Source: Yuukianura sp. NJ FZ-2021 (lineage: Eukaryota). Taken from it: a stretch of 64,000 bases of DNA. Of this stretch, positions 1 through 64,000 are shown piece by piece. The notes below the pieces were generated by a model, which saw only the letters and a program-made list of their open reading frames with translations, was not told the DNA's origin and ran no database searches. The position numbers were made by a program, and so were the translations under genes. How positions within the stretch are numbered: the first letter of the stretch is position 1; each line of letters opens with the position of its first letter. The stretch spans positions 15,128,001 to 15,192,000 of the forward strand of contig CM102286.1 of the NCBI GenBank assembly GCA_046563655.1, read 5' to 3'.

Positions 1-548
1 CGGCTTTCCCGAGGTCAAAGTTCAGAACACAACCATTACCATGAACATTCCAAAAATAACATGGAAGAAGGGAGAAATGGTAATAAATATTTTTAAGTTT
101 AAAATTATAAAAATGAAAATTATTTAAAATGTAATTAAAACTATTTGAGACGTGGCCATGATTTCTCTGGAGTCGACGAGTCTCCTCATCCATGTCGTTG
201 AATTCTGTGTCGTGTACCTCGTGTTCCAAGGAGCTCAACAGGTCACAAATTGTTTAAATACATTTCCTATTAATTAGTAATTAAAATTTGTTAGTTAGTA
301 ATTGAGGTTTGACTATTTAGAGGAGTATGCCAAAGTCCAGGATTTGGGCGAGGCTGACTGAGGTGCTGACGGGTGTTGACGGGATAGTTTTTGTGACTTC
401 TATGATTGTAGAATTTAACGTTGGGATGGTCGTGTTTATGCTGCTGGATCTGGGCTACAAGTCATACAGTTGCGCAGTCGTAGAAGCATTCATGAGGGAA
501 ATCCAGACTTACGAAGTTCCACAAAACGAACGGACAGAACTCAACTAA
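1..548 (+). CDS. 3' part of an uncharacterised small multi-pass membrane protein (DUF4728/LAPTM-like tetraspan pattern), 5'-truncated by the window
   Basis: Exons ~1-79, 150-241 and 321-548 join in frame: ...EEGRN|DVAMISLESTSLLIHVVEFCVVYLVFQGAQQ|RSMPKSRIWARL...KSYSCAVVEAFMREI...*. Three hydrophobic segments are visible. The family call is pattern recognition only. Confidence 0.5.
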
Positions 549-740
549 ATTTCATTAGTTTCAAAAATGGAAACACAAAAAAACAGAAGTTTTTGGAAAT
601 GGCGTTGAAATAAAACATTAAAAACAAGTTAAACCACCAGGAACTTACACTGCCCGTTTAATTTTTGTAATTTTTTGTTGGAAATTTGTTTTAAACTATC
701 CGATTGCTACAATTGACCTTTGACCTTTGACCTGTGTTGG

Positions 741-2701
741 TTAGCTACTGAAGTATTTAGTCATTTTTCCAGTTCCAGTGCCATATTCCTCTGGAGGAAC
801 ATCGGGATGAAGTGTTTCTGGAGAATAGTAGGAGACTGCATAGACAATTATAAAAAGGAGGAATAGAATGGGGTATGCCAGCCTGGCTACAAACATGACC
901 TTGTCCCCCAGGGGCAGTGTTTCATAGGTCTGTGTCAAGGTCATACTAGTTGTCCACAGTGGTCGTAGCTCCACCTCCTCAAGGTCACTCTGCACAGGTT
1001 CCACCACTTTCTTGCTCATGACCTTGGACAAGACGCAAAGTAAAAAGGAGGAGAGGGCAAAGGTCAAGCAGACTCCAAGCCACACGTCGATGGCAGTAGT
1101 GTAGGACACTAGTGGGCGCGACCCCTCCGTTGCCATGGTCCCCAGGGTCAAGGTCACCACAGTGACGAAGGAAATGGTCACTCCCGAATTTCGGATCCAC
1201 AGAGCCATGTAAGCAATGATCACAAACATGGTAGAGGGAATGAACATTTTGATCAAGTAGTGCTTGAACTCCCGTTTGAACAGAAAATCTGCACGCAAAC
1301 AACTGTACACTCCTAAAAAACAACAAAAAATGTAGTTTCTTTTTAATTTTACTTTTTTTTATTTCTAGTTACGTTAGTATATGAAGCATTAGTTTTACCT
1401 GCAGGTTTGGATATTTAAAAAGTATAGTTTAAAAAAAAAATTTTTAAATGTGTGCTGACCTGTGACAGTATGTGAGTCGCAGTAGTCTGTGGAATATTGG
1501 CGCAGAGTGAATTGATTCAAGTGTAAATACGGCGTCATCTGAACAGGATTGTCTTTTTTCCATTGGAAAATTATGTGAGCAGTTGTATAAGCATCTGAAA
1601 TTTTACACTTTTTGAATTTAAAAAAATTTGACCTTTGACCTTTAACTTACAACTGGCCAGTCGGAGACTGCATGTTTGTTTGTCAAAAGGAAACAAACGG
1701 AAATCCATTCCACAGAACAGAGTTAGCGACAATCTAAAATCAATAAGGCACGTTATTTCACAATGTAAAATTTTCAAAATTTCAAAATTTGTGTAAATTT
1801 TTGAAATTGTGGTAAACCTTGCACTGTAGAGTATACTTCCGTCTGGAGAAATGCGAAAGTAGGAATTTGGGCCAATGAGGGAGTGGAGGTGGCCATCAAT
1901 TTCGTTACTGAAGAAAACGTCAGGCATCCACATCTCTGTGTGGTCGGATTTCGCTAGACTTATGTACGGCGGACCTTAACAACCAAAAAACTCAAAATTT
2001 TGAAATTTTGAACTTTCAAATTTACTCAATAAGCCTTAGGAGTATTTAAAATTTCTTCTTGATAAAATCTAGCTAAATTTTTAAAAAATTTTACCTCGAG
2101 TGCCATTATCCGGAAGCAAATGTCTAAAAGCCAGTCGTTTGTCTTCCCACTGCATCCGAAACGTGAGTCGCAGTCTGTAATCCTTCGAGTACGAAAAAAA
2201 AAGTTGTGATTAGTGACTCGATTGCTTTGTAGCTTTAAATATTGCATAAATATGAAAGTTAAAATATGAAATTTAAGAAATGTAAAAATTTGAAATTTTT
2301 ACTTGGTTAACGTCATCTACAGCATGTATTGACCTGACATACATATTGACAGCGGCCGTTACCGCTGGTGAATGCAATGAACCACCTAAGTGTAAGTAAA
2401 TAGAATTCAGATGATAATTGTAATAAAATATATTATATTATTTATATAATATTTCCCCACCCATATCCGGTCCCTCAGCTCCGCCCGGTCGAATCCTGGC
2501 ATCGTACGAACTGTTGGTTAAAATCTCATCCAAAATTTCCCGCTCTCGGCGATTCCCCGGATCTTCCCCAACGTGAACGGCTCCAAACCTACAAAAATTC
2601 AAAAAAAAAAGTAAAAAAAAAAATTACAACATTTTTTAAAATTTCACTTACGTTTTGTTAGAAAAAAGGAAAAGCGTAAACAAAATGCTGTGCGTCTTCA
2701 T
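741..2701 (-). CDS. Cys-loop ligand-gated ion channel subunit, glutamate-gated chloride channel (GluCl)-like, divergent
   Basis: ATG at 2701 with a signal-peptide exon. Motifs: EILDEILTNSSYDARIRP, VNMYVRSI, LTFRMQWEDKRL, MWMPDVFFSNE, Cys-loop CGMDFRLFPFDKQTC, YCDSHTVTGVYSCL, and a TM exon 741-1312 with VSYTTAIDVW. Introns are GT-AG. Confidence 0.9.
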
Positions 2702-3561
2702 CCTTGCTTTGATTCTAATAAACTAACTTTATTTCCCTAGAGTTAAAATTATAAAATTTGAAACTACGTCTGTCAAAAAGTGTTAAGTGATTACATTTCA
2801 GTCACTTTATCTCACACATAGGCTAAAACAGAGTAGAAGATCCTTTATCCTAGTGTTTTAAATTGAAACGAAATGAAAAGCAAGGTCAACTGAAATGTGA
2901 CCCCGAGTGACGCTCATTTTGCGTAAGAAGATACACTTGGTCCAAATTCTGCAACATGTCAAAATCTATTTTCACACAACTCCCGCACAGAACTACAAAA
3001 ATTCGACAAAAACAAAAATGAAACCGAAAAACGAAATCTACTTCTTAAATGATTTTGGGTTGAAACAAGTTCAAAATTTTTCGTTTTTGCTTAATTTGAC
3101 TTTCTCGAGAGGCCAAGGTCAGGCGGTATGAAAAAAAAAACTTCGTCCGGAAGTTATTGCTTAGAAGCGTGACGGTAAGTGGACTTTAATTGCCTGATGG
3201 AACTGATTTCGGTGCACACTCAAACTTAAGCATAAGCTTTTCAAAATAAAAAAAAACGCAGTTTTGCAAAATCTTTCACAAAAAACTGACTCACAAAAAA
3301 TGTAAAGTGGCCGTAGATGTTGTCAAGACACTGTGAGTTGGAATAGTTTTTTTTTCAATTGTTGTATTCTGCAACTTTTACTTCAAATAGTGGACAGAAT
3401 TTTCCAAAAATTAAAAATTTAGTACTATTTTGCAATTATTATTGAAAATTGTATCCGTGCATCTTTCTGTAGCTTTTAAGTTCTGAGTGACAGGAAGTCA
3501 TAAAGACAAAAAATTGTAACAAAAGTGGTGATTCTGAACGCCAGACGAAAAAGTGAGAGCG

Positions 3562-4584
3562 ATGGAAGTTGAAAAATTGAATTTGACGAAGAATTTTTCA
3601 AAAGCGGAGTACCCGGATGACGGGATGACGCGTGACCCCGTGTACCATGACCTCTGGGAAATGGAGAAACAAGTTGACCTCAACGCCTGGATCAAGTGGT
3701 ACGAAGAGCACAAGTACGCAGCAGTACTCGCCAGCATCTTGTACTTGGCCAGCATCTTCACTCTCCGCAAAGTGCTGGCCAATCGCAAGCCATTTAACCT
3801 CCGGAAGGCTCCCATTGGCTGGAACTTGGGCTTGGCCATTTTCAGCGCCATTTGCGTCATGCGCACTGCTCCTGCGTTGGTCTTTGCCCTCAGCCAATCA
3901 AATGGTCTCTACGTCTCCATCTGCACAAAGTAAAACTTTAAAGTTTGAATTCAGAATTTGGAAAAGTTAAAATGTTGAAAATAAAATTTTGAAAATGTTG
4001 GCCTCAGGGACTGCTGGAGTGCTGGATCGGTGTTCTGGGGAATCGCATTCGGTTGGAGTAAAATTGTGGAACTTGGTGACACTTTGTTTGTCGTTTTGCG
4101 CAAAAAACCGTTGACTTTTTTGCACTGTTTTCATCATGTGACGGTTCTCTGCTATGTGTGGACTACTGGACCATCCATGAATTCAACCAATCTCTGGTTT
4201 GGAGTCGTCAACTGCGGAATACACGCTCTCATGTACTCTTACTACGCTGCAAAAGTAACATTTTAAAACATTTTACGAAAAATTACAAAGTTTTTACAAG
4301 AATTCAAATGAAATTGTTCAGTTTTGACTTTTGGTTGACTTTAGGCGGCCCACGTGAATGTACCCAAAGGACTGGCGATGACGATCACTTCTCTTCAACT
4401 GCTTCAAATGTTCGTTGGTGTTTGGATCAACTTCTATGTGTTGACTACCAAGGTCACGGGAGGTCACTGTGCCACGGAAACCAGCGATGTCAAGTACGCC
4501 TTGCTCATGTACGCCAGCTACACAATTCTCTTTGGCATGTTCTTCTCCAAAGCATATTTGAACAAACGAACCAAAACAGACTAA
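3562..4584 (+). CDS. Elongation of very long chain fatty acids protein (ELOVL3/6-like), copy 1
   Basis: Exons 3562-3929, 4008-4254, 4345-4584. Motifs: SKIVELGDTLFVVLRKKPL, FLHCFHH (HxxHH), HALMYSYY, ITSLQLLQM, and a Lys-rich ER-retrieval-type tail. Confidence 0.93.
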
Positions 4585-4765
4585 GCTCAGCATTTAAAAA
4601 AAATTCAACATTCCCAAAATATTAAATAAAAGCACTTCAGTATTTTAAAATTTTGAATTTCTGAATTCACTAACTCATGAGGAGAGGGTTCCAACCGTTT
4701 CTCAAAATAAAGACTAAGTCGCAAAAGAATTCGTATAATTAGCATATAATATATAAAGCTATGTA

Positions 4766-5029
4766 CAGCGTGTTACACTTAAAACTGAACACCTTGGAAT
4801 AATTTCCCTGACACCCGCTTCAAAAGTAGCAAAACATGGAGGGATATTCGCAAGCTTTTCTTGTATTTTCAGTCGTAATTTTCTAATATCTAAAATTTTG
4901 AATTGGGGACGAACTGCTAATTCTCAGAAATATCTAAAAATTTCTTCTTGACGAAATCTACCTGTCTCAGGAATACGAGAAAGACACTTTAGGATTTGTG
5001 AAGCATTTGGTTTTACGTGCCACATCCTG
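4766..5029. mobile_element. Degenerate Tc1/mariner-type MITE
   Basis: Ends read TA|CAGCGTGTTACACTTAAAAC ... GTTTTACGTGCCACATCCTG|TA: imperfect terminal inverted repeats flanked by TA. Confidence 0.55.
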
Positions 5030-5150
5030 TATAATAATGTATATATTTTACAGTTTGGCTAATTTATTCCTCTAATTTTGATTTTAGGTTTTAGTTTTCA
5101 TTTCCTTCGATCGCGTTTTCAAACTATTTAGTCTTCCTAGCCCAATTAAT

Positions 5151-5420
5151 CTTGGCGTCATACGAACTGTTGCTCAAAATTTCATTCAGACTTTCCCACT
5201 CTCGGCGAGTCCCAGGACCTTCATCAACGTCAACAGCTCCAAACCCACGCAAATTAAAATTCAAGATTAAAATGAAGATTAGACTAAAATTAAGATCACA
5301 AATTCACGCTTGCTTTTATGTTATTTTATTTTTATTTGATGAATTTTTGTTTAAATTGTTAACGTAGAGCGAGAGCAGATGACAACCTCAGACAAAATTC
5401 TGTGTGTCCCTTCAGCTTCC
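5151..5420 (-). pseudogene. Remnant of the GluCl-like gene 5' exons (partial duplicate)
   Basis: 5151-5245 aligns with GluCl exon 2 (2497-2589). It translates FGAVDVDEGPGTRREWESLNEILSNSSYDAKI then diverges to a stop. Weak exon-1 similarity near 5390-5415. Confidence 0.8.
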
Positions 5421-5889
5421 AAATATTTTTTGGTTTAAAAAGATTTAAGAATTTCAGTTCCTGCTCAAGTTGACGCAAGAGAGAGGTCGAATGGAAATAC
5501 AAAAAACTCCGCCCTGCGGCTACCCCTGAGAAGTGTGACGTGCTTCGGATTTAATTGCTTCATCGCACTGATCAGTTATCAACCAACCTTAAACTTTTCA
5601 AATCTCAAATAAAACTGACGTTTATGTCTCAGTTTCACATAATGCTAAAAATTTGAAACCTAAAAAGTATAAAAGTGGGAGTTAATTATGTCAAAACGTT
5701 GTGAGTTGGAATAGTTTTTGAAGTGTTTCATTTTCTTACATGACAAATGAATTTTTTTTTTGAAAATAGTTTTTTAATTTCCAAAAATTAAACGTTTAAC
5801 ATTATTTTGGCATTGGAAGTTGGATGTTTAGCTTGTAAGGTTTGAGCGAGGAAGTCATACAAACAAAGATTTTAGAAAAAGTGTGAGGG

Positions 5890-6936
5890 ATGAATCCACT
5901 CGTTCAAAAATTGAACTTGACAAACAATTCTTGCCCAAATCCAGAAGCAGACTTGTTCCCATTGAAGGCGAAGTACCCAGATGACGGTATGACGCGTGAC
6001 CCCGTGTACCATGATCTCTGGGAAATGGAAAAGGAAGTTGACCTCAACGCTTGGATTAAGTGGTTGGAAGGGCACAAGTACGCAGCAGTACTCGCCAGCA
6101 TCCTGTACTTGGCCAGCATCTTCACTCTCCGCAAAGTGCTGGCCAATCGCAAGCCCTTTGACCTCCGGAGGGCCCTCATTGGCTGGAACTTGGGCCTGGC
6201 CATTTTCAGCGCCCTTTGCTTCATGCGCACTGCTCCAGCAATCGTCTTTCTTCTCAGCCAATCAAACGGTCTCTACGTCTCCATCTGCACAACGTAAAAC
6301 TTTAAAGTTTGAATTCAGAATTTGAAAAAGTTAAAATTTTCAAAATAAAAGTTTGAAAATGTTGGCCTCAGGGACTGCTGGAGTGCTGGATCGGTGTTCT
6401 GGGGAATCGCATTCTGTTGGAGTAAAATTGTGGAACTTGGTGACACTTTGTTTGTCGTTTTGCGCAAAAAACCATTAATATTTTTGCACTGGTTTCATCA
6501 CGTGACTGTCCTTTGCTATGTGTGGACCACTGGACCATCCATGAATTCAACCAGTCTTTGGTTCGTAGTTGTCAACTGCGCAATACACGCTCTCATGTAC
6601 TCTTACTATGCTGCAAAAGTAACATTTTAAAACATTTTACATAAAATTACAGAGTTTTTACAAGAATTCAAAGTTTTGACTTTTGGTTGACTTTAGGCAG
6701 CCCATGTGAATGTACCCAAACGACTGGCGATGACGATCACTTCTCTTCAACTGCTTCAAATGTTGGTGGGTGTTTGGATCAACTTTTACGTGCTGAGCAC
6801 CAAGGTCACCGGAGGTCACTGTGCAACGGAGATAAAGGATGTCACGTACGCTCTTCTCATGTACGCCAGCTACACAATTCTATTCGGCATGTTCTTCCTT
6901 AAAACCTATTTGAACAAACGAACCAAAACAGACTGA
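5890..6936 (+). CDS. Elongation of very long chain fatty acids protein (ELOVL3/6-like), copy 2
   Basis: Exons 5890-6293, 6372-6618, 6697-6936. FLHWFHH box. Exons and introns are highly similar to copy 1. Confidence 0.93.
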
Positions 6937-8539
6937 CGAGGACTGGCTCTTGGCCGTTTTTCGAAATCTGAAATTCTGAAACACGGAAGTGGTTTCTCAT
7001 TGTTCAAAAACACTTTTGGCACCATTCCCGTTTCACAACGCGAAAAAAAAAGAATTCGATCCGGGGTGGGATTGAACACCTGTCGGGCGAAACGGCGAAA
7101 GTGACCTTTTTCGGGGTGGGAGCTCTATCCGCTGGACCAAAACAAAGATCTCAGAGCTGGTCCCTAGAAAATTAGTTTTTCATGCGCACAGGAAGGGGGA
7201 AAGTGAAAGTCAAAGAAATTTTTTTCAAATTTAAAGTCAACCGATTAAAATTAACAACGACACTAATTGCTCTTAAGAGGAGCATTCTACAACAAACAAA
7301 TTACGATCTTTCCCCCGTTTTTCGCAAATACTCAAGGTTTATCTAATTTAATATCCCAGTTAAAAAAAAACAAAGTGACTTACTTTCGTCTAAAATCGTA
7401 ACAATTTTAAATTTTTTCAATTTTTGAAAGTTAACATCTTTTTAGAATATTCGCACTCTGTAATGTGATATTCAAAAAAGAAACAAGAAAAACAATGTAT
7501 CTTATTACAATGACTGCATCGGATGAAACGACTTTCTTTTTGACATTTTTTGCAAATCGGTGAGTCTCCTTTCTTCCAGTGAAAGCAAATCTGCTCAACT
7601 GAAAAAAAAATTCTTCTTGTCGCTGGATTCCAGAAATCCTGCAGCTACAAAAGAGTAGCGTATCACAGGGTTAAAAACTATGATTTCTCCAAATTGCAAG
7701 TTTTGATTTCGAAGAAAGCGAAGCACATCCATTATGTTGAAGCGTCGAAAGGCTATACTTTGGGTGAGAATCCGCGAATTTGACAATTCGTACTCTCTTC
7801 AAGTGGAATTTCGTTGACTTCCATCTCTTGCTCTATAGCAAACGATTCGTCCCGTTCATTGATGTCTAAAAAGTTTAATTTTAAATTGTTGTCAGACACT
7901 TTCACCTTATGTGAAATAATATGAAAAATGTACAGTGTGTACAAGTTTTTGGAGTAAAAAGTTTAAATTCCAGATTCTGATGTCTTGATGTACCATGAAT
8001 CGTCAAGTCTTCTTCTTCGGCTAAAACGAAATCATCCAGCATTTGCAAGAACAATTTAAACAGTTTTCTTGCAAATAGTTCTGTACTTTCACTATGATTG
8101 GGAATATCGTGTCCTTTGAACTCCTTTTCTACAATCCGAACAAATTTTCTTGCGATTGTAATAGGATTAACCTCTGACGACTCCATATTTGTGAAATACT
8201 TTGACTTTCACTTTAATAATGAGAGGAACTACGTCGGTTTTACGAAAAAAAAACGTTTTTCTTGTACCTTCCATTTTTCCCTGCAGGTGTGCATCAATAA
8301 TTACTTTTTTACCAACGGGAATAGCTAACTAGGTTTTGGTCCAGAGGATAGGGCTCCCACCCCGAAAAAGGTCACTTTCGCCGTTTCGCCCGATATGGGT
8401 TCAACCCCACCCCGGATCGAATTCTTTTTTTTTCGCGTTGTGAAACGGGAATAGTGCCAAAAGTGTTTTTGGACAATGAGAAACCACTTCCGGGTTTCAG
8501 AATTTCAGATTTCGAAAAACGGCCAAGAGCCAGTCCTCG
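6937..8539. mobile_element. DNA transposon (probably non-autonomous) with ~207-bp TIRs and a 3-bp TGA target duplication
   Basis: TIRs are 6937-7143 and 8333-8539 (CGAGGACTGGCTCTTGGCCG...). TGA flanks both sides (6934-6936, 8540-8542). Sequence after 8542 resumes homology with the 3' UTR of ELOVL copy 1. Short internal minus-strand ORFs at 7595-8186. Confidence 0.92.
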
Positions 8540-9053
8540 TGAGTTCAGCATGTTAAGAAAATTCAACATTCCATAAATATTAAATAAAAGCACTTCGGCA
8601 TTTTTAAATTTTGAATTTCTGAATTTTTTTAACTCGTTTCCACCATTTCTTAATATAAATTGCGGGACTAGTCTAAAAAAAATTCGTATAATTAAATAAA
8701 ACTTTGACAGTTGACACTAACAATAAGTTCCGTATGAGACTACTAGAATGGTAAAAAAAATATTTTAATATTAGTGCTTACTTGAAAATTGGAAAAAGAG
8801 AAAATTAAAAAATTAACTCAAACCTTCGACGCCTGGTCGTGGTTTGAATCCACCTTAATTTTTTTCGCGTTAGGATTGTAAAACTAAACAAGTATCAAAA
8901 TTTTTGTTTAAGTAAACAAGTTTTTTTGCCGCTAGTTCCATAATTTATTTTGAGAATTTGTTGAAAGCCTCTCCTCGTCAATCAGGTTCAATTGATGCAC
9001 AATTTAATTTCTAGTTTTGCTAATTTGTTCCACTAATTTTTAGTTTTTTAGTA

Positions 9054-10599
9054 TTAATTTTCTGGAATCGTATCTTCGGATGGTTTGTATTCTTCGAAAG
9101 TGTCTTGACGAAATGCTTCGATCGCTGCTTCCGAATCGCCCCGAATCAACTTCTTGGGATTCGGTTTGGGATGCATCAGAATAAACGGCGTTTCTGCTGT
9201 CAGCTCCCCACCCATTGCTCCAAGGAACAACTTGACCTTCACGACATACGACACGATGATCCCAAAAGCCTCTCTTGCATCACCATCAGTCAAACTGAAA
9301 CCACAAAACAAAGGTCAAAGGTCAAAGGTCAGAGGTCATTTCAATATTTTATTTTACAGCGTGGATGAAGCCAAGTCAGTTTCCTCTCGCTTGAGTTGTC
9401 CATCGAGAGCGATTCCACGCCGATCCTTGTTTTTGTTAAGCGATGGAACGAGACACAGTGTCTTCTTCAGAGTGGACCCCGGTTCCAGGGGACATCCCTC
9501 TCTGGTTTCACAATTTTACAAATTTTTGAAAAAATTACAAAATTTTGAAATAGCTTTTTGAAACAAAGAATCTCACTGGGAGTCAACGACGGCCACAGTT
9601 GCCTTGTACTGTCCACTGGAGAACATGCACACGTCAATACACTGCTGCACAACTGCTCTGATTTTCTTGACTGTCTTCTTGCTCTGATTCCGAATGACGA
9701 TCGTGACCTGGATCTTCTCTCCATGATGGTACAACTAGAGGTCAAAGGTCAAAGGTCAAAGATCGTAATTTGAAAAATTTGAGTTGAGGTCAAAGGTCAC
9801 CTGTTTGTCCAAGGTCGTTTCCAACCTGAGTTGCCCTGGACTAAGCAGAAACTCTTTGGCAACGACAGTTGAGGGCTGGGGCCCTTTGCCTGACGGCGCA
9901 TACTCTATTTTCCGAATCCTCAGTTCAATTGTACTCCTAAGGACAATTGAAATTAAATGTTAATTAGGTAATTAATTAAAGTTAAAAGTTAATTAAATAT
10001 GTTAAAATTTAAATTAAGTGTGAATATTTAAGTGACCTCTTGTGAGGCTTGTCAGAGGGGTCCCTTCCAGGGAATACTTTGATGAAGTACTCCACTCCGC
10101 AGGGTCTCCCTTGGTCTTCTGGTCCTGGATGGAGAGTGACTGAGGGAGGGGCGTGGAGGGGGAACGTGAACGTGAAGGGGTGGGTACTTCGGGTGGACCC
10201 TTCGAGTTTCCGCACGAGTCTCTCCTGGAGTCGTGACCTCTTGACATCTTGACCTTGTTCCGGGGGGAACAACGTCTGAGTGGCTATGACCATTTCCTTG
10301 CTGAACTTGAGCCCCATCACCTCGTCCTCCTCTCGTCCATAGCGGAAAGTGCAGATCAACTGGGCAAAGAGACACCGAGTGTCCAAGTACCCCTCCTCCA
10401 CTGCCACCACCCCATCTGCAAAAATCAAAATTTGAAAATTCCAAAATTTTGGAAATTTATATTTTTTTGAAAAAGTGTTTTTGAATTGACCAATGGGGTC
10501 AGCAGAGGCGAGGTTGGTGACAAAGTCTCTCTTTCCGAGGTAGGCACAGAGTTGTCCATTGGGAGCTGACTTTTTAAAAACAGTGAATGTCTGAACCAT
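9054..10599 (-). CDS. Arr1: Arrestin, visual (Arr1/phosrestin-II)-like
   Basis: [15 protein letters not shown]...[67 protein letters not shown] tail. Multi-exon, GT-AG. Confidence 0.88.
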
Positions 10600-11126
10600 G
10601 GCTCTTCCAGGAAAAAAAAACTACTGGAACAGCACTTTCCAACTCCTTCTGCCACAAAAAAGTACTGGAACAGCATTTTCAAATTCCAGTTTTATAGTCA
10701 CTGTGTTCAAGAGGAAGCCAGCCAACTTCATCTCATTTCCTTTTAATTTGGTTTCATAATTTCTCAATCTGCACTTCTAAGACATCCTGACATTTTAACA
10801 AAAAAAGTAGAATACTTTGAAAAAAAATTGGAATCGATACTTGGAAATTTCAAAATGCAGTAATCAGTTTTTTCGTTTTTCAAAAAAAAAGGATTAAGAA
10901 TTATTGTAGGAACCGAAAAGGTGTGCATTTGAAATTGAAAAGGTTGGAAAGAAAAGTCTGTTTAGCCAGAGTTGAAGGTCAAATTGTTTGTAGGTCAAGG
11001 TCAACCGTGTTGTTGTCATTTACCTTACAAAAAGTTGGCCTCATTTCACGTGATTTCTAACAAAATGGGCAGTATAAAATGCTAAGGAACGAAGGAATCT
11101 TAAGTTTTAAATTTTTATAGGTGAAA

Positions 11127-12118
11127 ATGGACTACTTGTTGTTTCTTCTGACGAGTTTAGTTGGAGTAAATGCTGCCAGTAGTTGGCGGTGTCCGGATGC
11201 TGCTCCAACACAATTTAGCAATGGCAGTTACATTCCAGAGGGCAGAATGACTGACCTCGTTGGCATGACAACTTATGAAGTGGGGTCACCGGGGTCAAGG
11301 TCAGTGTTGATTGGAATCCATGACATTTTTGGCCTAGAGTGGAACTCCAACTGGAAAGAAGTGGCTGATGACCTGGCACGGGGTGGCTGCAAGGTCATTC
11401 TGCCGGACTTTTTTGATGGCCAACCGTGGACAGTCCACTGGACGGCTGGCGGTGAATATCCATCTGCTGAAGTGTAACAATTACCAACAATTTCTGAATT
11501 TCTCAAAAAAATTCCAAAATTCTACGAATTTGTGAAAAAAATTAGAACTTTTTAAATTTGTTAAATTTCAGTATGGCAGAGTACAGGAAGTGGGAAGAGA
11601 CAAACTCGTGGGAAAAGAGCGTACGACCAAAACTGAGCAAACTTTTGGAAAAGTTGAAAGGTCAAGGGTCAAAGATCGGACTATTTGGAGTGAGTTACGG
11701 CGGACGAAAAGCGGCGCTGGCTTCCGCCGAATTCCGGAAAGATCTCAAGGTCGTCGGCAGATTCACTCCAGCTCCGATTTTAATGGAAGAAGCAGCGTCC
11801 ATTGGCGTCCCATCGCTCATCCTGGGCTCAAACTTAATAGACCAATTGGATTTGGCAAGTGATTTATTATTTTATAATATTATAATATATTATAATATTA
11901 TAAATAGAATTATGTTTTTATAACACTTTTTATAGGAAGAGTACTGCAATATCGTGGATAAAAACTTGGGTAATGGAAGTTGCGTGTTCGAGAACTTCGA
12001 TGAGTACCCGGGATTTGTGGCCTCCGAAGGTGACTGGACGAATGCCGTCCAACGACGTGACGCCGAAAGGGCTGTTGACCTCTTCAAGAACTTTCTGTGT
12101 CAATACATGCTTCCGTGA
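11127..12118 (+). CDS. Secreted dienelactone hydrolase/CMBL-family alpha/beta-hydrolase-like protein, paralogue 1
   Basis: Exons 11127-11473, 11572-11854 (GC donor), 11936-12118. Signal peptide; GIHDIFG, VADDLA..G..VILPDFF, nucleophile elbow GVSYGG. Confidence 0.8.
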
Positions 12119-12351
12119 CATTTGACCTTTTGACCTTCAAACAATAAAATTTTAAAATGACTCTGTTTTGTTGGAAAAATCAAAGTAGGCTAATGTTTTC
12201 CTTCACTTTTGTTTTCTTGGGTTGAGAAAATGAGTCCTCTTGTCTTTGACCTTGAACTTTTCAAGGCTCACCTTTTCAAAATTCAACTCCTTCCACAGTA
12301 TAAATTGTAAAACTTTGGAAAAATACGAAATCAGTTTAAAACTTTAGGACC

Positions 12352-13307
12352 ATGGAGTACATTCCACTGTTGTTGGTTGCACTTTTGGGTGGTTGTGAAG
12401 CCTGGACATGCTCAAGGCCACAACAGACGAAACTAACTGCCCAGTATGGCCCGATTGGCACAGTATGTGAAATGTTGGGCATGCGCACTTATGTCACTGG
12501 ATCTCCCCTAGCAACCAAAGTTTTAATTGGTATCCATGACATCTATGGACTGGATTCGTCCAACAACAACACAAAACAAATAGCAGATGAACTGGCCAAT
12601 GGGACAGGCTTCAAGGTCATTCTGCCCGACTTTTTAGACGGAGATCCCTGGACAACTGATTCCCCTCCACATCCCTTAATGTAACCAAAATTTACTTCCA
12701 AATTCAAAATTTAGCACAAAGGGGGTGAAATATTTGAAAATTTTATGAATTCCAGAAATCCAGAGTACCAGCAGTGGATGGAGAGGCATTCCTGGGAAAA
12801 TTCCGTCCGAGACAAAGTCCAGAAGCTCCTTGAGTATTTGAAAGGTCAAGGACTTGACCTTGGAATGTTCGGTTTCAGTTTTGGAGGACACAAAGCAGGT
12901 CAAGCGTCGATTGACTTTGGACAGGATTTAAAAGTGGTCGGGAGGTTCGTTCCAGCGCCGATCTTCATGCAAGAGGCTCCCTCCATCCGAGTTCCCACGA
13001 TCATCTTACGAGCAGCATTCAACGAACTGGACTATGTAATCCACAATTTACATTTTTACATCAAAGCTTAAATTAGAATTGAATTTAAGTGTTGACCTTT
13101 GACCTGTGACAGGACGAGTACTGCAGGGAGGTAGAACAGAACCTGGGGAAGGGTACTTGCGAGTACAAAATACTGGATGTGTCAACTCCAGGATATGCTG
13201 GATCTGAAGGGAACTGGACCGATGGAAGCCTGGAGAAAGTTGCTGCGGAAACTGCAGTGGACTACTTCAAGGACTTCCTCTGTCGCCATTTTCCTCCTCA
13301 ATTTTGA
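12352..13307 (+). CDS. Secreted dienelactone hydrolase/CMBL-family alpha/beta-hydrolase-like protein, paralogue 2
   Basis: Exons 12352-12680, 12756-13035, 13113-13307, with the same intron positions as paralogue 1. Motifs GIHDIYG, ILPDFL, GFSFGG. Confidence 0.8.
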
Positions 13308-13495
13308 AAATTCTCGAAAAAATTTTGAAATTTTGAAAACTAACTTATTTTCAGATATAAATTACAATTAACTTGGCTAAAAAGCCAAGTATTTAAATGG
13401 GAATTAAAAAATATGGATTCCGTTTTATTTGAAGTTTGGATGTTTTGAAATAGCCAGAACAAAGGGAGACAGATGAGTTGAGGAAGACGTTCGTG

Positions 13496-14706
13496 TCACA
13501 GTTCAATTTTCTTGGCATTTACGTTAGCGAGGTTGCGCACGCGTTCTTTAGTGGAAACGATGTCCATGTCCACTCCGTCTGCCAAGTCCTCATACCTCTT
13601 TTTCATTCTGTTCAACTAAACAATTGAGGTTTTATAAAAAAAACTAGGAAAAAGTGTTTGAATTGTGTGGATTTACGTGGTCTGTGATGTCGTCCATCTT
13701 TCGATTGATGTCCTTCATCTTCTGTGTCCAGAGGAACCCAATCTGTGGGAATGTCGTGTCTCCATGTTCCACCGTTATTCCATGAATTGCCATTGCTAAC
13801 CGAGCTTCATCCGGAGTACTGATTTTCACTTTCCCTTGTAACATATCTAGAACGTCTACCTGCAAATCAACAGCAATTTTTAACAAAGTAGAGTTATATA
13901 CATGTTAACTTTGAGTTTTAAGAATAGTTAAATAGTTTTGTAATTACTCCTTGGATTAATTCCTCAAATTCAGCATAGTATTTTCTGAGATCGGAAATCA
14001 ATTGGAGAAAAGCATGGGGTGTGGTAGTGACTAAAGGTTCTTGCTCGTCTTGTGGCGTCATGTATATTTTGTAGTCCTGCAGCACCACTTCCGTGTCACC
14101 GAAGATACTGATGAAGTCTGTATGCAGTGCCTGGTGCCGGTTGATAATCACACTAATATTTCTATTCATTCCAGCCACTATCAGTCGATACTAAAAACAA
14201 CACAAAGTACATTCATCGTTATGCTCCTTCCAATTATCTACATTTTCGTTAATCATATTAAAAGCTTACTCGATTTTCACAAAAATGGAGTTCTGTCTGC
14301 AGTTCGTCCAGTGTGACTAGTGATGGGGTCATGAAAGACTGTGGTCCACCGGGGATTCTCTCCATCCCTTCATACACTCTCGTCTGAGCAGAGATGTGAC
14401 CTAAGGTGTCCACAAGAGGTCGAACTTGTTCAACCAGGTCAGCAAAGGGGTCAACTGCTAACATTGCACTGGTCTATAAGCATAAACAAAGGATATTAAC
14501 AAACTACAGTAAAAATTGAATTGAACCCAGTTAATTAAGTTAAACTTTACCTTCAAGTCGAGTGCGATTAATCGTTCCAGGTATTTTTCCATTTGGAGTA
14601 GAATGATGCTAACTTTCTGTCTTGGTGGGTTAAAATGTTCATAAGCAAGAAGGTAAATTCCAATAGAAATTACCCCTAGAAACATCAACTTAATTACTCC
14701 ACTCAT
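13496..14706 (-). CDS. Uncharacterised protein with N-terminal signal/anchor and helical (coiled-coil-like) body
   Basis: ATG 14706 (MSGVIKLMFLGVISIGIYLLAY). ORF segments 14258-14464, 13918-14178, 13644-13886 are bounded by splice signals. The last exon ends ...VRNLANVNAKKIEL* at 13496. Confidence 0.6.
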
Positions 14707-14955
14707 CTTGCTTCTTGTGACCTTGACCTTTGACATTCCATTGAACTTCAACTGTCAATTTCAGTAAATCCAAACCACTTTAATAAACAACAATACCTTA
14801 TACTCAACAAAAACATTCCCCCAGCTGATCTCTGAAGTCTCACTAAACCTCGGATTGGCGGATAAATCAGATAGTTCATTTTATTTAAATTAAAAATCTC
14901 TTATTTACATTACCTGAATAACAAATAATCGACAATAATTGTTCGTTTTCGTTTA

Positions 14956-17900
14956 TCATCGTCTAAATCCAAGACGTCCAGCCAATCTCCCACGTCCTCT
15001 AAAACCTCCTCCTGCCCTTGGATTGATCGTCGGTGGAACGTTGACGAGGAGAGACCCGCCTGGAGCATGCCCAATTCTTCTCGAAACTGGAATTCTACCA
15101 CCCATGTCCACTGGGGGGAATCGTCTGTCATCAAATCGAATCGGGTGGGCCAGTAATGGTTCCGGTTGTGGAGGCATTGACTGGCGACGATGTTCTCCAT
15201 GCATCATTCCGTTGAAAGAAGGTGGGTGCCAATTCTTGGAGTCGCGACGCATCCTTCCAGCATTCCTTCCGTCGTCACCCATGACAACATCTCGATATTC
15301 TTTAGGTGGAACATTGTTTTGGTTGTCATAGTATCCTTCCTCTGCTAGCCAATCACGATACTCGTACCACCATGCCTCCCACTTTGAATACTCTTCCAGA
15401 GTCAGCGGCCTCTCATCAAAGTATCCTCGACTTCTGAAATATTTAGAACAGAAATAGTCAAATCATATCAAATCAATTGAATTGATCAATTGATGATTAC
15501 TTGTAGTAGCTGAAGCGAACTCGAACATCGGACCAATCATCAGGCCTGTCCCGATCCATTGGTTCATCTCTGCTCATGCGTTCAAAGTGACGTCGCCGAT
15601 CGTCTGATGAGTACTTCATGTCGCCCTCTTTAAAATTAAAATCGGGACTCTTCGGCCTTGACCTGAACATATTTTCAAAAATTTCGAAAAATTCAAAATT
15701 TTCTAAAATTTCTGAACCATTTTGCAGAAATACCTGGCTGACACTGGTCGCGAAACTTGGTTGACGTAGACTTTCGTGTCAGCATTCCTCAGATCCTTGA
15801 CGACCTTCAATTTCGTGTCAATTTCAGTAATGGAGATCTCTGGTTTCGCAAATTCTCGTTTGTCTCGACTCATCTGCGTCAATTTAGCAAATCTCTCTGA
15901 AAGAGTCATTCGGGGCTCTTCGTCTGATTCCGAAGATGATTCACTCTCACTCTCACTTGCCGAGCCTAATAAAAAAAATTACAACAAAATGAAATGTAAA
16001 TATTAAATTAAGTAAATATGTAAACTAATAAACAAAAATATACCCTTTGTCTTGGCAGTAGTTGCCGGTGGAGTAGATTTTTTGGATGTTGGCGGAGTAG
16101 TTTTGGATTTGTTTGCAGATGAGTCCACTTTTGAAGTTGTTTTTCCGTTATTAGCCGCTCCAGAACTTCTACCTCCACTTTGTGCTGTACTTTTGTCCTT
16201 ATCCAAAGTTTTGTTGGACTTTTCCGGAACATTTTTTAAGCTGCCGTCGTTCGGAGAAGTTCGGGTGTCATCGGAGAAACTGGAGCTAATGGGACTACGA
16301 CTTCCTGTTTTCCTCACAGATTCATCAGAATCTTCATCAGAAGAAGAAGAATGGCCAGAATTGGACAACGACTGCTGCCTATCTCTCGCGTGAATCTCAA
16401 GCACATCTTCATCTGAACTGGAATCTGAAGAGGAACTCCTGTGCTTCGCTGATACTGGTTGCTTACGCTGTTGATCCTTAAAACACGATTCAAAATCAAA
16501 TTAACAGTTGAAATAAGGTTAAAATGTTAGTTTCACTCACCTTCACTTCTGTCTTCTTCTTTAGCTGCGGTGAAGGTGTCCTGCTGGAAAAGTCAGAAGA
16601 AGAGGAGTTTCTTCTCTCGCTTTTCTTCGATAGTCTTTGTGTTACTCCCTTGCCTGAGTTGGGCCTGGAAGATTTGAGTGCCGGAGGAACCTTGGCAGTA
16701 CTCTGTTTTTGCTTCGGAGCTCCTCGTTCTGTAGCTAAAAGTCCGCTTTTCCCTGTATTCAATGATTTCTCAACGTTGTGTTTCTTGTTTCCAATTTCAG
16801 AAGCAATGTGTAACCGGTGACTGCTTTTTTGATCTTCCTTGTGTTTTGAATAACCTGAACTCTTCGTGTCAGGATGTTTCGATGTCCATTTGTCAGAACT
16901 GGGCTTCCCTTTTGGTGAACTTGGACGTTGCGGGGCCACGATGCTTCTAAACATAAACCATATGATCCATTGTCCGAGTTATTCAAAAGTAATTCAAAAG
17001 TAATAGTAATTCAAAGTAATTGAAAAGTAATCCAAAGTAATTCAAAAGTAATTCAAAAGTGCTTCTTACTTGAGTCCTAAACTGCGAGGAGGTGTTGTGG
17101 ATCTGGATCGTCTGACAGGTAGAAGCTTCCTTGGACTTTTACTTCTCAAGCGAATTCTAGGAGGGTCCAACTTCTTCGGTGGATGTTGAGGTGAGCGTGA
17201 CCTTGACCTCCAATTGTCCGGATGAGACTTGTGCTGATTGCCGCGTCGCTCGTTGGGAGCTGGATAAAGTTCTTTGAATCCACTGTGACCCCATCTAAAA
17301 ACAAACATATCCACAATTTCTGAATCCAAAGTACTAAATTTTAAACTTTTTAGTCATTTCAAACTTACTTTTCATCAGTTTTCTGAGATTTTTGTTCTCT
17401 AGCTCTCTTGACAGCACGATCCAAGTCCACAAAAATGGAAGAAGAGCTCACATTTCGCTTAACTCCGGCACTCATGTGTCGATCTACAGAATGAATAAGA
17501 TTAAGAAGACAGGTATCCAAAAAATATCCAATCTTTGGATATCTTATCTTAGATAATCTGAAAAACATACCACCATGGTCGATATGCTTGTGTTCATGGT
17601 CTCTCCGATCGTTTGACCTTGACCTTCTAAGTGGTTCGTCCATCCGAAGACGACGAGACGACGATTGTTGACCTTGACCTTGAACAACATGTGATTTTAT
17701 TAGAGGACTTCGTCTCTCCCGCTCTCGGCTGTGTCTGATTAGCTGTTGCTGTCCTTGTTCTCGGTTGTAGGTGTCGTAAAATCCACGTTCACGTTCTGCC
17801 TCCTTTTTGTTTCGTTCGTGATGAAGACGAAGTAGTGGACTGCGACTCCTCGGACCGAGGTCACGTACGATCCTCTTGCGTTCGTCTCCGACATCGGATC

Positions 17901-17982
17901 CTCTCCGATGATCTTGATGTTGAGAGCGAAGTTCATCTCGTCTTGGCCCCAGTCTCCTGTGAGTGTCCTCCCGTCGATGCAT
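14956..17982 (-). CDS. Arg/Ser-rich low-complexity nuclear protein, NKAPD1 (C11orf57)-like
   Basis: Spliced junction gives DEKWGHSGFKELYP, matching the NKAPD1-type WGHSGYKELYP motif as I recall it. RS/RD-rich N-terminus, Ser/Lys-rich middle, MTLSERF motif, RGG-like C-terminus. Confidence 0.6.
16980..17062. repeat. Short intronic tandem repeat (ATTCAAAAGTA-like, 10-11 bp unit)
   Basis: About 7 imperfect copies, directly visible. Confidence 0.8.
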
Positions 17983-20900
17983 GGCTATCGGTGTGACTAA
18001 TTGTCAACTCAATTAAAAGTGAGACTCAATATTCCCTAGGATCATAAAACAAAGAAATCAATTTAGATTTGACCACGGACTCAGAGGCTGCAAAATTGTA
18101 AAGATTAGTAAGGGGTGGATCTAATTGTAGAATTTCTGAATGTCAAAGTTCAGTCTTTCACAGTTAACACAGAGATCACAGATTGAAGCTCAGAGGGTAC
18201 AAATTAATCACTTTTTAGTGTCCAGTTTCGGATATCACAGAATGAATCCTATGAATTATCACAGAAAAGTTCAAATTGTTCGATTAACGCTGGAGAATAG
18301 ATGGTTAATAAAATGGTGAGTCGGTGAGTGACTGACACTTTTCCATTTAGCCATTTCATCCAGACTACTCTTCAATTATTCAAGAATTCTACTGCTAATC
18401 ATGCATCGCATGACAGTGGTTGTTACACGCAGAATCAGTAAGTCCAGAATTCCAAAAGAAGTGAAAGCACTTGTTGGACGAGTTAATTCTTCGTAAGCGA
18501 CAGCAGCAACCGATGAGTTGAGATTGGAAATGGCTATTGCCACCATTCGATTCGTCATCCATATTTGCATACTTCCAGTCCCTGCTCCATGTTGTAGTTG
18601 AATTGAATTGAAAATTGAAGGTCGTCTTTGGAAAATTGAAGATTCCACGTCGACTATATTAGAAAATCACTGTCACAAATTAAGTTCTGCATCCTCAGAG
18701 TTCTATTTAACAAATCATGGGTAAAGTGGAGTAATAAGGAAAGAATGTCCCACTTCCCACAATACAACCTGACATGAACTTGCTTTGACCAACCGATTGT
18801 GTGGATGTGAACGTAGATCATGTTATAAATCGGTTCAACCGACTACCCTTGTCGTTCCCTCTGCCAAGATGAAATGGTGTGCTTGGCAATGCGAGAATGT
18901 AAGATTCCTGGTGAATTGTAGCCTCAAAGGATACAAGAAACATGGCCAAATCAATTTGGTATTTCATGAGACCGTGAGTCCTTACTTATCCTTGATTCCT
19001 GCAACTCCCTGGGTCAACTTCACGTCAGGCGGGTATGGGTCAGCGACAACAGCCTGGTTAAGATACTGGCAGCAGCTTCATAAGCATGTACCAGCACAAG
19101 TGTCCAACAACTCTTAGCAGCACTGAGCAAATTCCTTACATCGGTAATCCCTGCTTGTACTGTACTAATTACTAATTAGCTTCGTAAAAGTTTTAATTTG
19201 TTGACTAACTTTGATAAATCTGTCAAATTGTTGACAAAAAGTAGCAAAATCAAAACAAGGAAAATGTCTCCCAACGGGTTGCACAAAAACTCCGCTCATG
19301 CATCCCTTGTCACCCGATCTAACGTAGCTAGGCACATAATTTCCTGGAGATTTTTAGCTCAATTAAATGAGCTTCGCGAGTTTGGAGTAGAAGTTCTGTG
19401 CTAATTGAAATTCCTATTAATTAGCAAACTAATTACAAAATTGATGAAATCTTTAATTATTGTCGAAACTGTAAATAAACTTTTCAATTTTGATTTGTTT
19501 TAATTTCAGTATAAATTTTTGGCGCTTGTTGTTTTGAAATTTTGAATAATTTTTAGTTCCCGCCAGTAACTGGCTAGGGTGTCTCAAAACACAAATCGGA
19601 GTGAGAGTGACGCCGTGCACAATCTGGCGCCAAATTCGTAATAGGCCTCTCTCTAACTTAGCATGCAAAACTACAAAAAGAAATGGAAATTGCACTACAG
19701 TTGGGAGAAATCTAAGGAGGGCTGAGATTATATTGCCATTCCAAAAGTCGCACATGGCAGTTCATTTTGTGTGAGAACCGCGAAGTTCCGGTTAGGAAGG
19801 CGGGATCTTGTTTTTTATCAATTTAACTTTAAGCTGAGCTCTCATTTAGGAACGCGTTACCGTTTTATCTGGGAAGTTACGGTAACGCTGAAAGTTTTGC
19901 AATTTCAAATTGCCATTTGTTTTTGTAGTTTTGCAAGCTACGTTAGAGAGACGTCACTATTTGAATTCCACATGATAACGTTCCAACGGTCAACACAAAC
20001 GCAAATGGAGAGAGGAGTTTAGACAAGAAACAACGTTTACCAGTCCGTTAATTGTTAATTGGTTTAATTCTCATTAACTTCCACCAAAAGTGTCCATTGA
20101 ACGAGGCTGTGTTGTGCTAAAATGTGAATTCCAGTGTTTATTCGTAGTTGAGAGGTAATTGATTACATAACAAAGTGCTCAATTAACAGTTGGGTTTTGG
20201 TATTTGAATGGATGTGTGGTGTGTGTATGAATGATTAATTTTTGTTGTCATTGAGCATAATGTCTTCTTGACTTGCATGTCGTTTAGGATCTGCACAGTA
20301 CGGAACCAGTTTACGACGGATTCGGGTTGAACGAGTACGAGTGTCATCGGCTGAGGAAAAAGACAGTGGACGATGTTCTCCGAGTCTGGTGAGTTGATAT
20401 CTATCTAGTATACTGCTGACTGCTGACACGATTCCGTTGCTTTTTCCAACTCGAAATTAAGAATTAATTGAAACTAATTTCCAAGAGTTTCTTTAATTAA
20501 TCGTGCGTGTTGCCTTAACAAATGTTCTTGTCTTTGCAGTTTACTGGCTGGACACTATTGGCGGTCTCACGCATCACGACGTTTCAATTCCAGGAAAGTT
20601 TGACCTCAACATCTGGACATCAAAAAGGTAAGACAAGAATCCTTATTTTTAGTCGCAGGCATCCGGAATCAGCTACCAACAATAGGATTTCGGCATCTCT
20701 TTTAAAATTGTCGGTTTGTCAGCTACCGGAATCGGTAATACCATTAATTATCGATAACCCTTCTAGATTTAGGGATACAATCCAAAACTCTCCTACACCA
20801 CATATGGACAAACCCTATTTAATGTAGCATCCAATTAACAGCTGATGGCAGTACAACAAATTTGCATAAACGGTTTAATCTTGCGATAATTTTAAAATAA

Positions 20901-21309
20901 TTTTCAATCGCATTCGACGATTTCCTGACTACGAACAGCTTAGTATTCTAAATTAAGTGTACTTTTGGAATGCCCATATCCGTTTTAGGTTGTTGTAAAA
21001 TATCTCAACACATACACAGGGCCCCAAAAAGAAATCGTTTTTTTATAACTGTCCATAGTCCATATGTGGTGTGAATAGTTTGCCCGTATGCGTTACCAAA
21101 TCCTCTAACTTTTATTTGGTATCTGGTAGGTAATGCTATTTATTTGAAAAAGTAGAAAATTGAGTTTTTTTATTCAAAGAAACGAAAAATTTCGCGCGCG
21201 CCTACGGCGCGGGAGGTTCTACAGCTCTTAAACCAAGTCCTCTTTAGGTTAGGTAGCATCTAAGTAACCTGAAACGGCTAAAAAGCTGCACTTTTAGATG
21301 TTTAGATTT

Positions 21310-21635
21310 TTATTATTCTCTGTTAAGGTGTATTTTCACATTCAGATACAAATTTTGTAAAAAGTTTATTATTCTTTGTTAAGGTGTCGGTTCACTTTCA
21401 GAGACAAATTTTTTAAAAAGTTTACTATTCTTTGTTAAGGTGTCAATTCACACTCAGAGACAAATTTTTTAAAGAGTTTATTATTCTCTGTTAAGGTGTA
21501 AATTCACATTCAGAGACAAATTTTTTAAAGAGTTTATTATTCTCTGTTAAGGTGTAAATTCACATTCAGGGACAAATTTTTTACAGAGTTTATTGTTCTC
21601 TGCTAAGGTGTAAATTCACATTCAGAGACAAACTT
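21310..21635. repeat. Diverged copies (~6) of the 56-bp minisatellite
   Basis: Unit ttattattctctgttaaggtgtaaattcacattcagagacaaattttttaaagagt. Confidence 0.9.
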
Positions 21636-21854
21636 TTCTTTAGAAAACTTTCTTTAAGCAAATTTTTGAACTTTTCAAACGTTGATTTTCTGAATCTTTA
21701 GTGGGCATTTAAAAAGTTCTTTTCAACACAACTTTTCTCTAGAGAAACTTTTTTTTAATTTTGAATTACTTTTCAAACGTTGTTTTTTGAATTTTTAGTG
21801 GGGGGGGGGGGGTTAAAAAGTTCTATCTTTTCAAATATTAGATCCCTCTTTCTC

Positions 21855-22905
21855 ACCTTCGAATCCTTCGCAATTGTCTATTTTTTTAACCATTAAATTC
21901 TTAGTTCTAAGCTTTGAGTCCTTCGAAACTTTGTCTTTTTAACCACTAAATTCTTAATTCTAAGCTTCGAATCCTTCGCCACTTTCTATCTTTTTAACCA
22001 TTAAATTTTTAGCTCTTAGCTTCGAATCCTTCGCCACTTTCTATCTCTTTAACCATTAAATTCTTAGTTCTTAGCTTTGAATCCTTCGCCACTTTCTATC
22101 TCTTTAACCATTAAATTCTTAGTTCTTAGCTTTGAATGCTTCGCCACTTTCTATCTCTCTAACCATTAAATTCTTAGTTCTAAGTTTCGAATCCTTCGCC
22201 ACTTTCTATCTCTCTAACCATTAAATTCTTAGTTCTAAGCTTCGAATCCTTCGCCACTTTCTATCTCTTTAACCATTAAATTCTTAGTTCTAAGCTTCGA
22301 ATCCTTCGCTACTTTCTATCTTTTTAACCATTAAATTCTTAATTCTAAGCTTCGAATCCTCCGCCACTCTATCTTTTTAACCATTAAATTCGTAGTCCTA
22401 AGCTTCGAATCCTTCGCCATTTTCTATCTTTTTAACCATTAAATTCTTAGTTCTAAGCTTCGAATCCTTCGCCACTTTCTATCTTTTTAACCATTAAATT
22501 CTTAATTCTAAGCTTCGAATCCTTCGCCACTTTCTATCTCTTTAACCATTAAATTCTTCGTTGTAAGCTTCGAATCCTTCGCCATTTTCTATCTTTTTAA
22601 CCATTAAATTCTTAGTTCTAAGCTTCGAATCCTTCGCCATTTTCTTTCTTTTTAACCATTAAATTCTTAGTTCTAAGCTTCGAATCCTTGGCCACTTTTT
22701 ATCTCTTTAACCATTAAATTCTTAGTTCTAAGCTTCGAATCCTTCGCCACTTTCTATCTTTTTAACCATAAATTCTTAGTTCTAAGCTTCGAGTCCTTCG
22801 CCACTTTCTATCTTTTTAACCATTAAATTCTAGTTCTACGCTTCAAAGCTTTTGCAATTTTCTATCTTTTTAACCATTCGATTTCTAGGTCTAAGCTTCG
22901 AGTTC
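21855..22905. repeat. 55-bp minisatellite, ~18-19 copies
   Basis: Unit aaccattaaattcttagttctaagcttcgaatccttcgccactttctatcttttt; period 55 (e.g. 22161 to 22216). Confidence 0.95.
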
Positions 22906-22907
22906 TT

Positions 22908-25200
22908 AAAGGTATAAATTTACATTGAGAGATAAATTTTTTAAACAATTTATTCTTTGTTAAGGTGTCAATTCACTTTCAGAGACAAATTGTTTAAATA
23001 ATTTATTATTCTCTGTTAAGGCATAAATTCGCATTCAGAGACAAATTGTTTAAATAATTTATTATTCTCTGTTAAGGCATAAATTCGCATTCAGAGACAA
23101 ATTGTTTAAATAATTTATTATTCTCTGTTAAGGCATAAATTCGCATTCAGAGACAAATTGTTTAAATAATTTATTATTCTCTGTTAAGGCATAAATTCGC
23201 ATTCAGAGACAAATTGTTTAAATAATTTATTATTCTCTGTTAAGGCATAAATTCGCATTCAGAGACAAATTGTTTAAATAATTTATTATTCTCTGTTAAG
23301 GCATAAATTCGCATTCAGAGACAAATTGTTTAAATAATTTATTATTCTCTGTTAAGGCATAAATTCGCATTCAGAGACAAATTGTTTAAATAATTTATTA
23401 TTCTCTGTTAAGGCATAAATTCGCATTCAGAGACAAATTGTTTAAATAATTTATTATTCTCTGTTAAGGCATAAATTCGCATTCAGAGACAAATTGTTTA
23501 AATAATTTATTATTCTCTGTTAAGGCATAAATTCGCATTCAGAGACAAATTGTTTAAATAATTTATTATTCTCTGTTAAGGCATAAATTCGCATTCAGAG
23601 ACAAATTGTTTAAATAATTTATTATTCTCTGTTAAGGCATAAATTCGCATTCAGAGACAAATTGTTTAAATAATTTATTATTCTCTGTTAAGGCATAAAT
23701 TCGCATTCAGAGACAAATTGTTTAAATAATTTATTATTCTCTGTTAAGGCATAAATTCGCATTCAGAGACAAATTGTTTAAATAATTTATTATTCTCTGT
23801 TAAGGCATAAATTCGCATTCAGAGACAAATTGTTTAAATAATTTATTATTCTCTGTTAAGGCATAAATTCGCATTCAGAGACAAATTGTTTAAATAATTT
23901 ATTATTCTCTGTTAAGGCATAAATTCGCATTCAGAGACAAATTGTTTAAATAATTTATTATTCTCTGTTAAGGCATAAATTCGCATTCAGAGACAAATTG
24001 TTTAAATAATTTATTATTCTCTGTTAAGGCATAAATTCGCATTCAGAGACAAATTGTTTAAATAATTTATTATTCTCTGTTAAGGCATAAATTCGCATTC
24101 AGAGACAAATTGTTTAAATAATTTATTATTCTCTGTTAAGGCATAAATTCGCATTCAGAGACAAATTGTTTAAATAATTTATTATTCTCTGTTAAGGCAT
24201 AAATTCGCATTCAGAGACAAATTGTTTAAATAATTTATTATTCTCTGTTAAGGCATAAGATCGCATTCAGAGACAAATTGTTTAAATAATTTATTATTCT
24301 CTGTTAAGGCATAAGATCGCATTCAGAGACAAATTGTTTAAATAATTTATTATTCTCTGTTAAGGCATAAATTCGCATTCAGAGACAAATTGTTTAAATA
24401 ATTTATTATTCTCTGTTAAGGCATAAGATCGCATTCAGAGACAAATTGTTTAAATAATTTATTATTCTCTGTTAAGGCATAAGGTCGCATTCAGAGACAA
24501 ATTGTTTAAATAATTTATTATTCTCTGTTAAGGCATAAGATCGCATTCAGAGACAAATTGTTTAAATAATTTATTATTCTCTGTTAAGGCATAAGATCGC
24601 ATTCAGAGACAAATTGTTTAAATAATTTATTATTCTCTGTTAAGGCATAAGGTCGCATTCAGAGACAAATTGTTTAAATAATTTATTATTCTCTGTTAAG
24701 GCATAAGGTCGCATTCAGAGACAAATTGTTTAAATAATTTATTATTCTCTGTTAAGGCATAAGATCGCATTCAGAGACAAATTGTTTAAATAATTTATTA
24801 TTCTCTGTTAAGGCATAAGATCGCATTCAGAGACAAATTGTTTAAATAATTTATTATTCTCTGTTAAGGCATAAGATCGCATTCAGAGACAAATTGTTTA
24901 AATAATTTATTATTCTCTGTTAAGGCATAAGATCGCATTCAGAGACAAATTGTTTAAATAATTTATTATTCTCTGTTAAGGCATAAGATCGCATTCAGAG
25001 ACAAATTGTTTAAATAATTTATTATTCTCTGTTAAGGCATAAGATCGCATTCAGAGACAAATTGTTTAAATAATTTATTATTCTCTGTTAAGGCATAAGA
25101 TCGCATTCAGAGACAAATTGTTTAAATAATTTATTATTCTCTGTTAAGGCATAAGATCGCATTCAGAGACAAATTTTCTAAAAAGTTGATTATTCTCTGC
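22908..25200. repeat. 56-bp minisatellite, ~40 near-identical copies
   Basis: Unit cagagacaaattgtttaaataatttattattctctgttaaggcataaattcgcatt; period 56 (22981 to 23037). Confidence 0.97.
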
Positions 25201-25572
25201 TAAAGTATAAAATAGGTAATATTTTTCTTCTAAAATCTACAAATTACTGAGGCCCCCTTCCTTTAAAGTATAAAATAGGTAATATTTTTCTAAAATCTAC
25301 AAATTACCTGAGGCCCCCTTCCTTTAAAGTATAAAATAATATTTCTGTTTTAAAATCTACAACTTACTGAGGCCCTCTTCCTTTAAAGTATAGAATAATG
25401 TTTTTCTTCTAAAATCTACAATTTTTACTAGATGAGGATCTGCTATTTCACGGGAATATCTAAAATTTCTTCTTGATGCAATCTAGCAAAGTCACAGGAA
25501 TGTCAAAATTTTTACTAGATGAGGATCTGCTAATTCACGGGAATATCTAAAATTTCTTGTTGATGCAATCTT
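25201..25572. repeat. Further tandem units: ~59-bp x ~4, then an ~87-bp duplication
   Basis: aaagtataaaata...tctacaaattactgaggcccccttccttt is repeated, then tttttactagatgaggatctgct...gatgcaatct occurs twice. Confidence 0.85.
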
Positions 25573-26440
25573 GCTGCCTTGGGTTAGGTAACATGCTTAT
25601 GTAAACAAACATAATCTATTTCATCATTGATTTTTAGTCTCATGAAATTAACTTTTCTTTTAGGAAATTAATCGATTAATTAATAGTTAATTCAATTGGC
25701 AATCAAATGTTTCAGGGAATAGTATTTTGAGTTTGTGAAAAGAAGTTTTTAGTTGACGAGGCAAAGGAACTTCCTAATCATTGCGGTTTTTGACGTAACC
25801 AGAACCATGGTGGTTATATGGTTAAACTACCCAATGAGTCGTAACTTACGACTCGTAAGTCCATTCCTAACCTTCGGTTTCAGAAACGTTGGTAATCGGA
25901 GGGTGTTACTAAAAAAAACAAGTTTGAAGTAGGGAACTGTTTAGAATGTGTTGGGATTAATCGATTCGTCGAAATGGATCGATACAAGTCTGGATCCAGC
26001 ACATGGCCTGAATCTTGTGGCTAAACTCCAATTCCGCCGGTAATGAGATCAATTACGAATAAGCAAGCAAACAACACTTTTAGTGAATCGATAATTCTTA
26101 TATCTCTCATTTCCATCCAGCTTAAAGAGGTCACTCTTCCGGATAATCCTGTGTTAAGGTAATATTTGTACAAAAGCACGTCAAACCAATAACTAAAACG
26201 TCCTTGAATTGTGACGTGACAGGTTTATGAAGTGACAGTCATTTGCATTTGTATTGTTTTGATTTATCAGTTATCACACCTCTAGCGAGGACAAAGGAAC
26301 AAACGAGGTCAAAGCATTCCACTCTCCCATCATCGCCTCATCAGTCCAAACAAGTCTTTGTGTCCAACTAATTTTCAAACGTTTGAAGTTAGCCGCCATT
26401 TTGACTTGAGTTTTCCTAGAACTGTCCAGGTTTTGGTGCC

Positions 26441-28995
26441 ATGAGGGTGGCAAAAGAAACTGAAACGGACCTTGACCCACCATCTAATGTTGACCTTTAC
26501 ACTGATTTACAGGTCAACAGAATGAAATTCGACAGTGTGCTGCCTCTGATTGGTGAATTCGGAAGATACCAACGTCGGATCTACTTTCTCTTGTGCCTTC
26601 CCGCCATTTCATGTGCTCTCCATAAACTTGCATGGGTCTTTCTCGGGGCAAAAGTAGCTCATCGGTAAGTTCCTCTCAACTTTGACCTTTGTACGTCTGT
26701 TTTTAAAGCTTAAAACGTTACGTTTTTGTTTACAGATGCAGACTACCGATAGATCTGGACGACGCGATTTACCAAAAGCTCCCGCCGGGAGAAGAATTTG
26801 AAAACTGGTATCCCTGGGATGCAAAGTCGGAAACTTGGGATCAATGCTATCGCTACACTTCAAATTCCAGCGGAGTTGTGGTGGACTGCGATGGTCAATA
26901 TGTTTACGACAGAACAAAGTACCAAAGCAGTGTCTTCATGGAAGTAGGTCAACAAAGGTCACGAAAGGTTAAGGACACTTAAACAAATGTCACCTTTTTT
27001 ATTTCAGTTTAATCTCGTATGTGATGACCGGAAAATCTTGCATTCTCATGCCCAAGCTCTGTTCATGGCTGGAACTCTGATTGGTTCGATCGTGTTTGGT
27101 GATTTGTCGGATCGCTTTGGTCGTCGACCGATCTTCTTCCTGTCGCTCGTTTTGCAAGTTATTTTTGGAATACTGGCAGGATTGGCTCCAGAGTACTACA
27201 CATTTGTACTGGCGAGGGCAGTTGTAGGTGCAACTACCTCCGGAATCTTTCTAGTCGGATTTGTAATCGGTCGGTAATTAACTTAACATCAATGAATTGT
27301 TGCTTCCTGTTGAATGTTTAAATTTTCATTTCAGCGATGGAGATGGTCGGGCCGTCGAAGCGAATGGTAGCTGGAGTTGTGTGCCAGTACTTTTTCACTG
27401 CCGGATACCTCTTCACTGCCATCTTTGCTTTTGTAAAATCATATCCTAACATTCCTAAATATTTTAATTAAAACTGAACTAAATGTTGGTTAAAAATTAC
27501 AGTTTATCCGGGATTGGCAAATCCTTCAAATTGCTCTATCGCTGCCGGGACTAATTTTTCTCTGCTACTATTGGTAAGTAACGACCAGCATCGCCTATTG
27601 TTCAAATATTCAATGTTAATAGTTTTTGATGTTTTAGGTTTCTACCAGAGTCAATTCGGTGGTTACTGGCGAGAGGACGGAAAGCAGAGGCAGTTGCCAT
27701 TTTGCGTAAAGTTGCCAAGGAGAACAAGGTGACACTGCCGGAAGAAATGTACGAAGGGCTTTGTGCAGAAGAAGCGACCAAGTCCAGCCACAACATTCTG
27801 CAGGTATTCAGATTCCCACGTCTTGGACTGCGAGCGGTCAACATCTTCTTCAGCTGGTAATTGAGCAATAGATAGACTCACCATTTTATAGTAAACGCTA
27901 TTTAAATTCTTACAATAATTACAACTTTGCTTTGTAGGTTTGTGAACAGTGGGGTCTACTATGGACTGTCCCTCAACACTTCAAATCTAGGCGGGAACGA
28001 TTATCTCAACTTCTTGATCTCCGGGGCAGTCGAAGTTCCCGCGTACACATTCCTACTCTTCAGTCTAAATCACTTCGGAAGGAAAATTGTACTTTGTGGA
28101 TGCATGTTAGCTGGAGGTCAATTACATTTTCCTTAACTTTTGTGATCAGGTCAAAAACTAGCAAACGATGGACTTTGTTTCAAAATTTTGTAGGACTAGC
28201 GATGTGCGGCTGTGCCTTTGTTCCGGAAGGTTGGTATTTTTCAAATTGTAGTTTTTCTTTTAACTTTGTCTTTGAAGAGTAATATGAATTTTTTTTCCAA
28301 TTTTTGATAGACTCGTCATGGCTGCTGATCACACTGTCGATGATTGCAAAGTGTTGCATCACTGCTTCCTATGGAGTCATTTACATCCTCACGGCTGAAA
28401 ATTTCCCAACCGTAGTCAGGTACGTTCTTAATTTAAGAATTGCAAGGTCAAGGTCACTTCAAGGAAAGGATACATCTTCGCATTAGGTTTAAACTTTAGT
28501 TTTGTTACAGAAATGCGGGTGTCGGGACAAGCTCAATGTTTGCTCGTGTTGGAGGGATATTGTCCTACTACGTCCTAGGCTTGGTAAAAATTCAAAATGT
28601 AGAGATCACTTAAAAATAGTAATAAAAGATGTTTTGTGTTGTGGTTAGGGCGAAATCTGGAAGCCTCTGCCTCTCCTAATTTTTGGAGCTTTGTCTGGAA
28701 CTGCTGGACTACTTGCTCTTTTAATTCCAGAAACGTTGGGGAAACGACTACCGGAAACTCTGGAAGACGGTGAAGCCTTTGGCACGTAAGTCTCTTACTC
28801 TGAAATAAAGAGTAATGTCATGTTTTAAAATCTTTTATCACTTTAAGAGCTGCCTATGACGGTCGATACAATAAAAAGGAAGAAAACGGAATCTCGGAAG
28901 GGGATGGTCCTGTTGTTGTCTTGAACGGCTTACAATCTCCGGCCAAAGGTCATGGTCCACTGACTCACACAGCCTCCAGTCACAAAGATGCCTAA
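26441..28995 (+). CDS. SLC22 organic cation transporter (Orct-like)
   Basis: MKFDSVLPLIGEFGRYQ (in-frame ATGs at 26441 and 26522), EFNLVC, GDLSDRFGRRP, PESIRWLL, YYGLSLN, AENFPTVVRN, LIPETLGKRLPETLEDGE. Stop at 28993-28995. Confidence 0.93.
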
Positions 28996-30416
28996 ATTGG
29001 CATCAATTGAGCTCAATTCATACCATCCAACATCCCAATAGTCCTATTTTGTAACTTGTCTTTTGTATTTGTAAAAATCAACATGAAGTAAGTTTAGAGA
29101 TGAGTTCCTGTTCATTGACTCCTAGCGTTTAATTTTAGTTGCATAAGACGCTGTGGGCTTAACGAGGCGTGAGAATAGCGGTGTCACACACTTTGATCTT
29201 CGTATCACTTCCTGTGTCTTCTTGGTCCAATGCCAGGATTCTGCGTGATCTTGGGCATTGGCCTTAAACAGCCTTTAAACTTCACGGTGGCTTTAAACCT
29301 CTTATGGGGCACAGATGATTCACCAAATCCCATAACATAAACATTATCAACCAAACTGCGGATACCCGACTCGTCTGTGCCTAACGCGTATACTCATAAC
29401 CTTAACATTACTAAATAACTAAACCTATAATAATAATATAAATTCATATAATTTAAATTTACACTGGTATTACTGTATTGAGCAATATCGTTGCAGTTCC
29501 TGGTTACTAAATTTTGATATTAATTTCTAGGTTGTTGGTACTTTAATTACTAGCTCACATTTATAAGATCTCTCGCTTGTGTACTTTATAAGTCCAAATA
29601 AGTGACTCAATACGCGGCTGTAAAACACAAAAACAAACGTATTGAATAGGAATCGAGTGTTGTTGTTGTTGTTCTACTAACCTTAACTCCGGCTTTACCA
29701 ATTGACTTTAGTTGGTTAAATTGTGTAGTGGATTACAAACTTCTGTCGGGTGTGTGTATTTTGGGTGAGAGGAGTGGATCGCTTTGTTTGCTCCTACTTT
29801 TTCACACCCTCTTTCCCCGATCTTCTTCTTTTTGCACTCCCACTTCTACTGTTTTCCTTTCTGTGTTTGTGTGTGATGATAAAGGAGAAAAGTGCTAAAT
29901 CGGGGTCAGTCATCCATTGCAAGTTTCGCACTCTACATTAGTCAACGGCATCAATCACACCTCAGTCGGAATCACAGGGAGACCAAAATGTAAACACAAC
30001 GAACCAGGCAAGAACCGTACCAGGAAAAGTGTATTCCCTTTGTCTTTCAATTGAACTTCCAAACACCACATTCTACGACTCCCCGTCACTTCCAGTCGAG
30101 GTAACACTAAAACCATTCATTACTGGCTACTAAGTGGTCAACCTAATTGGTTCTGCGGTTTATATGGCTTTGCTTTACCGGTAATTTTGTTTTCAGGGTG
30201 AAGGAGCCATCCTTTGGTTCCGTCATCAACGTCGGAGGTGTCGTAACCCTCGTTTGAGTCATCAAATTCCTCGTCTTTCGTTAACCACAAGTCAAACGTC
30301 AACGCTCAACTATTACGCTGCTAATTCAATTGTGGAAGCTCAACGTCAAGCCGCTCATTGTCTCCAGTCTCAGGATTCTTTCATTTCTTTTTCTATTGTT
30401 ACTTCCCTCCAGCACA

Positions 30417-33400
30417 ATGGCCAACATCAACTACATTCTACCAATGAATCTAACCCTCTCCAGCTCACAACCTTTCAGCTATAATGGACTCAACCTCATC
30501 TACAAACTGTCAAATCTCAGCCTCAATTTTTTACTTCAAGATGTCAATGTCAACATCTCGTCTCTCAATTCTACGCAACAATATCTGGAAATTGCCAATC
30601 AAAACAGAAGGATCGTCGCATACGTGGGAGTCTTAGCAGTCTTGACACTCATTTTACTCATTTCTGGATTAGTATGGTGCTGCCGAGACTGTTGTCGAAA
30701 AACGGACCGACGCAAGTACGACCGGAAGTGTGCCAGGAATTTCTGGACCTTGATATACGGGATTCTTGTTCTGGGATTTACGTGAGTCAGATTTGAAGTA
30801 ATGAATCTCAATTTTACAACGAAACCTTTATCATTTATTCCTGTGCCTGTTTTTAGGTTCCTCGTGATCTCTACGACGTTGACAAACGAGCAATTGAAGA
30901 GTACAATCAAAGTCTTGCCAACTCAAATTAATTCCACACTGTCGGATGCATCCAGCTACTTGAATTTGACAAAGACCCAAGTTCATACGCTATTCATTCT
31001 CAACTATGGAACTCTTGAAGGTACTTTTATGCTTACTTTCTACAATTCATTTATTAACCAAAAACTCAAGGCTTTAATAATTCAACTTTTTAATTTCTTT
31101 GTGAAGCATCCTTGATTGACACTTTGGCCAGATCGGGAGATTTCATCAAAAATGACCTTGCGGACAACTTGCAAATTGAAGAAAACTTTGATAAGATTCG
31201 GCAATTCTTGGGCGTTATACAAGAAGTGCATGGAATTCTGCTGGAACTTGTGAATGCTAGTAGGAATATCAAGACAAAGACTCATCAGCTGGAAATTAGT
31301 TTGAGTCAGTCGAGAGATCGCCTCATGAAAATCGTCGAAACTTGCAACTGCGGAGATCAAATTCTCGAGGAATTCAGAAAAGAGGTTGGAGATACAGATG
31401 ACCCCAGCGGCCTCAACGATATTGACTTGAACCGGGTAAGTAACTTTTGCAGCCTCTGGTTTGTATGACCTAAGTTTTTTGGATGTAACATTATGACTTT
31501 GTCTTAACATTGCTTCCTAACAAAGATATTCAAGATTCAAATCCCGAAGGTAACTTTTGAGTCATTTTGGCTCAAAATATGTACTCTATCTTGGTACAAC
31601 GGAAATTGAAATATGAACCTTTTGACCTTATTGTACTTTTTTTTATGTCGCAGCTACCCCACCTCAATGCAACACTGGAAGAGCTTTCTAAAATACTGGC
31701 TTCCGATGTTCAATCACGTCTTGAAACTATTCAACACGAGTTGCGAACTCTGAGCTTGAGACTCCAAGCAGAAGTAAATACGAACCTTCCAGCAGTTCGA
31801 CAGAAGCTGAACTCTACGAAATACGAATTAATTCACTACAACAACTTAATTAGTCGAAGTATTGGGAACTTCCAACGGATGCTGAATAACTGGTCGTCTT
31901 CTGCCAGAGAGTATGAAGTTGAAGAGTACTTGGAGTACTACGAATTCATGAGGTGACTCATTCAGCAAATCAAAAACTACTCTCTCCTTACTTTTTGCAA
32001 ATGTAGAGCGTGGTCTCTTTTGTGCCTTGTGTTTTGTTAACTTTTTGTCTCTTTCTAGGTACTCGTCTACGCTGGGTGCCATTGGAGTCCTCATAGCAAT
32101 TTTGACTTGTCTTATCATCACCTCCTGCATTGGATTTTGTGGCAAACAACCCGGAAGCAACATTGAGTGCTGTTCCAGAGAACTCGGCAGCACCTTTATC
32201 AGTTGGTGGGAAACTTTGATTTTATTTTTAGCTTTTATCAATTACAATTGGAACTAAAGTGAATAGTTGACATTGATTTGTTTACTTTTTGTTTAGCTCT
32301 ACTTTCCTGATTATTGTGACAGCAGGATTCATCGCTGTCATGATGGTCGGCTATCTTGCTCTCACTGGAGTTGTTTGGGTTGTATGCGAAAATTCAACAT
32401 CCACTGCCGAAACGTTTGGACTTGAAAAATACATCCCCAAAGACATTGAGATTGACGGAGTTCGACTTACTTTGCCCAAACTGCATGAAATAGAGTAAGA
32501 ATGAATACAAAAACTGGAACTACCTAAACTTTCCTAAATATTTCTTGATACTTGATTACTGTGTTTTGTGTGCAATAGAACGTGTTCCGAGGGTAGAAGT
32601 GCTTTCAACATGCTCAATTTGTCAACGGTCTACAATATCCAGGGTCTCGCTGATCTTCCCTCGCGGTTTGCAATTCCAAAGGTGACAATTCCAAACTTGA
32701 ATTTCAACATTCCTCAGTTCAAATTGAACTTGGATTCGCTTCAAAAAATCAACTACACGAAAGTGGTTCATGCTCTGGCTCAACCCATTCTCACAATCAA
32801 TCTGGATCACATTATTTCCGAATTAACAAACATCCAAGCCAATGAAGACTCTGAAAGCGAAACACACTCTCATCTGCTCAATGAAATCATCGTTCTCAAC
32901 GGCATGAACTCCTTCATCTATCGGCCTCTCATGGAAATGGTCAACAAGAGCTTAGAAGGCATCCGCAGAGTAGAAGCTCTCAAATCCGAATTAAACATAG
33001 CAGAAATCGAAAGATTAATTCAATTGCAAGGTCTCTCCACCTCAAACCTCAAGACACAGGTCAAAATCTTATATTCAAGATATTTGCAAATCAGAAACCA
33101 AACGATTTTTCTTGTTTTTACAGATCACTGGATCCATCAACACATTCCAGACGAATTTCATTGGACAAATCCAAAAGTACTCCAACTACACTTTGGACTC
33201 AATTATGAACAAGGTTGGACAGTGCTATCCGCTTTACAAAATTTACAAGAATAGTGAGGACTACGTCTGCGTCAACTTGCGTCTTCCGTTCAGCGGACTT
33301 TGGTTATGTCTCAACCTCATCTTCCTCTGCTACTTTCCGCTCCTCCTCGTTGGTCGAGGTCTGAAGCGATTGTATCGACGTGGAAAGAAGTATGGAAATC

Positions 33401-33967
33401 GCTTCGATGGAAGGTAAAGCTAAATGCAATCGTTTCATTGTTGTGCTCTTCTTCCATGCATTTGATTTAAGATGCTTGAAATTGGACGGCATTGATGTGG
33501 GGTTTCGGTAGTAAAACTGAATTTGTGTTTTAATTTGTGTTTAGTGATACTAATAATCTGGGTGACAGTTACTCCTCTGATACAATACCACTCAATACTA
33601 ACAAGTAGGCGGTCATTTATGTTTCACACATTTTATACCAAATGATTTCTTTGTCCGGTACTAACATGGGTGTTTTTTAGTGAGAGGAAATACCGTCAAG
33701 GAGGAAATGGACGACACTCTGCCGCTGGACGTCCAAGCACCAGCAGGTATGATTCGGATAAGTAAGTAAAAGCATGCGTGCTAGTCAGTTTTGAATTTGG
33801 AAACGTTTTGAAGAGAAACTATGTGCTACTTTTGTATTTTTATTTGCAGAGCCTGGAGTGACCATCATCGTGCTCAACCACAAATTCGTCATCAACCAAC
33901 ACACCCCGCTTCCGAAGAATATGAAAGACCACCACCATATTACTACCCTGGACCAGCAGGACAATAA
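30417..33967 (+). CDS. Prominin-like pentaspan membrane glycoprotein (true start uncertain)
   Basis: TM1 followed by WCCRDCCRK; TM3 followed by GFCGK..CCSRELG; two large N-glycosylated loops; VGQCYPL..Y....VC...PFSGLW; C-terminal EYERPPPYYYPGP. Confidence 0.85.
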
Positions 33968-35009
33968 AATGAAGCATCTAGTTGCATCTAGTTGGAAATG
34001 GCGATGCAATTGAGTCAGAATTTAGCCAAAATCACTGTTAATACTGGAGAAGAACTGGAGACTTGGAAAATAGGTTGTACAGAAAAGTCTAGGCTTTTTG
34101 GGACATTGAATGTTTGTTAACTCTATTTGAGCATGCTTTCACCTAAATACGTTGTGGTTTTAAGTCATGAGAAAAATTTATCTAAAAAGCAGATTCTGCG
34201 AAGTGGAACACAATTATGAAAAATGCAATTAAGGAGTTCTAAACCGTACTTCTGCTTCCCCTTTTAAGCATGTTATGTTAATCTCAATCGAACAAAGTTT
34301 GTGAATACTAATTAACTTATACAAGGTACTCCTAATGCTACGTTACGGAATTGGAGTTTACTAAATAAGTGAGTCAGTTAAGAATGTGTTGGGTATTTTA
34401 GTTTGTTATCCATTGATGAAATGCTTCGGAATCTTATTAATTATGATACAGAATCAGTTAAGTAAAGAGCAATCACGTCTAAGCTATTCCTATTCTACTC
34501 CATTGCTTATTTTTTCATTTCTGTAGACGATAAAGTATACAAGATGTAAATAGCAACGTAATGTTATGAAGGCTCTCTCTGTTTGTCTGTATCCTAGAGA
34601 TAAATAATTATTATTGATATTATCCTACAGATAGTTACTATCCTTATTCTAGTAGACATGCGTATTCAACTGCCATTTTTGTTCACTCGCCACAAGAAAT
34701 GTGAGTGACTCCGAAGTCGGGATGAATTAAAGTGAATTAAAGAAGATTTGTTGTTTTATTTTATCCACTTTCTGCACATTTAGAACTTTTTACTAGATCC
34801 GCTATTTTGCAAGTTTATCGGCAATCAGATTTCCGCCTACTCCAACATTTCTGGACTTATACCTGTTTTTGCGTGAATTCAGGAGCTTTTTTGAGTTCGG
34901 CTTCCGGGATAGTACAATTCTTTACCCTGTAAATATTTAAGTTTGAATTGGATGAAAAACTTGAGGGATTAATCCATTCAAAAGTTCATTCAGTAGTCCA
35001 TTCAACCAT

Positions 35010-35335
35010 TGGACTATAGTCGTATAGTCCCAAGGTAAATAGAATACGTAGTCCATGGTTTTTTTTCAAAAGACAAAAAACTTGATGTTCGATTTTGGGG
35101 TTTTCAAAATTTCTAAAATTTCTTCATCTGTTTTGAAAGTTTTTCGGGAAGAGATTAGGTCTCTAGCGCTTTCCGTTCATGAGATAAAAATTTTCAAAAT
35201 TTTATTTTAATTTTCAAAAACTTTGAAAAATCATTATCTCTGAAACGGAAAGCGATAGAGAGGTTAAACTCTTCGCTCCTGAATTCACAAAAATATGGAC
35301 TATTTTTAGAAATTTTAAAGGTTAGGTTTAGGTTA
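35010..35335. repeat. Fragment of an AT-rich dispersed repeat family also present at 38.06-38.33 kb and 40.33-41.20 kb
   Basis: Shared blocks: ggactata..tatagtcc, ccatggttttttttcaaaa, cttgatgttcgattttgg, gaaagcgatagagagg.taaactc, gaattcacaaaaatat.gactatttttagaaatttt. Confidence 0.8.
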
Positions 35336-35860
35336 GGTATTTGATTGTACGGTAGATCTAGATGATGGTATTCTGCCTGAATTACTTTCATCACACCACA
35401 AACTAATATGACACCCTTCAACTTTTTTTGAATTGTGATTTACTACAAGATCTGGAAAAGTCACCATAAACGTAAAGTGTAATCAGCATGGGTTGACGAT
35501 GATGGGTTTTTCTTTTCCTGCGTTGATTTCCGCAGATTCCGAGGATTAGTCGCATCTATTCCTAGCATTTCACACACGACACGTCATCTCTCCACACCAC
35601 ACCACACCATCTTCATTTACTTACCATAGTTACATTTCATACCGGCAATTTTACTCCATCTCCCATTTCTGTTTTTACAGTTCCCTTCCAGTGCCGGCAA
35701 ACCGTGAAGACAAGGTACGGTACGGGTCATTGATTCCTCATTACACGACAGAAGTATTACAACAGGTTAGTTCATTATAGTTAATTTATAAGGTCAAGAG
35801 ACATATGACGTTAATTTGGCTCTGTTTCTATGTTTAGAAAAAGGAATTGAGGTATCCACC

Positions 35861-37673
35861 ATGAGGCAGTTTGCAATTATTGTATGTGTACTGCTACTAT
35901 GGTCATCGACCAGTATGGGTAAAGAAGGCAAGGAGGCCCCAGCATCAACTACTTCCGGTGAAGGAGCTAAGCCAAAAGCTACACCTACTCCAGCTCAAAC
36001 TACAAAGGAACAACCGAGCACGAAGCCTCCAGCACCAGCGGAAGCACCAAAAGTAAAGGAACAACCTACTCCAACTACAACACCAGCACCGCCCAAGGCT
36101 ACTTCAAAAACTGAACCTCCAGCACCGGCCCAGCCTACTCCGAAAACAGAATCTCCAGCAGCGGCCAAGGCTACTCCAAAAACTGATCCTCCAGCACCAG
36201 CTGTCGTCGAGGAACCGAAAAAGGTGCCAGAGGTAAACGCTTCTCTAGACAACGATCAACTTAATAAAATCTAATTGTTATTCGTTATTGATTTGGTGAA
36301 TAATTGATATTTTAGAAGCCAAAAGTGGTGGAGAAGTTGGGCGAGATCAAAGTCAAAGCAGGGATTATGAATGTGGACACCAAAGCAGGAGAATGGAAGG
36401 ACTTGGCGAAGGGACAGACACTGCCAGGCCCTCTCAATCTTCATGAAGTTCAAGAGCGACTCAATGTCAAGATCTCTGCCACAAGGAAGCTCCATCAGGT
36501 CTTTGTTTTGCTCCGGAATAAGGCAACTGATGAAGAAGTAGGATTCATTGGTCAACTGGAGTCTGACCAGGGTTCAAACTACAAAGTTGACATTGTGAGT
36601 TGAACCATTTGTTTGTTATTCAGTAAGTAACCTTTTTGTAACGTTTAAACTTTGTAATTTAGGACATTGCGAGCACTGGGTTTGAAGCTGGAACTTATGA
36701 AATTATCCTTTATCTTGGGGACTTTTTGATTGAGGATTCTCTAGAGTGGGTCCTTGGGGAATTGAACTTCAAAGTGACTGGAAGCGAGCATCAGTTCAAG
36801 GCAAGACCCGCTGTCAATCCCCTCTACTCAATTTCATACGAACAGAAACCAGAAATCAAAGTAAGTTGGTAGAATTTGAGTATTACAAATTAGAAAAATC
36901 GTATCTTCTGTATAGCTAAGTTGAAATGTTCCAATGATCGTTAGTGTTCAGTAAGTACCCATTGCTGTTCAACTTCCATACCATTGGCAAAAAAATAACC
37001 TGTTTAGGAAACGTCTGTCACTGGTCTCCAGTGGCTTCGATGATGTATCTTAAGGGGTTCACAGTTACAGTTTGCTTGGTAACTCCACGTAATGTCAACT
37101 TTGTTTTGTGATTTACTTAGCACCAATTTCGTCAACCGGAACCACGTCCATCCAAAGTCGTGTCAGATGCCTTCACTCTTCTCGTCCTGTCACCCTTCGT
37201 CGTTCTCTTCTTTCTGGTAAACTTCTAAACGCAATTCTAATCCTAGCAGTCATACTGAAACTAATTGACAATTGGCTTTTACTTGCAGTGGATAAAAATC
37301 GGAGTGAATATTAGCAACTTCCCCTTCACATTGAGTGCTTTGAGCTTTCACCTCGGCCTGACAGGTACTAAGCACCACTTCTAAATATAATTTACCAAAC
37401 GATGCAAATGATGTAATTTATACTTTCGTTCTTCTGAAACCTGATGTCACTTTGAATTTACTGATCAGAGTGCTTAATCCTTTTAAGTTTAAGTTGACGA
37501 CTATTAATTCATAACAAGTCTCTTTGTTTTTAGCTTTATTTGGTGTCTACGCTTTGTTTTGGATCAAATTGACAATGTTCGAGGCTTTGAAGTGGATGGG
37601 ACCTCCAGGAATTGTCACTTTTGTGGCAGGGAATCGCTTACTCAACTACATTGCAGAGAGACGCACCAAGTGA
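35861..37673 (+). CDS. RPN2: Ribophorin II (OST subunit 2/delta)-like protein with a Pro/Thr/Ala-rich N-terminus
   Basis: Signal peptide at 35861; LHQVFVLL; KPEIKHQFRQPEPRPSKVVSDAFTLLVLSP; WIKIGVNISNF; FHLGL; LTMFEALKW; TFVAGNRLL. Stop at 37671-37673. Confidence 0.85.
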
Positions 37674-38333
37674 TCCTCCAGTACCGTCCAACACTAAGAA
37701 TTCAGTAGTTAAGGGCTAAATCAGCTTACTTCTTGTTTCACGTTTTAGAACAAAACCAATCTTTTGTTAGTTTAGAACACTTCAATGGCAGAAACAAGTC
37801 GTAAATTATATTATGAAGTCCTTGTTTCCATTCCTCGTCCAATATTTCTGTCAATTTTTTGGTTTAAATAAAAATTAAACTAGAATGTTGTTCATCAAAT
37901 TGCGTTAATTTGTCCAAAAGTCGTCACTTTTCTAAAAGTTTGTAGAAATTTTGAAAAGTTCAAAAACGAACACCAACTTTTTCGTCATCAAAATTTGAGG
38001 GTACCACTTAAAATTTCGAAAAATACTGCATATCTTTGTGAACTCCGGAGCGAAGAGTTTACCTCTCTAACGCTTTCCGTTCCCAGGATATGAATTTTGA
38101 AAGTTTTTGAAAATAAAAACTGTGAAAACCCTGGAACGGAAAGCGATACAGAAGTAAACTCTTCGCTGATGAATTCACAAAAATATAGACTATTTTTAGA
38201 AATTTTACAAAGGTACCCTCAGATTTTGACCAAATTTCGAAAAAATCCATGGACTATATATAGTCCATGGTTTTTTTCAAAATTTGACGATTTTTTTGGC
38301 CGAAAACTTTTTTGTTCGTTTTCGGCCCTTTTA

Positions 38334-39361
38334 AGCTTACCGCCCACCAAAAAAGTGAAACGAACAATTGGAATCCCAGCGGCTTCTGCGCCACTTGTTC
38401 GTTGTACCCGGCACACCAAAAAAGTGTCGGAAGAAGAAATGGAGCCGACGGCGCAGGGGCTCCATTTTTTCTGCTCTACTTTTTCTTTTAGCCCAGCACA
38501 CTGGACTTAATGGCACGACAACTTTCTGCTCCACTTTGTCGTTTCAGCTGGTCTGCCATAGGAATTCGAAGTGATCAGAATATGTCAACACAGAATGGCG
38601 CCATTCTCTTTTTTTCAAATATGAACTTGAGAATCAGTTCATAATCTTAAGTCAATAGTATTCCCCAGTATGAAACTAATGATTAGTTGCAAATTTTGTT
38701 GTCAGGACTGTTCCCCTGTTACTATATACGTCTGGGGTTACTCCTTGGGTTAGGCCACGATAGTGGTAACAATGCTGGCTAGAAAACGGCAAAGACACAT
38801 GCTAAACTGGCTCAACTAATCGAGTTATTCCAATGAAAGTTAAGTTATGACACACTAGATACTCGGTACCATATGTAGTAAAACAGGAATTATTTTTTTA
38901 ACAATAGAAACTATCATTCACTTTGAATGATACAAAATAAGAATTAATTTAGATTGAACAGCTGACGTTGTTTACTAAATGCACTTTCTGATCAGAAAGT
39001 GCAGTGTGCCATAGGCAAAAAAGTGGCGCCGAATGTTTTCGTCCCGGAAAGTTCAACTTTTTGAACTTTCCGGAACGACAGAATTTTGGCCGCCGAAAGC
39101 TTTCGCCATCGGTGTGCTATAGTCTGCGCCAAAAGTGAACCGACAATCTGTCGTTTCACTTTTGTCTGCAGAAAGAGTGGAGCCGACAGCGAATCTTGGT
39201 GTGCGGTGTGGAACGACGAAAGTGAGACGAACTTTTTCTTTCCACTTCGACGGAAAGAAAAAGTTCGGCGGCTACTTTTTCTGGTGTGCCATAGCAAAGT
39301 GGACAGAAAAAGTAGAGCAGACAACCGCCGACAGTCGGCGCCATCCGGTGTGCGGTAACCT
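38334..39361. mobile_element. PIF/Harbinger-type non-autonomous element
   Basis: TIRs AGCTTACCGCCCACC / GGTGTGCGGTAACCT with a TTA target duplication (38331-38333, 39362-39364). Confidence 0.8.
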
Positions 39362-39392
39362 TTATAATTTCTAAAAATTCTTCATATGTGTG

Positions 39393-40330
39393 CATAGATG
39401 GGCATCCTCAAAGAGGACGTCCTCAAATCCTCTATCCTCAATCGATTCCCGATCCTCAAGTACTCTTCTCCTCTATCCTCACTCGATTTCTAGTCCTCAA
39501 ATCTTCAAAACCTCATCCTCATTGGTATCCCAATCCTTAAAACCTCAAATCCTCTATCCTCAATCCCAATAATGTCCTCAAATCCTTAAACCTCTATCCT
39601 CAATTAAGTGAAAATAACTATATATAAAGTTTGCTTCACCAAGTCAATTTTATTTCAGACTAATATTCAATTTAATTAACCTAACCTAACATCGTCAGGA
39701 ACACCACCAGTAACTTTCTTGTAACGTAGACGGTTGATAACTTTTGCAGATGACGAAGATTCGATTTCTCGTACTTCCTTGTCATTAATCACGACAGGAC
39801 CAAACTCGAGTGTTGCCTGTTTTAAGTTCGACGACACGTTGTTCACTAACTAATTTAAATTAGATACACACCACTTCGGACTATACTATTGGCAGTGGCA
39901 GGCTGCCATTTATTCTTTTGCCACTGGCAGCTGATGATACAAAAGAATAATAGTGAAGAGAAGAAATAGGATCAAAGCTCATGCTCAACTTTGAAACAGC
40001 CGCGGTTGTTAGCGGGAGGCGGGAGTCTGGGGATGTCTCATTTGACTCAATTTGCTAGGAATTGCGAAATTGAGGAGTGCTCAAATACTCAATCCTCAGG
40101 TAAATTTGAATCCTCAACTACTCTAATCCTCTATCCTCACTTCATACTGTATCCTTAAATACTCAAAACCTCTATCCTCATTCAAAGTCCATCCTCAAAA
40201 CTTCAATCCTCTATACTCTTCCCGGCCATCGGTCCTCAAATCCTCTATACTCAATCCTCATCCAAAATCGTGTCCTCTTTGAGGATTTCGTCCTCTTTGA
40301 GGATTTTTTGAGTGAGGACGCCCATCTATG
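39393..40330. mobile_element. hAT- or P-type non-autonomous element
   Basis: TIRs CATAGATGGGC / GCCCATCTATG; 8-bp TSD TATGTGTG (39385-39392, 40331-40338); many subterminal ATCCTCA motifs. Confidence 0.88.
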
Positions 40331-41494
40331 TATGTGTGAATGTTCTGACGTGAAAGATGAGCCCTGTAGCACTCTCCGTTCCAGAGTTATGAATTTTCAA
40401 AGTTTTCAAAAAAATAAATTTCTGAACTTTTTTTTCCAAAATTTTGGGTAGAGTTTTTAATTTTTTATAAAATTCTACATCCTTTTCCGAGTTCAGAACC
40501 GTCAAATTTACCTTTCTACCACGTTCGGTTCTCAAGTTATGAATTTTCAAAAAATTTGAATTTTTTTTAAAATTTTGAAAAATTTCAAAAATTCATAACT
40601 CCGGAATGAAAAGTGATAGAGAGGTAAACTCGACGGTTCTGAACTCGCAAAGTTATGAAGAATTTTATAAAAAATTAAAAAAACCACCCAAAATTTTGAC
40701 CAAATTTCGAAAAAATTGAAGGCTATAGCCTAAGGATTTTTTTTGGCCGAAAACTTTTTTGTTCGTTTTCGGCCCTTTTATAATTTCTAAAAATTCTTCA
40801 TATGTGTAAATGTTCTGACGTGAAAGATGAGCCCTGTAGCACTCTCCGTTCCAGAGTTATGAATTTTCAAAGTTTTCAAAAAAATAAATTTTTGAACTTT
40901 TTTTTTTCAAAATTTTGGGTAGGATTTTTAATTTTTTATAAAATTCTACATCCTTTTCCGAGTTCAGAACCGTCAAATTTACCTTTCTACCACGTTCGGT
41001 TCTCAAGTTATGAATTTTCAAAAAATTTGATTTTTTTTTTAAATTTTGAAAAATTTCAAAAATTCATAACTCCGGAATGAAAAGTGATAGAGAGGTAAAC
41101 TCGACGGTTCTGAACTCGCCTAACCTGTCCATGGTTTTTTTCAAAATTTGACGGAAAACTTGATGTTCGATTTTGGAGTTTTCAAAATTTGTAAAAATTC
41201 AACATATTAGTTGAAACTTATTAGTTAGGGGAACGGACCAATTTCCATTCTGTAACGAAACATCAGCCAGCATGTTACTTCATCAAAAGAGTTAAGATGT
41301 TACTACTCAAAAGTTTCTTATTATACAATGAAAACTCAATAATTTTTTTTTAACTAAAGTTATTGTATAAATTATTATTATAATTAATATTCTATAAATT
41401 CAATAAATTATTCTATAATTCACTGTCATCTATATTGTTTTCCCAATACCAAATAATAAACTTAAGTAAATTCTACACTACTGCTTTAGAATAT

Positions 41495-44400
41495 TTAAAC
41501 TTCTACTCCAACACGTAAAATTGCTTCTTCATTCCCACTGTTTGAAGGTTTCTGAAAGAATTGTGCGTAAAACTCTGGACAGGACTTTGATTGCGGATAT
41601 TTGTTTAGGATTTCCTGAATTTTAAGCTTACGACGAACATGAGGTGGTTGGAAACTGAAACACAAAATCATAATTGAAACCAGGAAACCGTAATCAACTT
41701 TTCAAACCCGTTCCTTCCGAGTTAATACCTGTCATTCTCCAGTCGTTTTCTGCGTGCCATGTTAAGCGCTGTTTGTCGCACGAGATTCCCCAGGACTCGT
41801 CTACTCACTATCATGCCGTCGATGAGGGGTGTGGCCAATCCCATTCTGAGATTCACAAATTCAATTAGAACATTTACGTCAAGACCCAGTACTCAGATTC
41901 TTTATATCTTGAAACTTGCCTTAGAGATTCTCCAATCAAATGTATACGAAACAATCCATTACGGAGTGCATGAATAAAAACGATAAGCGATGGGTCAGCG
42001 ACAACTGTTTCAGTTGTTTCCAAGTCAGTACATGTGCAGGATGCCAATTCACCTAGTCAACAAATATTTTACGCTTTTATTCCTTTCAGAAGAAATAGAA
42101 GAAGAAGTTTAGTAATATTTAGTCTCACCAGTAGGGAAAGTGAATGAATCTTCGTAGCTTTCCAGCCATACGACGAATATCTTTGCATCACACGGTTTGA
42201 GCGTCTGCGGTTTCTTTCCCTTGGATCCTTCTTCCCTTAAACCGGAACTCTGCTCCCGAATTTGGAATTCTTTTTCGGACGTTGCGGATTCGAGTGATTT
42301 GGAGTGGAGGAATGGAACTGGATGTGAATCCGCCAGTCGACCCCTGTCCAGTGACCCTGACAATGGGGCAGACTCACTCATCCCAGCCATGTTCCAAAGC
42401 GTCTTCGTAGTTTCACTCCCGTTCCTAGTCGTTGGTACCACAAACGCAATTTCTGACGTAACATCAGCCCAGTGTAGAACATGAGTCTCTCCACTGTAAA
42501 GGGAACCACCATGAATATCGAAAGTTACACCACCTTCCTTAGTGTGCGCATTGCTCTTTTTCAGCGAATCTCCGCCGGGAGAGGCCAAATTCCAGCTGGT
42601 TCTAGCGTTTCCAGTCCATCCAGAATGCCCTGCCACTCTGACGGGCCAACCGAGTGACAAAAGAAATTCTAAAAAGTGTGGATGCGTCGTAGCTTTGGAT
42701 TCCTGAAAACATCAAATAGCACTTTGGAGCTTTATGTCTGTGAAATAAGAAGCATAAAAACAAAAAGAGAAGTGACTTACGACATTTGACAAAATGTCCA
42801 CTGGATTTCTTTGACCAGCACGGACATAAAAGACATGAACGGTGTCAAATGTTCGACAACTGGTGGAATCCAATGCGTTGAGTTCATTTCCGAAACCTGG
42901 ATGCCTTGAGTCAATCGGTACTAACTTCTGAGGACTTCCTATATGCTCTAAGCGACTCTACACAGAAAGAAATCATCAGCGTTTTTACACTTAAAATTCC
43001 CGTATTGTTTAAAGAGTAAAACATAATTTAAAAGATGCTTTACTTGTGATGAAATGAGACCAAGGTGGGAAAGTAACAGCCTGGCTGTTTGAAAACTTTG
43101 AGAGATTGGTGGTGGTTGGCATTCTGTTTGCAGATTTCCCAAATTCAACTCTTTCTTCTCCATTAATTTACTTGCCAGTTTATTTTCTTCTTGGATTTGA
43201 TTCTCCAGTAGTACTGAAAGACGGCTTTCTTCATAAGCGTCGGCCCCTGGCAAATTCGCCGCAAGGGCTTCCAACGTCGGAATAGCCTTGTCACTAAATC
43301 CAATCACAGGAAAATTATTAAATTAGGTAGGACATTGTTTGGAGAAAATGGACTTCGATCGCATTTTAAACTTACGCTCTGCATTCAATAATTCTGTCAA
43401 CACTCTCCGGAAAGTATCTGTGCTCGACTTCATTGTAAATTCCAACGTCATTCATGGGAAGAGGTCTACCAGGGTTTTCAGAATTGGAACTGAATGATTT
43501 CTCCTTGCATTTCGGCATGTGTCGCAGTTGAAGGTTCCAAGCGTGACGACCAGTTGGACATCTCAAAATGGCAGACACACTTGGTTGGGGATCTTAAATG
43601 AAAACAACATTAGTTAATTTCGAGTTTTAGCATTTGTATTTAGTTATGTATGGAGACTCTCACCTTGTCGGTTTTCTAGTGGGTCTTCTAGTAATCCCAC
43701 CAAAATGGAATTGTCGATAACAAAATAGCGAAAATGATGCAAAACTTCGTCTCGGCTCAACTCCCTCTGCCCCACATCTTTCAGTTGATTCAGCAAAGTT
43801 AATTCGTCCACCAGTGAAGATGAGGCAAGTCGATTACTACCGCCTAGAACTGTTGAAACTCTTCCAACCTATTAAAAATACATCGGTTTAAAACATGAAG
43901 CTTGGACAAATCAACCATTTTCAACAATAAGATCTTTTGTAGTGTAGTTGAATTATAAGTTTTACCTGTTCAAAAATTGTTGCCAGTAGTGCTTCGGCAG
44001 CATCACGTACTCTCAGAGACACGGGCTTCAACTCCTTTTGATCCTTTAACTTCACAGCTTCTCCAGGTTTTCCCTAAAAAGCAATAAAACAGGAAGCGGT
44101 TAATGGCTAAGGTAAGGATCTCATTCTCATCATCAAACTGTGTTGGTGAATGAAACAACCTGTGATTTCATTCCAGAGATTCCATATTCCACAACCTCCA
44201 ACACTGTGCAAAGTGAATCTTTGTCTTCAATCAGATATGGATGCTCAAGAAGCCAAGTTGTGACGCATTGGAAGGCGGCCACGATGCTGGAGTGAAGGTC
44301 CTTCGAATGAGCTGGCGGTGGACGAGAACATTGATGAATTATAAAATCACAAATCCATTTGACAGCTCTTCTGCACTCCAAAGGATCTAAATCAATTTGA

Positions 44401-47400
44401 ATTCAAAGCCTTAGTCAAGTTCCACAAAGTTTGAAAATTGGTTGACCAGAAAGAAGTATACCTTGATCGTGAACTTTGGTTCTGGCCAAAGCACTCAGAA
44501 GTTCCAGTGCTGCTAGTGACACTGGTAAGTCCGCCTTCCATGTCGAAATGAGGCGATGACAAACGAGGTACGTCGTTCTCACAAAGAGCGCGTGGGCAGT
44601 ATCTGTTCAGTTTTGAAAAAATTAAACATTTCCCCTCCTTTGCAAAGCAAGTTATGACTTCCAAAAAAAAATAGCAAGTTTGCGAAAAAGCAACAAATAA
44701 AAGTTAAATTGTTTGTACCAAATTGTCCATCCCATAACTCAGAAGTGAAGTTCATGTGCTCATCAAAGCTATTACTGTATTCGCTAGCACTCCTCGTGCT
44801 AGTATTTTCTAAAAAGAAAGATCAAACAAAAACAAGGACAAAATAACAGAAGCATGGAATGGTTTTAACATAAACATAAACAACACAATATTTGGAAAAT
44901 GGCAGACTTCACTGGAGCATAAGGCAGAAGGCACATTATGCCATTCCTTTCATCCTCAGAATCGTCTCAATTAAATTTTTAGAACATGAACATTGGTTTA
45001 CCTGAAGACAATAAATTCGTTGGAGATTCCATTCCCAAACTGAGACTTGCCTTGTCTGTTTCTTCGTACGTCGCAGTATCAATCACAAACAGAATTAATC
45101 CACCCAAAAGCATTTGGATGTTCATGGAATCCGTTTCCACTTGGAGTGTGCTGATGAGCAAATTGGCAAGTTTCGGTTTCAATTGCAAGAATGTGACGCC
45201 TGGAGTATTTCGTTCAGCCATGTCCTTGATTGCCAAATTCTAAAAGAAAAAGACAAATACAGCTCTGTTAGAAACAAACGTTGTAACGTAGAGTGTAATG
45301 ACCGAATGAATACAAAACTTACCATGAAGTGAAGTGGCAATGGGATCATTGACAACAGAAGTTGAATACCGGATCGCCTCAAGTCTCGTCTTGAAACTTC
45401 CTTATTCGGTAATACTGTTTCCAATGCGGAAATGACATTTGGTATAAGCATTGAGACACCATCCAAGTCAACACGCAAAAGGTTCCAGGAATTGGATAAA
45501 ATTGAATTTACAACTTCACTCCGAGGATCCTGTATATAAAACAGCAATGAAAAAAAGTGTCAAAAGCTAACAAACTTTGTTTTAAAAGTTATGAATCATT
45601 ACTTTAAGTCCTTTTCGAATTGTGATGTAAAAGCGAGCGATGTAGGCCGGTAGAATTTCCTCGCCAGTTTTTTTGGAGCAGAAGATTCTGCATAGAATTC
45701 CTAGAGCTTCTGCTCTGCCTTGGAAATACTTTTCCATTGTGATTGCTTGTGGAATGTCAACACTCTCAGGCAGAGCAACAGGAACGGACCCTCGTGACGT
45801 TCGTCTCGATTCAGCTGATTTAAAACCAAAAATATAAAAATATAAAGCCAGTAAATAGTAAAATCATGAAACAAAGAAGAATCTTACCTCCGAAATTTGC
45901 ATTGGAAGAAGCGAGAGCTGCGTCAAAAAGCCAAGGTCCAAAAAGGTGGAGAATACTGTTGATTTTTGGGCGAGCAGCGGCTGGTATTTGTTGTGACTGT
46001 GGCGGAAGGGATTCCAAAATTGTAAGGGAAGAAGTACTGGAAGTGCTGTTTCCACTTGCATGAGACTGCGTAGGTGTCGTCTGATGGGATTGGTTATGTT
46101 CCTTGGATTTACCACTGGCAAGGCTTAGAATTGATGTCCTTGGAAGACCTGTTCAATGAAAATGAAATCAATCAGTTTGTGGCATTCAAGTTCTCTCTTT
46201 CCACAAAACTGTTATACATTTCAATTTCCAACCAATACCGCATAATTAATTGGCGAACATAAACTAAAAGTGAATTCCCCGAAATCATAAAAGATGGAAA
46301 AGTTATTGGCGAGATAGCATGGAAAATGATAATATGAAATAGTTATGAGATTATGTAACTTGTAAAGCAGAAAATGAAAAGAAAGAAAGCAAGAACATTG
46401 TTAATTTGTTAGAAGCGACACAAAGACGGACAAAGATGAAGTACCCTTATATACGTTTGAAGGGGAGACGGCAACGCTAAAACTTTTTGCAAGCCTTCTC
46501 ATGGGAGGTATTGGACTCGGAATAATTGCTGGTGGAGAAGAGTGATCGAAAACAGAGTCGGAACTGGATGACAGATCCAGAAGATGCTGAGAAACAGATG
46601 AGATTCCTAAGAATCACCAATTAATCATCTCTGACATCATTCAAGTTGACTAACGCAAACATCGGCATCCTACCGTTTCCTTTGTACTTGTAGTAAAATG
46701 TACAACAAAAGACTTACCAAGAAAAGCGTCTACCACACCAGAGATTCCAGACATGGCGGAATGAAAAATGGACGGAAGAATTGAGAGTGTTGGATGCTGG
46801 CAGGGATCGACCACGTCCGTGGATGCAATTGCGTACTATAAAACAAAACAATGAAATTATATGCAATTATGCCAAATATATAAAAGATAACGTTCAGTTA
46901 AGATCATTCTAACCTGGAGGAAGCTTTGTGTTTGGCTTATGATGGTTGGTTGAGTCAGTTCCACTGGATTTCCAACGCAGTGTAGAAATCGAAACCAAGT
47001 TTGGACAACGGCATCATTTGACATGTCTTCCGGAACGAGTTCACTGTCATTCTTGTCCAGTTGGATGTAGTCAACTCCATACATGATTCTTAGAACCCTG
47101 CGAGCCAGAATTAAGTTGATACGGTTCCATTGTTCAAATAAGTTTGGACGATGTCTCCATGCTTGACAGGATTCTCGCAGAGTTTTCCACAAAGACGGAG
47201 ATGGGAAGCATTTGCCACATGACAGAAGCCATACCTCAAACAGAACGCTCAGAACACGCTCACACAATTGATCTCCAATTTCTGAAGTGGGCGGTGACAG
47301 AATTGCGTCACTGATTGAGATTAGAAACAAGAGAGCACATTCCCAAGTCTCAGAGTCCAGAATTTGGGATGTCTTCATTGTGGTTTGAAGAGTTCGAAGT

Positions 47401-48109
47401 ACACGGTGACAGAGAACGGCTTGACGATTAATCGTATCCTGACCTGAAAACAAATTACACAAAGATCACTAAACTTTTTATAACTTTAAGTCGTGTTTTA
47501 CGATGTTACCCAATTCCTCTTGGTATAAAAACGGCCAGACTTAGCAGCACAAAATAATCAACAACATTTGGTCCAAGATCATGAACACCCAAATCAGCTG
47601 TTTCGTACCAAAAAGTTAAAAAATGTTATCCCCCTTACCTTCCCCCTTCCTGGGTGTGAATAAATGATAGAGATGGTTGATCATCTTGCGAGCAAAGTAG
47701 TTTGGCCGTTCAATGATGGGTTTTGGGACGGAGATTTTTGGATTTGGTGACAGACAAGACAGCCATTCGCAGTAGATGTTGACACAGTCCTTGATAACAT
47801 CATGCTCCGATAACTGCAAACTAAGACCATAGCAGACAACCTATAATTCAGAGACACGACTGTAAATTTTGTACTGTAAATTGATTACTAACTGCTTATG
47901 AGATGACTCACCTGTAGACACCATTCTACTTCTGGATCCGTTGCAAATGGACTTGGGATAGGTGCTTGAGAAATGCCGAGTGTAGACACAATATGGCGAG
48001 CAACTGGCACAACGACGTCTTTGGCAGAGTCCAGCGGTAGCCTCTCCAGCACAGATAGTCTATCACTCCCATCTTCGTTCCCAATGAGAGATACCCAATC
48101 GCCATACAT
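41495..48109 (-). CDS. RALGAPB: Ral GTPase-activating protein subunit beta
   Basis: MYGDWVSL N-terminus, [55 protein letters not shown]-terminal [14 protein letters not shown] possible 7-codon upstream exon lies at 48200-48220. Confidence 0.92.
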
Positions 48110-48813
48110 GTTCTTCTATTCCTGGTAAAACGAATTAATGTATTATCAATCAGCACTACTCGAGTAATTACAACGCAAATTAACTAAAGCACCACTTACT
48201 TTGCCAGTGGTACGAGCCATGTACTTCAGAATAACAATCTTTTATTCGATTAACGACTAACCAGTTGTCCGGATGTGTTGATGCACATCAGCACATCTGT
48301 TTCCCTTACTAAAAAAAAACAAACCGGTTTTAGAGGCAGTTTCTGTCAACCCTACTAGCACCCATCTCTAGCAGATGGGCATCACAAAAATATTTAACGT
48401 CCAATAAATTATTTAACAATAAAAACTAACATTACTAAAAACAATTTGTGTAAATTGTAAGAAATAGAAATTAATAGTAATGTTAAGAGTAATTAATTAA
48501 AAATTAGCATCAACATACTTGGAAACAATAATACAATAACATTACTTACTGTAAAATTAAGCAAAATATCTCACCAATAAACTAATTTGCAAAACTAATT
48601 GTTACAAAAATACATGAAAAATGGGATGAAAACATGGATGTTTTTTTTTTAATTTGCGGGAAATGAAATAATGGTATAAGGTAAGGGAAATGATATTTGA
48701 GTGTGAATAAGTGTCATGGCCATTCCGTTGTTGAATGCAGCGTAGAAGCAAGTCGTACCGATGTTGAGATCAGAATGTGGAGAAAGTCAATGTCAACCCC
48801 AAATGTGGTTTTT

Positions 48814-49485
48814 TCAGCAGCATCCGCCAGGTTCTACAAATAAGATAAAATTAACCATTAATCCTGGATTGCTAAATTAAATTGTAAGAAAGCAAGAATT
48901 TACTTGAAGCAAAACCGCAAATGTGGAGAGGAACCCGCATTGGACATGGAGCGCATTCGTAGGGATCAGCACAAATAATTGCGTTGAGCGTATACGGTTG
49001 ACTGCAACATGGAGGAGGCTGCAAGAAATGAAACGAGTCAATCAACAAAGGAAAGAAGCAAAGGTCAAAGTCTTGAGGTCAGTGACTACACTTACACAAA
49101 CTCTCGGAATCTTGCCACCAGATCCCCGACAGCAAGGTGACTAATGAACCAAGAAACATTATTAGACTAACCACTAAGCTTCAGAAACATTGGACTTGAG
49201 TTACTTACACATCGTGGATAGCATGGAGGAGGACTACCGAAAAAAAAAATAAAAACAAATTAAATTAAGTGGCATTCCTAAATCTAAAGGCATTTAATTG
49301 AAGTGTTTGGATTTTCACTCACCACATGCATGGATTGCAACAATTTCCAGATCCAGAACTCATAGAACCGCCATTTCCACCGCACTGCACATCAACAGTA
49401 ACAGATCAAATCGAGGTCACATCAAAATATTGAACAAAACGAAAGGAAAACGAAATGAGAAACTTACGCTTCCGCCTCCGCACAT
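48814..49485 (-). CDS. 94-aa Cys/Pro/Gly-rich protein encoded by six small exons (not in the ORF track)
   Basis: Exons 49485-49468, ~49385-49324, ~49233-49209, ~49140-49096, 49018-48904, 48833-48814, all GT-AG and phase-compatible: MCGGGSCGGNGGSMSSGSGNCCNPCMCPPPCYPRCSPCCRGSGGKIPRVCPPPCCSQPYTLNAIICADPYECAPCPMRVPLHICGFASKPGGCC*. Confidence 0.8.
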
Positions 49486-49654
49486 GATGATGAACCGAAA
49501 GGTAAAGATGTATTGATGAGATTGAAGAAGTAGGAATGAAGAATCGGAGCAGGAACTGGAAGACGGATTTAAATTTGGAATTTAGAGGTCAAGTGAGTCC
49601 ACTCTGCCTTCTGCTATAATGCAGGAGATGTTCACACCACAAAGGACAGAAGTG

Positions 49655-49693
49655 AACTGAAGGGTCGCGAGCCGTTTTGCACCTGCTTTTATA
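49655..49693 (-). promoter_or_regulatory. Candidate TATA box plus arthropod initiator for the Cys-rich gene
   Basis: On the minus strand, TATAAAA (49693-49687) lies ~35 nt upstream of TCAGTT (49660-49655). Confidence 0.55.
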
Positions 49694-50099
49694 GGAAAGT
49701 GCGGACCGCCGAGCCAACAACCTACTTTTGCTTTCTAAAAAAGTCTCACTTTGCCCCAATTCGTCACAATAGAAAAATGTCAAATTCTACTCCTTTGCTC
49801 TCCAACTAAGAAAAAAATTGTTTTCTAGTACAATTCTCATCTAAAAATATTATAAAAACTGTAATTACTAATTAATCTAATTAATTGATTAAATTGTTAA
49901 TTAAGTAGTCAATTACTTTTTCAAATCAACCACCACCAACTCGCGGCAAGTTAACGATTGATTTTAGCAACTTTTGGTTAAGAAAGCAGATGAAGAAGTT
50001 TAATGGTAATCAAAAGTTAATCAGTTGCTTAAAAAATGTGAAAAGTATCAAAAATCAAAAGAATAACAAATAAAAAGAATAGAAAGACAAAACATAACA

Positions 50100-51283
50100 C
50101 TAATAGCAGAGCTGAAGAAAATAACCAGGTGAGTAATTGTACGTGTAGACTCGTCCTTGACCTCCAGTGTATTTTCGGAAGAATGCTTTCCCATCTTCTG
50201 ATGGTTCCAAAATACCCAATTGATTCCTGGTTACAATACATCCTGGAATTCCACTGTGAAAACGAACCATGTCCACCAAGCGCGAAGCAATTTGCTTCCG
50301 ACGGAAGTTTTCATCAGTCCAAAGCCGTGTCACCCCAACCAAAATCTTCTGGTCCTCATTGACTCTGTCGCCATCAACACTTTCTAACGGATCAAGTCTC
50401 GACACGAGAACTTCTTTCTCATCAATGATCTCCATTCTGGCACAACCTACAACAAACACCAATCATAAACAACATCATTCCAAATCTAATGCAGTTTCAT
50501 CTCCAATTCGAAAGTTACCAAGAACTCTGACTTGATTCTTCCTCTTGGCAGGTAAAACGTAGAGGAAAAATCGATTCTGATCTGAGTCGGCCTGCGACCC
50601 ATTACCGCCTCCAACTTCCGAATCCACCCAAGCGCAGAAATCCTTCAACCGACTCCGTCCAGTCTTTTTTTCAGTGTCTTTATCAACGAGAATGACCATC
50701 CCACCGTCAACGAAATTATGAAGGATATTCACATCTTTCCAGAGCTAAATCAAACCACAAAATAACCAAGTTCAAGTTTCAATAAAATGACTTCCGATTG
50801 TAGTTACACATTGCCATTTGCTTACAGTAATCGTGTGTAGATTAGACAGACGACGGTGTGCCTTCTGATGCTCAAGTTCATCCTCAGCATCCCCTGGAGA
50901 GTAGAGCAGACCACAATCGGTGCAAATTCTTGGACCCACTTCCTTTTGTCCAGCATCCAACACCATCTGCGTCAACCCTGCATGTCACAAAATTAAAATC
51001 AATACAACAGCTAACTTAAAATAACATATCTTTCGTTTAGATTTGATACTGTACCTCCAGTTTCTCTCTTGCCAAGAAGGGATTTCTTAAGTCTTTTTGG
51101 TGAGTGTTTCCTTGCATCAGCGAGATCAATCTGGAGATTCTTGAGTGGATTGGGAGGTGGTGGCTTGAAGTTCTTTTGAAAAATCGGGAATAGATTCTGC
51201 TTTTGACCTGGGTCTGTCTTCGTCGGTACCTCCTTGTCCTTCGTTCCCGGTTCCTCTTGCATGTTCACTGGGGATGAACTCAT
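50100..51283 (-). CDS. ESCO/Eco1-family cohesin N-acetyltransferase
   Basis: QMVLDAGQK, C2H2 finger CTDCGLLYSPGDAEDELEHQKAH, GNAT motifs VVGC and GVTRLWT...RRKQIASRLVD, and PSEDGKAF. Confidence 0.88.
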
Positions 51284-51410
51284 CTTCAGTCTTAATCTCC
51301 AATTTACTCACTTTATAACTTAAACCCTAATCACTGATTAATAACCAGTGAGAAATGATTAATCAAGCAGAAAACGAAGAACGTAAATGTCAAGGTACAA
51401 AATAAAATTA

Positions 51411-51644
51411 CAGTAGAGTTTCCCACTTATGCCATTTGCCAAATACAAAACAAAATACAATTGAACTACACTGGGGTTAGACAATTACATGAGTCTGCGG
51501 TCAAATTGTCATTGGCAATTCCTCCATTTGCCATTTGGCGTTTCATTTTGCCACTTTACCGCCAATGTACGGATACGAGTTTTGTAGTTCTCAATTGTAT
51601 TTTGTTTTGTATTTGGCAAATGGCATAAGTGGGAAACTCTACTG
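51411..51644. mobile_element. 234-bp Tc1/mariner/pogo-type MITE, copy 1
   Basis: TA|CAGTAGAGTTTCCCACTTATGCCATTTGCCAAATAC...GTATTTGGCAAATGGCATAAGTGGGAAACTCTACTG|TA. Confidence 0.92.
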
Positions 51645-52069
51645 TAGTATGAAAACAAACAACAAAAGAAAGATGTGATCAGCAGGTAGAAAAACCTGGA
51701 AGGAATCGGGGAGCGGGAAGCAATTGTAGAATTGTAATTGCAAAATATAAAACCTATTGGCATTTGCTGTTGCAATTCGAGTGCCCTCCTAATTACTAAT
51801 TACTTTTAGCCTTAGCAATTAACCTGACGTAGGAAATAATTAAAATAGGCAAAGTAAGTAAAATAAAATGGACCTATCATTGATTTTACACACGATGAAG
51901 GTTAAAAAAATCAAAAGAAACCAATTTTGTAATTCTGCAAAAGCATTACAAATTACAAATGACTTTTGAAATGCAAATTGGCAAATGCCTTTTATTTGCC
52001 GCGCTTGATGTTTTCAAAAAGATTGGCGTCCATACACTCTTATGAAGACGAAATAAGATTGAAACAATA

Positions 52070-53444
52070 TTATTTGTACGGAAATTCTGGATGATTTTCA
52101 AACCTGTTGACATTTTGAAAAGAAACTGTTTAGAAAAGTTTAAAAACACAAACAATGTTGAACTTACCCTGTGAAGGTGCGCAGGTCAAACATTCTGCCT
52201 TCCTCTCCTTTGTCAATCGATTCCAGTCGTTCAAGCTCTTCCTCCGACAAATCAAAGTCAAGAGACTGAAAAATCATAAAAATCGTATTTTTTTAAAGCA
52301 ACTTTCTAAATAAAGTTTTACAAACTCAGACCTCAAAGTTTTGTTTGATTCTGTTTGGATTGACACTGTTTGGAATGACAATGACCCCCCTCTGCGTGAG
52401 CATGCGTAGAAGGATTTGTGCTTGTAGTTTGTTCTTTGCTTCTGCAATTCCAGTCACTATTGGATCCTCCAAAATCGATGGGATTTCGATTTGGCTACAA
52501 ATCATAGATTTGGCATGCAAGTAAATTAAATGATTTGAATTGGATTTGTTCAAATTACGCTCCAGAATTGAGTAGCATGGATCTGCGTCCTGGACTTCCC
52601 AGCGGTGCATATGCACAGACTCTAATGTTGTTGGCCTCGCAGAAATTGCGGAGATCCTTTTGTTGAAAGTAAGCATTGGCTTCAATCTGGAAAGAAAATT
52701 TTAAAGAAAAAGTACACCAGTTGAAAATAACTGGCAAACGTGTTTATAATGTGAACCTGAATTGTGGATGGTAAAATTGTTCCCGATTTGAGAATTCGCT
52801 CCATTTGACTCTTGTTGAAATTGGAGAGGCCAATGGCCTTGGCTTTTCCTGCTAATTTAACTTGTTCCATGCCCTCCCACACTTCCTCCAGGGAAGTGGA
52901 GGGGTCAATGACAAAGTTTTGAGTGTCAGGGTCAAAGGGGAATGGCTTGGAGTCGTCTCCATTGTAGACACATCCAACTGGGAAGTGGACCAAGTACAGG
53001 TCAACGTAGGTCAACTGCAGAGCAGCCAGAGACAGGTCCAGGAAGTGCTCCACCCGTGATTTCTCCATGCCGATGGGTGGAAGCTAGACAAAAACAAAAA
53101 ACAACGTTCCAAAAAGTTTTGAGCTGAGTCGAAAACAGAATTATTGTGTTCGTGACCTTTGTAACGATGAAGAGTTGTTCCCGGGTGCCCTTGCCGTCCC
53201 TGATCCACTTCCCCAGAACTTCCCCAAGGACGTCTTCGTTTTGGTAGACATAGGCAGTGTCGAACAAACGGTAGCCCTCGTCCAGTGCACTTTCAATGGC
53301 CTCCACCAACACTTCTCTCGGTGTGGGCTGAAACGAAATCAACAAAATACGTTAGTCAACTCATCCTGTCTTTTGATTGGTCCTTACAGTGAGACTCCCA
53401 ATTCCAAGGCCTACTAAAGGCATTCCACTTCCTGAACTTTCCAT
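52070..53444 (-). CDS. Aldo-keto reductase (AKR1-like)
   Basis: MPLVGLG, GYRLFDTAYVYQNE, FIVTKL, YVDLYLVHFP, KAIGLSNFN, AYAPLGSP, IPNSVNPNRIKQN, HPEFPY. The Asp-Tyr-Lys-His tetrad is present. Confidence 0.93.
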
Positions 53445-53819
53445 TTCCAATTTCTCAAAATCCAGTTCAAAATTATTCAAACAATCTGAAAACCCGCTGG
53501 AAAACTGAATGAAATGAAAGACTGAATCCAATTTTCTAAATTAGGTTTAACATAAGAGTGACCAAGTTTAAAAGTTAATGATAGTTTAACGACATGTTTT
53601 CGGGCATTGTCATTCGCATTAGTGTTGAAGTGCTAATGACACTCTCATATGAAAATATGTCACATACAAAATTTCAAAAACGTAATACATTATAAAATTG
53701 GGAAAGCTTTTGCCTTAAAAAATAAACTTTTTTGGTAAGGTTAATTGCTGTTTGGAAAACATGAACTGAATAAAAACTAAAAAAAAAGCGTCATGCAACA
53801 TTGTAGTTGGTTTGACTTC

Positions 53820-53867
53820 GTTGGATGTTGTGAAACCAGTTATGAAACTGGTTTCACAACATCCAAC
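53820..53867. other. Perfect 22-bp inverted repeat (hairpin/cruciform) in the AKR-CYP divergent intergenic region
   Basis: GTTGGATGTTGTGAAACCAGTT-ATGA-AACTGGTTTCACAACATCCAAC. Confidence 0.9.
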
Positions 53868-54237
53868 TCCACTTTAAATACATTTCAAAACTAGAAAGCT
53901 GCAGAAACTATAATTGAGAAATGTTGTTTTTACGCAGTGCTCGTGCAAATTAATTTTGATGATGAAAGAAAGAGTGATTAAAAGACATTGTATATACAAT
54001 GTATTTCATCTATAAAGCAACTCTGTGTATAGTTACCTAGTGGTTACGTCAAGGTCATTAGAAATTCTGGAAATGATCATGGTGAGCAACTTTTTGTGGA
54101 ATTTGCAACCATGTTAATCCAGAATTCAACATTGATTCCTAACTTACACAGCATTCTCCAAAAAATAGTCAGTTCAAACAATTCCAAATTGATGACAAAC
54201 TAAAGAATTTTCAAACTTTGGAAATTCATTGTGTACA

Positions 54238-56327
54238 ATGATTGGTGAATTCCTGGTTGCGTGTGTTGTTCTAATTGCGTTTTCGTTCGTTTGGGTAAAT
54301 GTTGGTCGGAAAAAGGTTCCACCAGGTAAAACGTCAAATACTCAAAATTTGAACGTAAAAAGAACCTAAATTTTTAAAATCCACACTGTGGTTGGCTAAT
54401 TTCAAGGTCCGCTTGTTTTTCCACTGCTTGGAACTTTGCCGCAAATCGCTGCAGCAAGTTCCGTGAGCTACTTGGCCTTGGAAAAACTTTCTCAAAAGTA
54501 TGGGGATTTGATGAGCGTCAAAATGGGATTCGTAGAGGCAGGTAATTTCAAATTCAGAATGTTCAGATTCAAAATTCAAAACATTGAAATATTTCCAGTT
54601 TTAAATGTTTGTGATGAATGGTTTCAGTTGTAATTTCGTCTTATGAAGCTGCCAGAGATTTGCTCACAAGAGAAGACACTGAGGACAAACAGTGCGAAGG
54701 GATTTGGTGGGACCGAAACTTGAAACAAAATATCGGTATGTTTAAAATTTAAAAAAATGAGAAAAACAAATTGTGATGTTACGTTTGTGTGTGGAGGACT
54801 GGGTTTTAGTTCCGGTAGGCCGTGGAGTGTGATGCGTAAGTTTTGTCGTGAGACTCTGCGTCTGTATGGGTTCGGAAGTCGCGAGGCCATGCAGAATCTG
54901 GTCATGGACGAACTCGTGGAACTCGTCAAGTACGTGGACGCAGATCGGAAGTCAAATCCAGAAGGTCGTATCACTTTCAGTGTCAACTACCTCCACAAAA
55001 GTATGACAAATCTGATAGGCAGTATGGTGATGGGGAAACGTTGGGAGTACGATGACCCCGAGTTGGCAGAGTTACTGCGACATGGACACGATTTCATCAA
55101 AAACGGAGTCTTCGGTGCAAGCATCCTCACTGCTTTTCCATTCCTCAAAGACGTTTTTCCAGAAGCACTGGGCTACAACACGCAAATATCCGGCGTCAGA
55201 GGGATCCAGGCTTGTGCTAAGGTAAAAAAAATTTTTTTTAGTTACATTTTTAATTTGTTTTTAAAACTTGAAACCTTTTGTTTGAAATTTAGCGCTTGCT
55301 GGACTTGAGAAGAAAAGAGGACTACAAGCTAAATCCGAGATGCTTTACGGACAGCTTTCTAATAAAAATTGACGAGGAAGCGTCACTGCCAAATTCTCTC
55401 TTTACTGGTTCCGAACTTAAAAATCACTTCTTCTTTTTCAATTGTTGAACGTGTGTATCACTTTGCACTTTTTGTGAATTTTTAGAAGACAACTTTCAAG
55501 TTGTTTTTAGTGACTTGATGCAAGGTGGGACGGACACGAGTGGGAACTATGTCAACTTCGTCATCCTCCTGCTCCTCACACACCCCGACGTCCAGCACAA
55601 TTTGTACCAAGAAATCGTAGAGGTGTGTGGGATCGACAGGGCACCAACTTTGAACGACAAGATCCAGTCAGTCACGTTTACTTTAAGTTCTTGTTCAAAA
55701 TATTGAAAATTTAATTTAAAAATTTACTTTCAGAATGCCCTACACACAAGCTGTTCTTCTGGAATCCCACCGGTGGGCTCGTATTCTTGTTCACGGCTTA
55801 CCTAGGAACATTTCCTGCGATTTTGAGTACAGAGGCTACACTTTCAAAAAGGCAAAAACCTGGCAAAGTTTAAAAAATACAAAATTACTCTACACCGAAA
55901 CTAAAAAATTGTGTTTTTAGAATACAATTTTGATGATGAACACTCACACAATGTTCTTTGATGAAAAGTACTGGAAGGATCCCTACGTCTTCCGTCCAGA
56001 ACGATTCCTGGATGTCACTGGAAATATCATCCACAGCAAAGCAGACAGGATAATTGCATTCGGCGTCGGTAAATTTCTAAAAACTAAAAAATCCATTATA
56101 AATATTTTTTTTAAATATGAGACAAAACTGTTTGTGAATTAGGTCGACGTAACTGCTTCGGTGAAGTTCTTGCCCGTGACAGCAGTTTCCTGTTCGTGAC
56201 AACGCTTTTCCAGAAGTTCCAGTTCAAGTTGCCACCAGGGGAAAATCCAAATATCGAACCGATGCTCGGAATCACCTTAGGTCCATATCAGTATGACGCT
56301 CTAGTAACCCTTAGGAATGCAAATTAA
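54238..56327 (+). CDS. Cytochrome P450, CYP2 clan (CYP15/CYP305-like)
   Basis: N-terminal TM plus PPGP; WSVMRKF (WxxxR); I-helix GGTDTS; ESHR (ExxR); FRPERF; haem motif FGVGRRNCFG. Confidence 0.93.
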
Positions 56328-56653
56328 AAATCAAAAGTTTAGTTAGGCAAGTAAGTCATAATATTTCTCATCTCATCACATTTATCAGAATTTTAGGAAT
56401 CTTCCATCAAAAAATTAAATCATATTTCAAACTCCAACAAACAATTCCTTTTAAATTAAAAAGTCAAATGACGTCACGCTTCAACAATGTTACAAAAAGT
56501 AGTAAACTGTCTATTGAAGTTGAGTAACAATTGAAACTGAAAGTGGAAAAAAAGAAAGTTGGAAACGAAACAATTGGGATTTCTAAACCATAAAACTGGA
56601 ATATTTGGAACTGGAATCAGTTGTACTTTGAATATTAAGGAATAACGACAACC

Positions 56654-59127
56654 ATGTTAAAATTGTTGTTAATTTTGGTTTCTTTGACCTCACCCGCTTT
56701 GACAGAAGATGAAGATGACTCCGAACCTCAACTGACTCTGTACAGAGAAGATGGCGATCGAACGGAAGTGTATGGTCTGGACTGCGGTGCTGGAATGTAC
56801 TTTCCCAAGGACTACACTTTCTCATGCGCATGTGTCACTGGAGTGTAAGCACCTCAAACTGTCACTCCACTCTAAAATAACAAAATACAGTGTTAAAATT
56901 GTATATTTATTTAACAAAATTCAGTTTTTTAAAACTTTACCGCATTTAGTTGGGCCTTCTATGACAAATGGTGCAAAGCCCCCATTTCCATCATGGCTGG
57001 AAACAACCATTGTTTCAACCTACAAAACAAACAGGCAAAATCAAATTTTTCAAAATTAAACAAAAAGTTCAGAATTCGATGAAAATGTAACGTTGAGTTT
57101 TGATTAATAGCTTACGCAAGTCTCACTTCTGTCCTCGACGAATGGAAGTTTGGCATCTACAGTTGTGCGTATGACTGTTGGGATGGAGCAAATGCTGGAA
57201 AAATTTGACAAAACAGCCACTGTCAACTGGAACACGAGCAGTTCTTCATTTGCTGTCGTCGGTGGTAAGTTCCAAACATGAAAAAAAAACAAAGAAACGA
57301 TTAAACGATTAAATACTTGAAACTTAAGTATTTGCAATTAGGATCTGCATGGAACCTGGAAACGGCCCAAGGAAAATCATACTGTCTCTGGCATATGAAT
57401 CCTTACCATGTCTGTTTGTACTCCGCCTTTGATTCCAGAAAAAACATTAGACGAATCGATCCTGGTTGTAGTGCCGGTGCACATCTCGTTATGCCTCAAA
57501 GTTGCTTTCCTTTCCAAACAGAAGGTACATTTGTTAAGGTTTTAGTCAAATCAAATTGTTAAAAATCAAAACTTACCAAAAAATATGAACAGGAAACGGA
57601 GTTTGCGAAGATGCTGGAAATACTGGGCAGCATTCGCAGTTCCTTGGAGACACAGAGTATAAGTTTTCGGAAAAAGCAGGCCAGAGAGGTGGGAGAATCG
57701 CAAGACAAGCCCCACCGGATCCAAATGCAGCTCCTGCAGATCCAAATGCAGCTCCTCCTGCAGATCCAAATGCAGCTGCTCCACCTCCTGCTGATCCAAA
57801 TGCTGCCCCGCCTGGTGGAGCTCCAGCAACATCAGGAAATGGAACCGCCGCAGGGCCAGATCCAAAAGCACAAGCTGCAAACGATGCTGCTGCCACTGAA
57901 GATGAGGACTTTGTAGATCCTGCTCAGAGTGCTGTAAAAAACAATCCCATAATTTTAGATCAATTGAAAAACTATTTAGATGGAAGTATTAATGATGTAA
58001 CTGGGGCCTCACCGTTTACCACGAGCAATCGATTTCCAATCTTTGACCTCCTTGACCTCACTTCTAAAATCATGGCGGTGAGTTTTGAAATTATTCTAAA
58101 AATATGAAGCAAAAGTAAATTGTTAGGCTGGTTCTGTCTTAAATTGCAGAGTACTTGTGCCATCGTTTCAGCGGATCACTTCAAGTTGTCGGTGAACACA
58201 TTCATAAATATCCAAAACCATGCACTCCAAGTGAGGGAGCCTTACATTGCAGAACCAACGTTCCAGCGAATCAAGGAAGCGTTGACTCAATGTCTTCTCG
58301 GAGCGTCTCCCTACAACTTTGTGTTTGACGATCCAGTGACGCCTCCTCCTGCTGATGGAACTCCTAACACAACCACAGCCAAGCCACCAATAGTCTGCGA
58401 AGGAGACATTGTACAACAACGTTTAAAATCTAACGATAACGTTTTAGATTAAAAAGTTAAACTTACATTGATTATGATTTGTTTAGCCACCAAATGCCAC
58501 TCACTCTGTGCTCAGAGATGATGCAGTGATGAATATTTCCATGCCAGTGGCGAATTCCGGAGAAGGATTTGAGCCGATCATTGAAACGACGTGGAAAATG
58601 TTTCTGAATGCCCACAACTACTGCTTCACGAAATTCTCAGAGTACTACAACGACCATCATTCCTTCACGGTAGCCCTCCTCAACTTCTTCACCAACGACA
58701 TCCAGAGCATGTGGTAACATTCTATAAATAAAAAGTACGAAAACGTTACATTTCCCTTGAAAACGTTTCTCTAATGATAAGGTACCCAATAACGAAGAAC
58801 GGAACGTATGAGGAGCCAGCCCCGGGCGGTAAATTGTACGGTGGACTGATCGGAGACCACAGATATCTGATGGGAAATATTGACCTGTGTGTGGCTGCCA
58901 GTAGAATTGGATCTCCTTATCCCTGGCTCATGAGTCGACCACCTAAAGACGAAACGAATAAATGGTAAAAAAGAAGTAAAGTTTAAGCAAAATATTGCAA
59001 TTGATGTTCTTACGATTTGTGCAGGTCAAGACGACGAAGACGTTCAACGATGGTTTCACACGGAGAAGTTTGCCTAACTTCTCCAACGGATATTTACACC
59101 AAAGTTAATAAACCCATCTGTAAATAA
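56654..59127 (+). CDS. Secreted multidomain protein: beta/gamma-crystallin-like N-terminus, ADPNAAP repeat linker, unknown C-terminal domain
   Basis: Signal peptide; SCACVTGVWAFY, SSFAVVGGSAWNL, IRRIDPGC; RIAR|QAPP followed by DPNAA repeats (57715-57810); spliced C-terminal exons ending ...KVNKPICK* at 59127. Confidence 0.6.
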
Positions 59128-59342
59128 AGTCTAGCATATGAACAGATGCAAATAAAAACAACCGACATGGAAGTTTTGACTTTTGCTTCTTATTTCGATT
59201 CAAATCAATTTAGATTATACTGGGAACGGGATTAACAACAGCATTGTTTCAAAACTGGGGTATTAGCGACAGAAATGAGTTGTAACGGTAGTGGCGATTA
59301 TGATCCACGACACGAATTGACTACTTCGATTATTCCATTTAC

Positions 59343-60132
59343 TTAGTGATGATGATCCTCCTTTTTAAAACGGAGCCCACAGTATCCGCAAGAGTGATTT
59401 CCAGGAGCATCCTACGATTAAAACAACACTATCTATAGCCAAGTTAAGATTAATCGGGATTAAAAATTAAAATCATACCAGATTGATATACACTTTGGGA
59501 TGTCCCAATGGGCCTCCTCCTCCGTCACAAGAAACGACACGTTTCTTAGAGTCAGTTGGTGGAACACTGGCTATTAGATTAATAGCAAATCGTTGGTTCA
59601 CTTGCTTTTCTTTATCGGTGAATCGAACGAGGCGATAGTCGTCTTTGTCAAATGTCTGAAAATGAATACATCCAATGTACAGTCGAGTTTCCCTTTTATT
59701 CCATTTGCCAAATACAAAACAAATTGCAATTGGACTACACTGGGGTTAGAAAATTACATGAGTCTGAAGTCAAATTGTCATTGGCAATTCCCCAATTTGC
59801 CATTTGGCGTTTCATTTTGCCAGTTCACCGCCAATGTACGGGTGCGAGTTTTGTACTTCTCAATTGTATTTTGTTTTGTATTTGGCAAATGGAATAAAAG
59901 GGAAACTCGACTGTAGTTGAAAACATAACGATTACCAAATTATAAAGTTCATTTGTACCTGTCCAGTGTGTGTGACCGGATCTTGACCTTCTGCTGGTTC
60001 TGGTGGAAACACTGATGGATCAGCTGACGATGACTTGGACGACACGGAAGTCCCCAATGTCGATAACCTTCGTACTCCGATCGTCCCGAGTAGATGTCTG
60101 GATTTGAGAAAAGCACTTGAACATAGTGACAT
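59343..60132 (-). CDS. NDUFS6: NADH dehydrogenase [ubiquinone] iron-sulfur protein 6
   Basis: Transit peptide, [42 protein letters not shown]. Three exons. Confidence 0.96.
59680..59913. mobile_element. 234-bp MITE, copy 2, in NDUFS6 intron 1
   Basis: TA|CAGTCGAGTTTCCC...GGGAAACTCGACTG|TA; colinear with 51411-51644. Confidence 0.92.
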
Positions 60133-60335
60133 CCTGATCACTGTCCTTAATCGTTCAATTAATCACAAACTAATTACTCACTCCAAATTCATCAACAAAC
60201 AAAACAAGCGTAAATTGAATAGATATTTCCATCCGCGGGAAACCACTTGAAACAGGAGTTTAAAAAATTTTGTGGTTAGAGTGGCAGCTTACTTGCACAA
60301 CATACCCTCTCACCCGATTAATTTAATGCTGAATG

Positions 60336-60851
60336 AAAAGGATTTGATCGAGCTTCCCTTTTATATGAAAGCGAAAGGAGTAAAAAACGAAGGCAGATTT
60401 TACTCTTTTGGAGTTGGGGGTGGTGAAGACAGTGAGGTGGCAATGGGAAAAATACACGTAGGGACCATCCCAACTCCAAACCCCCCCAACATCTTCTCTT
60501 CACAAATTCAAAATGAAACTTTTGACATTTGCTTCAACTTTTCCTAGTCATTTGCTTTGTAATTCAACCGATTACTTAACTAAAAAAAAGTTAATTGAAG
60601 ATGACAATTAAAAATACATAAAGCAGAGACATATGATGTTTGTTTGCATAAGGAAACTGTATCTCCTCTTCCTTCCTTTTTCCCAGAAGAGACAAAAGTG
60701 ATTGAAAAGATTTTGTTGAGCTTCCCTTTTATATGAAGACTGAAGGAGTAAAACGAAGGAAAATTTTACTCTTTTGGAGTTGGATGTTGGGGGAGAGAGT
60801 GGGTGGCAATGGAAAAAATACATGGAGGGACCATCCCAACTCCAAACCCCC
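60336..60851. repeat. Two diverged direct copies (~150 bp) between NDUFS6 and PTGR1
   Basis: gagcttcccttttatatgaa...ttttactcttttggagttgg...gggaccatcccaactccaaaccccc at ~60336-60487 and ~60705-60851. Confidence 0.85.
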
Positions 60852-60952
60852 GAAGATCTTATTCTTGTTTTATTCTTTTCGAAAACTCAAAGATTAATCA
60901 ATCTTGCTAAATTAGTATTTACGTAATTAGCAAAGATTGGTTTTGCTAATAA

Positions 60953-62476
<1,524 letters not shown>

Positions 62477-63078
62477 TGTGCAAATAGGAAAGTGGAAGTG
62501 ACTGTGCTTCACTGGAATCCAAGTGCTCAACTAAAGAGAACAAGAGTTAAGTGCTTTCTAACGACCTTCCAAATTACTTTTCAAACCAGTTCCTAAATTT
62601 CAAAATTTTATTTTTGGAAATTGATGGACTCATGGCTCCTAGCTTTGAAAAGTCCGTTATTTAAAGGAAATTGTTGTGAATAGTTTCATTGTGGAAGCGA
62701 GAGGTCATCTGTTGACCTTTAGAATGAAGATTTGTCAGAATAAGTTGGAGCAGAATCTCCAAAGTTCAAGGACACAGATACAATTGTTTGAAATTCAAAC
62801 ATTTCTAAATGGGGCCATTCAATTCTTACCAAAAGTTAATGTTCTTCCAGGAAACTATTTTGTTGTGAATAAATTATGTAATTGCCATTCATCTTGTAAT
62901 TGAATGAGCTCCTAATGGATTTATAATGAAGATGACTTGTTAATTACAAAGTAGATCATTAGTTAACTACTTCAGTCGTTTGTCCACCATTCAATCACTT
63001 CACTTCCAAAAGACTTCAGACGAATCTAGGAAAAGTGAACAATTCGGAATTATTTTCGCAACTTTCAAAATTTTGGAA

Positions 63079-64000
63079 ATGGAGTCGTGGTTGACTGTGG
63101 GAAGAGACGATGGAGAATGTTGGTGTGCGTTGGGATTGGCGCAGTCGCTTGCTGCCTCCGGAACAACCAAAAATACAACCATCTTTACTGGTCAAAATGT
63201 GTCCAACGAAATGAGGTAAATCCGTGCCATATTTTAGTTAAGATTTAAAATTAAGTTAAATTTTTTACGTTCTTTGTGGTGTTAAGATTCCTGCTGGGTC
63301 ATTTCTTTGACCTTGTGCAGCCACTGCCAGCGGAATTCAAGCTGACCTCTGACCTGGCCACTTTCACCCCTTGGACCAAATGTGTCACGTTGGACGCCAA
63401 TTATATCGTAAACCATTTCAATTTAATTTATAAAAACGAAAATTCAAAACTTACCCGCAGTTTTTTGTTGATTAAAGGCACTGGAAAATGTAGATGAACT
63501 TTTTGAAACTTCCCGATCAAAAGATTCTCCGATCGACGCCTCACGTCAAGTTGAAGTGGTGATTTGGAGTCGAGGCGGTTCACGGACGCTTACAAAGTAA
63601 AAGCAGAAATTAAAATTTTCAATTTTTACTTTTTTTACGAAATAAAAGAAGCGTTACCTTTGTAATTCGCAGAGCAAAAACGAAGAAACTTGTTGAAATG
63701 GATTTGAATTTGCTGGGTTCTCTCTGGACTCCAGTGTTCAACGTTCTGTTTCAAATGGACACCGAAGTTCAAAAGTCACTTTTGAAGTCTTGTCCAATCC
63801 CAGCACCAAGTATTCCTCGGAGCTTTGAAAATACTGGCACAAAGGCGGATTTGTCCGAAGCAATTGCAATTGTAGGGATGAGTTGTCGTTTTCCTGGAGC
63901 AAACACGCTGGACGAATACTGGGACATTCTAAAAAACGGAAAACACACAGTGACTCGATTTCCTGTAGGAAGAGCCACTTTTGACATTCCAGGTTAAAAT
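63079..64000 (+). CDS. 5' end of a type I polyketide/fatty-acid synthase with an N-terminal glycogenin/GT8-like domain (3'-truncated by the window)
   Basis: Exons 63079-63215, 63287-63407, 63478-63596, 63673-63992 join in frame. The glycogenin-like part (WLT..DD....ALGLAQSL..SGT, TKCVTLDAN, ENVDELFE) is followed by the KS start EAIAIVGMSCRFPGANTLDEYWDILKNG. Confidence 0.8.

Follow-up and report, generated by a model that had tools for sequence, protein, structure and literature searches.

A predicted six-exon springtail gene, located between ESCO and RalGAPB, for a small protein rich in cysteine, proline and glycine

Does the interval between an ESCO acetyltransferase gene and the RalGAP beta gene (RalGAPB) of the springtail Yuukianura sp. 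NJ FZ-2021 carry a gene of its own, and what would its product do? The window analyzed here is a stretch of 64,000 nucleotides (assembly GCA_046563655.1, contig CM102286.1, positions 15,128,001 to 15,192,000), and all coordinates refer to it. A sequence-only reading of 48814-49693 had proposed a hidden chain of six small exons encoding a cysteine-rich protein of 94 residues, for which it suggested a metal-binding or cross-linked structural role, and had been silent on the strand.

Gene model, promoter and transcript ends

The chain lies on the minus strand. Its six coding pieces of 18, 62, 25, 45, 115 and 20 nt add up to 285 nt and encode 94 amino acids, and all five introns (83, 89, 68, 77 and 70 nt) have GT-AG borders, in agreement with the canonical splice sites claimed earlier. 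The coding part of exon 1 (49468-49485, 18 nt) begins with an ATG that has an A at -3 and ends in phase 0 at a GTAAGT donor. Exon 2 (49323-49384, 62 nt, donor GTGAGT, phase 2) encodes a Gly/Ser-rich start and then the first Cys cluster, exon 3 (49209-49233, donor GTAAGT, phase 0) is a micro-exon of 25 nt, and exon 4 (49096-49140, 45 nt, donor GTAAGT) is in phase 0 at both ends. Exon 5 (48904-49018, 115 nt, 38 codons) ends in phase 1 at a GTAAAT donor, and the coding part of exon 6 (48814-48833, 20 nt) ends in GGCC followed by a TGA stop codon. Donors of the form GTRAGT are found at four of the five introns and nowhere on the antisense strand, the expectation being 0.42 per 672 nt, and the GC content is 0.47-0.67 in the exons compared with 0.24-0.40 in the introns.

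The description of the locus as a micro-exon gene holds for exons 3 and 4 but not for the 18- and 20-nt pieces, which are the coding ends of terminal exons that bear UTRs. As had been pointed out, an ORF finder misses the gene: the longest open piece has 38 codons, and the gene is therefore absent from an ORF list that starts at frames of at least 120 aa. Exon 4 could indeed be skipped in frame, which would leave 79 aa, and joint skipping of exons 2 and 3 would likewise keep the frame and leave 65 aa. A donor at 49101, 6 nt earlier in exon 4, would give a 92-aa variant and is preferred under one scoring scheme. Use of an alternative in-frame acceptor at 48863 (minus strand), which precedes exon 6 by 30 nt, would insert a short run of hydrophobic residues ahead of an unchanged GGCC end, and the resulting intron of 40 nt would be shorter than all 20 introns of RalGAPB.

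The 614 nt that precede the ATG contain a single TATAWA, the TATA box (TATAAAAG, 49686-49693, minus strand), and CTATAWAAG occurs once in the whole window with both strands considered. Downstream of the TATA box lies TCAGTT (49655-49660, minus strand), which fits the arthropod initiator consensus TCAKTY given in PMC1913499 and provides a candidate start site at about 49658. The TATA box and the initiator of the sequence-only reading both fit their consensus; their spacing, however, is 33 nt (starts at 49693 and 49660), about 5 nt above the -30/-2 layout described in PMC3439415, where focused TATA/Inr promoters are said to accompany regulated genes. The predicted 5′ UTR (49486-49658, minus strand, about 170 nt) may contain a weak intron ending at 49556, and there is no ATG from 49840 to the start codon. 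No convincing X-box was found in the promoter. On the other side of the gene, ATTAAA at 48648-48653 (minus strand), followed by T-rich sequence, is likely to be its poly(A) signal; AATAAA is absent before 48246.

Chance, neighboring genes and the RalGAPB transcript

It might be argued that no functional gene exists here, and that the locus is decaying or non-coding or represents a chance chain of splice-like sites. To examine the chain, splice matrices were trained solely on the neighboring RalGAPB gene, whose model lacks one 30-nt exon and is doubtful at the acceptor of intron 16, and the highest-scoring five-intron chain from ATG to stop was sought, blind to the proposed coordinates. This splice-only search recovered exactly the chain proposed earlier, with a score of 32.2 bits on the minus strand and -0.6 on the antisense strand. 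The score was reached by 12 of 300 local dinucleotide shuffles (p about 0.04) and by none of 94 antisense windows of real genes. Because 12 shuffles scored as well, the splice sites alone constitute modest evidence. The acceptors are weak, scoring -1.7 to 3.7 bits compared with a leave-one-out mean of 5.7 in RalGAPB, which, like the failure to find a homolog described below, favors a non-functional locus. When exon and intron composition was added, the score was 57.0, for the 92-aa variant; it was reached by 4 of 1000 shuffles and again by none of the 94 antisense windows, and none of the 1000 shuffled chains in this composition-added search contained at least 20% Cys. In a search of the whole window weighted for Cys, Pro and Gly, a weighting picked after the protein had been seen, the gene scored 38.9 and the next best locus 16.8, and none of 100 block shuffles reached 38.9. 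The second-best Cys chain on the plus strand (28168-28859) was discarded, being on our own reading an off-frame artifact over an apparent transporter gene. The chain is thus not random, and the absence of equal scores among the antisense windows and the whole-window shuffles, the stop found in each of the two other frames of the spliced sequence, and the position of the only CTATAWAAG of the window in front of the gene all argue against a non-functional locus, which we consider very improbable. From the sequence, the six-exon gene is very probably real, and we infer that it would be transcribed and spliced.

On the minus strand, the gene order is aldo-keto reductase, ESCO acetyltransferase, the Cys-rich gene and RalGAPB. 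The upstream neighbor is represented by the last three exons of an ESCO1/2 acetyltransferase gene (50100-50975, minus strand), with matches to PF13880 (E = 2.4e-18) and PF13878 (E = 8.6e-16). The downstream neighbor, RalGAPB, extends from an ATG at 48109 to approximately 41500 (minus strand), and its 1504-aa model, with 20 introns of 71-296 nt, was built on three springtail homologs to which it is 64-67% identical. A RalGAPB exon showed 71% identity with Allacma fusca, Orchesella dallaii and Folsomia candida and at most 62% with the other 117 matches listed, which places the host among the springtails at a similar distance from each of these three species.

This arrangement raises the possibility that the Cys-rich ORF is an upstream cistron or a regulatory uORF of the RalGAPB transcript. 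The two lie on the same strand, with 705 nt from the Cys-rich stop codon to the RalGAPB ATG, the candidate poly(A) signal between them is merely the variant ATTAAA, and strong leader splice sites occur downstream at 48549, 48308, 48261 and 48199. However, all four splice routes tested from exon 5 into RalGAPB run into stops, and a fusion of the Cys-rich gene to RalGAPB was rejected on these grounds. Furthermore, in L003, the closest relative among the metagenomic RalGAPB loci that we compared (86-94% identical over three RalGAPB exons, much closer than the annotated species), a gamma-tubulin gene (460-2460) lies directly upstream of RalGAPB, which begins about 400 nt behind it, and no such Cys-rich ORF is found there. 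RalGAPB can therefore be packed behind an unrelated gene in L003. We regard a shared transcript with RalGAPB as highly unlikely.

Several other features were observed in and around RalGAPB. A 30-nt in-frame micro-exon (47539-47510, minus strand) lies within the 195-nt "intron 2" and is conserved in five metagenomic loci (L003, L004, L001, L007 and L012) and in the springtail consensus. If a predicted leader intron at 48199-48122 is spliced, an 8-codon uORF would be formed in 48220-48116 (minus strand), with its stop two codons before the RalGAPB ATG and in the same frame. The intron at 41919-41846 (minus strand) is of the GC-AG type with the donor GCAAGT. Downstream of RalGAPB, an AT-rich repeated element at 40500-41150, perhaps a small transposon, contains two copies of an approximately 100-nt block at a distance of about 470 nt. 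Elsewhere in the window, two near-identical fatty-acid elongase (ELO) exons at 3538-3933 and 5887-6297 (plus strand), the second with a Pfam match, form a tandem duplicate.

Protein anatomy and the search for relatives

The predicted protein contains 19 Cys in 94 residues, as the earlier figure of about 20% implied, together with 16 Pro (17%) and 15 Gly (16%), and these three residues make up 53% of the sequence. Among the others are 3 Tyr, 1 Phe, 1 His and 2 Lys. It has a mass of 9442 Da and a mildly basic pI of 8.3, and it consists of a Gly/Ser-rich head, a Cys/Pro core and a less repetitive segment encoded by exon 5. The CPPPC and CC motifs noted before are present two and four times, respectively. 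Ten motifs were compared with shuffles of the protein: CPPPC is enriched (2 against 0.02 expected), as is CxPC (3 against 0.62, p = 0.02, uncorrected for the ten motifs), and CxP is borderline (6 against 3.2, p = 0.07, likewise uncorrected). CC (4 against 3.6), CxC (1 against 2.9) and CxxC (3 against 2.35) are not enriched, and CGP triplets do not occur. The first 11 nt of exon 5 are identical to exon 3 from the second base of that exon, and exon 3 plus donor is similar to the 3′ end of exon 2 plus donor (DNA similarity p = 0.013, 300 shuffles, one of six pairs tested). These similarities suggest that the gene may have grown by exon duplication.

The protein has no hydrophobic leader. The statement that it has no signal peptide was borne out by a hydropathy scan, in which the best 8-residue value within the first 30 aa was 0.65, and no membrane helix is indicated (best 19-residue value 0.76). 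Secreted Cys-rich peptides, such as defensins, chorion proteins and the CRD of minicollagens, bear a signal peptide; here, the hydropathy scan revealed no hydrophobic core, and the stretch from the TATA box to the start codon contains no further ATG. The protein starts with Met-Cys-Gly-Gly (49485-49474, minus strand), as do oxygen-regulated Cys N-degron substrates of plants, a likeness that may be due to chance at 20% Cys and 16% Gly.

The two ends of the protein could also be read as those of a small lipid-anchored membrane adaptor, carrying S-acyl groups on the N-terminal Cys and the CC end or two prenyl groups on GGCC. It starts with Met-Cys and ends with CC, and its last four residues are GGCC, as in Rab1/Ypt1, from which it differs in the lack of a GTPase domain. 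The CaaX rule of prenylation places Cys at the fourth-last position, which is Gly here, so the ending is not a CaaX box. The GGCC ending does satisfy XXXCC, one of the Rab geranylgeranylation patterns given in PMC5902227. According to the same source, however, Rab prenylation needs an escort protein that binds the RabF1-F4 motifs in the switch region of the GTPase (PMC5902227), and neither a GTPase domain in the 94-aa protein nor an in-frame fusion to one was found. The earlier hint at Rab1-type prenylation is therefore not supported, and such a modification is unlikely. The terminal CC is unremarkable in a protein with 20% Cys and four CC pairs where 3.6 are expected. S-acylation is possible, and a lipid-anchored adaptor as a whole appears improbable.

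To find relatives, the full spliced protein was searched against the window, 20 RalGAPB loci from metagenomes and the proteins retrieved, and the large databases were queried with single exons. No paralog was present in the 64-kb window. The exon-5 peptide or frame had no match in 5.8 billion proteins (sets of 73-2000 aa and 35-114 aa), in 1.84 billion representatives at E ≤ 0.001, or in ESM Atlas or PDB sequences, and with exon 5 as the query none of 592 pattern matches in metagenome contigs was confirmed. Neither the exon-5 nor the exon-2 peptide matched a Pfam family. These blanks weigh little because a query of 38-41 aa reaches only fairly close relatives. Nothing could be learned from an AlphaFold model of the exon-5 peptide by itself (pLDDT 58, pTM 0.31), Foldseek found no match, and Rfam returned a single chance-level match, at 15.9 bits where the cut-off is 127. 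A literature query, made without sequence, found no publication on the protein.

The tblastn of the spliced model that had been named as a check gave only two trivial matches (E ≥ 0.66) across the 20 RalGAPB loci, and a gene search that seeks Cys found nothing above -1.9 in 11 of these 20 loci, several of which have less than 2 kb upstream. An apparent ESCO match in L012 was not confirmed, and what matched locally in the L003 leader was only a donor and a T-rich intron. As the slot of the Cys-rich gene is taken by gamma-tubulin in L003, either this position or the gene itself is lineage-restricted; the species of L003 may carry an ortholog at another site. Lost synteny and undetected homologs would fit a fast turnover of the gene. 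Its description as lineage-specific thus stands as far as the exon-based queries and the L003 locus reach, and "orphan" would here mean undetected at the sensitivity of exon queries.

Cross-linking and metal binding compared

Of the two roles suggested earlier, a structural one fits better than a metallothionein. An atypical metallothionein-like cytosolic chelator would bind Zn, Cu or Cd with its 19 thiols for storage or detoxification. With 9.4 kDa and 20% Cys, the protein satisfies the definition of metallothioneins given in PMC4229212 (below 10 kDa, 15-30% Cys), and springtails possess unusual metal-responsive proteins, such as the MTC of F. candida (PMC6512762). It shares a size below 10 kDa, 20% Cys, CC and CxxC motifs and the lack of a leader with O. 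cincta MT, Oxya MT1/MT2 and F. candida MTC, of which O. cincta MT and MTC were compared by description, not alignment. Unlike these proteins, it has a single CxC (2.94 expected), and its Cys are not mostly placed in CxC or CxxC motifs (CxxC 3 against 2.35); it contains four aromatic residues besides His, is rich in Pro and has only two Lys, and, as noted above, neither exon peptide tested matches a Pfam family. The promoter also differs. The mt promoter alleles of O. cincta carry 4-6 MREs, although MRE control is not generalizable to all invertebrate phyla (PMC1913499). Here, no MRE core occurs between 48956 and 52176, the nearest lying in exon 5, so there is none upstream of the ATG; none of the 19 MRE matches (TGCRCNC) in the window falls in the upstream 2.5 kb, and an ARE is absent upstream. 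We therefore regard a chelator of this kind as unlikely.

We tentatively favor, at somewhat less than even chances and by analogy, a leaderless structural protein that would be cross-linked by disulfides or zinc in terminally differentiating cells and would resemble known families by convergence. The gene would be an independent, spliced, lineage-restricted springtail gene under its own TATA/Inr promoter. In its product, a flexible Gly/Ser head would be followed by short Cys-studded units stiffened by Pro (CCxPC, CPPPC and CxPC), some apparently exon duplicates, and by a terminal CC. Cells undergoing terminal differentiation, most plausibly spermatids, might produce large amounts of the protein, in a mode like that of fly Mst(3)CGP or vertebrate KRTAP/EDCRP, and it might first be kept reduced or zinc-bound and later be oxidized to inter-chain disulfides that harden a structure. 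Both the cross-linking and the tissue are predictions here, and the composition of the protein does not by itself discriminate between a cross-linker and a metal binder. Hexapod leaderless Cys-rich proteins of such a kind are known from spermatids, and spermatids are the likeliest site for this reason.

The Mst(3)CGP proteins of the fly testis are rich in Cys, Gly and Pro, with a repetitive Cys-Gly-Pro motif, and are needed in axoneme assembly, which is disturbed by their deletion (PMC10645079). Like Mst84Da-d and Mst87F of Drosophila, the protein studied here is a small hexapod protein dominated by Cys, Gly and Pro, and it contains six CxP triplets. Unlike them, it has no Cys-Gly-Pro repeat, its C-terminal half is non-repetitive, and its gene has no TCE (consensus ACATCNAAATTT, PMC3439415) at +28. 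Two chance-level matches with two mismatches lie in the 5′ UTR, at about +70 and +77; the window contains 81 such matches against 68 expected. Fly Mst(3)CGP proteins are also said to resemble mammalian outer-dense-fiber proteins (PMC12584897). Springtail sperm has no accessory tubules (PMC7140630) and would therefore offer no direct counterpart of the structure that PMC12584897 compares with outer dense fibers. The lack of CGP, of a TCE at +28, of a convincing X-box and of accessory tubules all weaken the sperm reading, and a sperm role, although the most plausible form of the structural explanation, is as a whole less likely than not.

Avian EDCRP and mammalian KRTAPs share a CCDPCQ repeat, a likeness ascribed to convergence, and their genes, which lie in keratin or EDC clusters of vertebrates, have one coding exon each (PMC4423139). 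The springtail protein resembles KRTAPs and avian and lizard EDCRP in its high Cys and Pro content and in a CCNPC unit similar to CCDPCQ, and its TATA promoter recalls those of KRTAPs and lizard EDCRP (PMC4423139). It contains one CCNPC and three CxPC (p = 0.02, uncorrected) without a regular repeat array and lacks Gln/Lys-rich repeats, and in place of one coding exon in a vertebrate-specific gene there are six, located between ESCO and RalGAPB in an arthropod. The likeness can only be convergent. By the features tested, the predicted protein falls outside the metallothionein, Mst(3)CGP, KRTAP/EDCRP and Rab-substrate families. Its mode is probably like that of the cross-linking structural families, with the six-coding-exon build as a variant feature. 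A more far-reaching proposal has little probability as a whole. In it, the protein would be either a springtail equivalent, evolved independently, of the Cys cross-linkers of sperm tails or cornified tissue, or a metal-binding scaffold with new Cys/Pro spacing. Duplication of PPPC micro-exons would have built it, in-frame skipping of exon 4 or of exons 2 and 3 would adjust how many thiols it carries, and its gene would have settled between ESCO and RalGAPB in this lineage alone.

Animal genomes commonly encode small orphan Cys-rich proteins, and the impact of one more predicted gene is therefore modest. If expressed, the gene would be one that plain ORF finding misses, and it would represent a further independent origin of small Cys-rich cross-linking or metal-binding proteins, intron-dense and modular in comparison with the single-coding-exon genes of vertebrates. 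It would offer soil ecotoxicology a cheap candidate for metal induction and sperm biology a candidate component of a flagellum without accessory tubules.
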